DNA from: Takakia lepidozioides
Taxonomy: Eukaryota; Plantae; Bryophyta
NCBI GenBank assembly: GCA_030704615.1
Contig: CM060731.1
Span: 72,168,001-72,232,000 of the forward strand
DNA: 64,000 bases
Direction: 5' to 3'
Positions within the stretch are counted from its first letter, which is position 1. Each line of letters opens with the position of its first letter. The translations under genes and the position numbers were made by a program. Positions 1 through 64,000 of this stretch are shown one piece after another. The notes below the pieces were generated by a model. The model searched no databases and was not told the DNA's origin. It worked only from the letters and a program-made list of their open reading frames with translations.

Positions 1-815
1 GCCTCCCTCACTGCCACGGCAGTGGAGCTTAGAGAGAAGACTCCGGCTGAGGCCGGCGTAACTAAGAGCCACTTCACCTTGCGGCTACTGCCCCCTTTCG
101 AAGGTGGGCCCTATAACAAAAAAGTGTCCAGGGGGACACCAGATGACCGCTAAGACACCAGGTGACCGCTAAGAATAGAGGGGGCGAGGGTATCCCTAGG
201 TACCCAGGGGTATCCTAGGGGACCTAAGGTGCATTTGAAGTGCCGGATTCCAGTTGACGTTTGTTGGTGATAATAGCTATGAGTGAACGGAGTGCCGTAA
301 GATGGATTTCTTTGAAACATTTGTGGATGAGAAGAATGGGAATTTGGAAGTTATCGTGTGTGTCCGTGATACTGGCGTTATGAATGCCACCTCGAGTGTC
401 GGTTGTGATGACAGTTAACGGGCCGGTTTTCCAGCCACGCCTTCGGAGTGCAAGGATAAGCGAGACATATTTTTGACGTTTTTCTAAGATTGAATCGTTT
501 GGATAACGATCATGGCAAAATGTGAATTCAATGAAATGGATGGTGAGTTGTGGGGATGGTGAGGTGGGGGGTAAAGTGTTGATAGGTAGACCTTGGACGA
601 GGAGTATGTCCGGGCAAAGTCGAGCGAGGCATGAGCATGGTGATCGGGTACATATGCATGGTAGTGGCCACGGTGGTACTGTGTGGTCGGGTGGCCGTCC
701 TTGGTAGGTGCCTGCATTCATGAGCGAGAACCAACGGGTTTCAGCATGTTTTAGAAAGAGCTTGTGGAGATGCCAGACTGCCTGGTTATGACGCGTGATA
801 TGCAAGCCATTGTCA
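1..815 (-). mobile_element. 5'-truncated non-LTR retrotransposon (RLE type, Dualen/RandI-like): C-terminal endonuclease ORF remnant plus 3' UTR; runs off the left edge
   Basis: ORF 224..805 reads HITRHNQAV...RLCPDILLVQG...IHFIEFTFCHD...EKRQKY...GW. This is the RHN + PD-(D/E) + KxxKY signature of restriction-like endonuclease domains. It aligns with a second copy at 16119-16603, and the 3' UTR (about 45-115) matches 15930-16003. Confidence 0.8.
65..112 (-). ncRNA. Conserved structured RNA element in retroelement 3' UTR (copy 1)
   Basis: Sense sequence AGGGCC-CA-CCUUC-GAAA-GGGGG-C-AGUA-GCC-GCAA-GGU-GAA-G-U-GGCUCU. It forms three stems with two GNRA loops and covaries with the copy at 15953-16000. 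Confidence 0.7.
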
Positions 816-1248
816 AGTTAAATAAGCACAGTGTGAAAACAACTAGAATAAAGCTAGACAATAACGGCAATGAGGTTGCGGTTGGGGTGATGATGATGGG
901 CAGAGGGGTGGGAGATGTGCAGTGGAGCTTAAATAGTATTAGGTCGTAATCTAATCCTGGTCCCGCGTGACACTTACATATAGGCCAGCCAGATGCCCTT
1001 CCGGCATAGCCATAGAAAGAAGCCAGATCACCCAAATCTATCCTAATCTAATCCTAAACTAGATGTTAGAATAAGACAACACCTAATAAAGTCATAAGCT
1101 GTTGCCAGCTCATCCTCATGCGCAAGGTGTAAGTTCATCCAGACTTCATCCTGGTTCCGTCCATCCCTAAATCATCTCGACACATCCCTCCTCCGTTCAT
1201 CCAAGTCGAACCCAGCTCCACAGCTTCCATCCCCTTTTCCCAAAAAAT

Positions 1249-1270
1249 TATATATATATATATATATATA
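1249..1270. repeat. (TA)11 microsatellite
   Basis: Read directly from the sequence. Confidence 0.95.
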
Positions 1271-1298
1271 TCTTGTCTTTCATCCATGTTCTCTCGAT

Positions 1299-1315
1299 CC
1301 CTAAACCCTAAACCC
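1299..1315 (+). promoter_or_regulatory. Telo-box (AAACCCTA) upstream of DCAF13
   Basis: CCCTAAACCCTAAACCC lies about 140 bp upstream of the ATG. Telo-boxes are typical of plant ribosome-biogenesis and translation genes. Confidence 0.65.
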
Positions 1316-1449
1316 CAACCTTCGTCTTCAAGGTTTGCAAACGGTGGTATCCTGCAGCAACTCAAGCAAGCCGAAGATCAACGAGGCGTCATCACCCCTT
1401 CACGACTACTGTTGACACAGGAGAAGTACTTGCAATCGGAGGGTGGGAA

Positions 1450-4400
1450 ATGAAGGTGAAGGTGATCGCTCGTTCTGACGATGACTTTACCCGAGACCGT
1501 GGTCAAGACCTCCAGGTTTGTCGGTTTCCTACTGCTGCCTTAGCTCCTGTTATTTGCCTTGTGAGGCCAGGCAATTGCTGCGTTTTTGTTTTCCAAAGCA
1601 GGCTTGGTAAATTGCAGGAAAGCTTTTGGGAATGACTGGGTTAGGTGTTATGGAAAGACTGTTATGCTACTAATCCATTCGGTTAAAAAATTTGTTTCGT
1701 AGACCTTTCTGAGGCAGGTGTTCTGGGAGATAGGATGGAATTTAAGGTTGGTTGCTATTGGGGTCGAGGGTTTTGCTATCTAGGCCACGTCTAATCGGTA
1801 CAATTGTAGACCATGTGAGCCGGGCATACCTTTGAGTGTATCGGAGTGGAACCGGATTAGGTGCAGGATGAAAACAGGCTAGTCTCCTCCATTGCCAAGT
1901 ATAAGTTGGGGTCCTTTACTGTATGGTCGGGTCTTGCTTCTCAGTCTTCTTCAGAGCTGGGGTCTTTGTTTTAAACGACAGCTGAATTGAATGCCCTATC
2001 GTTGGGTTCTCTTTTGATGTGGTGTTCCAATGTGTGCCTCAGTTTTATGGTGTGGTGTGTTCCTGTCAAGACAGAAAGTGTTTAGAAACTTGGACCCAAG
2101 TCTTCACCCACAGGAGAGGGCACATGAATATGTTCGAGCTCTCAATGCAGCCAAATTGGAAAAGGCAAGTACTATTTGCCTTGCCTCTATTGCTTTATGT
2201 GCTTGTTAGCAATTATACTGATGCAAATTGACTTCCTTGCTAGCTAGTTTTTTTTCATCTGTTAAGATCCAGCCTTCACGTTCAGTGAGTGATGTGGCTA
2301 TATGGGCATTGTATTTTGTGCAGGTGTTTGCCAAACCCTTTGTGGGAGCTATGAGTGGGCATATGGATGGTGTGTCTTGCATGGCCAAAAATCCGCACCA
2401 TCTCAATTGCCTCATATCTGCTTCCTTGGATGGAGGTATGAGTGGTGCCGATGATTTACTTGCTTTCTTGCAGCTGTGCATTATTAGTTTCCATTCTTAT
2501 GATACACAAACCCATGTCTGCGAATGTTTGTGTAGAAAAATAGATTGACTGGATTGGTTTCCGCTAACACAAATGTGACGTTAAATGTTGCAGACATTCG
2601 ACTTTGGGATATTGCCTACAGGTACTCACCTTCTTTAATTGGTATGATTTGATTGCAACCTTTAATCAATTGGTCTGCTTTCCCTTCCTCTGAGGTTGTT
2701 GATGGAGGTGAGTATGGTCTCTATGCAGGCGTACTGTGCGGCATTTTCCAGGCCACAGAGGGGCTGTACGTGGGTTGGCAGTATCCACAGATGGGAACCA
2801 CCTTGTTTCTTGTGGCGATGATTGCGTGTAAGCTTGCTTTACATGTCTTGTGTGTGGGCAAGATCATATAGCACAGAGATGTTCACAAGGTGCATGCACT
2901 CACACACACGCACTGTGTATCGTGATGGTAATGTCATCACCAGGAAAAGAAGAAACTTTTGCACCAGTAACAGAGTGAGGGTCCGTACTGAGGTGGACTA
3001 CGCTGAGAGGATTGGCTAGTCTAATATGTTCCCAATGAAATAGGAACAGCAATTGCTGTACTCTCCCACTAGAGAACAACATGGCCAGAGGCCTGACTAA
3101 GAAATACTAACTCAAGTGAAGTGTGCAACCCTAAATAATATGAAGGTCAGCAAATGATAAGCTTTACCAGCATCCAAACTGTGAAACACACTACCAAGCC
3201 CATGGGTCTGAACTGGCCAAAACTTGTCTTCAGGCAGTTTTGGAGGTCCAGAGAGAGAGAGAATGTACTTGTAAGACTTTGTTTGCTATAGTCTTGTGGC
3301 CATAGACCTATGCCCAGTATGCACAGCATAGGGAATAGACTCTACCTTTGTGAGAGGGGCTCACTCCATGGGGAGAGAGAGAGAGAGAGAGGAAAGTTTT
3401 CCGTGTGCTCAAAGTAAACTTCGATGGTGTCATGGGTACAGGGTAAGGCTTTGGGAGATTCCTTCTTCTTTTGTGGGGGAGTCTACTGGTGAACATGTGG
3501 ATGTTGTGGAGGCAAGTCCCTAAACTTCAGTCACTTGTTTGCGGGCTTGTAACGGGCACAGGATGTTCTGCATTAGTGGAGTAACCAGTTAAATGGATCA
3601 GAAAATGCATGGTATCCTCACCATCATGCCACGGATAGGACATTGGATACCAAATGCCACAGCTACCTGCTGTCCAGAGGTAGGCAGCCTTCTTTAGTTT
3701 GAACTTGCAGCCCAGTTCCCGACTTGGGGAGGCCCTATAGATTGTCCTTGATTCCCAGTTGTTCATCAGATGCTGAAAGGAAGGTCTGAATAGATTTATG
3801 TCTGGCTTTAGCTCCTTCACTTGGAGTAAGGGCTTCTGTTGATACCAGTCTAGTTCCCCTTTTCATCAAATTCGAAAAGCAGGGTTTGAGCTCTATGAAG
3901 TAATGTTCGTCGGTTCTTTTTTCCTGTATGTTGCAGCCTCTGGCAACCTATCAAGGAAAGAATGCTTACAGGTACTTCTGGTCGGTATTTCATTGATCAT
4001 GGTTTGTAATATCCTGTTCAGGGACTACAAAAGTTTTGTGGTTGTGGCACTGTCAGTAGATTTTGTTTGTGCAATGACTTCACTCTGCTTCTCTCCCTCT
4101 ATCTCTCTCCACCTCTCTGTTGCAATATCATAGTTCAGTCTGCAGCTAGTGCTGCTTTTGAAGAGGCTGGTCTTACCCAACATGCGATATTACTTCATGC
4201 ACTGTGGGGATGGAGAAAATATGGAGAATTAAGTGCTCAGAAAGGGTTAGGATTGCAAGGACTAACCTGCAAGTCTGATGCCATGTGTCTTACATGAGGT
4301 TAGGTCCATTACTCTGGGATATGGACTTGGGGACATCTACACATGGAGAGGATGCGGCCTAGAGATATTACCAACTTAGGTTGTTAAGAATTTCAATGCT

Positions 4401-6221
4401 TTCACTTTCGGGTGCCCACCCGTGCCTACGAAATCCATGGGTTTGAGATTTCAAACCGTGCTTTGGTGACTTCCTGGGGTGCAGAGCTGTGGATTACCAG
4501 TGGAATAGTCAAATATTTGCAACAGCAGGTTCGCAGGTTGATATCTGGGATCAAAACAGGTGTAACACCTGCCGCCCCCCCCCCCCCCCCCAAAACGCCC
4601 TTTCTCCAGTTTTAGCCCCTTCTTCCCTCTATAATGAGTGCATCAGTATAGATGTGATGTTGTCTTATTATGGTTGTACATGAGGACATTTCAAGATGGC
4701 CTGTTCACTATACACTCCATCAATGTAGGGCTTGGTTGTCGGGGTTGGCAGGTTTGTGGAGTTGGTACAACATTAGGGCTCATGATTAAGCATCTGGCCA
4801 AAATGTCCCCATTCCTGAGTTCGCGCATATTGTACTCACCAAATCTCTGGTTTTATCTGATAGCTAAACAGAGTTACTCCCCTTCACAGTGGAATCCTCA
4901 GTTGGTGTACCTAAGTGTTTTGGGTGCATACCACTCCAATTATGGAAGTGCCTTGTTTTCCTGTACATTTGCAAACATCAATCGGCAGACCATCTGGTAA
5001 ATGGTTTGCCAATAAGCGTGTTATTAATGTGCTGGAGGTGAGTGATGGTCACCAACTTGTTCCAATTAGCATTCTTAGATCCTACGATGCTGATGGTATT
5101 CATGAATTGCTTAGAACCTGCTGAGTTTAGCTCTTATAAGTTGCCTTGCTGGAGTTTGTAGCTCTTGTCAATTTCAGAAAGGTGTAGGTGAAAAATATGA
5201 TGGTGGAGCTATGCCATTCCCATCAGAGCATGTTTGGTGACAAGGGATGTCGGGGTGGGGTGGTCTGGGGCAAAGGTCAGAACCAGTGAACAGCTTCTCC
5301 TGGGGCGCAGACTCAGTGGTGTCGGTGCGCTTCAATCCTGCTGAACGTGATGTATTTGCCACCACTGCAAGGTGTTACTTTTTATGTTTATTTTTGCAGG
5401 CATTTCTCTCCCTGTTCAGCTCCTCTTCTCTCCCTGAACTATGGCCTTACTATTTTCTTTTGAGCTTTGTGTGTTGCTAAGGTAGGCTGTCACTAGCACT
5501 GGTTAAGTGCACGATGGTCATGAAATGTAAATCTTATTATGTTTCTTTTTGAAGGTTATTGAGATGTGGAATAGAAGTGGAGCACTGGATGAAAACTGGA
5601 ACAGGTTCGGAGTTCCCCCTGGCTAGTGAATCAGAAACATACTTGACAGTTACACATTGTATGGGTGGGCACAGTGACCGCAGCATTGCGCTATATGATC
5701 TCCGGATGGGTACTCCATTGAGAAAACTAATAATGCAGGTACTCACCTCGTATCTGCCACAACTCTTGTAGCAGGAAGGCACAAATCACGTTTGGTTTAC
5801 AACATTGATAGAATGCCAGATAGCTTAATGACGGAGAATACATAGAGCTATTGGAAACTTTGACCCCCCCCCCCCCCCCCGGTCCTCTCTCTCTCTCCCT
5901 CGTTGCCCTGCACGCAGCCCAGAGTGACGGATGGAAGCCTCCTGTGCCCATCCCCAAGCATGTCATTTCTGTTGTAAACGCAGGGCTATAAAACTAAAAT
6001 CTGCAACCAGGCTGTTGAGTTTGCATGGTGACTAGTGTCACTGTGAGTGCCTCAATGGCTGTTGTGGGAAAATAAGTATATGCCTGCAAGCTGATTTGTG
6101 GGAATAAGCTAAACCCTGGTGGGTGCAAACCCCACAAAAGGCTCTGGGGGGGTTAGTTTCCCGCAGGGTCAATGGCCGTAAGGCTATGGTAAGCCAATGT
6201 TCGCAAGGAACCGGATGGGTA

Positions 6222-6265
<44 letters not shown>

Positions 6266-9200
6266 TAACTCTCTTCAGGAACGTCAACAACATCGTCCCT
6301 GCACCTCTGTTCACGAACTTCGAAATCTTGAGGCTGAGCCGAAAGCCATGGCCCTGTTGGGGTCTAATTGCTGGGCAGAGCACTCACATCAGCTTGATGC
6401 TTGTGTGAAGGGCTTTCTAGAGGATATCTGGAAAGCCCGAACTAATTGTTTATACCAAGGTGAGTCCCAGTACTGGAGTGAGCCCCTCACAAAGGTAGTT
6501 TATGTTCCCTTTAGTTCTGCCCAAACTGGGGGTGGGGTCTATGGCCACAAGGCTACAGCAAACGGCTTATGAGTTGATTCTCTCCCTCCCGCATACGGAA
6601 AACAATGTCTTATGAGTACATTCTCTCTCTCTCCCTCTCCCTTTTGTTTTCCACTCAAACTGGGCGTGATGTCAACGGCCACAAGGCTACAACAAACGTC
6701 TTCTGAGTACATTCACTCTCTTTTGTTGCACCGAAATTGGGCATGAGGTCTATGGCCACAAGGCTAGGGCAAACAACACCTTCTGAGTACATTACTCTGT
6801 TTCTCTATTAACATCCACGACAACCACTGGTGCCAGTGTTAGATGGAAATTCTGAGTACCCACCTTGATTTCAAGCTGGGCTGAATGTAAGTTGCTGTAG
6901 TAGGGCCATGGTGGATGAATGAGACAAAGATTGTTGCTCTCACATTGAAAGGAACATTTTTGAAGTCACATGGTAAAAGCTCTGTTCAAGAGGCTGGGAA
7001 TAAGAACTGTGATCCTCCTCATGTTTGTATGTTTGGACTCTTTCTGGAGAAATCAAAATCAATTTCTAAAAGCTTACTTTCACAAGCATTCCACAATGCT
7101 TGTGGCCCCCATTTGGCTCATCTCTCAATCCAGTTCGGCCTCTCCGGCCTTTTCTGCTCTGTTCTAACCAGGCATGGAGTCTTTGGCCACTTGGCTATGG
7201 CAAAGTCTGACAAGTATGACTGTCCTTGATATGTTGCTGTTTCAACAGGGAAAAAGCTGTAGGTCTGTTGGTTGGTAAATTACACTAGTGATCACGCTGT
7301 AATTATTTTTACATTTTGTTGGTGTGTTATTTGCTGCAGACAAGGACAAATTCAGTCGCTTGGAATCCCCAAGAAGCATTCAACTTCACTGCTGTAAGCT
7401 GTTTGTTTCAGTTGGATGCCTATGCTGAATACATTGAGAGCCTTCATGTGAGTAGCTGTGTGGGATGCTGTAGTTCCTGGGGCATGATATGGTTGGCCGG
7501 ATTGGGGACCAGGCAAATGAGGATAGCAACTGCTACAGCTTCGACATGCGAAGGCTCAAGCACGCCTCCTGCATTCATAAGGACCACGTGTCAGCTGTGT
7601 GAGTTTCTGTAATTCTAGAATTTTCAACAAGGGGAGTTGGTTGTCTGTGCTATCATGACAATTTACTTGTGTTCTTCTTGGAATTGAAGCAAATATGATT
7701 TGTACATGGATGCAGGATGGATCTGGATTACTCACCAACAGGTCGAGAGTTTGTTACAGGATCATATGACAGAACAGTTCGTGAACTTAGTCACCTCTCA
7801 ATATGCTTCCTTTTGCTGCCCTTCTATTCATGTCATGGAGTAAATTGGATTTTGTCTATGTGAGCTATGATTGATCTTTCTTACATTAGGACATCACCTT
7901 TTTGGTGCATCCATTTCTGTTGGAAGTACTAAATGTCACTACTGGGCTGTGTGGCAATAACCTGAGATTGATTATCATGCAGGTCAGAATTTTCCCCTAC
8001 AATGGAGGCCATAGTAAGGAGGTGTATCATACAAAGCGCATGCAGAGGTATCTTAGAACTGCTTTCTTGAGTGTCTCACATAACTTCATTGTATGGTTGA
8101 TGCGAGAAATATACTGTGGGCTTGTGGAGTGATAATTTTCTCATAATTTGGTGCGAGAATGGATGCTGCCAAATATTGAAACCTTTGTGGAGGGCCAAGG
8201 CTGCTTCTAGTGCAGTCTATGCTGTTGCTCAGATGACTTCCCCAAGTGGCAATGTATCTTTCTATTATGGTCTCATTTGATGTCAGATATTCTCAACCAG
8301 CTCCTAAAGGCTGACTATGCTCCATAGTTGGCGAGTACCACTTTTGTTTGCTTTCATATTTATGTGTGGTAGCTTTGTGATGATGAACACCCATCATCAG
8401 CCCTTTGAAGGCAACAGCGGTGCTCCTGAGAGCTGTCAATGTTCCCTTAAGCTCTGCCTTGTCATGATAATGGGAGTGTGTGACTAATGCTCTTTGAGCA
8501 TTTGCTGGCTTTGATGTCACTTTTTTGGAACTGCAATATCTTCTTGTTCTTTGTAACGTAACTGTGAGGGTGTGATGTGTACATGGGATGGATCTAGGGT
8601 ATTCTGTGTGAGTTTCAGTAGCGATGCCGCATATGTGGTGTCAGGCAGTGATGATACAAACCTTCGTCTGTGGAAGTCAAAGGCATCGGAGCAACTTGGC
8701 GTGGTAACAACTGAATTGGCCTTCAACAATGATTTGAAACTGTGCATAAATACATTCTGTCTCCCACACAAAGGTCTTTTGCCATAAAATGTTTCCTATT
8801 GGGATGTATAGGCATGCCGAGATTGGAGTTGTCATTTTTTGGGTGGGTGTGTGGGTTTACAGCTGCTGCCAAGGGAGAAACAAAGGCATGCATATCTGAC
8901 TGCAGTGAAGGAGCGCTACAAGCATCTACCTGAAATCAGTCGAATTGATCGGTGGGTTTACATCCTTTCCGTAAATGGTCAGAGCTCTTTGATGGGTGTT
9001 CAATTTGGCCGCTCTCATTGTTTTTGTGATAGCCCAATTCGTTGGTGCCACATGCCACAGAGGTCATGTGTTTTCTCATTGGAATTTCCTGCAAACATTG
9101 CCTGTGACATACCCTTCAAGGCATCATTGTGGGGGGCTTGTGTGGCCAAAGTTGCCTAGATTAAGTTCTGATGTACTGGAAGGGGTTATCATGCAGGCAT

Positions 9201-9359
9201 CGCCATTTACCGAAAGCTATATATAAGGCAGGCAAGCTGCGCCATGCGTCAAATAGTGCTGAGCAAAAACGTGAAAATCGGAAGAGAGCCCACAGTGCAC
9301 CTGGGACAGTTCCTTATACAGCTGCTCGGAGGAAACGCATTGTTACACAGCTGGAATAG
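1450..9359 (+). CDS. DCAF13: DDB1- and CUL4-associated factor 13 / SOF1 (WD40, U3 snoRNP/SSU processome protein), 17 exons, 452 aa
   Basis: Exons: 1450-1515, 2075-2164, 2324-2435, 2594-2621, 2729-2827, 3442-3511, 3937-3971, 4485-4559, 5276-5371, 5675-5738, 7340-7393, 7513-7598, 7716-7776, 7983-8047, 8598-8703, 8863-8951, 9197-9359. They total 1359 nt in frame. Motifs MKVKVIARS, KLEKVFAKPFVGAM, YHTKRMQRVF, SGSDDTNLRLWK and HRHLPKAIY match SOF1/DCAF13. Confidence 0.96.
3250..3375 (-). repeat. Intronic repeat unit (inverted copy of the 6466-6800 family)
   Basis: The reverse complement contains GGAGTGAGCCCCTC..ACAAAGGTAG and GGTCTATGGCCACAAGACTATAGCAAAC..GTACATTCTCTCTC, both found on + at 6466-6630. 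Confidence 0.8.
6160..6800 (+). repeat. Degenerate tandem repeat (4 units, core GGTCTATGGCCACAAGGCTA..CAAAC..GAGTACATTCTCTC) with a (CT)n tract, probably TE-derived
   Basis: Units start near 6166, 6535, 6670 and 6746; (CT)n lies at about 6224-6262. Confidence 0.75.
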
Positions 9360-10389
9360 AGCACACTTTAACCTGCATGTGCCTCAGGTCTTGAGGGCAG
9401 AAAAATCTGCTCTTGCACGCAGCTGTGCCACATTTCATGGCAGGTTGAATAGGTGCATGTCATTCAGGTCTATGAGGGCAAAAGCAACATTATGCTGGCC
9501 GAGTCCACAGCTGCTGCGCCCATGGCAGAGATTCGGAATGGAATAGGCCTTGTAGAACTGAGGTGATGGACCTCTCACATGATCTGTAATTATGCTAGAA
9601 AGAAAGGTCTCAATCCTATTCAGGGAATTTCAAGATATCTTGCAGACTCAACTCTTGCATAATGGACTGACTCTACATTGGAGATTACTTAAAGTAAGAG
9701 GTAATCCTGATTCCTTGCATGGCTGGATACAGTAGCAAAGCTACAAAATTACCTGAGCAATTTGTGGTGACCGCATGCAATTCACCGCCTGCTATATCTA
9801 TCCAAAGGTAGATACTTCACATTGGTGGTTTCTTGGTTTAGGGCTTACTACCTTCATGGCTACAATTCTCATCCTCACCCGCCAGCACTCCTCGACCAAC
9901 CAACAGTGGAGATTGATACCGGTTGCCTTCCAAAAGCCACATACTTTCATGCCCTGCATGACATTCACCAAGTACCGGGTGTATATCAGAGGTGGAAAAT
10001 CTCAATGATGAGGAGGCAGCAATTCTACAGAAACTTGCTGCCAGTAGATATATGTGTATTTGCTTCCAAGGAAACACCAGCCCCAACAACTCGGCCTTGA
10101 AGGGGAAAACAAGCGGCTAGTTGCGTATGGCTCCTCTTTATGAATAACGAAATCTACTTTCATCCATAATAAATTTGAAATTTTATCCATTTATTCTTCA
10201 TAAATTGTTCTTTGTAACCGCTTCATCTCTTCCACCAGACCATTGTACATCCACTCCGCCCAAGCCACATCCTCTCCCCTCATACGAGTGGTGTTACTTG
10301 AGGCATTTCATGAAGCAGTTTTCAACAAAGGAGAGGAGGTGACACTTGGGGAAGGCACAATAGGGGCTTAGCGATTATTGACACCAATG

Positions 10390-10540
10390 GGTCGTCTCCT
10401 CTTTAGAATAAAGAGGAGCCAATAAACAGGCATATCACAGGGGCAAAGCCTCATCCCCAAGGCAAAGAGACAAGTGACAGGACTTTGAACCTGAGACCCA
10501 CAAGCCAATACACGAGTGGCTTACCACTGGGCCACAACCT
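10390..10540 (-). mobile_element. Putative tRNA-derived SINE head
   Basis: On the minus strand, A-box TGGCCCAGTGG (10524-10534) and B-box-like GGTTCAAAGTCC (10480-10491) are about 32 nt apart. No full cloverleaf forms and the 3' boundary is approximate. Confidence 0.5.
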
Positions 10541-11305
10541 TGTTGTCTACGCCCTAATGGGGACACCCAACAACTACCAAGGGCGGGAGCCCGAGGTCCC
10601 ATTCTCTCTTTATTTTACCATTCATATTCATACATATAGGGCCAAATACATGCCTCCTGCTACTTCATTCAAGTTTCCTGCCGCCATGGTAGCCTCCTTT
10701 GCTATAAAAGACAAGGAGTTTGGAGGGAGGGGGGCAGAAAAAAAGGGGGATTGGATCAGTAAGGCACAGTACATAGTTATCCATTAAGTCCAGGGGATGG
10801 AGGGTGAGTTCGGCCAGTTTGGTCAGAAGTAAGGGTGAACGTCTATGAAGCGGGCCCACAAAGTACAAGCGAAATAAATAGGGGGCCAAACTCAAAATAG
10901 TAGGAAAAAATGTGTTTGATCCCCTCTTCCTCCGCGGCGCGGCGCCCCACCCCTTGGACATGTGGATGAGCCTGACAGGGGCCCACGCTCCCATCATGTT
11001 GACCCTTCCCACATTTCCACCTGGCACAAGGTCATGCTACTTACTTTGTTCAGCTCGTGCCCAGTTTACTCGACTCCTACCTATTTTACTGGACTTAACG
11101 GATAGGCTCAAACTGCCCACCAAAGCCGCATGTGGGGCGGGACTTAAGGGATAACTTTACTAGGGGAAAGGGCCAATACATGGTTTGGATAAACTATAGT
11201 TTGGGCAACTGGAAGAAAAATAGTCGAGGGTGGTGAAGGGATGGGGCCTAGAGAAAAGGAAAATGGGTAACATTTTCCTCAAAAATTTCTAATTCAACAG
11301 TGTTG

Positions 11306-11320
11306 TGGGTGCAGCGCCGG
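11306..11320 (-). pseudogene. 3'-terminal fragment of a third 5S rDNA unit, with its downstream spacer
   Basis: TGGGTGCAGCGCCGG matches 18361-18375 at 14/15. Its flank 11218-11305 (AGTCGAGGG..GGCC..GAGA.AGGA.ATGG) resembles 18280-18360. Confidence 0.6.
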
Positions 11321-11380
11321 AGGAAAAATAAAAATAAAAATGTAACATTTTCCTTGAAAGGCTCTAATTTACCAAAGTTG

Positions 11381-11495
11381 TGGATGCGGCATTGGGAATT
11401 CCCGAGAGGTCACCAATCCCAGTACTATTGTGGCCCAAAGGCAACTTCAGAATTCTGATGGGATCTGGTGTAGTAGCCTTGGTATGACCGCACCA
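11381..11495 (-). pseudogene. 5S rRNA pseudogene
   Basis: Colinear with the 5S gene at 18361-18479, but with a 4-nt deletion in the A-box region (AGTTAAGCGC becomes AGTTGC), several substitutions and TATAA changed to CATAA upstream. It shares about 50 bp of 5' flank with that gene. Confidence 0.9.
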
Positions 11496-13544
11496 CAACA
11501 TTGACGCTCCACGCTTGCCACTTATGATGGCTCTTCTTGCACCCATCAAGTTCTCCTATGATCAATTTTGCCCACTCACATTCATACCTGTTGCTACTTT
11601 ATTCAAGGTCTACGCCATGCCGGCCTTCAATCCTTTGCTTTGTTGTTCCACAACGAGGCCCTAAAATCAAAAGGGGTTTGTGTTGGGGGCTAATACATAA
11701 AAAACAAGTAGCCTCTATACCTGATGAACATGTTACCCTATAGGCGTGGCTTTTTCTCACGTTATGCTCACACGATACCAGCCCCTTTACGTAAGAGGCG
11801 CGAGACTAGGCGGTGAGGCTTCACCTCAAATTTAAGGTCCTCGCCCATGGGTTATTTCGCACGGGGGAACTCCATGCCAACCAGCCTGAGAATAAATCAC
11901 ACTATACTTGAAAAGATGAATAGGTCACTTTTAAAGTCCCCACCCATATTGTATATTTTGGCAAAGCAAAACTTTGTCCCCTAACAACTACAATTATATA
12001 TTGAGAGATACATTTCAGTGCGAAACTTGGTTGGATAGTGTGCAGTTAGGATGCTCACAACATGAAATCATATGTATTTTTGAGATGCCCAGAGAAAATC
12101 ATAGAGCTAAGGAGATTGTACTCACACGACAAAAATAAGAAGACGAATATCAAATTGTATAAAAATGTGCTCACATGAGCACAATCACAGCAGATAAGGC
12201 TGCGAAGCCTTAGCACATGTAACACGAAAGTTGATAGTTCAAATTGTGTTTGTGTAAATATTGTCTACAACATTTTTCTATGTGAGGTCTTCTATATCTT
12301 TTGTATAATACACATTTGTTGCCTCACACTAATCAATTAAAAAATGCAATACACATATTTTGACTTCACCTAATTCCAATAAAAAATGTAATTGTACATT
12401 GATTATGAACTAAGTTCACTTATCTACTTGATGAGATTGGTTGCAAATAACTGAACTTACAATTAGTTGTCTGCATTTCATAAGACCAGTAAAATACTGC
12501 AACTCTGTATGACTACATTAAAGATAACCTATTATGTCTGAGAATAATGGATACTGAAAGTTTTTTTGGGAGGGTTTATCGCAAAGAGGCCATCACTCCC
12601 ACTGTCACTCTCACCATAGCTGTTTATTATGGACATGAGTTCGGATAGCCTCTAAAAATGACAATTGAGGCATGACATGGTAACTCCGTACAAATCTAGC
12701 AGATTCCAACCACAAAACGTCAAGGCTAAGCGCTCCGGAAAGCGGTCCCATCCTGCAAACAAAACTCACTTAGCATGAATCTCTCTCCAAATCCATAATC
12801 AAACGAATAGACCATCCTCAACAACGAATAAACTCATTTGATTGCCAAAACTTACTCACTCTCGTATGCCAATGAGCATTCATATTAGTTCATATCCCTT
12901 AACATTCCAACATATCCAACCAGGTATTTGAAAACAAATAAAAATTGACAAGTTAGCATGGAGAAACTCATTTGTGACCTAGGAGCAAGTTTACTGGATT
13001 TTTTTTCTAGAATAATCGTTATAGGCCATCCTTGACGAGTACACGACTATTGGGTGGGTAGAATATGGGATGATGGGGCACATGTGATGATGGTCCCGAT
13101 ACCTTAGCATTACGAAATATACAATGATTCACTAAAATTCAATAGTTTTATACATTTTTGATCTGATAATATATCCTCAACCAAAGTATAGTCTAAAGAA
13201 AGCGTTAACGCACTTATGTATCGGGCTTGAATCAAAAAAATTCGAATAATTGAAAATCGAGAATTGGATATAGTGTTGGAATAACATACAAATTGGATAT
13301 ACCAAACCGTTTCGCCTTACAAAAATCATCTCTTAAATAGAGTAATGTTGCAATAATAGATGGACATTGGATATCTCAAACCCTTTCGCAACACGAAAGT
13401 GATCTGTTCAACGAGACATATTGACAACTAGTTTTACTCGAATTATAATTAAGGTGGTATAGTGGAAGGGTTACCGAGGAAAAGTACGGTAGCACTTGAT
13501 TTGATATCCCAACAGCGACAAATAATAATTTGACATCCATGAGA

Positions 13545-13775
13545 AGTAGTTCAAATCCTTCAGTTTATATCCCTCCATATCGGTTAAAAAACATGCAGGT
13601 TTTTTAACACAAACACTGTCAGACAAAAGTTTCATGTTGAAGAACTTTTTTGTTACGGCGAAGCAGTTCAAATCTCTCAGTTCATATCCCTTCAAAAGCA
13701 TGCAGGTTTTCGAGCACAAACACTGTCAGACAAGAGTTTCGTGTTGAGATTTCAACTCTTTTGCTTCGGCGAATA
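13545..13775. repeat. Imperfect tandem duplication (unit about 110-120 bp) in an AT-rich block
   Basis: AGTTCAAATC..CAGTT.ATATCCC..CATGCAGGTTTT..CACAAACACTGTCAGACAA.AGTTTC.TGTTGA occurs twice. Confidence 0.8.
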
Positions 13776-15896
13776 TTTTCCACATTCTGTATCTAGATTA
13801 TTCGTTATAAGCAATTGTGCACCACTATGGCACTATGAAACTTGTGCATGTGATGATCTCGGACTGATTTTCATATGTGGTAGTAATAATTAGGATACTT
13901 TCGTTTCGCGAGAATTGATGTCATATGGGTGGCGGAACCTGCGGGACAGCTCTCCGGATGTCTCAACATGTGTCAATATGATGCACTTATATTATCATTT
14001 ACGTAATTGTATTTTTTCTCTCTGTTAATCCACATAGCATTCCCCCTCTATTTTGTATCCTATATTGTAGCCAAATATTATCTGGAATTACCCGTGGATA
14101 TATGCTAAGATGCATTATAAAGTATGATATCAGATAGATATATGTAGATTGGTATTGATAAGCGGTTTGGTTACTATACTTGCATGATAATTTGCTAGTA
14201 CATGGATGTAGCGTTATTGGTTTGGAATAAATATCCTCATGAAAGTACCGTACGAGGGACATTGCGACATTTGATATGTATTTATATATGAGACGGATGG
14301 ATTTATTGATGGATATAGATGCATAATGTACATTGATACATTGCATATTTACCACTCAGGAGGATGCCAGCCTTACTGAAATTCATGAAGATTCAAGCGA
14401 AACTATACCATGGCAGATCACAATCGGTGTAGAAATGACTTTCTCTATTGAATTATGTATGTTCTTCCTCTTTCAGAAACCTCATTCACTGCTGTGACTT
14501 TCAGCGTAGTGAGAATAGATGCCAATAAATTTACTTCACATAGGAAGTCGAAACATAACTAGATGTAGACAGCACCCGTAAAGTGCAGTTGTTTTGCTCA
14601 CACATACTACACATATTCAAAACACATATTAGTTTTGTAGTGAGAAACTAAATGTAGTATGTAGTTTGTAATTTATTATATTATTTCCACAATTTTCTAT
14701 AGGGGTATGTAAAAGAAATTCCCAAATTCTAGGAACTTCATTGAGAAACCTAAACCAAATGATATAATACAAATACCATTCAGGTTACTAGAATTAATTG
14801 TCGACAATGATGTTTTCAAAGCGAAACAATCTTAGACCTTCTTAGACTCTATGCTAAAATTCATTGATGATCTCTCTCTTTGATGATCTAAATGACATAT
14901 ATGTACATGTTAATTCCGTTCCTATAGGAAATTTCACTAGGTGAAAGTATCCTCATTTGTTATTCTTTCTATATTGTCCTTATCGGTGAGTCGTTTTGTT
15001 ATCATGTATCGAAAACTGTTGCATTTGTCTTGGTACAGTATATTTACAATGTGTAGATTTTGATCAATCAAGGTACAGAATGTAGGCGAGTGATATCGAT
15101 TTAAACTTAGTTATACCTTAAAATCATTTCCAATCAATATCGCTATATTTTCTGTTTGGTGTTATTTTCAGAGGACGGAACAAATGCATTTTTGAGGTTA
15201 TATTTAGCATCATATTTCAATAGCATTAGAACTGTATTGTGTATCAGCTGCAACTATTTTGTTTTCATTGCACGAAATTGTTGTGATATATTTTCTGTTA
15301 AGGATCTCTACTTCTTAACTGAATCTAGGCTTCCTCGGAGGTTGACTTTTTTTGTTTAGTGTGTGGATGTAAAGCTCAAAATGTACCCTTCTTCTTCGTC
15401 ATCAATGCCAACGTACATTCACAAAAACTTGCCAGTTTACATTATTTATCGCAGGTTTTATGAGGTTTTAGAGGGTGGGTTGGAGAATGCGAAAGCCTTA
15501 TGTGATCTCACTTCTCATCACTGTACTACTTTATTGACATAATGTTTTGCGATATCCTCTTTACAAAGCATGAGAAAGTCTTGACAACGCCAGTACACGA
15601 AAATGAGATGACTTTTACCGGAGCTTGTGGACTGGGTTGCTACCTTTGACCTTTTGCCATCTCATTTATGTTTGAGCCCAATGGCATATTTGTTTGTTAT
15701 TCTTTAAAAACATTCTTCCGAGCATTATTAGAACAATCAAGGATATACCAATAAGGGTTTCTCAATGCGAAACCCGCCGCCGCAGCTATAGATTTAGGGT
15801 TTCTGACTACACTACTGAAGGTTTTGCCTCATTGAATTGGCACAGATCTACCGTATAAATGCACCAGTCCTCTATACCCGCTTATGGTTTGATTCC

Positions 15897-15899
<3 letters not shown>

Positions 15900-15926
<27 letters not shown>
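15900..15926. repeat. (TA)n microsatellite abutting the 3' end of the retroelement copy
   Basis: Read directly from the sequence. Confidence 0.95.
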
Positions 15927-15927
<1 letters not shown>

Positions 15928-18070
15928 ACGCCAACTAAAGCTAGCGTAAATAAGAGCCTCTTCCCCTTGCGGGTACTGCCCCCTTCCAGGGGTGGGCTCT
16001 ATTGGACCGTAACCTGTCACACAGTGGCTAGCTGGCCACTTTCAAGCTTACATTTATTGAGGATTAGGGATGTGAGTGATGTAATAGCCGTAAAATGCAA
16101 GGCTCGTAGTAGATGTCCCTAATACCCTTGATACCTGCAGTGATGATGGTTAGAGGTGCCGTGTTCTCGCTGACATAAGGTATGTATGATTGGGTTATAT
16201 TGGTACATAATTGATTGATCTGGATTTCGATCATGGCAAAAGGCGAATTCCAAAAAATTTATTTTGAGATATGGAAGTGGTTTTGTCGGCGACATTGCTA
16301 GTACATGAAGTCCCTGGACTAGCAAAATATCTGGGCATAGCCTTCCGATGGCAAAGGCATGGGTGCCCTTGGGAGCATACACACGGTAGCAGCCATGGGT
16401 ATAGTGTGGTCCGGTGGGCGACCTTGGAACGTGTCTGCATTGATGAGGTTAAACCATCTGGATATCGGATGTGAAGTGAGAATTTTGTGGAATTGTCTAA
16501 CCCCTTGGTTATGTCTAGTTACACGCAACCCATGAATTATGGGGTGGTTGCAGTGGAGAAGTGAGTGTGGCCATGTATCTATTTGGGATTTTGGGATGAA
16601 CATAACATGCAGAGTTTATTAGGATATATAATGGCCAGAACAAGTTTCGTCGTTGATTGCCCATGTATTGACCATACCGAAATTCCAAAGTTTGTTTGAT
16701 TTGTGCATCAGTAACCTTGGGGGGTGTCGGCCAAAAATGATTGGACATACTATGTAGTAGGTGCGGGGACGAGACCCACTTAGATATGTAGGAATTTTTG
16801 TAGGTGCGGGATTCTTGTATGAGTAGTTTGGTTTCGCATGGGATGTGTGTGTGCAGATTCCGTGTAGGTGCTATGGTCGGGAATCTAGCCCTTGTTGATA
16901 TGAGCCAAAACGGGTATGTATGCGACTGGTGGATAGGGCTGGTCGAGGGGTTGGTGATTGGCTGAATGACACCAAGTTGAGCAAGATGGTCTACTATGTC
17001 ATTACCTATTATGTCTGTGTGAGATCGAACTTTATGCAGCGGTAAAGAGGATACAACATCCACGATTCCTTTTATATGTGTAATATCAGGATGATGGATC
17101 TATGATGAAGGCATGCAAATTGGTTGGCGAGAAGGTATAGGGAGACCCAACTGTCTGTAAATAAGTAGTATGTTCAGTAGGTTGGTAGGGGAGAGACTTG
17201 AGAGCATCATGTATGGCCATAAGCTTCGCTCGCAAGATATTCTGGCGACCAGGGAGACGACTATATGTTTTGGTGTTGGTGCCAACCAAATATATACCAT
17301 AACCCGCGTGGGCATCTTTTAAGGAGCCATTTGTATATATGCATTTTTTTGGTGGGAATTTCAAGGTTGTGGGTTTCATGAAATTTGGGAGTAGTATAAC
17401 AAAGGTTTTTTTGTCTCGCTGTCCTTGGAGTATTCACGTTATCTACATTTGCACCTCGCTCAATCATTTATCAACCCCCACCGCCGTGGCGCAATTACAT
17501 GAAATATCCAGAACCGTTACTAACTAAACTGGTATGTGTACACCACCACTCACAAAACCCGCAAATACCTACCAATTTCTACCATCAACTGGACCGGATT
17601 CTAAAACATTTATTTGGTCACATAGCCACAGTCCACCCGCCTACCCAAACACCCACACAAATACCCCCCAATCAATCCGGACAAACCCATGGAGACATGT
17701 GAGGTGGAGTGGGACGTTGGAATGGAATCTTTCCCATAATCACTCCAATCTTTGGAGTGTTATGTTACCAATGTAGTACCTTAGTGGTCCATATATGTGT
17801 GCCAAATTATTGTGAGTGTGAATGTGGGACTAAGACTTCATGATGTCTTTATCTAGGTTACATTCAGCTATAGAGGTGTGTAGATTTGGGATACTTCTTG
17901 GTGGGTTGATGAAGCGTCTATCGCTGGCTTGTGGTTCATCCACATGTTGGGTATGAATATGCGACAAGTAGTGGGTGTTGGTTTGTTGGTGGTGTTCGGT
18001 AACCATTTGAATATTATGGCGTAGATTGGGGTTTCCGTGGGTATTAAAAAGGTGGTCGTTGGTGAAAACA
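15928..18070 (-). mobile_element. Decayed Dualen/RandI-like non-LTR retrotransposon: pre-RNase H region, RNase H, CCHC-like knuckle, RLE and 3' UTR
   Basis: RNase H remnants are IYTNGS(=YTDGS)...AGYGIY...QNILRAKLMAI and KVRSHTDIIGNDIVDHLA. These are followed by FRYGQYMGNQR, DTWPHSLLHC..RHNQ and RLCPDILLVQG..FLEFAFCHD, with many frameshifts. No RT or APE domain is visible and the 5' boundary is approximate. Confidence 0.8.
15953..16000 (-). ncRNA. Conserved structured RNA element in retroelement 3' UTR (copy 2)
   Basis: Sense sequence AGAGCC-CA-CCCCU-GGAA-GGGGG-C-AGUA-CCC-GCAA-GGG-GAA-G-A-GGCUCU. It has the same fold as 65-112. Confidence 0.7.
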
Positions 18071-18350
18071 TATAACTCCTATGACCAAGGTTTAAAAACA
18101 TAAAACTCCCATGGCCGTGGGTTGTGCTCACGCGATACCAACCCCCCCCCTCCTGCCCCATGCCAGACGCACAAAATAACATTGCGCCGCGCTTTCCGCC
18201 CCTTATGTATGCTACATCTGGTTGCTTTTTGTTTTTTTGGGTGGGCGCAGCCAGGGTAACCCAGGATATATTTTTGCTAAAAGTCGAGGGAGGGCGGGCA
18301 GGGAGGCCGTGGAGAGAGGAGATGGTGACCACACTTTCAAAACGGGGTCC

Positions 18351-18354
18351 AAAA
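18351..18354 (-). terminator. Pol III T4 terminator of the 5S gene (second T4 at 18339-18342)
   Basis: TTTT lies 6 nt after the 5S 3' end on the minus strand. Confidence 0.6.
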
Positions 18355-18360
18355 GGCGGC

Positions 18361-18479
18361 TGGGTGCAGCACCGGGACTTCCCGGGAGGTCACCCATCCC
18401 AGTACTATTCCGGCCCAAAGGCGCTTAACTTCAGAGTTCTGATGGGATCTGGTGTAGTAGCCTTGGTATGACCGCACCA
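18361..18479 (-). rRNA. 5S ribosomal RNA gene (119 nt, bryophyte-type)
   Basis: The minus strand reads TGGTGCGGTCATACCAAGGCTACTACACCAGATCCCATCAGAACTCTGAAGTTAAGCGCCTTTGGGCCGGAATAGTACTGGGATGGGTGACCTCCCGGGAAGTCCCGGTGCTGCACCCA. The A/IE/C boxes are intact and the terminal helix I pairs. Confidence 0.96.
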
Positions 18480-18505
18480 CGACACCAAGGCGCCACGCTT
18501 GCCAC

Positions 18506-18510
18506 TTATA
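18506..18510 (-). promoter_or_regulatory. TATA-like element at about -30 of the 5S gene
   Basis: TATAA at -31..-27, the position usual for plant 5S genes. Confidence 0.65.
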
Positions 18511-19857
18511 ATGGCTCTTCCTGCCCTCATCGCCCTCGTCAGGTTAAGTCATCACCTCTAAAGCAGCGTACACACTACACACGCTCAGTACGCTGACCTG
18601 AAGGATCACATGCGATCTGCAGTTGAGTCGTCGTCGTCGTCAGTGTTGGTGTAATTAGAAGCTGGCTCTTCCACAAAATGTGCACGCACGAGCAGGACGT
18701 GCAGCGGCTGAACCGGCAACGTTAGGCTTCTGTAGGTGTTTCTTCTATTTCAATACCCAATCCATGGGGCAGCTCTTTCAAACTTTGGGACTGTTGATCT
18801 TCATATTCCCAATTCCAAGTGTTTTGAAATAAATCGGACAGATGAGAGCTCCATAGCAAAGCTTCACTACAAATGCCACTCACTATCCCCCTAATGTCTT
18901 GGTGGGTATTGCCTACTGTTTGATGAAATGAGAAGCCCATGAAGCCCAGGAGAGCTGGCCACCTACTTCAAGAATCAGAACACACCTAACCCCGGCATCA
19001 AATGAATCTTTTAATGGCTGATAGTTGCTAAAACCTCTTTGCATTTCTGTATGTACTAAGAAGTAGCAAAGTTGGAGCAGTGTCAAGAGACAATCACCTG
19101 GAAAGACTGTTGGTGCGAAGGTGTGTATTGAGTTGATGTCAGGAGTCCCAAATATCTCGCAGCCAAATGTGCAAGAGTTCAACAGAAAGCAAGCCGAACA
19201 AACCTCCTTGGAAAAATCTTTCCTTTTCTTGTTGGCTTGTTTCAGAGGGGAAGCTAAGAATATACTGCGCCACCTTCGTCCGTTTCTCTAAATATCGACC
19301 TGCCGTTGACAGTGGGATGCCAATTCTGGAATTGGAAATGGTGGAGGCTGCGATGGTGGGCCCCTCGGAAGTGAATGCATCCACCTGTGGGGCCTGCTTA
19401 GTGTCCACGTAAGTAAATGCGATGCTCGGGGTTTATGCAGTGAGGGAAGTACTGGCTTCGGGTCCTTTGCTGTGGACAGGTTTCCTCGAAGTTACTGTAC
19501 TTGAGGGAGCCGGCAATTCAACGATAGCAAAGGCTGATCACGCGCAATGGCGTTCGAGCTGGTCTGTGGTAGCAGAGAGCGAACTGGGTTTTTGCGACTC
19601 GGATGAAGGATCGGCACCCCACAGCTGTGTAGAAGCTGTTGCACTCTAGTGCAATGTAGACGGGCGTGGGTGAGCGCGAGTCTGGCTTCGGTGGCTGGCC
19701 TCCTCCATCCGCATCAGGTGAATGTCTCTTCCAATGTTTGTGGTTATGGAAAAGTCGACTTCGTTAATGCAAATGGAAAATACTGAATTCTACCTGCTGT
19801 CTTGTTTGTGTTTGAACAGTCTGTTTGTGGGAAAAGTGCATTGAAGCTGAAGTGAAC

Positions 19858-21511
19858 ATGGATTTCAGCCTTGAGGAAACAGAAGTAGAAGTGAATGGGG
19901 TTTCGGGAGCAGCATATATGAGGGATGAACAGCCACAGCGTATGTTCCAATATCCGGGAGCCGTAAAGAAGACGGCATACAATTTTGATGGGCGAGGAAA
20001 ATTTAGCAGCAAAGAATGGGATCTGAGGCAGTGGAATGGGGAGGGATTCCGCTGGTATCACGTGGAGTTGCCCCGATCCAATCAGAGGTTGACGACTTTT
20101 GCCCAGTATCTGATAGACGTTCTATGCCCACCCTTGAAGCTGCAGGAGATTCTGTCGCTTGTGAGCAATGGTCCCTTTTGTGGCTCGATTGATGGGGCTC
20201 TTGTATTTAGAGTCAATTCTGCAGGCCCCACTAGCAGCAAGTTTACACAGAGAATTGCTGCGCTGGTGACGGACAACACAGTTATAAGCGTCTCTCTAGG
20301 TGAGGTGCGGAGATTGGATTTTTCCAGGAATGTAGCTGAGTCGTTACTGTCAGAGGTTCCCAGCATTGAGCCCACCTTTTCATCAGGCTCAAACTCACCA
20401 TATCAAGGCGGGAAAGCGACCGGGATTGTGATCCAAGAGCATGTGCTGGAGTCTCTGTTGACGATGAATCACCCGGAGCATGCGGACCATGCAGTGCCAC
20501 GCGGGGTGGGCAACCTCCTGGTGCACATCATTGACACCCATGTTGATCAGCTTCATGATGTCGTGCTCCATCTGGAAACACGACTTGATGAGGTTGAACG
20601 CGAGTTGGATACAGGTATGTCTTCTCGGACTCTTAGCCGATAGATAACATCAATGCACTTCTGTGGCTTCTAGCAGAACCGATAGGTGATGTGAAGTAGC
20701 TGAGTTGTGAAATAGGCCAGTGGTGGTGGGGTCAAAGCACTGAGAGCAGCTTCTGGACTGTAGGGGTTGGTGCAACAAAAAAACAGATGTTGGATGAACG
20801 ACGCTTTCCAAAGATGCATTTGGACCTGCAAAGGCTGTTGCAGGTCATAGCCCATGGTGACCAAGTCTTCCCCAGAGTCAAGGACAAGTGTGCGGGTAAA
20901 CACTGGTGTACTACTGAGGATCTGGTGACACTGGATGTGTTGGTGACCCGCCTTAGGAAGCTCAAAGAGAATGTCGGTTTCATAGCCAACCGCATCACGG
21001 CTATTCAAGCTGGATTGGATAGTTGGCAGGCTGAACAGATCAATCGCAAGCTCTACTACTTATCATTTCTCTCTATGATTTTCCTTCCACTGTCTATTGT
21101 GACTGGAGGTGGGTTGCTTTCTATGTCATTCTCCTCATAAGATTGACTTGGTTCTTTGGACTACTTGATCTCATATTTGGTGCAGTTGCTGTGAATTTCT
21201 GGAAGTCTAGGGATCCGTGAGTTTGTTGTATAAGTGGGTTTCATGGATGTGGTGCAGCCTTTGGAATGAATGTTGGTGGAGTGCCATGGACGACACAAAC
21301 AGATCCCACACTCGCAGAGGGTTTTCGGAATGTGATGCTCATCTGTGCAGTGCTTGTCATACTGCTGCTGGCTTGCTTTGGGGCTGTCCCTTTATATTCA
21401 TACTTCACCACAAGGCACAAGCACCAGGCTGCCAAGAAGAGATGGCTGGGCTCCAAAAAATCTATATGCTTCCGAGGTGGTCAGCAGCATAGTGCCTATA
21501 TTCCTCTTTGA
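19858..21511 (+). CDS. CorA/ZntB-like divalent cation (Mg/Zn) transporter, 3 coding exons
   Basis: Exons: 19858-20614, 20764-21108, 21258-21511. Motifs include WYHVELP, LCPPLKLQEIL and SMIFLPLSIVTGAFGMNVGGVPW (GMN motif), followed by a second TM helix. Confidence 0.93.
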
Positions 21512-23460
21512 GCCTATTCAACACCTGTTACTTGATTTTATGGAGCAAAGTAATTGAGCTCTCCTTCCTATGTCAGAGGCATGGGATGGACGCCTGCATT
21601 TCTGTAGTGAAGGTTTGCAGCAAGTAAGGTGCGTCGCTTGCCTCGGGAGAGTAGATTCTGCAAGCAATTATAGTGGCACCTGCTTGGTAGGAGCAATCAA
21701 CCTTTTACCGTAAGCCCCCTGTAAAGAGTGCATGGTCGGTGCAGTTAGGGGACAAAGTGTAAAGCATACAGCTTGTGCTGCTCCACCATAGAGTCACAGG
21801 ATTGTTCAGTAGATTCCTCTCTTTCTCTCTCCATTTTGTGGGGTTTGAATGCAGAACTTGTAATTTAAGTGTACCTGCACACACTCAGGGTTCCAATCTT
21901 GGCAAGCAGAGAAATTGTGGTGCAGTCCATCCATCTGTGTCCCCCAGCAGCTACCACTGGGTCTCCTTTTCTTTACATATTTATTTTCTGGGGAGAAGTC
22001 CAGAGAGGGTGTCAGCTTGTTAAGAGAAGTGACACCCAAGTATTGGTTTGGTCCTTGGGCTGAAACATATATATGAAATCTTCAATGAAGAGGGATCTCC
22101 AACACCAAGATCACATTTCAAATTAAGCATGACGTGGCTTTGATGGATGGTTTGTGGTGCTTAATACGTCTGATCCAGCAAATTGGTACCTGCGTTGGAT
22201 TGTACTAATAGAAAAGACCATTATCATCTTGGGAAGATTGATCCTGAGGTGTAAGGGTATGATTAGTCAGTCTCTTTGGACTGAAGAATGCTGTTGCAAC
22301 CTGTGATTTTGCATGAATTTGACACATCATGCTGCAACACTTCAGATAATACTTGCAGTGGACTTGAAAGAACTTGGTTAGTCAAATACATCAAGTTTTC
22401 ACTAATCGTAGTCTGTACCAGCACTCTAAATGTCAGACCCAACTATTCTGCTTCTTTCAAAATCTTAAAAACTAGTAATGCACAGTATTTGTCACCCTGA
22501 CAATGAGGGTGATTTCCTACAACATCAAAATTCTAAATCTCATTCGCCCATTTGATTCATCTACTATGCTTCTAAGAGCCAAGCTAAGAGTCAATGTAGT
22601 GGCAATAGAGCGCCACAGCCTCTACTCAGATGAAATGGAACCAAGACATCAAACCCAGATGACAACAGTAGAGCTTGTATTATGCACCGAGAACTTCGGT
22701 TATGTGATATGTAAATAAATACAAATATGGCGGAAATAACTACAAAGAATCACCTTCCAGTCTTTCTCAAATTCTCGAACAATGTGCGCCATTTAGCCCA
22801 ATCTAATATGCAGGTAGTTTATTGAAAGATATCTCACATAATATGAGAGTAAGTACAAGTCAAAGGTGGCAAGTTTCTGCACTTTGACATGTTGAGCAGC
22901 CAGTAGCAGATTGCGACAATCCCAGTGTCTATATCCAGGACGTCAGCACCGCAGAATGCAAAGCTTTGCTTTTTCAGTATGTAAGGCCTTAAACAAAGGG
23001 AACATATTGTTTGGCTTGGCCTTCCTCCCTACAATTGACCTGAAGCCAGTACTGTGATTATTAAACTTCCCATCCCAAGTGCATAGGGAGTGTAGCGACA
23101 TGGCAGTGAGAGACATCCTCTGTACCACTGTCTACACGACTTTGAAGAACAGTGGTTGGATAACCCTCCTCCAAGGCTACCCATCAACATCCTGCAGCAA
23201 GGCAAAAGAAGAGAGAAAGCAGTAGCGTCATGAGATCCAAAATGGCCCCTCCTGTGTTACCAAGTTCAGCAATCAAAAGGCGCTGGCAGACACAACCTTG
23301 GAGTGGAACTTTGGTAGATAAAATCTCCTCTCCTCTTAGATAGCTGGGATTGGAGCAGGGAAGTGTTGACTAGGGATCAGACTCGCCATATCGCACTTGC
23401 CTATCCTCCATGCCACAATTTATTGGCAAGCCCTCACGGAAAAGCACACCCAGTCCCATG

Positions 23461-28977
<5,517 letters not shown>

Positions 28978-28981
<4 letters not shown>

Positions 28982-29013
28982 ATTGCTCCTGCTCTCTTAT
29001 ACACAGATCCCAT
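28978..29013 (-). promoter_or_regulatory. uORF (MGSVYKRAGAI*) whose stop overlaps the UKL start codon (ATGA)
   Basis: ATG at 29013-29011; TGA at 28980-28978 overlaps the main ATG at 28981-28979. Confidence 0.55.
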
Positions 29014-29153
29014 TTCCTTCAGCCAGCTACTGGCTCCCAAGCCTACTCCGTATATTCCATCTCTTTTCTCTTTTCTCTTCCCAATTATACTGTTAAGAGA
29101 TTCTGGACGACGATGTCCCCTAAACATCGTCGTTCATCCATCCATTTCGCATT

Positions 29154-29169
29154 CACGTGACTCCACGTG
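29154..29169. promoter_or_regulatory. Tandem G-boxes (CACGTG x2) in the divergent UKL/PGLP promoter
   Basis: CACGTG at 29154-29159 and 29164-29169, plus ACGTGG near 29192. Confidence 0.55.
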
Positions 29170-29688
29170 TTACGAAACTAACCAAATTCCTACGTGGAAT
29201 TTCCCGGCGTTTCTATTGGTTGGGTCCCACATGTCCGGCCAAATTGGGGTAGCAACATTTTCTTGTTTATCTTTGTTTTCGTGGTTCTCGGCTCGTCGCT
29301 CTTCCTCCTCCGATCGCTGGCCTTGGCTAATCTGTTGTCTGTCAGATTCATGGTTCTTCCAGGGGCTGGTAATTAGGAGCGCAGTGAAGTGATTTGCGTC
29401 TTCTCTTGAAATTTTTGGTAATTGGAAGCTCGTTGGCGTTAGTTCGATCTAACTTTCAGTCTGTGGGACTCTCATTTTGCTGGCAAGGAGTGTTGTTCGG
29501 AAGTTTACTCAAGTCAGGTCAATCCGTCTCAGAGCGCTTTAGGAGGAGTGGAAGTTGGGAGCTCAGTGACTGTATATTAACTTGTTTAAGTTTTGAGCTC
29601 AAATTGTAGCTATGCAAGACTTGTGAGGATACTGAATTTGTGGAGTCGACTTCTCCGGTAGCCTCCTGTGTGCTGTTACTCATCTACA

Positions 29689-32600
29689 ATGCAGACAGGG
29701 GGAGTATTTTTGAACTCGGTGCGAGCAAGAATACAACTAAAGCCCGTCATTTATTTTGAAAAAGCTGTTTCTTCACAGCAAGTTATTAACAGTGTCGGGA
29801 GCCTGAGGCGATTTGTCGGTCCTGGTGTGGCGTTTCAAAGAAGTCCATTCGTTGCAACTCCGGAAACCGCTTCTGTGAAGTACACGCCTATGACCTCTGT
29901 GCGGGCAGCCACGACGGATAATGGAAGCAATACTGGTGTGTTCGTGTTATGCTTGAATTGCATCATCTCACCTTCTCATCAATTTTGGCTGGTTTGACAA
30001 GGTGTTGGAAGTTGCCGTCACAGTTTCGCGAATATTGACTGAGGGTGGAGGGGCACAATATCATTGCAATAGCACAATTTATGGCTGACAATCGAGCGTT
30101 TCTCTGCTCCAATTTGGATATGCGCGAATATCCTGCAACTTTGAGTTCAAGGATTGGACTTGATGCAGAGAATTGGCGTGGCTCGCATTGTGTGCAGGAA
30201 AGTCTGTAGCACCCGCACCCTTCTTGAACGATGCTGCAAAGCTCATTGACAATGTTGAGACATTCATCTTTGATTGTGATGGTTAGTTCTTCCCTCACCT
30301 GTGAAATTGCTTCTGATAACTGACAATCGATGTCAAAATAGCTAATTAGATTTCAATCAGGATAAACATTCAAAGCAATTTGAAATGCCGTTTGGACCCC
30401 AAAAGACCGCAACCATCTAAATACCCCTGAGAATATCTCTGGGATCATACTCCTGGATTGGAATGAAATGGGCCTTAGATCAAATGCTCGTTACTTCTAC
30501 ACCCAGTGGCAGCACCACATCCTCGTTTAGGACATTGCCTACACCTGCACATGTGGCTTCTTTTTGTGTGTTGGGGAGCAGCTGGCCATGCCATCCATAA
30601 GAATTGTGAAGCTCATCTTTATGTCTTTTTGTAGCTTCCACTGAGGCTATGGCTGAAAAAAATACACCATAAACATCTGTTTTTAATCTTCACCCTTTCT
30701 GTTCAGAGTTTTCTCTTCACTCACAGAGCTGCTGTCTCAGACAGCTATTGCTGTCAATATTCATGCATGCATGGACCCATCCTTGAAAAGATCCTTCATT
30801 ACCTCTTCTTCAAAATTTTAGCATTTATTTTGTCTCTGTGAAGGTGTCATAAGTCGGACTAGGACAGTGCAGCAGAAGCTCCAGCTTTCCTTGTAGTGCA
30901 ACATCAATGCAACCTCTGGTCATATGTCAAACCTACTGTTGACTTGCGTTCCCAGGAGATGTGTTCCATTTACATTTACATATTATTGTTGCGGCTATGA
31001 ATTGGTCCTGCTCTGACTGACAACTGCGACTCTCTCGCAAGGCTTTCTCCTGAATCTTCTTTTGGCTCTTCTTGCAGGAGTAATCTGGAAAGGTGATGTT
31101 TTGATTGATGGAGTTCCGGAGACCCTAGACCTGCTTCGTGCCATGGTTTGTGATCTTCATTGCCACTGAATCTTGCTAGGCCAAATGGACCTGCATGTGC
31201 TACAATGTGTACATCAGATGTCACTGACCATTATGCTGCTCATTTGGTCTTATTAGAAGGACAGAGACCAGGAGGTATTGACTAGCAGCAGATAGGGAGG
31301 GAGAGAAGTGGGGGCGCATGGTAGAGTTTTGAGCTGGAAGAGACAGAGGGAGAGGAAGGGATGTTAGAGTGATTGAGCCAGATGCAAGTGAATAATTGGC
31401 GGCTAAATGTTGCAGATGAGGTGTGATATTTTAAAGCTTTGGAATAAAGTCCGGGGGGGGGGGGGGCTGGCAGGGCAAGAGACTAGTGTTTGTGACGAAT
31501 AACTCGACCAAATCAAGGAAGCAATATGGCAAGAAATTCGAGTCACTAGGATTAAATGTGACCGAGGTAATGTGTCCTGGTTTATTTTCATTCCTTGAAA
31601 AATGTTTACTCGATGATATGTGTCGGGCCTCGGCATCTGATCTTTCCTGTCCACCAAAGCTGTACAGTGAGTGAGCTGTACCAGATTTGCTATGCCACAG
31701 GACGAGATATTTGCTTCATCGTTTGCGGCAGCTGCGTACCTGAAATCGATCAACTTTCCTTCAGAAAAGAAGGTTAGTTCTGGAAGTAACGGGGAACCCT
31801 TAAGGGCTAATGGAGGCACCTTGAATTCCCTGGATTGTTTTTCACTGTTTGAATGTGCATTCGTCCAGTGCCAAGACTCATAGTGAAGGGTCATGAAACT
31901 CCAGTGCACACCTGGAGTAGTCATTAAACCTTTCCTTCTGCAGCTGTGAGCTTTCGCTTCACCCCTACTTGCAAACATCCTCACCAGTAGTTCGATATTC
32001 TCCTGGGCCCTCCCTTAGTAATACTCTTCCCCATCTTCTGAATTGAAGTTTATTTTGCTGACATGAACCACTGAACATTGAAGGAGCGTAAAGAGAGATT
32101 GATGGGACAAAGCAGGCCATCTGGGTGCATATCTTGACTGAATTTTACGGGTATGGGGATATGCAAAACAGGTATATATAATTGGTGAAGTTGGTATTCA
32201 ATTGGAGCTTGGACAAGCTGGCATCCAGTTCATTGGAGGCCCTGTACTCCACTTGCCCCTTTCGACCAATTTTAGCATAAAGTTACTTAAGACGTGACAT
32301 TGCAGGCTTGCTGGATCACTCGTTACCTTGTATTGATGTGTTAGCATGCTCCTGTAAGTCTTTGTCTCAGGGTTTTGCCTCTGGCCGATTTCTAACTGTT
32401 CTGAGTGTCTGGCTGGGACTTTCTATATTTGTCCATCTTTTGGATGACGATGTCTGAGAAAATATTTGACAGGTGACATGCTACCTGCTATTGGACTGTG
32501 GGATGCCAGGAAGATGGTGAAAAGGAAATAGTCCTAGCTCCAGGTCAGCTCATGGAGCATGACCATGATGTAGGTTGTCTATTCATACTTGTCATATTTT

Positions 32601-34915
32601 ACAATCCCCCCCACACTTGGCTTTGTGAATATTATTGAATCTCAGCTAGAGTTCTTCTTCATATACGTCCTGAATTTCTCAACTTCCCCTCCGAGGTTTC
32701 ACACTCCCATTTCTTTTTTACAACCGATGGGTTCATGTAGCTACATTGACCTCAAGTCACTGGGGGCCTTCACTTTCTTCAATAAGACTCGACATCTTTG
32801 CGGGGTTCTGCTATTGTTTGTCTGGATAAACCCTTATATGGAGCACAACATAACATCCTACAGTGTCTCTCCTTTGAGCTAACCCGGAGGTATGTTATCT
32901 GTGCAGGTGGGGGCCGTGGTGGTTGGGTTCGATAGGTACATCAACTACTACAAACTTCAGTAAGTCTCCAACTTTTGCCTCACCTGGCCTGGTATGGAAA
33001 ATTCTTAGTGTTCCAAGCAACATTGTCCCATGAAGGGTGTGTTTTGGATGGACCAAAAATGGGGAACAAAGTATATATGAAGAGGGCCTACTGCTGATGG
33101 TTCACTCCAGTAGTGAAACTTGCAGCTGTAGATGAAGTCAGCTTGGCCTGTGATTCTTCTGTCCAGAAGCAGCCTAAGTAGCACTACAGCTGACTTGGCC
33201 TCAAGACTCTCAGATTGAAAAGAGGTCACAATCACCAGAATGCATTTAGAGGGGCTGTTTTTACAGAATACTGTTTGCTAGTCTTGAACTTCCTATCCAA
33301 GCTGTGTGTTCTGCTCCTAATCCAATTCACACTGAAATCCTCCAAATCCATATCACAAAGAATATCTGGAATGGGAACAGGTATGCGACATTGTGCGTCC
33401 GGGAAAATCCAGGGTGTCTGTTCATTGCCACCAACTGTGATGCTGTCACGCATCTTACTGATGCTCAAGAGTGGGCAGGCACTCTCTCTCCCTCTCCTTC
33501 TACATCTAGACGTCTTATGTGTACATTCTCTTTCTACATCTAGAAGGCTAGAGCTGGAGTGCTGAAATCAACCACATACTTGCTAATATGCTGTCAATGC
33601 CAGGGCATAGATGAAAAATCAAATGAAGAGCACACCCCCAGATACTGTCAAACTAATAGAAGGAAACATAGGTTACTTTACACCTAGAACATTTCGTATT
33701 TCACCCAAATAGAATGTGTGGCAGTTAACTTGTTTGATCACACCGAGGAGTTGAGAGGCAGGATGCTTTTTGGGATCAGGAGGAGGCTCAATGGTTGGAG
33801 CCATCAAGGGTTCTACAAGTAAGGAGCCGGTGATGGTGGGCAAGCCTTCCACGTTCATGATGGATTATCTTGCCTCAGAGTAAGGTCCTCCCATCCTTCT
33901 GTTGGCTTCATGGTTATTTTTTACCCAACCGTTGTGACCATAGGCATCCTCAGCATGGGAAATCTTCCGCTCTTCTCAATCTTGCTTATCCTCAACAAGC
34001 GTAGATTTTGGAGGGTACTAGTATATTGAGACTTGGTCTCAGCAGTAGCTTGCAGAGTTGCTTATCTGGATAATAGAGCTGTGGCCAGGTTGCTTGCAAT
34101 GTTCCTAAAGGGGTATGAAGGACATTTTGGAGGGCCATCTGCTGTGGGTCTGAAGCAGCTTTCAGCCTCTGATGGACTCTCTTGACCTTCAAGCTCTCTT
34201 CATGTAAAGATTCAAGGTTTTTTCTTGGGCTGCTGTTATGCCAGTATGTATCAGCCTTTCTCTACCAATGGTCAAAGACACAGGTCTGCTGAGTTGAAGG
34301 AGACTAAAGGGTCCATGTTCAAAGTCAACACTCTTTACTGTGGGATATGGTGTGACAGGTTCAAGATCAACAGGTCCCAGATCTGTATGGTGGGTGACAG
34401 GCTGGATACTGACATTCTCTTTGGCCAGAATGGAGGCTGCAAAACACTTCTTGTTCTCTCTGGTGCACACCACTCCCTTCATCCCCCCCTACAAAATGGT
34501 TGCAAGGTCTCTCTTTTTGATCAAGGGTCAAACTTCACCATTTTGATGAGTCGGTTTGTGTGCGAGTTGGATTAGGGGAACCAGAAGATGATAGACTCTG
34601 GGCATCACCCTGGTAATTTAGAAAGAATCAAAGCTTGTTTTTCATCATAGACAACCTGGTCCTACAGAATCCTGCGGTGGATGACTAATTGTGAACTGTG
34701 ACCACCAATCAGCTGATCCTTATGTACAGAAGAACGTTTGAACATGTTCTCAAACATGTGATTTCAGTGTCTATGAAGTGCTGATAGGTGATTTTCTTCA
34801 TGCAGGAGTGACATCTTTGGAGACACTGCAAAGCCCTGACAATATCATCCAACCTGACTTCTACGCTAACCAGCTCTCAGACCTCCTTTCTGCCAAATCA
34901 CTTATCAGTGTTTGA
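29689..34915 (+). CDS. PGLP1: 2-phosphoglycolate phosphatase (HAD IIA) with N-terminal transit-like peptide, 12 exons
   Basis: Motifs: [72 protein letters not shown] and [13 protein letters not shown]. The stop is at 34913-34915; the start codon is inferred. Confidence 0.94.
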
Positions 34916-36201
34916 AACGTGCTCAACCTTTTCTGGAAGCATCTTTCTCACAAGGTCTCGAGGGAGAGGCGTCTGCCACTCATGGAAAGACCTCAGAATG
35001 CCTCCTCCTCCCTTTATGTAAGTAGACATTTGCACCACCGGCAGCCAGATTGCTGCATGTGAGAATCACTCATAATGCAGAAGCCCACATGAGGTATACG
35101 CACAACTTTATTTATTTGCAGCGCATTTATGATACATTCGTTTACTTCGCGTGGCCAACACATTACGCGTGATGGCACTGCGTGGATCATTTTCTCGAAG
35201 ACACGTGGAATGATGGTCACGTGTCATTTTCTTTTGCATAACTGTACTCTATTCGGAGGAGTTGACCAAAGACCTCCATCATACATAATAATTACACCTA
35301 TCTTTTGGGCCGCACCGCTCGACTAGGTGCTGCATTTTGGATTTCTCACAAACGATATCCCTTGTTTTCGTCGTATGGCTGCAGAGTCAGCCGAATAGCG
35401 GTTTTGATACCAACAAAATCCCAATGGGGACCCTCGACAGACGATCCCCGCTGCCAGTAGCTAAGGGTAAGGTCCAACGTCCCAATAACAACTGGAGGAT
35501 GGTCCTATTTTTGGGCATTGCAACCCTGCCATCACTGCCTACCTAATGCACCCACTACAGCGCGCGCACGACATGGTTTAGATGTCTAGATATCATCGTC
35601 TACCTTGTATTCACTTTCTCTGTGCATGTAGTGTGTAGCTAATGTGTAATCCCTTCTTTTGATGCGTCATGCGATGCTTGTCAGCGGGTCTCACAATGAA
35701 TGAAACAAGCGGCGACCTTTACGAACACCTACTAAGGGAGGGAATGATACCGAAAGAACCATATACAAGACTCGCCTAACGAGTGAAATTTAAAACTCTC
35801 AATAAAATAACAAAGGGTGTCTTTACTGATAGATGTTGGATTCGGGAGCTATCTTGACCCTACCAAAATAGAATGTCGGATCAGGACCTTTATAGAACCT
35901 AGCCTTAGCACATCGACGAAAGACCACAGACCATAGACCGTGGGACCAAATTGATTCCAAGCACTAAAATAAAATAAGTCTCCAGCAACAAACAAACAGT
36001 ATCATAATGCAGTGTCCAGGTTTGTGGGTTAGGTAGTGGTACTCCTACCCCACCCCATGTATGGCTTCTTGCAGGGCTATTTTTCCCTTGTCTTTTTAAT
36101 TTATCTGATTATCCCCTTTTTTAAATAAGAAAAACACAAAACGTGTGTAAAATGTAAGCTTCTTACCCACCAAAAAAAGGTCCATTTTGACTGCATATTA
36201 G

Positions 36202-36477
36202 AGTTATCCGCAAATTCCATCAACTCGACCCACTTCAAGGTGAAACTTGCGGGTTTCTAGGCATTTTTGTCGTATTCAACTCGGGTACAAACTCAAAACA
36301 CCTACCCCAAATGCACGACCCGGGAGTTTCGTCGTGAGTTTAGGGGTTTGGACGGACTCGCGAGAGCACCAATGCAACCCCTGCAAGTCCACCTCTTGTA
36401 TGTAACAAGTCCTAACAAATTTACGGTGGAAAACAAAACTCACTACGAAACTCACTGGGCTGCATTTACGGATAACT
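36202..36477. mobile_element. Putative MITE with 14-bp imperfect TIRs
   Basis: AGTTATCCGCAAAT (36202-36215) and ATTTACGGATAACT (36464-36477) are inverted with one mismatch. The TSD is not clean. Confidence 0.4.
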
Positions 36478-36684
36478 ATTGAATGCAATTTGTCCCCTTT
36501 CTTTAAAAAATAAAATAAAAAATAAATGCAATTTGTGTAATAAGTTATGGTTGTTTCTCTTTTTTGTTTTGTATTTTTAAAATAAAATTTAAGAAAAAAA
36601 GAGTTTTTTGCTTAAGCATTGAAAGACGAGGGGTGGCGGCGTGGCGGGGGAGGCAGATGCCAGCGAGGCGATACGGACGGATGG

Positions 36685-36700
36685 CATGCATGCATGCATG
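36685..36700. promoter_or_regulatory. RY repeat (CATG)4 upstream of the bZIP gene
   Basis: CATGCATGCATGCATG; RY motifs are bound by B3/ABI3-type factors. Confidence 0.4.
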
Positions 36701-36841
36701 GGAGGATGCGTGCCATGAGAGGCCTGCTTCTTGTAGGCTTCGTCCACACGCTGCTTTCGCTCTGACCTTCCTGCAGCCTGCCATCGCGCTGCACCCCACA
36801 ACCGTCACTCTACTCCCTCTCTCACTGCGCTCACCAACTCT

Positions 36842-36862
36842 CTGCTGCTGCTGCTGCTGCTG
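36842..36862 (+). repeat. (CTG)7 microsatellite in the probable bZIP 5' leader
   Basis: Read directly from the sequence. Confidence 0.9.
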
Positions 36863-37567
36863 CTCCTCTATCCATTTGTGGATTCCGGACTAACAAGCTC
36901 GGCAGTCTTTCACTGCCGTGATCTGGAAGTTTTCCGTCGCTTCTGCAGTCGGTAGGTTCGGGGCTTTGCAGAGAGGCGTTGAGAGTCTGTTTAGTGGTCT
37001 GGTGGATGTCTTGCAGTTCGAGTTTACGCCGGTGGCTGGATTGTAGGTTGGTGTGAGTATGCCGCAGGTTGTTGAGGTTTGTCGGGGTTCTTAGCTTTGC
37101 TTTTCACCTCTGCATTGTCCCCAGGAGTGTGGCGTGTTCTCATTGGGGTAGCTGTCGGTGCTTGTTGTGGCCGCTGGCTCTGCTTGCTTTGTGACTGATG
37201 GTTTCGTGCGTTTTCCTGCATTGACAAGACCGTCGATTCGGGGAAAGCTGTTGCGACGACTCTAAGTGCGACTTCAGGGCAAAAAGTGGGAGGAATGTTG
37301 CAATGTGGTGTGTGTAAGCAACGCTGGAACAGATTGAGGAGGCTTTGTGTGGTGTGCTTGTCCGATACAGGCATCCATTCACCAAGACAGCTCTGGATAC
37401 GCCGAACTCAGTGTGAGCCGTTCATCTCGGAAGCGATATAGCTTTTGGCTTGGTTGCGGGGTGCATAGTTTGGGAGCTTCAGCTTTTACATCGGGCTTAG
37501 AAAGAACAGAGGCAAGACGGAAGTGGAAGCTTGAAAGGTTAGGAAGTGACAGGTGCGAAGAACGGGA

Positions 37568-40111
<2,544 letters not shown>

Positions 40112-41534
40112 CAAATGGCAGAAATGGCTTAACTAACAGGTCACACTTTGCACAGGGCGCAACGATTGATGTCTGGGTTTTATAGTTTAGTGGTTGATTG
40201 GCAGTACTTTGTTGCATGCAATATCTAGGATGGGCGGTGTGACTGGGGATGTTCAATCCTTCATTTGTGGCACTCCCTACAACATGCACTTGGCAAACAT
40301 TTCTATGCCATAAAGTACTGTGAGTATTCCATTCACATTGCCAGCCTTGAGCTCCAGAAGCGTTCGACTTCGATGCAAGGCTTTGCAAGACTTCGATGGA
40401 AGGAGTGCCCATGGAAGGAAGTCTTTCAGAAACGTTGTATGGTCCCATGATGGCTGTCCCCTTTTGATCTTTCTCCTTTGTGTTCTGTTGAGGAAGAGGG
40501 GATATATGGGCCACAAACATGTCTAGGCCTTGCAGGGTAGGATGATTGTAGGAATTTCCCTTTGGATTTGGTAGCTAAACCCTTGGAGATTTCTGAGCCA
40601 TGCTCTCCTTCATGTCTGGGAGAGTTTGATACTAATATGATAAGTCTTATCAGATTATCTTTAGTTCACCGCATAATTCCAAAATTCGGATAAGAACTAT
40701 TATGCATGGGCTCTTGTCAAGAGACTGCATTTTATTCTGTAGAGCTCTCTGAGTTACTGTTAGGAATCACATGTGGGGACACTCGTTGTCGATGTATAGG
40801 TGGCAGGATTTTGCACATTGGCTACTTGCTAAGTCCATAGCCTAGTTTGATGAACAGTGATTCACTACTTTTCTGCTGAATGTGTCAATAGTTTGCCCCA
40901 CTCAAGGAACTTGATAGTGATTTCATGTGGTCTCTGTAATTCCTGGATAAAGCTGCAAGCAGATCTCACATTGAAGCAACAAACTAAAAACTGAACAACT
41001 ATGGGGTTTTGAAATTGATGTAATTGGTTGACCACAAAGTGAGAGTTGCGAACATTCGAAGCTGTTGGTCACACTCTTTGGTAGGTTAAATGTAGAGCTC
41101 TCTCCCAACCAATTCATGTATCCATATTAGTGACCCTAACAAGAGCAGTATGGACAGCTTGTTATACCTTAAAAGGATGAGCTATTTTTTGTTGGGCCCA
41201 CTAATAAAGGGTGCATACCCTTATGGACGAGGGTGTAACTTCTTATCCCCAATCATCCATGGATGAACCTTATACTTATGTGCATATTTACTAGATCCAT
41301 GTCCTAGCGAAAATGTGAAATTTGGGGGGTAACTTATCTTGTTTTGGCTTCTTTCCCAAGTACACCCGTGAGGTGACATTTGTTTTCCAATTCCTCTGGA
41401 AAGTACGTGCACACTACCATTTCATGGTGCCTTGTCCAAATTTTTTGGCATTATGATAAATTTTCAGCCCTAGATGTTATCTTTAAGATTGCCCATTTGG
41501 CTGCCACGTAGGCAGGTCAACGGTGCTCTAACAT

Positions 41535-41581
41535 TGGATTTCCTGGAACCTGGCACTTTGCAAAATTCTAGGGAGCAGAGC
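41535..41581 (+). repeat. 47-bp direct repeat, left copy (flanks NUMT)
   Basis: TGGATTTCCTGGAACCTGGCACTTTGCAAAATTCTAGGGAGCAGAGC, identical to 42481-42527. Confidence 0.95.
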
Positions 41582-41700
41582 GTTTATGTTCTTTACTAGT
41601 TTTTTTTATTCGTATTCCTCCCGGAAAAGACACCGATTAGTAGCATTGAATCCCTTCTATGGTTCCACATGAAAACCAATGAAGAGATAACCTACATGTC

Positions 41701-42480
41701 CAGATCCAAATGTAGGTATACTTCATTCATTCGCTATATCTTCTCCAGGTGTTTATGGGATCATTACGGCGGGTCGGTCTAGTAATCCCAAATATGCATT
41801 ACGATCCATAGCTCAAATGGTTTCTTATGAAGTTTCTATCGGTCCTATTATTATTACTGTACCAATCCGTGTAGGTTCTCGTAATTTCAGTGAGATTATG
41901 AAAGCAGATATGGTTTGGCATTCCCTCGTTTCCTGTATTTATTATGTCTTTTATTTCCCGTCCAGCAGAAACTAATTGAGCTCCTTTTGATCTACCAAAA
42001 GCAGAAGCTGAATCGGTCGCAGGCTATAATGTAGAATATTCTCCAATGGGTTTTGCTCCTTCTCTTCCAGGGGAATATGCTAATATGATCTTAATGAGGT
42101 GCGGAGCTTTGCATCTGATACTTGTTGGGCTTCAGTCCTCTGCAGGAGCCAGTGTCCCCTCAAGGGCCTTGTGCAGTAAATCCCTCCGGGCGACCCGAAG
42201 ACTAGTAGGTCCCGCGAAGCTTTCGGAGAGGGGTAGCCTTGGTGTGTGAGCACAGCAACAAACCGTGAACCCATTGGATGACCTATCCAAGATTAGGGGG
42301 ATATCCTAAGTGAGTACCTCGTAACTCCTCCCCAGACCTATACGTGTACTGAATGCTCATACGGGAAAGTGCGCTCCTAGGTCTGGAACGAGGGAGGGTT
42401 GCCCTGAGAAAAGACTTCTCGTCTCATCCAGGGGGTGCGGACACACTTGCGCGGATTACAGGTGACAGCTACAGGGATGG
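41701..42480 (+). pseudogene. nad1: NUMT: mitochondrial nad1 exon (41701-42098) plus the 5' part of group II intron nad1i728 (from 42099)
   Basis: Translation gives [43 protein letters not shown], followed by the group II 5' splice site GTGCG (GTGCGGAGCTTTGCATCTGA). It carries small deletions and an in-frame TGA. Confidence 0.93.
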
Positions 42481-42527
42481 TGGATTTCCTGGAACCTGGC
42501 ACTTTGCAAAATTCTAGGGAGCAGAGC
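42481..42527 (+). repeat. 47-bp direct repeat, right copy (flanks NUMT)
   Basis: Identical to 41535-41581. Confidence 0.95.
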
Positions 42528-42720
42528 TTTTATGATTTTTTGGTGCTGTAAATTCCCACATGTGCTCCTCTATGACATCTACAATTCTTCTTCAAGGTTC
42601 GTTTCCATCCACTATCATCCATGGAAATTGGAGCGTGGCAAGTAAACAGATGCGACCCGATTCGGGTCGCGTAGTCCTTTAAGGGGTTATTATACTGAGT
42701 TCATGTGGCAAATCAGAGTA

Positions 42721-43361
42721 CAGTAGGTTCGTAGCAGATTAGACACAAATTAAATTTATAAAAAAAGTGCCTAAGAAAATCTGTGATTTTTCGAGATTTA
42801 TGCCTGAAAGTTGGAAAAATAATATGAAAGTGCCTAATTCAGTAAAATTGTCTAAAAAAATGCTACTCAATATAATTTCTATTGAAAACAAAAAACAAAT
42901 GTCTCTATAAATGTTCAAAAGTATAGGCCATCTCCCTAGGTCCATACAACCTCCAAAGGACCTTCCAATGAGTCTCGAACCCCTTGCATATGCTCATCAT
43001 TGAAGTCTTCATCCTCATTCAAGTCAAGTACATCTGAGTCTTCAATGTGCAAATTTCCAAGGCAGCAACTCATGCTCTCCACCACCTCAACATCAAGATA
43101 AAAATCTAGTACCTCTGCAACTAAGAGTACATTCCACTTCCACTTGAAGAGCTCTGGCTGTAAACAAAGGCTCTGTAGCCTCACAGTGAAACTGAATAAG
43201 GGTGACATAACAAAAAAGCAGGTAACATTTATCTAGGGTTGACTGTAATACATGCCTACTAATGTTTGGAAAATACCTAGGTAAGGTGCCTAAATAATAA
43301 AAACGAAACTGCCTAATAATATTCCAAATTTAATAATTATTAGGCTGCTCTGAACCTACGG
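42721..43361. mobile_element. Non-autonomous TIR element with TA flanks (Tc1/mariner/pogo-like)
   Basis: TA|CAGTAGGTTCGTAGCAG ... CTGCTCTGAACCTACGG|TA, inverted at 14/17. TGCCTA motifs recur internally. Confidence 0.55.
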
Positions 43362-43871
43362 TAGATGAAGGGAGGGCTGAGGGCCCCATGATTTATTTCC
43401 ATGGCCCCACAACGCAGTCTTGGCATCCAACATCACAAAAGTGAGTAGGAGCTCAAGTTGATGCCGTGTGGGGACACTATCAAGTGCAATGGTGAGCCAT
43501 AAGTTAGATATGAAAGCAGTTACAACAGCTCAGGATCTTGTGAGCAATCAGCCCACATCAAGACCATCAAATCCCTCTGAAGCTTTATTGCATAACAACA
43601 AAAAGAGATGATCTCCCAGGCTCCTGGCCAGGCAAGTTTTTTTTTTTTTTTTTGTGTGTGTTTTTTTTTAAGGGCAACACCTGGGAGCGACAGCTCACAA
43701 CTTATCAGGCCCATTTTCTTGTTTCCCCGTAGAAAAACATTTGTAAGGATAAAATAAAAAATGGATACATATTTTTTTCTCCTCTTTCTATAGAATGGAA
43801 CATTTCTTGAATTTCTTTTTTGGAAAAGTGACAAAGGCCATGAACGATAGACTCTTGATAAGCAAGGAATA

Positions 43872-44140
43872 AGCTAAGTCCAAGTGTAATGTCCATCAAC
43901 TAAGTCCAAGTGCAATCCCCCACGTCTCGTATGTTGAGGCCCAAGTGCTACCTCTAGGGTAGCGTGTGAAATCTAAGACCAAGTGCAATTTCATATATAT
44001 CCAAGTGCATCTCCCATATCAAGGCCCTAATGTCCACTGTCATCTAAGCCCAAGTGCAATCTCCAATGTATCGAAGTGCGTCTCTTATACATGTAGAGGC
44101 CCAAGTGCGAGTCTAATGTCATTAAAGTCCAAGTGCAATC
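43872..44140 (+). repeat. Array of about 9 CCAAGTG(C) motifs separated by variable spacers
   Basis: Cores lie near 43880, 43906, 43941, 43979, 44001, 44050, 44073 (variant), 44101 and 44129. Confidence 0.85.
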
Positions 44141-44149
44141 CCCTATGCT

Positions 44150-44550
44150 CCAAAGACCCTACAATTTGGGAGATGTCCGCGTCATTGTTCCACCAAAGCC
44201 CACTTTGCTATTTTTGCAATCTCCCCTCTGGAGGCTTCATATATTGATATATCCACTTTGCTATTTTTTCTGAATTTCCAGCCACCAAAAGTACTTGAAA
44301 TTCCAAATCTGACATGTGAAGGGCCAATCCCTGCTCCAAAAAAGCTCACTTTGCTATTTTTCCCGAATTTCCAACAACCCAAAGCACTTGAAATTCCACA
44401 TCTTCCGCAGGTCCAAAAATCATGAGACCAAGCCGGTGCACCCTCCTTATCGAGGGCTTTCCAACGGCACCGAACACCCAGCCTCGCGGTTTGGGAGATC
44501 TCAACGACGCTACAAACAAAACAAAACAAACGGCTCGATTCATATATTGA
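44150..44550 (-). mobile_element. Putative non-autonomous Helitron-like 5' end(s)
   Basis: A|TCAATATATGAA occurs twice on the minus strand (ends at 44550 and 44247). CACTTTGCTATTTTT is present three times, with a (CAAAA)n tract. No 3' hairpin or CTAG was identified. Confidence 0.35.
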
Positions 44551-44720
44551 TAAACCTTGCAGGAAAGCCGCAAAGTCCTACAAGGAGTCTGGAGACACTG
44601 CTCCGAGAATATTTAGTTATTTATATTTTTTTATTTAGTTCTGAAATTGAAGATATCTAAGAAGACCAAAAATTAACCATCTGGCGTCCAGGCATCCAAC
44701 GGCTAGAAAAGACAGGAGGA

Positions 44721-44772
44721 AAACCCTAAAACGAAAACCCTAAAGTAGGAGGGCGGGCTCTCTCTTTAGGGT
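44721..44772 (+). promoter_or_regulatory. Telo-boxes upstream of RPSA
   Basis: AAACCCTA at 44721-44728 and 44735-44742, and inverted TTTAGGGT at 44765-44772. Confidence 0.75.
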
Positions 44773-44850
44773 GGAGCAGACGGCCTGAATTTTTCTTTCG
44801 CGTGCTGCAGCCTTCGATACTACAGCACCGGTGGCAAGCAGGGCGCCACC

Positions 44851-47024
44851 ATGGCGCTCTCACAGAAGGAAGCTGATGTGCAGATGATGCTTGCCGCCGA
44901 TGTCCACCTCGGCACCAAGAACTGTGACTTTCAGATGGAGCGTTACGTGTGGAAGCGGCGCTCCGATGGTATATTTTCCCTATTTGAGTTTGGGAGTGAC
45001 TTTTATGTGGGCGGGTGTGAGAGGAAGAGGAAGAGAGATGTGTTGGAGTTTAGCTGACGGAAATAGCGGGTGGTTGTAAGCAGGGATCTTCATTATCAAT
45101 GTGGGGAAAACCTGGGACAAGCTGCGGCTCGCAGCCAGGGTGATAGTGGCTATTGAGAACCCACAAGACATTATTGTGCAGTCTGCGAGACCCTATGGAC
45201 AGCGTGCTGTCTTGAAGTTTGCGCAGTACACGGGCGCCCTGGCTATCGCAGGAAGGCATACCCCGGGTACCTTCACTAATCAACTTCAAAACACGTTCAA
45301 CGAGCCTCGTCTGTTGATCCTGACCGATCCCCGTACGGACCATCAGGTTGGAACTCTCGTATTCTTGCATGCAGTCTTTTGTCGTAGTTCACCATCTTCT
45401 TCTCCTCGTGTTACCTACAGTGAGGTTGCGATCTTCATCATTACCTCATATTGTATAAATTGTCGGTCGCCCTCAATGGTTGACGAAGAGTTCCTCGTGA
45501 ATGAAGAATCTCTGTAATTCGGGGAATGGGGGCTTGCTGAAGGTGGATCTGAATGGGGGTATTGTTTTTGGAGTAGGAAAGGGCCTGATGGTTTATACCT
45601 GATTTCTATGTTTGGGACAAGGATTGTCTGGGACTCTGTAAATGCCATGTCTGAGTATTTGTCAGCGTTAGTTACGTCTCCATGATGCAGAGTTTTGGTG
45701 GGGGTTGCACTGACGAATTAGTTTCTGACCGCCAAAAGTGATTGAAAATATAAAACAGACTAGAGGTGCGCGATGCAGCGATGTGACGTCTGTATTTTCT
45801 CTATGGTGAATGGCTTGCAGCCCATTAGAGAGGCGGCTCTTGGCAACATTCCAACAATTGCTTTTTGTGACACTGATTCACCCATGCGCCATGTGGACAT
45901 TGCAATTCCCGCCAACAACAAAGGGAAACACAGCATTGGGTGCCTCTTCTGGCTGCTGGGTCGCATGGTGCTTCAAATGCGGGGGACTGTCACTCCTTCT
46001 CAGCCCTGGGATGTTATGGTATGTTAAGAACTACTTTTTGTACGTCTGCCATGCACACTATTGTGTCCACAAGTCGACATATATGGAGGAATAGGTTAAC
46101 ACTACTCCATATCTGTCTTGTGTCTTCAGTAGTTTGGAGGCATTGTGGGCAATGGCGGTCTGTTCTAATGGCTTGGTCATAAGCCCTTAGTGGTTTGCAG
46201 AAGATGTGAGCCACGCATTCCAGTTGGCCCATTACGGCTTTTACCACACTGCTTTGGTGGAGTAGGTATCTTTACAATCACTTGACCTTGGTAGCAAATG
46301 TTTAGTCTAATCACCCTGGTTTTTCGCTTTAGTGGGAATTTGCCTTAAGGTAGGAGGATGCTTAGCCTTTGAGTTCCAGTGTGTAATTGAGTGTCTTCCA
46401 TGCTAGGAAGATTGGCTGGTATGTAAGTCGAGTTGGTATGTGCAGGTGGATCTCTTCTTCTTTAGGGAGCCTGATGAAACGAAAGCCCGTGATGATGAAG
46501 AGGGAGCTGCACCTGAGTTTGCAGCAGCAGAGTATGTGGCCCCTCCACTTCCTCTTGCTGCAGCTGATGGCCAGTGGGGCCCTGAGGCTGCTGATGCGGG
46601 TCAGTGGGAGTCTGATGCCACTGCTTTGGCACCCCCTGCTGTGGGAGTTCCAGAATGGACTTCTCAAGGTTTGTGTTGCTTTCTCTTACTTGTTCATTAT
46701 GGTCTCCAATGGTACTGGTGATTTGTGTATGTTGGGAAGGAAAGGCTTGTTGGAAGTCAGGTTTGTTTCGTTGTGCTTTACTGTAAGGACCGAGTGCCGT
46801 AACGAATAGACAGGGCATTTAAGATGTATGCCTGGAAAATTGGAGGTAGTGACTGATTTTTGGGTCAAAGTTTTGCAGTGCCTGTGTCAGGAGCTGGATG
46901 GGATTTGGCGTCAGCCCCAGCTGCATCAGCACCTGTTGGTTGGGAGACAGCTGCTCCTTTGGCACCATCGTGGGAAGCAGCTGCACCTGCAGCACCTACT
47001 GAATGGAATCCTGCTCCTCAGTAG
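44851..47024 (+). CDS. RPSA: 40S ribosomal protein SA (uS2/p40), 5 exons
   Basis: Motifs: [56 protein letters not shown] and [11 protein letters not shown], with an acidic W-repeat tail. The stop is at 47022-47024. Confidence 0.97.
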
Positions 47025-48773
47025 TTCTGGCATTCTACAGGACAGCAACCTGGTGACAAAAGATGTTATCGAGTTTCCATTCTTTTATCCACCAAAAATA
47101 AAGTTGAGTAAGAATGCCTGGATAAGGCCTTGTCAGAACTTCGTTCTGGATTTGCAAGTTGGGAATACTCATCACATTCTTGATTCTTGGTGGTCTGGAA
47201 TTATTTCATTCATTCTGCTTGTAATGTAACCCACACTGCAAGCTGTGTGGACCAGCTATCACAGCTTCCCAGCAGCTCCATAAGGGAACACATTCGCTGT
47301 GGTAGGGCTGTATTGGCTAATAACTTTACCAGAGAACCCTGACAGTCAACTGTCTGAGCACGTGGTCGGGGAGAGGCATTAATGGACACAGACAGGATGA
47401 TGAAGCAGGCCAGAGTGACCTGTAGGCGTCTCATGACATTTGGATGAAGACATGAACCCCTAACCTAGATTGATGACTGGGTGAAAAAACCCGGCATTTC
47501 TCGCTGACATCATCCTATCCAAGCTTTTATTGGTTTCGCCTAACCATTAAACGCCCGCAGGGTACTTCGACTTTTCACTAAAAAGTGACCCCCAGTCAGG
47601 GAAAATCACTGTAATTTCTGATTTTTTCACATTTGGGACATGAATGCCAATTTTCGGGCCAATCTGACCACATCCGCAAAAATGCCACCGTTGCAGGTGG
47701 GGCCTGATTTTGGGCCAAGTGCCAAATATTTTTCTATAAAATGGGGAAATTTGAAGACTTCAGTGAGGGGTTCAAAATCGTTGAGGCTTGTGGAGAAACC
47801 AATTGGCCAGAAATTCAGCCAAGGGAGATTGGTCAAAGGAGGGGGGGTACTTTGCTGGTCATGAAGCCCATGCACTTGGTATGACCTTCGGAGCTCCATC
47901 TTGTCACAGACCTCTGTGTGAGACTCACCCTAGGCCACCAGCCTCAATGTGCTTGCAACAAGCTGTACATGGGTGGGATTTGAACCCATGCTGCTGCCCC
48001 TCTGGCAGCTCATGTATGAACACAAGGAGGGAGAAACCCCCCACTTGTGTGCACCCCCCCTTGGTAAGGGAACTACACTACTCCTATGTAGTGTCTACTA
48101 TGCACTGAGTCACTACTTACACAGGGTAGAGGGCCTCCAGCATACGAGAATTCATAAACATATATCAGGTTTCTTGCTGCAACACCCTCACACTGTAACT
48201 TCTACTATTTACTGTACTGTGGCCAGCTCCTCTACAACTAAAAACTGTCACACTGTCACAATCGTACCAAAATGACTACTGCTGTTGCAGCCTGTTTGCT
48301 GAACTGGCAGCTGCAACAAAAGCACAAAACTTACAAATTCGACAATTGATGCAGCCCCTATGCTAAACTATGGGATGCACCGGAAAGACTTCACAACGAC
48401 CAAATCAGAAAGCACTTTCTGCCAACCCAAACTCTACGCTACTGAGCTGCTGGCATCACACCACTAAACAGGAAATCCAAGATTGATTCCCACACATTGA
48501 TTCCCCAATTGAAACAGAAGCATTAGGTGAAATTGAAAGCTCCTTAAACATTGGCATGGAAACGGACTCTCTATCCAAGCGACTCTCTATCCAACTCTAA
48601 TAGAACCTCTTCATAGCCAGACCAAACATGTAGGCACTCACACCCAAGCACATAATAGTATTGAAGCATGGACAGAGAATTACAATGACATATGAATGAT
48701 TAGAAGTTCCCACTCCCTTCGTACCAGGAGTGACCTCTCTGCAGCGGCAAACAGCCCCCCACAGTTAGAATTT

Positions 48774-50433
48774 TTAAGTCACATGCCCACTGTGATGCCT
48801 CACAAAACAGGCTCCCAAGCAGAGAGGCACATCTCCACACATGGAGCAAAAGTGCCTCTGCCGCCGACCACATGAGGCACATTTCCTCTTATTAAGGCTT
48901 CGGAGGGAGTAGTGCATGCCTCCCGGATTCGGTACAGCAGCCCCTAGCATTGCTGTTGTCGTAGGACCAACCCACCCTTCAACCAACCCATTAGTCATCT
49001 CCAAATTGAAAAGTAGATGTGAACGAGGTGTCCGTCCCCTTGATCTCATGAATTCCAGGTAAAGGATATATCCATTTACAAAACTTGCGTCAATAGAATG
49101 GAAGTACAGCCTGTACCACCATTTGTAGTCACGGGTCTATACACTACAATAACCCCACAATTGGTCCTACACATCCACTCATCTCTGTGCTCTTGGTAAT
49201 GTTTCAGGACAGGGGAGGTGGGCACAATCTGTGTAGCACCATTGTGCTAGCGCATCATGAAGCAAGATGTATCCATAGGGCTCACAACAGTAGAAAGTAA
49301 ATTCATAGGTTTCTGGTCATACCATGCCCCAACACACCTTTTCTCAGATATGTGCATCCTCCACAGCAGCTCCCTCTCTCACCACCTCTCCCTATTTCCA
49401 AACAGGAAGGGTATCCCAAACGGTTCGTGTTGACAGTGCCAATATTGGCATATATGCTCTCGGCAGCCAAGCCATGAAATAGAACTGGACTGCAAAAATA
49501 GTTATCCATAGTTACAATATGCCCATGACCTTTGAAACCAAAAAGAAGCCGAGTCACTACTGCATACCCCATGCCATGGGTCAGATCCACTTCATCATCC
49601 TTGCCCACGTACACTTCCATTTTCTGAACATACTTAGACTTTGCATTAGCCAAACACCAGAATTAATTCCCCACTTCATAGGTTTTTTGGGTAGATACCA
49701 TGGCATATGTATTTTGGCATACTTCCCTTTAAATTTGACCATCATCTCGTGCACGCAAAGGTATGTTCAAATTGACAGTAATGTAATTGACAGTAATGTG
49801 CATATGCGCGTAATGGGCACTGGAAGAATTCACGGTTTGCTTTCCAACAAAGCTTAGTATTAGGAAGTTTCTTCAGGCCCATAAGAATATGAACAGCCAC
49901 CAGGCCCTCAATTCCCTCACTGTCACACATACCAAGACCTCCCCCCATTGCGTCTTTCCTCCTGGTTCAAAGATTGAGCATACAGGTTTGTCATCATGTA
50001 AAACGCATAATGAGAATGTGCCAAAACAGTTTGAAAAAATCAATCGGCCTAGCATTTTCACCCAATCACAACCCCATACATCCACATAGGGGACGTTGAT
50101 AATGAGGCTCTTTCGGACATTGACAGATTAGCACATAGGACTCTCACGTTTGGCCCAAGATACCCAATTCTTCGAGCAATTGGCTATGCCCACGCACATC
50201 GCGATCTTCCACTTGGGGAAAATTGTAGAGAGCACATATTAGGCACATGAGAAGGAAGATCATGCCCAAAATCGAAATCAGGTGGGTTAGAAACTTTACC
50301 CACTTTACCCATCATGCATGCCATCGCCTTCAGCCTCGTCATCTTACTCTGCAGCAGGTTGCGACAACGAGTCACTATCTCTAATCAAGTCTGCTTCTAG
50401 ATATTTTAGGGGTGGTTCTTTTTGGGAGGCCAT
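48774..50433 (-). mobile_element. piggyBac-family transposase relic (decayed)
   Basis: Remnants: PIDFFKLFW, ILMGLKKLPN, V(H)EMMVKFKG (first Asp mutated), PKKPMKWG, HIVTMDNYF, GTVNTNR and DQL..KWWYRLYF..ID..VNGYILY. A C-terminal Cys-rich domain reads CASC..CSMC..LC..CF..HH. TIRs were not resolved. Confidence 0.88.
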
Positions 50434-53400
50434 GTGATACGAGCTTCATGGGTTAGGGTTGCGAGAGTGAGGAACAGAGGTGGAGGACAACCACCAGTTC
50501 AAGGAGGGTGTGGAAAGGTAAAACAGGGGGTAAAGAGCATATGTGTCTAGCCACTGTTGCTTCAAAAAAGCAGTGGGATCAACATTTTCGAAAGGTCATC
50601 CACCTCGACGGATACGACGATCAACATCATCTAGAGTTTGCAACGTGCCCACGAATCCCTGCAATGCTCATTCGGACCAGACAGTGGGCGGAGGGTCACA
50701 TTATCATATGTTGTCGTTAAGGCGTTGGTGGCGATAGTGGGGCAGGAAGTGCTTTGGGTAAATCCCCAATGATGCACAAGTAATTTGAGAACCGTGAGAA
50801 CGCCTTATCAGTACATTCTGTCTCCCTGCATATGTTATAACGCACCATTTGAATCTAAGGCCCCAAACATACCTATCCTGCTGATTTCCAAGAGTCATCA
50901 GTTAAAATTTCAGTCCATTGAAGGTGGGTTTTATGCACAGAGACTTTAGAGACTCATGCATGACTGCTACTGGCATCATGTAGCATGCTGAATGTCACAG
51001 AACCATCTGAATGGAAAAACCGTCTCTTGGTAGCCCCCTCATTTGTACAGATTGAGCCAATACTCTGGTGCAGCCTGCAGCGGACTGGTCAGAAGTAGTA
51101 TCATTAAGGAACCATTGCACAGGGATGCAAGCTTCCATAATTTGGCACTCAACTGATGAAGTCTGTAAGATTGGAGCTGAAAGTTGAGCGAAAAAGTGTG
51201 ATACGAAGTGACAAGAGGCCACTACAGCACAGGCTGCGACTGGAGGATTGTAACAGCATGATCAAAAAAAAATCTTGTCCCTCAAATCACACCACTTTTG
51301 AGTACTTTTAACTAGCCTGCCTATGGGAGATTTCCAAGTTGGCTCTCAAAATTCTAGTTATAAGGAGGTAACACACATCACTGATATTAGGAAACTACCA
51401 TTCATATGTGAGAGAGTGGTTGAACTGGAGGAATACCACTTCATGGATACAGCTTACTATGGTGAGTCTAGAAACAGCCACACAACCTTCAAAAAGCATA
51501 TTGGCCCCTTAACACAAACTGTAGGACTCCTTCAGGTTCAGATTCGCAGGTGCCTAGCAGCCACTGCATACAAAGACTAGGTGCAATACCGCAGACTACA
51601 GTAGACAAACGGGGGTGTGGAATTGGTGAATCACATATGTAAGTGAAGGACATAAAGTCACATGCTTACACTTAGTAAAACGAACTCCCCCAACCGTGGT
51701 CATACAGGGATCCTCTGCGGTGATTCTCATCTGCATTCAGCAAATTCTGGCAACCCCTTTAGCCCTGACACATTCAAATGATTCCTTGAAACATAGAGTG
51801 AATCCCAGGCTGAGACAGCAATGGGGTATAACAGCAATACTTTTCAGCAAGCTACTAGTATAAAGCATCTTAGAACATCTGAGAATGCAACTTTGTAGGA
51901 AATAAAAAACATGGAAAGAATGGACCACCTAGAAAGCGCTGCTTGGTTTAAGAAGCCATTGCATTGTGACTTATTACAGAAACCTCTTATTACATTACAT
52001 TCTAATCAATTCATACACTATTTAAGGTTCAGTCAAATTTAAAAGCTTAAGCAGCTGACTAGCTGTATACCCAAAGATGCCCTCTAGCCAATGCCTAGTC
52101 ATGCTGGCAAGAACCTTGCTATTAATCAGGAAAAATTCCAATATAAACAAACTAATGTGTGTGTTGTGCTGGCTGGGCTGTCAAAGTGACCACCTACGCT
52201 TTTGCTTTCTGAAACTCCAAGCTTGTACGTACCTTGTCATCGAGGCCAGCGAACTTTTCCTTCCCACAACCTCTCAAACCACAATGGCAGTGTCAGTTGA
52301 ATAAACCATCATTCTTGATGCTACTCAAGGTTAGTTGAAAGTGCAGGCTGGTGCCTGTACTACACTCCTCTCGACTCGCCCTTCACCCTTCAAGCTTTCT
52401 GGTCCTTTCTACACTAGTATAGACAACAAGCAAATTGTTGTCAGAAGGCTCAGAATAAACCCTAGATGTCAAGGACAAGCCCACATTTAAGCTGTAAAAT
52501 GGAGATGAAAATGGTCATCTTTTGAAGAATTAATGGTCAAAGTCTTCCACTTACAAATGGTTGGAAAAAGGAGCCACCCTACACCTAAGGAGCCAAAGAC
52601 TCTTGTATGGGGCCATGGTCTTTATCAGAGGTCGTGGTTGTCTTCGTCGGTAGTGCCATCACGGGGTGACCTGCTTCCCTTTTCGACGATGGTCTAGGCG
52701 ACAAATTCGAATAAGTGGCCTCGACAAAAAAAGAGATGGAACACCATCCCTTTGTTTGTGGGGCTACTTGTGCGAAGTTGTTACCTACTCTAGCCATGTC
52801 TTGACCCTCCCCAATCCAAGAAACCTTTGCCCAAGCTCCTGTCTAACCGGAAACCATGTATGGACCATTCCATGGCGCCCTTCCACAGCTAAAGACCATG
52901 GCCCCAGACAATAGTCTTTGGCTCTTCACAGTTTCGCTCATCCTGGAAATCTGCACCCTTCTTCCTCGCATGCTGTATTGCAAGTGCACCATTCTGTTCA
53001 CCTCCATGAATACTCTCTTCCTTGACAAACGAATCCTCGGCACTCCACGCATCAAGAACCACACAATTGTAACTATACAGGATGTTCCCCGGATCCGGTC
53101 CCTGCCATTAAAGACACCACATGTGTCACCACTACAAAACTCCGTCCCAGACATCAATTGAAGGTCTTCTCACCGCAGGATTCAAGAGCTCCACTTCACC
53201 CGCCAAAACTGAATAGGCATACCTTCGTCTCACCAGAGAGAGCATAACGGAAGCTTCACTTTACAAGTACCTAACTGCAACACGCTGACAGCAAGGTTTA
53301 CGCCTTGTCACCTTTTCACGTTTTTCTGTCATCATCTTTTGCCGCCAAGAATGCTTCAGGACACCCTTTTGAAAGAGGTGGTATTTCGTCTCCTCCGTCT

Positions 53401-53943
53401 ACCAAATATCTACACATTTGAAGAGTTTTTGGTAACAAAACAGAAAAACTTAAAAAAAGAAGAAAAGAAGGGGACAGCTTGTCACGGCCCTCATTGAAGA
53501 AAAAAATTCAAGTTGTTTTCTCTTTGACAGTTTTTTTTTAAAAATTAAATTGAAGATAAAAAATATTAAAAAACAAATTGAAGATCATCCCCTTCCCCCA
53601 AAGAAGAGAAAAAATTGAAGTAAACTAAAAGAGAAAGTAACCCTGCAAGAGACTCACAGCCCTAAAGGCATACAAACAAAAAGAAGTCCCCGGGCCGGAT
53701 CCACAACTGGACTAGGTACATACCAACAGAAGACTGTCTGGACAGACTTGAGCTACATAGCATAATATTTGCGGATGCAACATCCTCATCGGTTTTGTTA
53801 GCATTTATCTGTTCATGTTGCGCATTCACTACTTCTTTATTGATGTGCAAACCACCATCAAGACTACTACATTACCTCTGTGTGGTGAGGTGGGCGGCAT
53901 TGAAGGAGCCTTCCCCTTCCACCCATCAACTTACACAAAACGG

Positions 53944-53985
53944 TTAGAGAGAAGACTCCGGCCAAATCCAGTGTAACTTAGAGCC
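53944..53985 (-). mobile_element. Isolated 3' UTR fragment of the Dualen-like family
   Basis: TTAGAGAGAAGACTCCGGC...GTAACT.AGAGCC matches positions 29-70. Confidence 0.7.
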
Positions 53986-54030
53986 AAAACTTTTAGCTTG
54001 CATTTTGATTCTTGCAATGAAATCTAGTTC

Positions 54031-54194
54031 ACGCCCACCCATCAACCTCAGCACCACCCATATAAAATGACTCGAACCAATGGGTTCGTTTCATCGTGGA
54101 ATTGAAGCCACCATTTAACTTGAGTATTGATTCGCGAGGTTCCCCATCCTGCCCGCCCATCAACCTCAGCAAGCACCACCTATACAAATTGACT
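54031..54194 (+). repeat. Imperfect direct repeat of about 42 bp
   Basis: GCCC.CCCATCAACCTCAGCA..CCACC.ATA.AAAT.GACT occurs near 54034 and 54151. Confidence 0.7.
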
Positions 54195-55204
54195 GACACC
54201 CCCCCCCCCCAATTGCGTAAGGTGATTGATTCGCAGCGTGCAGTCCTGCGTTTGACCCAACTCGAGAATCTTGTGTGTGAAGAACAACACAAGAATCAAC
54301 GCCTCAAGACTTTGCGAGAATGGTGGGATTGGATGGGGCGTCGATGAAATGGAGAATCGGAAGAGAAGGAGAAAAGTGGCGATAAAAAGGTGCGGGGGGG
54401 GGCCACGTAGGACAAGAGTAGCGACAAGAGGAAAGGACGCGCAGGGAGGCTGGTTGGATGTAAGTTAAAAAGGCGTGAAGAGCGCGGGGCAACGCGCAGC
54501 AGTAACGAAGCAGGCGGATAACTTAAGGAAGGGCGAGGCGGGGTTGGCAGTAAGGAAGGTGGGGGGCAGCCTGCTTGTGCGGGGCAACAGTTCTGCGCGA
54601 AAAGGAGAGGGCGCACGTCAGAAGTGGGGATTCACGTGGCATTGGGGTGGAGTGGCAGGGAGGGTACATGGAAGAAAGGAGGAAAGAAAGTGGGGGTGAA
54701 GAGTCAAGACGTCAAGACTGAGGAAGGGGTGAGATGAGGGGGCAATTATAGAAGGGGAGAGGAAGGGGGACCGAGTAAAGAAGGTTGAGCGGTGAAGAGG
54801 GATAGAGCGTACACAGACAAGCACTGCACACACTAAAGATAAGTAGGTATAAGGGGGATGCCTGCACACGGACGGCCGCACGCCTCTAGTAAGTAAGTAT
54901 GCTAGGTGCAGGGCGGGGCAGGGGCTTGTTGACTGCTCCGGGCCTGCTCCAACACTAGTGAGTGAGTGAGCCCTAGTCCACGCGGCAGCTATCGACTACC
55001 GCGCTTAGCTACCGTCTTTAGCGATGCCTTCTGTGCATCGACGCCTGGGATTCCTTGAGTGTGCTTACTCTGTCGTGCTCTGTGCCTCCTTGTCACTAGA
55101 TGCCCGCTTTCGTCCTCCACGGAAGCCGCCATAGCCAGCATAGCCAGGATTTGTAGACGGCGGAGCGAGCAGCGAAACCGAAGGATTTCGGAGCTTGCCT
55201 GCTG

Positions 55205-55770
55205 TCGTATCTTTCAGGCAAGTGTGTATCCGATTGGGAAGACTATTGTGCAAGTTATGTCGTGCGAGAGGAGAGACTTTTGTTTGGTTGTCAGGTCTAC
55301 GTCTGTTGGAAGACTCTTGTGCGAGTCGTTTGCGTGATTTCGGAGATGCTTGTGTAGGTTGTCCGTTACGGGTCCGTTTGTCGTTGCTGTACCCTGCTCT
55401 TCAGGCGAGGTTTGTATGTCCTGATTCTCAAGTCTCTTGATAAGTTATGTGCGTGATCTCGGAAAGGCTTGCGTAGGTTGACCGGTGCGGTGTGTTTGTC
55501 CCCGCTGCCGGAAGAGGTTTGTATGTATGTTGACTGTTTCTCTTAGAGACGTGAGAAGTCTGTCTGGTACACTATCCGCTCTCCGGGCAAGGGTTGTACG
55601 CGTGATTCTGAAGACTCGCTAGTTATGTGCACGATCTCTTCGAGACTTGTGTAGGTTGTCTGGATCTGTGTTTGTCATCGTTGCTACAGCCCCGCCTTCG
55701 AGGCAAGGTTTGTATACCCGGATCCGAACTTGTGTGTGTTAGATGTCGGAGAGACTTGTGTTGGTTGTGT
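55205..55770 (+). repeat. Degenerate tandem repeat (unit about 120 bp, 3-4 copies) upstream of the homeobox ATG
   Basis: AGTTATGTGC.GATCTC..CTTGTGTAGGTTG..GTTTGTC..GGCAAGGTTTGTAT..TGATTCT.AAG.CTC recurs. Confidence 0.7.
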
Positions 55771-56320
55771 GATACTCAGCGTGTTTGTCACCTTACACAC
55801 ACGACAGGAAAGCATGGGCTTTTGAGGTTCTTGTTTAGAAGGCTATACAGGGAGAAGGATCGGGGAGGATTCTGCTATAGAGCCATCGCGGTCCTCTAGG
55901 ATCGCCATGTTTTAATGTGCCTTGGTGGCTCGACAATCCTTATCTGTTGAAAATCTCCTAGATGCGTGATCTTGTTCCAGGAAGTCGTTGTTAGATCCTT
56001 TTGTGGACTATATCAGATCACTTGCCCTTCTGCAGAATGACCTTCTACAGACAGCACCTATCTCGTCATGGTGATAATGGGAAGATTCGAATGTTAATAC
56101 ACCTGCAATTGCGAAGGAGTGTTTCACATGCTGGCTTACTCAAATTGTTCTTTGGTATTGGACATCTCATCCCAAACTCATCTTAGGCCCTGCTTTTCTG
56201 TCTAGTGTTGTATGTAGAAGAATGGCATACATACCAGTGCTGAGCTTTGAGTTTAATGTTGCTGGACTCGCAGGTACAGATTCGCATAGAGTTCTCCTTA
56301 ACCTGGTACAAACTCTAGCA

Positions 56321-58062
56321 ATGGGATCTGATGGCTCGATGGAACTGGTTCCACAAGAAAGGCAGAAAGCAGCCTCTAGGAGGAAGAAAAGCGCCACACA
56401 AGTTGAAGTTTTGGAGAGGCTCTATGCTGGTAATTCCTCTGCAGTGCCTTTTTTTGGGGTGGGGGAGGGGGTGTCTGTGGTGTGGATGGTTGTGGTATCC
56501 CTCCAATTCCTTGATCCTGGACAGCCAACATGAATCATTTATGTTTGCCTACACCAGAAATGATTCAATGTCCACATTTTTCCAGTTCACAGCAAAGGGA
56601 AATTTGTTGTATGAACGTTTAGTGTGTTGCTATACCTTACAATTATTTGCTGTAACACCTTCCAAATGTTAAGTGGTTCTCGAACTGTATGGTCCACAGA
56701 GGCGAGGTATCCTCCAGAGGAAGCACGAATAGCAATAAGCCAGGCACTTGGATTGTCAGAGAAGCAGCTTCAAGTTTGGTTCACACACAGACGGTACAAG
56801 GACAGGCGCGATGGTATAGAGGATGTGCAACTGACAACGCATCAGAATCGTGACAAAGTTGACGTGCTAAGTGATGAACCCCAGGGTGGCAAGAAAGGGG
56901 CAATTGATTTGAACAGCACAGATGATGTGTCCGAAGATGGGTATCCTGCTACAGTTGTTACTGAGGAGCGCAATGATAAGGCCCTGCTGGAGAACAAAAA
57001 TGGCATGAAAGTTAATAATTGTCGGTCTGAAGAAAAGGAGAATGCAAAGAAGGCTGCCAAGAGAAAAGCTCTTGCAAACTCAAAGGAATCAAAGAAGGCA
57101 CAGCAAAAACCAGCAGTTTCTAAGCCAAAAGTGCCCTCCAGGGCAGAGATTGAGATGGCTGCGATTATTGCTGTCGAGGCCCAGTTATGTGGACCATTGC
57201 GAGAAGATGGCCCTCCTCTTGGTCTCGAGTTTGATGTGTTACCCCCTGATGCCTTCCAACATTTAGATATCACAGAAGGTGAACCAAAATTTCATTCTCC
57301 CTTATTTTGAGTGGACCTTTTGCATCTTCTTCCAGACAATTGTCTCACAGCTTTCGAGCAGAGATATGCTGCTGTTTGGCATCTGAAGGCTGTCAATACA
57401 ACCACTGAGGGTCATCTACAGAGTCTCGGGCTGGATACGCATAGCTGATAGTAGTTATCTGGAGAGGACCTGAGCATGGTAGCATTAACAAGTACCTACT
57501 TATGTGTTAGATTGAAAATGATGTATAGATTGCTCAGTATTCATGAACTTTTTGTTTGAGCATTTGAATGACACTTTTTCCAGGGAAAGCGGGTCTTTTG
57601 GTGGCTTCCTTATATCTGTATAGCTTTTAATGGCAGCTCTTGGAAACATGCAACTTCCAGGATTAATTTGTGAGAGGTTTCGTTGTATCATCAAGTTTGC
57701 TAACAATTTCCTGTGCCCTCCACAAGTGTGTTTGTGTTCGCCTATGACAGTTGTAAGTTGTGAATTGGCAGGTTTTGGCAATGAAGGTGGAATGATAAAT
57801 TTTGTTGAGAAAACTGAACCCAAGGGCAAGTGGGGAAAGGACCTGCCAGAGAAGAAGAAAAGAAAGGTAGCTGGCTACCATATCATCTATTGTTTTGTTG
57901 GAGAGAAAGTTTGTCTCTTGAGATGGTTCTTGTTTTGAATATGGGTTTTGAATCGCAATATTTATGGTTAACTTTGCCAAACCTTTGAGGTAACTCATAT
58001 TTTGCTTGTCCTGGCTGCAGGGTGGAACACTCAAATCGACCAAGGGAGAAGATGGGTGCTAA
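56321..58062 (+). CDS. Short homeodomain protein related to the N-terminus of RINGLET/homeobox-DDT proteins, 4 exons, 274 aa
   Basis: Exons 56321-56429, 56700-57278, 57772-57866 and 58021-58062 total 825 nt in frame. Motifs are QVEVLERLYAEARYP..LGLSEKQLQVWFTHRRYKDR and VEAQL.GPLREDGPPLGLEFDVLPPDAF. The last two exons are less certain. Confidence 0.82.
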
Positions 58063-61046
58063 GAGGCAACTTTGGTGATTGAAGGGTGTGTTGCTCTTAC
58101 TGTCCATCACCATGAATTGGCATTGACAACTGCTGCTGAATGTCATGTTGCCTGCAATCTGTGGATGTCATGGTAGATTGTGTTGTTTTCATTGTTTTTT
58201 GGCTTTTGACTGTTACTATGTTGGGAGTGGTTCTATACAAGATGGTCGTGTTGGTGATATTATCTGTTCTTTTGTTGTTTTGCTTTCTATGTAAGTTTCT
58301 GTGATATCGATCAGGTTAAGATTGGTTTGCCAATTCTTCTAGAAAAGAGCCTCATTTTTACCTTGGGATCTTCGTCCAACTACTTTTTTACACGCGGTTA
58401 GTGCATAGTACATGATTGTGGATATCCATCATGTACCCATGATACATGTTCATACTGGTAAAGACTTTTGGGAATTGAAACCTTACCTGGGTTTTCTCTT
58501 TGCCCAGATCCAGGGATAGGTAGTTTGTTTGAGAAGCTCTGAAAGGAGGTGAAAGGGAGTGAATAAACCATAGGTCAATCTTTCCTTCCAGGTCATCAAA
58601 GAAATGTGTCCCTGGTGATTGTCTCCTAATGTGATGGCATATTGCAGGGTGTTCTAGAAGAAGAGTCACTGCCAGGGTGGAGGAATAAGTCACAACATAA
58701 GCTGTTGAAATTTCGAAACTGGTATGCCACTTCTGATTTCATTTCATATTAAGCCCTCAAGTTTTCCAGGCCATAAGCTACAGTGATTTATCAACTTTAC
58801 TCATCATCGGCTCTTGCCTCGAGCATGCCTCGAGCTGCACATGCAATTTTAGGCAGAACATGTCAACTTATATGGAATGATCAGACATGTCTAGAACATG
58901 GCAGCCAGCTCCAACCAAATGTAATGCCATCAGTTCTGGGCAAACCAAGAGGAGCCAATTTGTATTTTATAACATCTTGAGTTACTCTATTGCCCTTGTG
59001 TCTGAATCCTCTTGTGGTTGATGCAGGGAACTGGCATTTTAAACACCTGCAAGCAAAGTGGAGTGTGTCTAGTGATCCAAAAATTGATGAGGGTCAAAGG
59101 TTGTTGACTATGTGCATATTCATGTGCCACCATCTGTTTTGTATAAGTAGTCCTGAACTACCATTCAGTTTTGATCTTTGAGATTAATTGTTTCATTAAT
59201 GTGACACAAGATTGGAAAGTTTTGCACCATGCACCCAATTGGAACTCCGAGTAAAAACCATGTCTCTGGATGGCTGTCCATTTGTGTGTCTAAGTACTGC
59301 AGTGTATGTGGCCCAGGAATGTAATGGCCCATTGCAACCCTAGCCTTATCAGTGTCACTAATTACAGATCAGAGGGAAGATGCAGCATTAGACAGGTTGA
59401 TATCACAGGTTGATATTACGACAGAGAAGAAATTGTGATTGCTGCATTGGATATTCGCCAGTCTTTGTGGGATGTTGTAGTTTGCTGCCAAATCTGTATG
59501 TAAAGCTGAGCTTCCGTCTTGTTCCCTGTAACAGCCCATGAGATTCAAGTTCCCGAGGGGATGGATGTAGGGGTCATCATTTAATCCCAGCACTGCACAG
59601 TTGTGTGGCGATGGGTGTCAGGTGAGGAATGTTATCGCCTTCACTGCATGTTCAGTGGACCAGCTTTACAGCCAGGAGTTGAGCCCGTGATTGACAGTCT
59701 GTACTCTGTACAATATGGCCTGAAAAGGACGTGTGGGTCCTTCTGTGCTTACTCCTTTCCGCAAACATCCATTACTTCTTCCTGAATCCGGGTCTAATTG
59801 AAGAGCCGCCAATAGCAAAGATTGTAATATGTAGCCCAGATCCCCAACGCCACCTGCCCAAGCTTCCAAAGATCTTGTGCCCGCTGCCCTAATATGCCTT
59901 GTGGGTTGGTGAGCAAGGGGACAGCGTCTGCCAACGGGCCCACGCGTTAGACTTCCTCCCCTTTCCTAAGTATTATTATTAAAATTTTCAAATATTAGCT
60001 GAGGTGAATATTCTGAAGTGGTAAGTAAGCGTTCGAAGTTCTTGGTAACGAGGAGTACCATTTGGAGGCAGCTACTGCTACGTTTTGGTGGCACCCTCAA
60101 ATTTCAATATCCTAAATCAGGTATGGTGCTACCTCACTATGATACCGTTGGAAACATCCGACTTGGTGCTTGTTTTTGGACTATATTAAGCAGGGTATAG
60201 GATGGAAATGAAGGATGTAACTGAGGTCATGGCACTGGCTGTTCCTGACAAATAATTCAAGCGCCTCACCCAGACTGACACCAGAGAGTTAACTGGAGCC
60301 TCGGAGAAGGACTGTGCAGCGATGTGCCGGCACACATAGTAAAACAAGTGTTTCAGTAAATTTACTAATTGAGGTGAATTGAAAATGGACAACAGGATAA
60401 GTCCTTGTGACTCGTTTGCATTTGCAAGAGCCACTCAATCGATGAAAGATTACCACTTTTGAAGCAGGACCCACCACAATGCAGGAGTAAAGAACTGCAG
60501 TGTGGTTGTGCATGATCCGATAAGGGGAACCAGCTTTTGATCGAAAGTTTCCAGCTTTCGAGATGGAGCCGCAACTCAACCCAAATCCCACCACTCGTGG
60601 ATTTAATGCCCTGCCCACATGGTTTTCACGTTTTGAAGTAGAGAAAGAGTTGCTTACTGTGAGTAGTTCACATCTTGAAGTAGAGAGACTGGGGAAAGAT
60701 GGATCCATTCATCATTAGAATCAAAGGTCCCCTATAAATTGATTTTGGATCACATAGAAGATGAGAACTCTCTTTCAATTGATTGTATCCATGGATCTCA
60801 AGACCTGAATTCTCCGTGTAGTGGATGGTTACCCTTAGAGGTTGGAACAGCAATCCTTTGTTTATATGTCAGCATCAGAATCCCAAAATGATTCCAATTC
60901 TTCATCTCCACCTTTCTAAGACCCACTGGCTATGTCACCGGCCAGTAATCTGTCCTTTTTGTGGCAATTCTCTTCTACTCCTTCAGAGCATCTTAAATCC
61001 TTAAACGGCCTGTAACCTGGCCACACCATTAGTATGTCATCCATTG

Positions 61047-64000
61047 TCATCTTGGACCAGATAGAAGATGAGAGCTCATCAAAGAAGCATTGGACTTCCA
61101 AGTAGTACCAGAGGAACTAGATTCATCACTGGAAGACCCCTTTGTAGCTGATGTGAACCGTGACGATTGGATCTTACGAGCAAACCGGGTGGACAAGGGT
61201 GGATTGGGCACAAATAGCAGGCCCTCCAACATTTGCACCACTGTGCTCATGGATGGCCTTGTTGCTATGTCCTCCTGTAAAAAGCACGATCTCCAAGATC
61301 AACAAAGATGTGTACTATTATCCGCAACCAGTACCAACCAGCACACATAAGTAACATGTGACAAACCTGATAATTAGCATCTAGGACATCCAATTCAGTG
61401 ATACATACAAAATTTTCCTTTGCTTTACATCCATTAGACTCGAGATTGATCTGCGGGGATGTTAGGAACCTTTTCAACCCCACAATTGTCTATGTAGACA
61501 AAGGCTATGTGGCCAGGCATACCTGAATGCACCAAAAGGCAACTCGGATCATCCGTTTGGCCTGCTGTCGATTGAATGTATCGGTGCCCAGTACCCGTGT
61601 GTCGATGATCTCATCGATATTGCCCTCTTGCATTTTTATGCAAGCCCAATTAGGAAAGTATTTTTTGTCAGAATCCGGTGTTGTCTGGAGACAACGAGCC
61701 ACTCGGGCGCCAGGTATCCTGGAGTGCCTCTCATTTGGGTCACCACCTGAAGAAAGCTCAAAGCCCCAGTCTCATGTCTCCGTGCTGTGGCATAGAAGTT
61801 CTTATCTATGTAAATACTGATTAACAACTCCATACAGATACTAAAAGCTAACCCAAACAGATGTGTCACCAGTCCAAGTTAGAGCTACAACTTAGAAGGT
61901 GCAGTCTTAACACACTATCTATTAAAAATTCTCAGACCATCAACTTCAACAAACTGGCAGTGACAAGCTGCCACCACTCCCCACTAACTTCATCATCAGC
62001 TCCCGAATGTGGATGTAGATCACAAAATATCATGCTCAAATTCATGGGCTGACCGATAAAAATTCAATTCATACTGAGATTCTGCAACTCTTCTGGAAGT
62101 AATGCATTGGTTAACAGTACCTCAGGAAGCCATTGACAGACCCTAGCGTACCTAAATGGATTAGAACAGTTAAGTAATCAACTACCACATGTGGTGTGTA
62201 CATGGTTGCAATCCAATACTGAAAGTGCTTGTATCACCTGGCCCTGCTCACGGTCCATCAGCTTGGAAAGACCAAAATCAGAAACTTTCGGGCAATATAC
62301 ATCATTCAGCAAGATGTTCTGGGGCTTAATGTCCAAGTGAATGATCACCTCCTGACACCCCTGGTGTAAGTAGGCTAATCCTCGAGCAGTCCCCAATGCA
62401 ATGTTGAACTAGGTCTCCCAATTTAGGAAGCACTCAGGTTCATCACTGAAAAGCAATTGATCAAGGGAACATTGCCCATACACCAACAAACAGTGTGGGC
62501 CTTGACAGCAAAACCCTCTTAGTCGAACCAAGTTGACATGATGGATGCTGCCAATAGTGGCCACCTCTGCTCGAAACTCTTTATGCCCCTGTTTTGCGCT
62601 CTCTAATCTCTTCACAGCAACTCTGGTACCATTGGGGAGAACACCCTCATACACTGCCCCAACCCCACCTTCTCCAAGATTTTGACTGAACCCTTTGGTA
62701 GCTACATATAGTTCTTGGAGTGTAAATCTTGGAGGTAGTCCAGGTAGAGTGTCCAGAAAGGAATCATCCTCTGATTAACCCTGCACGCCCTGCACGACTT
62801 TTCCATAAACGCCACCACAAGGTGGAAAGAATGATGAAGAAAGCATCAATGACCCCAGTTAAAATAAGTGCCACGGTCAAGGATGATCGCTTTACGGCTG
62901 TCGCCAACATTATTCTGTCATTTGCAACCTTGAGGTATGCAATGGATGTCAAATCATCAACTGCCCGCAAAGTCATGAGTGCTGCATAGGAAAGGTAGCT
63001 GGATCCATTGTACACGAAAGCTGCAGTACAACTGCAGTTCTGCAAGCAACTCTTCTTGTTCTCATCTGGCGTCAAGGGGACAGGGGCATCAAGATAATAG
63101 TTGGGGAAGTACATCACACCCACCACCTCCATAAAGTGTTGTCCAACTGGGTCCCCACATGTCAGGTTGCGGGGTGGGATACAGCCCTTAGAGCTGTTAT
63201 TTACATATAAGTAACGGAAGGAATCACTGGTACTATTGCCTTGTGGGCAAGTACATTGATTAGATTGACAGATCTCATAAGACGCACATGATCAGGGAAA
63301 ACATCAAAATCAGTGGCTCTACTGCTAGTTGATGACCATGAATATGTTCTGAGGTTGCCGTCTGATTCCAGCCTTAGAATCCTTACAACGGGAGTGGTAT
63401 TTTGATGGGAATATGAGAGCGTATTGTCATTTTGGGCGGGGTTAAGTGCACACAGGTTGGAGATATTTCGTCAGAGAATGCCTCAGACCCACTAGAATTC
63501 TGGTACATAATGATCTGCCCATCAAACACAAATTCAAGGGATGTTGGGTACTTGCATGTGCGTAGTACGGAGTAGGAATCATTCCTACCAAAGTAACCCC
63601 AAGACCAATAGGGCAGTGGCGTAAGCTTGCTCCCTGCCTGCTGCACCTGCATAATACCGACCTGAAGGCTTTGCCCTCCTGCCAGACTGTCGATTGGGTA
63701 GTCAAAACGTAAGAGGTCTCGAGGCCTATCCAGTCCAATTGAAATTCCCTCAATTCTACACTGTACCCATTTCTGCTCGATTTCTGTACACATAGTAGGA
63801 TCCGGTTCCTTGAAATTCTATACCATGAAATGTTTTGGCCACAGATTGGTAGCGTTCAGTAGCACATGTACCTGCCAGGTTGTCCACTGTGCCGGGAAAG
63901 TTAAGAAAGGTTGCAAGAAGAAAGGCATCAGCAGTGTAGTTGAGGAAGCCAAAAGTGAAGGTGCCATCTTGGTCGAGTGAAAAAATTGACTCAACTCCCG
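61047..64000 (-). pseudogene. G-type lectin S-domain (SD-2-like) receptor kinase pseudogene, 5' end beyond the window
   Basis: Contains lectin/EGF/PAN remnants (SCLQNCSCTAAF) and a TM helix. Kinase motifs include [56 protein letters not shown] and C-terminal SGPR*. It has a stop at 62409-62411, a frameshift after the TM and deletions in the kinase. Confidence 0.88.

What the first reader, a model, noticed from the sequence alone, without database searches (positions are those of the whole stretch)
65..112. Covarying three-way-junction RNA (two GNRA tetraloops plus a loop E motif) in the 3' UTR of an RLE retrotransposon
Seen: two diverged copies (65-112 and 15953-16000, both minus strand) are exactly 48 nt and differ at 8 positions, and every change keeps the fold. 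In P1, AGGGCC becomes AGAGCC against GGCUCU (G.U to A-U). In P2, CCUUC becomes CCCCU against GGGGG, and the loop GAAA becomes GGAA (still GNRA). In P3, GCC/GGU becomes CCC/GGG (a double change) around a GCAA loop. The last change is an unpaired U to A. P3 sits on a C-AGUA/GAA-G internal loop, the sarcin-ricin/loop E bulged-G motif. The sequence between this element and the stop codon is not visibly conserved between copies. Established: R2-type RLE elements recognise a structured 3' UTR for target-primed reverse transcription. Inference: this is the template-recognition module (or another functional RNA) of this family, and I know of no description of it.
Basis: partly seen in the sequence, partly recalled or inferred. 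Interest (0 to 1): 0.85.

Follow-up and report, generated by a model that had tools for sequence, protein, structure and literature searches.

The report
Folded RNA tail of moss retrotransposon
A short, well conserved stretch at the very tail of a common jumping gene in a moss-like plant is predicted to fold into a three-way junction plus a hairpin, and likely serves as the handle by which the element's own enzyme picks out its RNA for copying.

Summary
The two 48-nt copies are real, differ at 8 positions, and all 15 proposed pairs form in both. The element is not R2-type: RNase H, CCHC knuckle and RLE, plus a relative with APE and RT, point to Dualen/RandI, in a moss-like host. The motif is better conserved between the two families (40/48) than any of 648 coding windows, while the spacer from the stop codon is 111 versus 16 nt. 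Public contigs show it as a high-copy shared tail. 'Covarying' is overstated: only one pair in the 48-mer changes on both sides; four of the eight differences are minority letters, mostly C-to-T decay that makes G-U pairs; neither copy alone folds this way by energy models; 14% of one subfamily breaks the second GNRA loop. No Rfam match and no paper found. Best reading: the template-recognition signal for target-primed reverse transcription (inferred, 0.6). A new variant of a known kind.

The parts
65..112 (-). Copy A: predicted three-way junction (P1, P2 with GAAA loop, loop E-type internal loop, P3 with GCAA loop)
73..89 (-). Loop E / S-turn consensus (AGUA at 89-86, GAA at 75-73) enclosing P3 in copy A
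   Evidence: sequence; motif consensus recalled
40..59 (-). Copy A: hairpin P4 (8 pairs, one G-A mismatch, 4-nt loop)
32..39 (-). CT-rich 3' tail; 3' end of the element
   Evidence: 241 contigs of run X1 leave the stretch at 31
19..31 (-). Target-site duplication, 3' copy (13 of 13 identical to 919-931)
919..931 (-). Target-site duplication, 5' copy; copy A is 5'-truncated at about 918
113..223 (-). Variable 3' UTR spacer of copy A (111 nt), not shared with B
224..883 (-). Broken ORF end of copy A: CCHC knuckle remnant and restriction-like endonuclease; stop at 226-224
15953..16000 (-). Copy B: predicted three-way junction, 16 nt behind the stop codon
15928..15947 (-). Copy B: hairpin P4 (8 of 8 pairs; z -3.5)
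15896..15927 (-). Copy B: (AT)n tail or target microsatellite
16017..17412 (-). Broken ORF of copy B: RNase H, CCHC knuckle, RLE; stop at 16019-16017
17439..17684 (+). Inverted piece of the same ORF (region upstream of RNase H) beside copy B
   Evidence: profile E 3.2e-6 in a six-frame local search
53948..53985 (-). Copy C: only the last 37-38 nt (3' strand of P1, decayed P4, CT tail), between 12-bp flanks identical at 10 of 12

Best explanation
The motif is the core of a conserved 3'-terminal module of a Dualen/RandI-like retrotransposon, and it likely folds in the transcript into a three-way junction plus hairpin that the element's own protein binds to pick its template. Steps: (1) shown: the module is the last 85 nt of the element, ahead of a CT-rich tail and a target-site duplication; (2) shown: diverged families keep it while the spacer and coding DNA drift; (3) inferred: P2 and P3 stack (no linker between them) and the loop E and junction present a protein surface; (4) inferred from R2 structures: the ORF protein binds it and feeds the tail to the nicked target DNA; (5) shown as footprints: reverse transcription starts at the tail and often stops early, leaving 3'-only copies.
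For: 3' end fixed by a 13/13 duplication and by contigs leaving the stretch at 31 in 3 of 4 runs. 40/48 identity against a maximum of 39 and median of 25 in 648 ORF windows, with proteins 36-53% identical. In copy B the module is nearly the whole 3' UTR (16-nt spacer). Summed contig depth at the motif is about 416 times the spacer minimum and 13 times the ORF peak in X1, 390 and 14 times in X6 (not a copy number). 13 of 14 listed joints link the motif to the ORF end across other sequence. The junction keeps 15 of 15 pairs in both copies, whereas each copy's own lowest-energy fold loses 3 of 15 and 4 of 16 pairs in the other. In A-type contigs the P3 loop varies at the N and R places of GNRA (18% U, 9% G), above the CpG decay beside it (3.3% and 4.5%); at the CpG next to loop E the G-U-making change is 30% and the loop-E-breaking one 5.7%. 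Precedent: 43-nt R2 tag (PMC10499050, passages), 68-98-nt avian R2 3' motif (PMC12180492, passages), Chlamydomonas SINEs that share RandI tails (PMC3747384, passages).
Against: Only one two-sided change in the 48-mer and one in P4; shuffle control not passed (106 of 500). Energy models give P2 and P3 probabilities of 0.01 or less in each copy. In B-type contigs the last A of the P3 loop changes in 14% of depth, which breaks GNRA, and G-to-A changes in the P2 3' strand (4% and 8.5%) are as common as C-to-T in the 5' strand (3.6-7%). Variant tables give single-place shares, not whole copies; one search's table hid 37 rows and one search shows no rows for 15937-15966. No binding, probing or transposition data. 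No second lineage with the motif was found.
Confidence: 0.6

Rival explanations
1. The fold is real but serves a host-facing job: it stabilises or ends the transcript, or binds a host loop E reader such as TFIIIA or ribosomal protein L5, while the element's protein reads only P4 and the tail.
For: The host's own 5S gene in this window carries the same AGUA/GAA loop; copy B lies behind a 5S gene; P4 is a separate stable hairpin next to the tail.
Against: No 5S or other Rfam match; only one pair lies between junction and loop E, where 5S rRNA has a full helix V (recalled); copies A and C are 11 kb or more from either 5S copy.
Confidence: 0.15
2. Only P1 and P4 are right; the middle folds otherwise or switches between folds.
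For: P1 has pair probabilities near 1.0 in B but P2/P3 do not in either copy; 14% GNRA breakage in B-type contigs.
Against: The rival folds are copy-specific; the one two-sided change sits in P3; nearest-neighbour models give no credit for loop E (established knowledge).
Confidence: 0.12
3. The shared tail reflects a recent 3'-end swap or conversion between families plus 5' truncation, with little selection on RNA shape; C-to-T decay makes harmless-looking G-U pairs.
For: Three of A's differences are C-to-T minority letters and one of B's is a minority letter; 23-26 of 48 single transitions are tolerated by the model; symmetric CpG decay of 17-18% in B-type contigs.
Against: GNRA-shaped loop variation and asymmetric CpG change in A-type contigs; G-C to C-G swap between families; many unlike upstream sequences end at the same boundary, 114-116.
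Confidence: 0.08
4. It is a new small self-cleaving ribozyme that cuts read-through transcripts near the 3' end.
For: Compact, conserved junction and loop E; ribozymes occur in other retroelements (recalled).
Against: No known ribozyme family matches; the inserted copies run 33 nt past P1 to the tail, so a cut inside the motif would remove the priming end.
Confidence: 0.05

Closest known systems
Dualen/RandI LINEs of green algae and cryptophytes
   Same: RNase H, CCHC knuckle and RLE at the C-terminus (PMC5029228, passage); microsatellite tails (PMC3472496, passage); 3' ends shared with SINEX elements (PMC3747384). Relative P0188 holds APE, RT, RNase H and the matching RLE region.
   Different: Host here is moss-like; no 3' RNA structure of Dualen turned up in nine searches; APE and RT are missing from these truncated copies.
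R2 3' UTR recognition motifs (Bombyx R2 tag; avian pseudoknot-hinge-stem)
   Same: Small structured core near the 3' end of an RLE element, with the rest of the UTR diverged; RLE fold closest to R2 (Z 11.2, rmsd 2.8-3.0, 147-153 aligned).
   Different: Other topology (three-way junction with loop E and a further hairpin, no pseudoknot proposed); no rDNA target; element has RNase H.
Stringent-type LINE/SINE 3' stem-loops (UnaL2, SART1, monocot L1)
   Same: Conserved terminal structure thought to give template specificity (PMC3747384, PMC3472496, passages).
   Different: Those are described as single hairpins; this module has four helices.
Sarcin-ricin loop and eukaryotic 5S rRNA loop E
   Same: AGUA/GAA internal loop consensus (recalled; also seen in the window's 5S gene).
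   Different: Three pairs between motif and GNRA loop; set directly on a junction; no Rfam match to rRNA.

Membership tests
Dualen/RandI clade | C-terminal restriction-like endonuclease | tested here: met
   Model pLDDT 85; best structural matches R2 RLE, Z 11.2; Foldseek top six all R2, E 1e-3 to 5e-3
Dualen/RandI clade | RNase H then CCHC knuckle ahead of the RLE | tested here: met
   Copy B matches P0001 across its RNase H; knuckle seen
Dualen/RandI clade | APE and RT in the same ORF (dual endonuclease) | tested here: inconclusive
   Window copies are 5'-truncated; only the distant relative P0188 (25% identical to P0155 over 717 columns, E 7e-31) shows APE 418-672 and RT 1078-1349
Dualen/RandI clade | RT phylogeny within the clade | not tested
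   No RT in the window copies
Dualen/RandI clade | Microsatellite-like 3' tail | tested here: met
   CT-rich tail in A and C, (AT)n in B; loose ends
R2 clade | Site-specific insertion in 28S rDNA | tested here: not met
   Three unrelated flanks; Rfam finds only 5S in the window
Stringent LINE 3'-end recognition signal | Conserved structured segment at the element's 3' end | tested here: met
Stringent LINE 3'-end recognition signal | Significant compensatory variation | tested here: inconclusive
   2 of 23 pairs two-sided in 2 sequences; 106 of 500 shuffles as high
Stringent LINE 3'-end recognition signal | Needed for protein binding or retrotransposition | not testable with these tools
   Needs a bench assay
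Stringent LINE 3'-end recognition signal | Shared with a partner SINE | tested here: inconclusive
   Many unlike upstream sequences at 114-116 (agreement 0.37-0.39) fit truncation, other families or SINEs
Loop E / bulged-G motif | AGUA opposite GAA between two helices | tested here: met
   Both copies; in B-type contigs the AGUA strand shows only one change of 1.5%; consensus recalled
Loop E / bulged-G motif | S-turn geometry in 3D | not testable with these tools
   Needs probing or structure
Known Rfam families incl. ribozymes and 5S rRNA | Score near the family's gathering threshold | tested here: not met
   Best hits over the motif 14 bits or less, E 0.6-10, all far below threshold

The most novel reading that the evidence does not exclude
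Mosses harbour an abundant, undescribed land-plant branch of Dualen elements whose families all end in one portable 85-nt tertiary RNA tag (loop E junction plus hairpin). The tag alone would make any RNA a template for the dual-endonuclease protein, and would be the first defined RNA signal for the clade that bridges RLE and APE retrotransposons.
Probability: 0.35. Interest if true: 0.7.

Novelty: new variant of a known kind. Interest (0 to 1): 0.5.

Why it matters
How non-LTR retrotransposons choose their own RNA is known in atomic detail only for R2. Dualen sits between RLE and APE elements, and I found no RNA signal described for it. A short, bounded module gives a direct test (bind, prime, swap) and a possible tag for RNA-templated gene insertion in plants. 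It also offers an 85-nt probe for finding and naming these elements in bryophyte genomes.

Tried and rejected
No whole genome is held, so no genome-wide alignment. Pattern scan of metagenome contigs gave 2 matches, both chance hits in bacterial coding DNA without P2/P3 pairing or RLE. Tighter patterns found 0 in viral and genome contigs. Protein-based locus searches confirmed 0 of 125 and 0 of 83 candidates. First long-protein search found none of 302. The protein atlas gave no result. A model from two copies found A, B, C (E 0.026) and 10 weaker hits; 4362-4450 (E 0.14) lacks the AGUA strand and has no RLE match upstream, so rejected. A 13-nt duplication candidate for copy B at 17076 lies inside RNase H, rejected. 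No RNA holder listed; guessed-RNA runs X9 and X10 hold the motif inside longer contigs, which says nothing on the element's expression. Kojima and Fujiwara 2005 and Cognat 2008 were not held and Repbase could not be searched; either may describe the tail or moss elements. No supplements were read. My notebook's remark that the GAA strand is invariant is withdrawn: that table has no rows there. The majority-letter form of the motif was not folded, so whether it is the lowest-energy fold is open.

Full report
Observation. Both 48-mers are at the stated places on the minus strand and differ at 8 positions. All 15 pairs of the proposed P1, P2, closing C-G and P3 are canonical in both. The match is not chance (E 4.8e-11). 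Eight random substitutions keep pairs, both GNRA loops and the AGUA/GAA loop in 5 to 858 of 200,000 trials, depending on transition bias; this control is partly circular. Neither copy alone folds this way in ViennaRNA: the junction lies 8.0 (A) and 5.0 (B) kcal/mol above the minimum, and P2/P3 probabilities are 0.01 or less; the joint fold of both copies gives the junction. Each copy's own best fold loses 3 of 15 or 4 of 16 pairs in the other copy.

The unit is larger. Five bases behind P1 lies a fourth hairpin (A 40-59, B 15928-15947; z -2.1 and -3.5), then a CT-rich tail in A and (AT)n in B. A 13-bp exact duplication at 919-931 and 19-31 bounds copy A. A third copy at 53948-53985 holds only the last 37-38 nt between flanks identical at 10 of 12. 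The stops align; the spacer to the motif is 111 nt in A and 16 nt in B. Single-contig loose ends show further P4 variants, two in run X10 with a UUCG loop (read by eye).

The element. The ORF end of A has 515 relatives at E 0.001 or better, the best 49% identical. Its model matches the R2 RLE domain best. The two best relatives carry a PCIF1-like region and RNase H ahead of the knuckle and RLE, and copy B matches across the RNase H. One long relative, P0188, has APE, RT, PCIF1-like, RNase H and the matching C-terminus. That order is the Dualen/RandI plan (PMC5029228 and PMC4640811, passages). Membership is likely but not shown, as the copies lack APE and RT. A host gene in the window has its best named matches in mosses (53-55% Sphagnum, 44-48% Physcomitrium, 37-38% liverworts).

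Population evidence. Contigs of public runs laid at 80% likeness pile up on 31-116: summed depth peaks about 416-fold over the spacer minimum and 13-fold over the ORF peak in X1, 390- and 14-fold in X6 (summed depth is no copy number; X5 gave one contig). Contigs leave the stretch at 31 (241 in X1, 20 in X6, 19 in X9) and at 114-116 with unlike sequence (91 in X1). Of 14 listed joints, 13 link the motif to the ORF end across other sequence; these are single contigs at low stringency. Between A and B the motif is 40/48 identical; no ORF window of 648 reaches 40 (maximum 39, median 25) and spacer windows reach 24.

What the variants say. In B-type contigs CpG decay is symmetric (16.6% and 18.2%), G-to-A hits the P2 3' strand (4.2%, 8.5%), and the last A of the P3 loop changes in 14%. 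Limits: single-place shares only; 37 rows hidden; no rows for 15937-15966. Formal covariation on two sequences is not significant (2 of 23 pairs; 106 of 500 shuffles).

Mechanism. Shown: terminal position, conservation across diverged families, duplication-bounded 3'-only copies. Inferred: the fold, protein binding, and a role in priming. The inference rests on R2, where a 43-nt tag or a 68-98-nt 3' motif suffices (PMC10499050, PMC12180492, passages), and on Chlamydomonas SINEs with RandI tails (PMC3747384, passages). I put this at 0.6; host-facing role 0.15, other fold 0.12, tail swap without selection 0.08, ribozyme 0.05.

Novelty. Rfam gives nothing near threshold. Nine paper searches (listings only, plus passages of PMC3747384, PMC5348765, PMC9977147, PMC5029228, PMC4640811, PMC8226300, PMC3472496, PMC10499050, PMC12180492) showed no Dualen 3' structure, no loop E in a LINE tail and no moss Dualen. 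No second lineage with the motif was found. Structured 3' signals are a known kind; this fold and host look new. Two earlier scan notes on other genomes describe folded RLE tails of other clades; not checked and not counted as support. Verdict: real feature, new variant of a known kind, interest 0.5.

Noticed in passing
window 18361-18479 (-) and 11381-11495 (-): An intact-looking 5S rRNA gene and a decayed one with shared upstream flank; weak Dualen-like coding matches start right behind the first (18252-18020).
   Followed up: partly
window 17439-17684 (+): Inverted ORF piece next to copy B, as a twin-priming 5' inversion would leave; no target duplication found for B.
   Followed up: partly
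proteins P0001, P0002, P0155, P0188: A PCIF1-like (PF12237; PCIF1 is an adenine methyltransferase, recalled) region sits between RT and RNase H in these Dualen-like proteins.
   Followed up: no
window 53948-53985 (-): The shortest copy stops at the 3' strand of P1, as if reverse transcription stalled at the junction; one case only.
   Followed up: no
window 6506-6806 and 3250-3368: Tandem 75-80-nt repeats with an inverted copy 3.3 kb away; possibly ends of a DNA transposon.
   Followed up: no
window 43870-44410, 55321-55769, 13543-13773: Three further arrays of diverged short tandem repeats.
   Followed up: no
window 56078-57310 (+), 27141-27629 (-), 19816-20643 (+): Host gene pieces: homeobox-DDT (RLT1-like), uridine kinase/PRK family, CorA-like.
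   Followed up: partly
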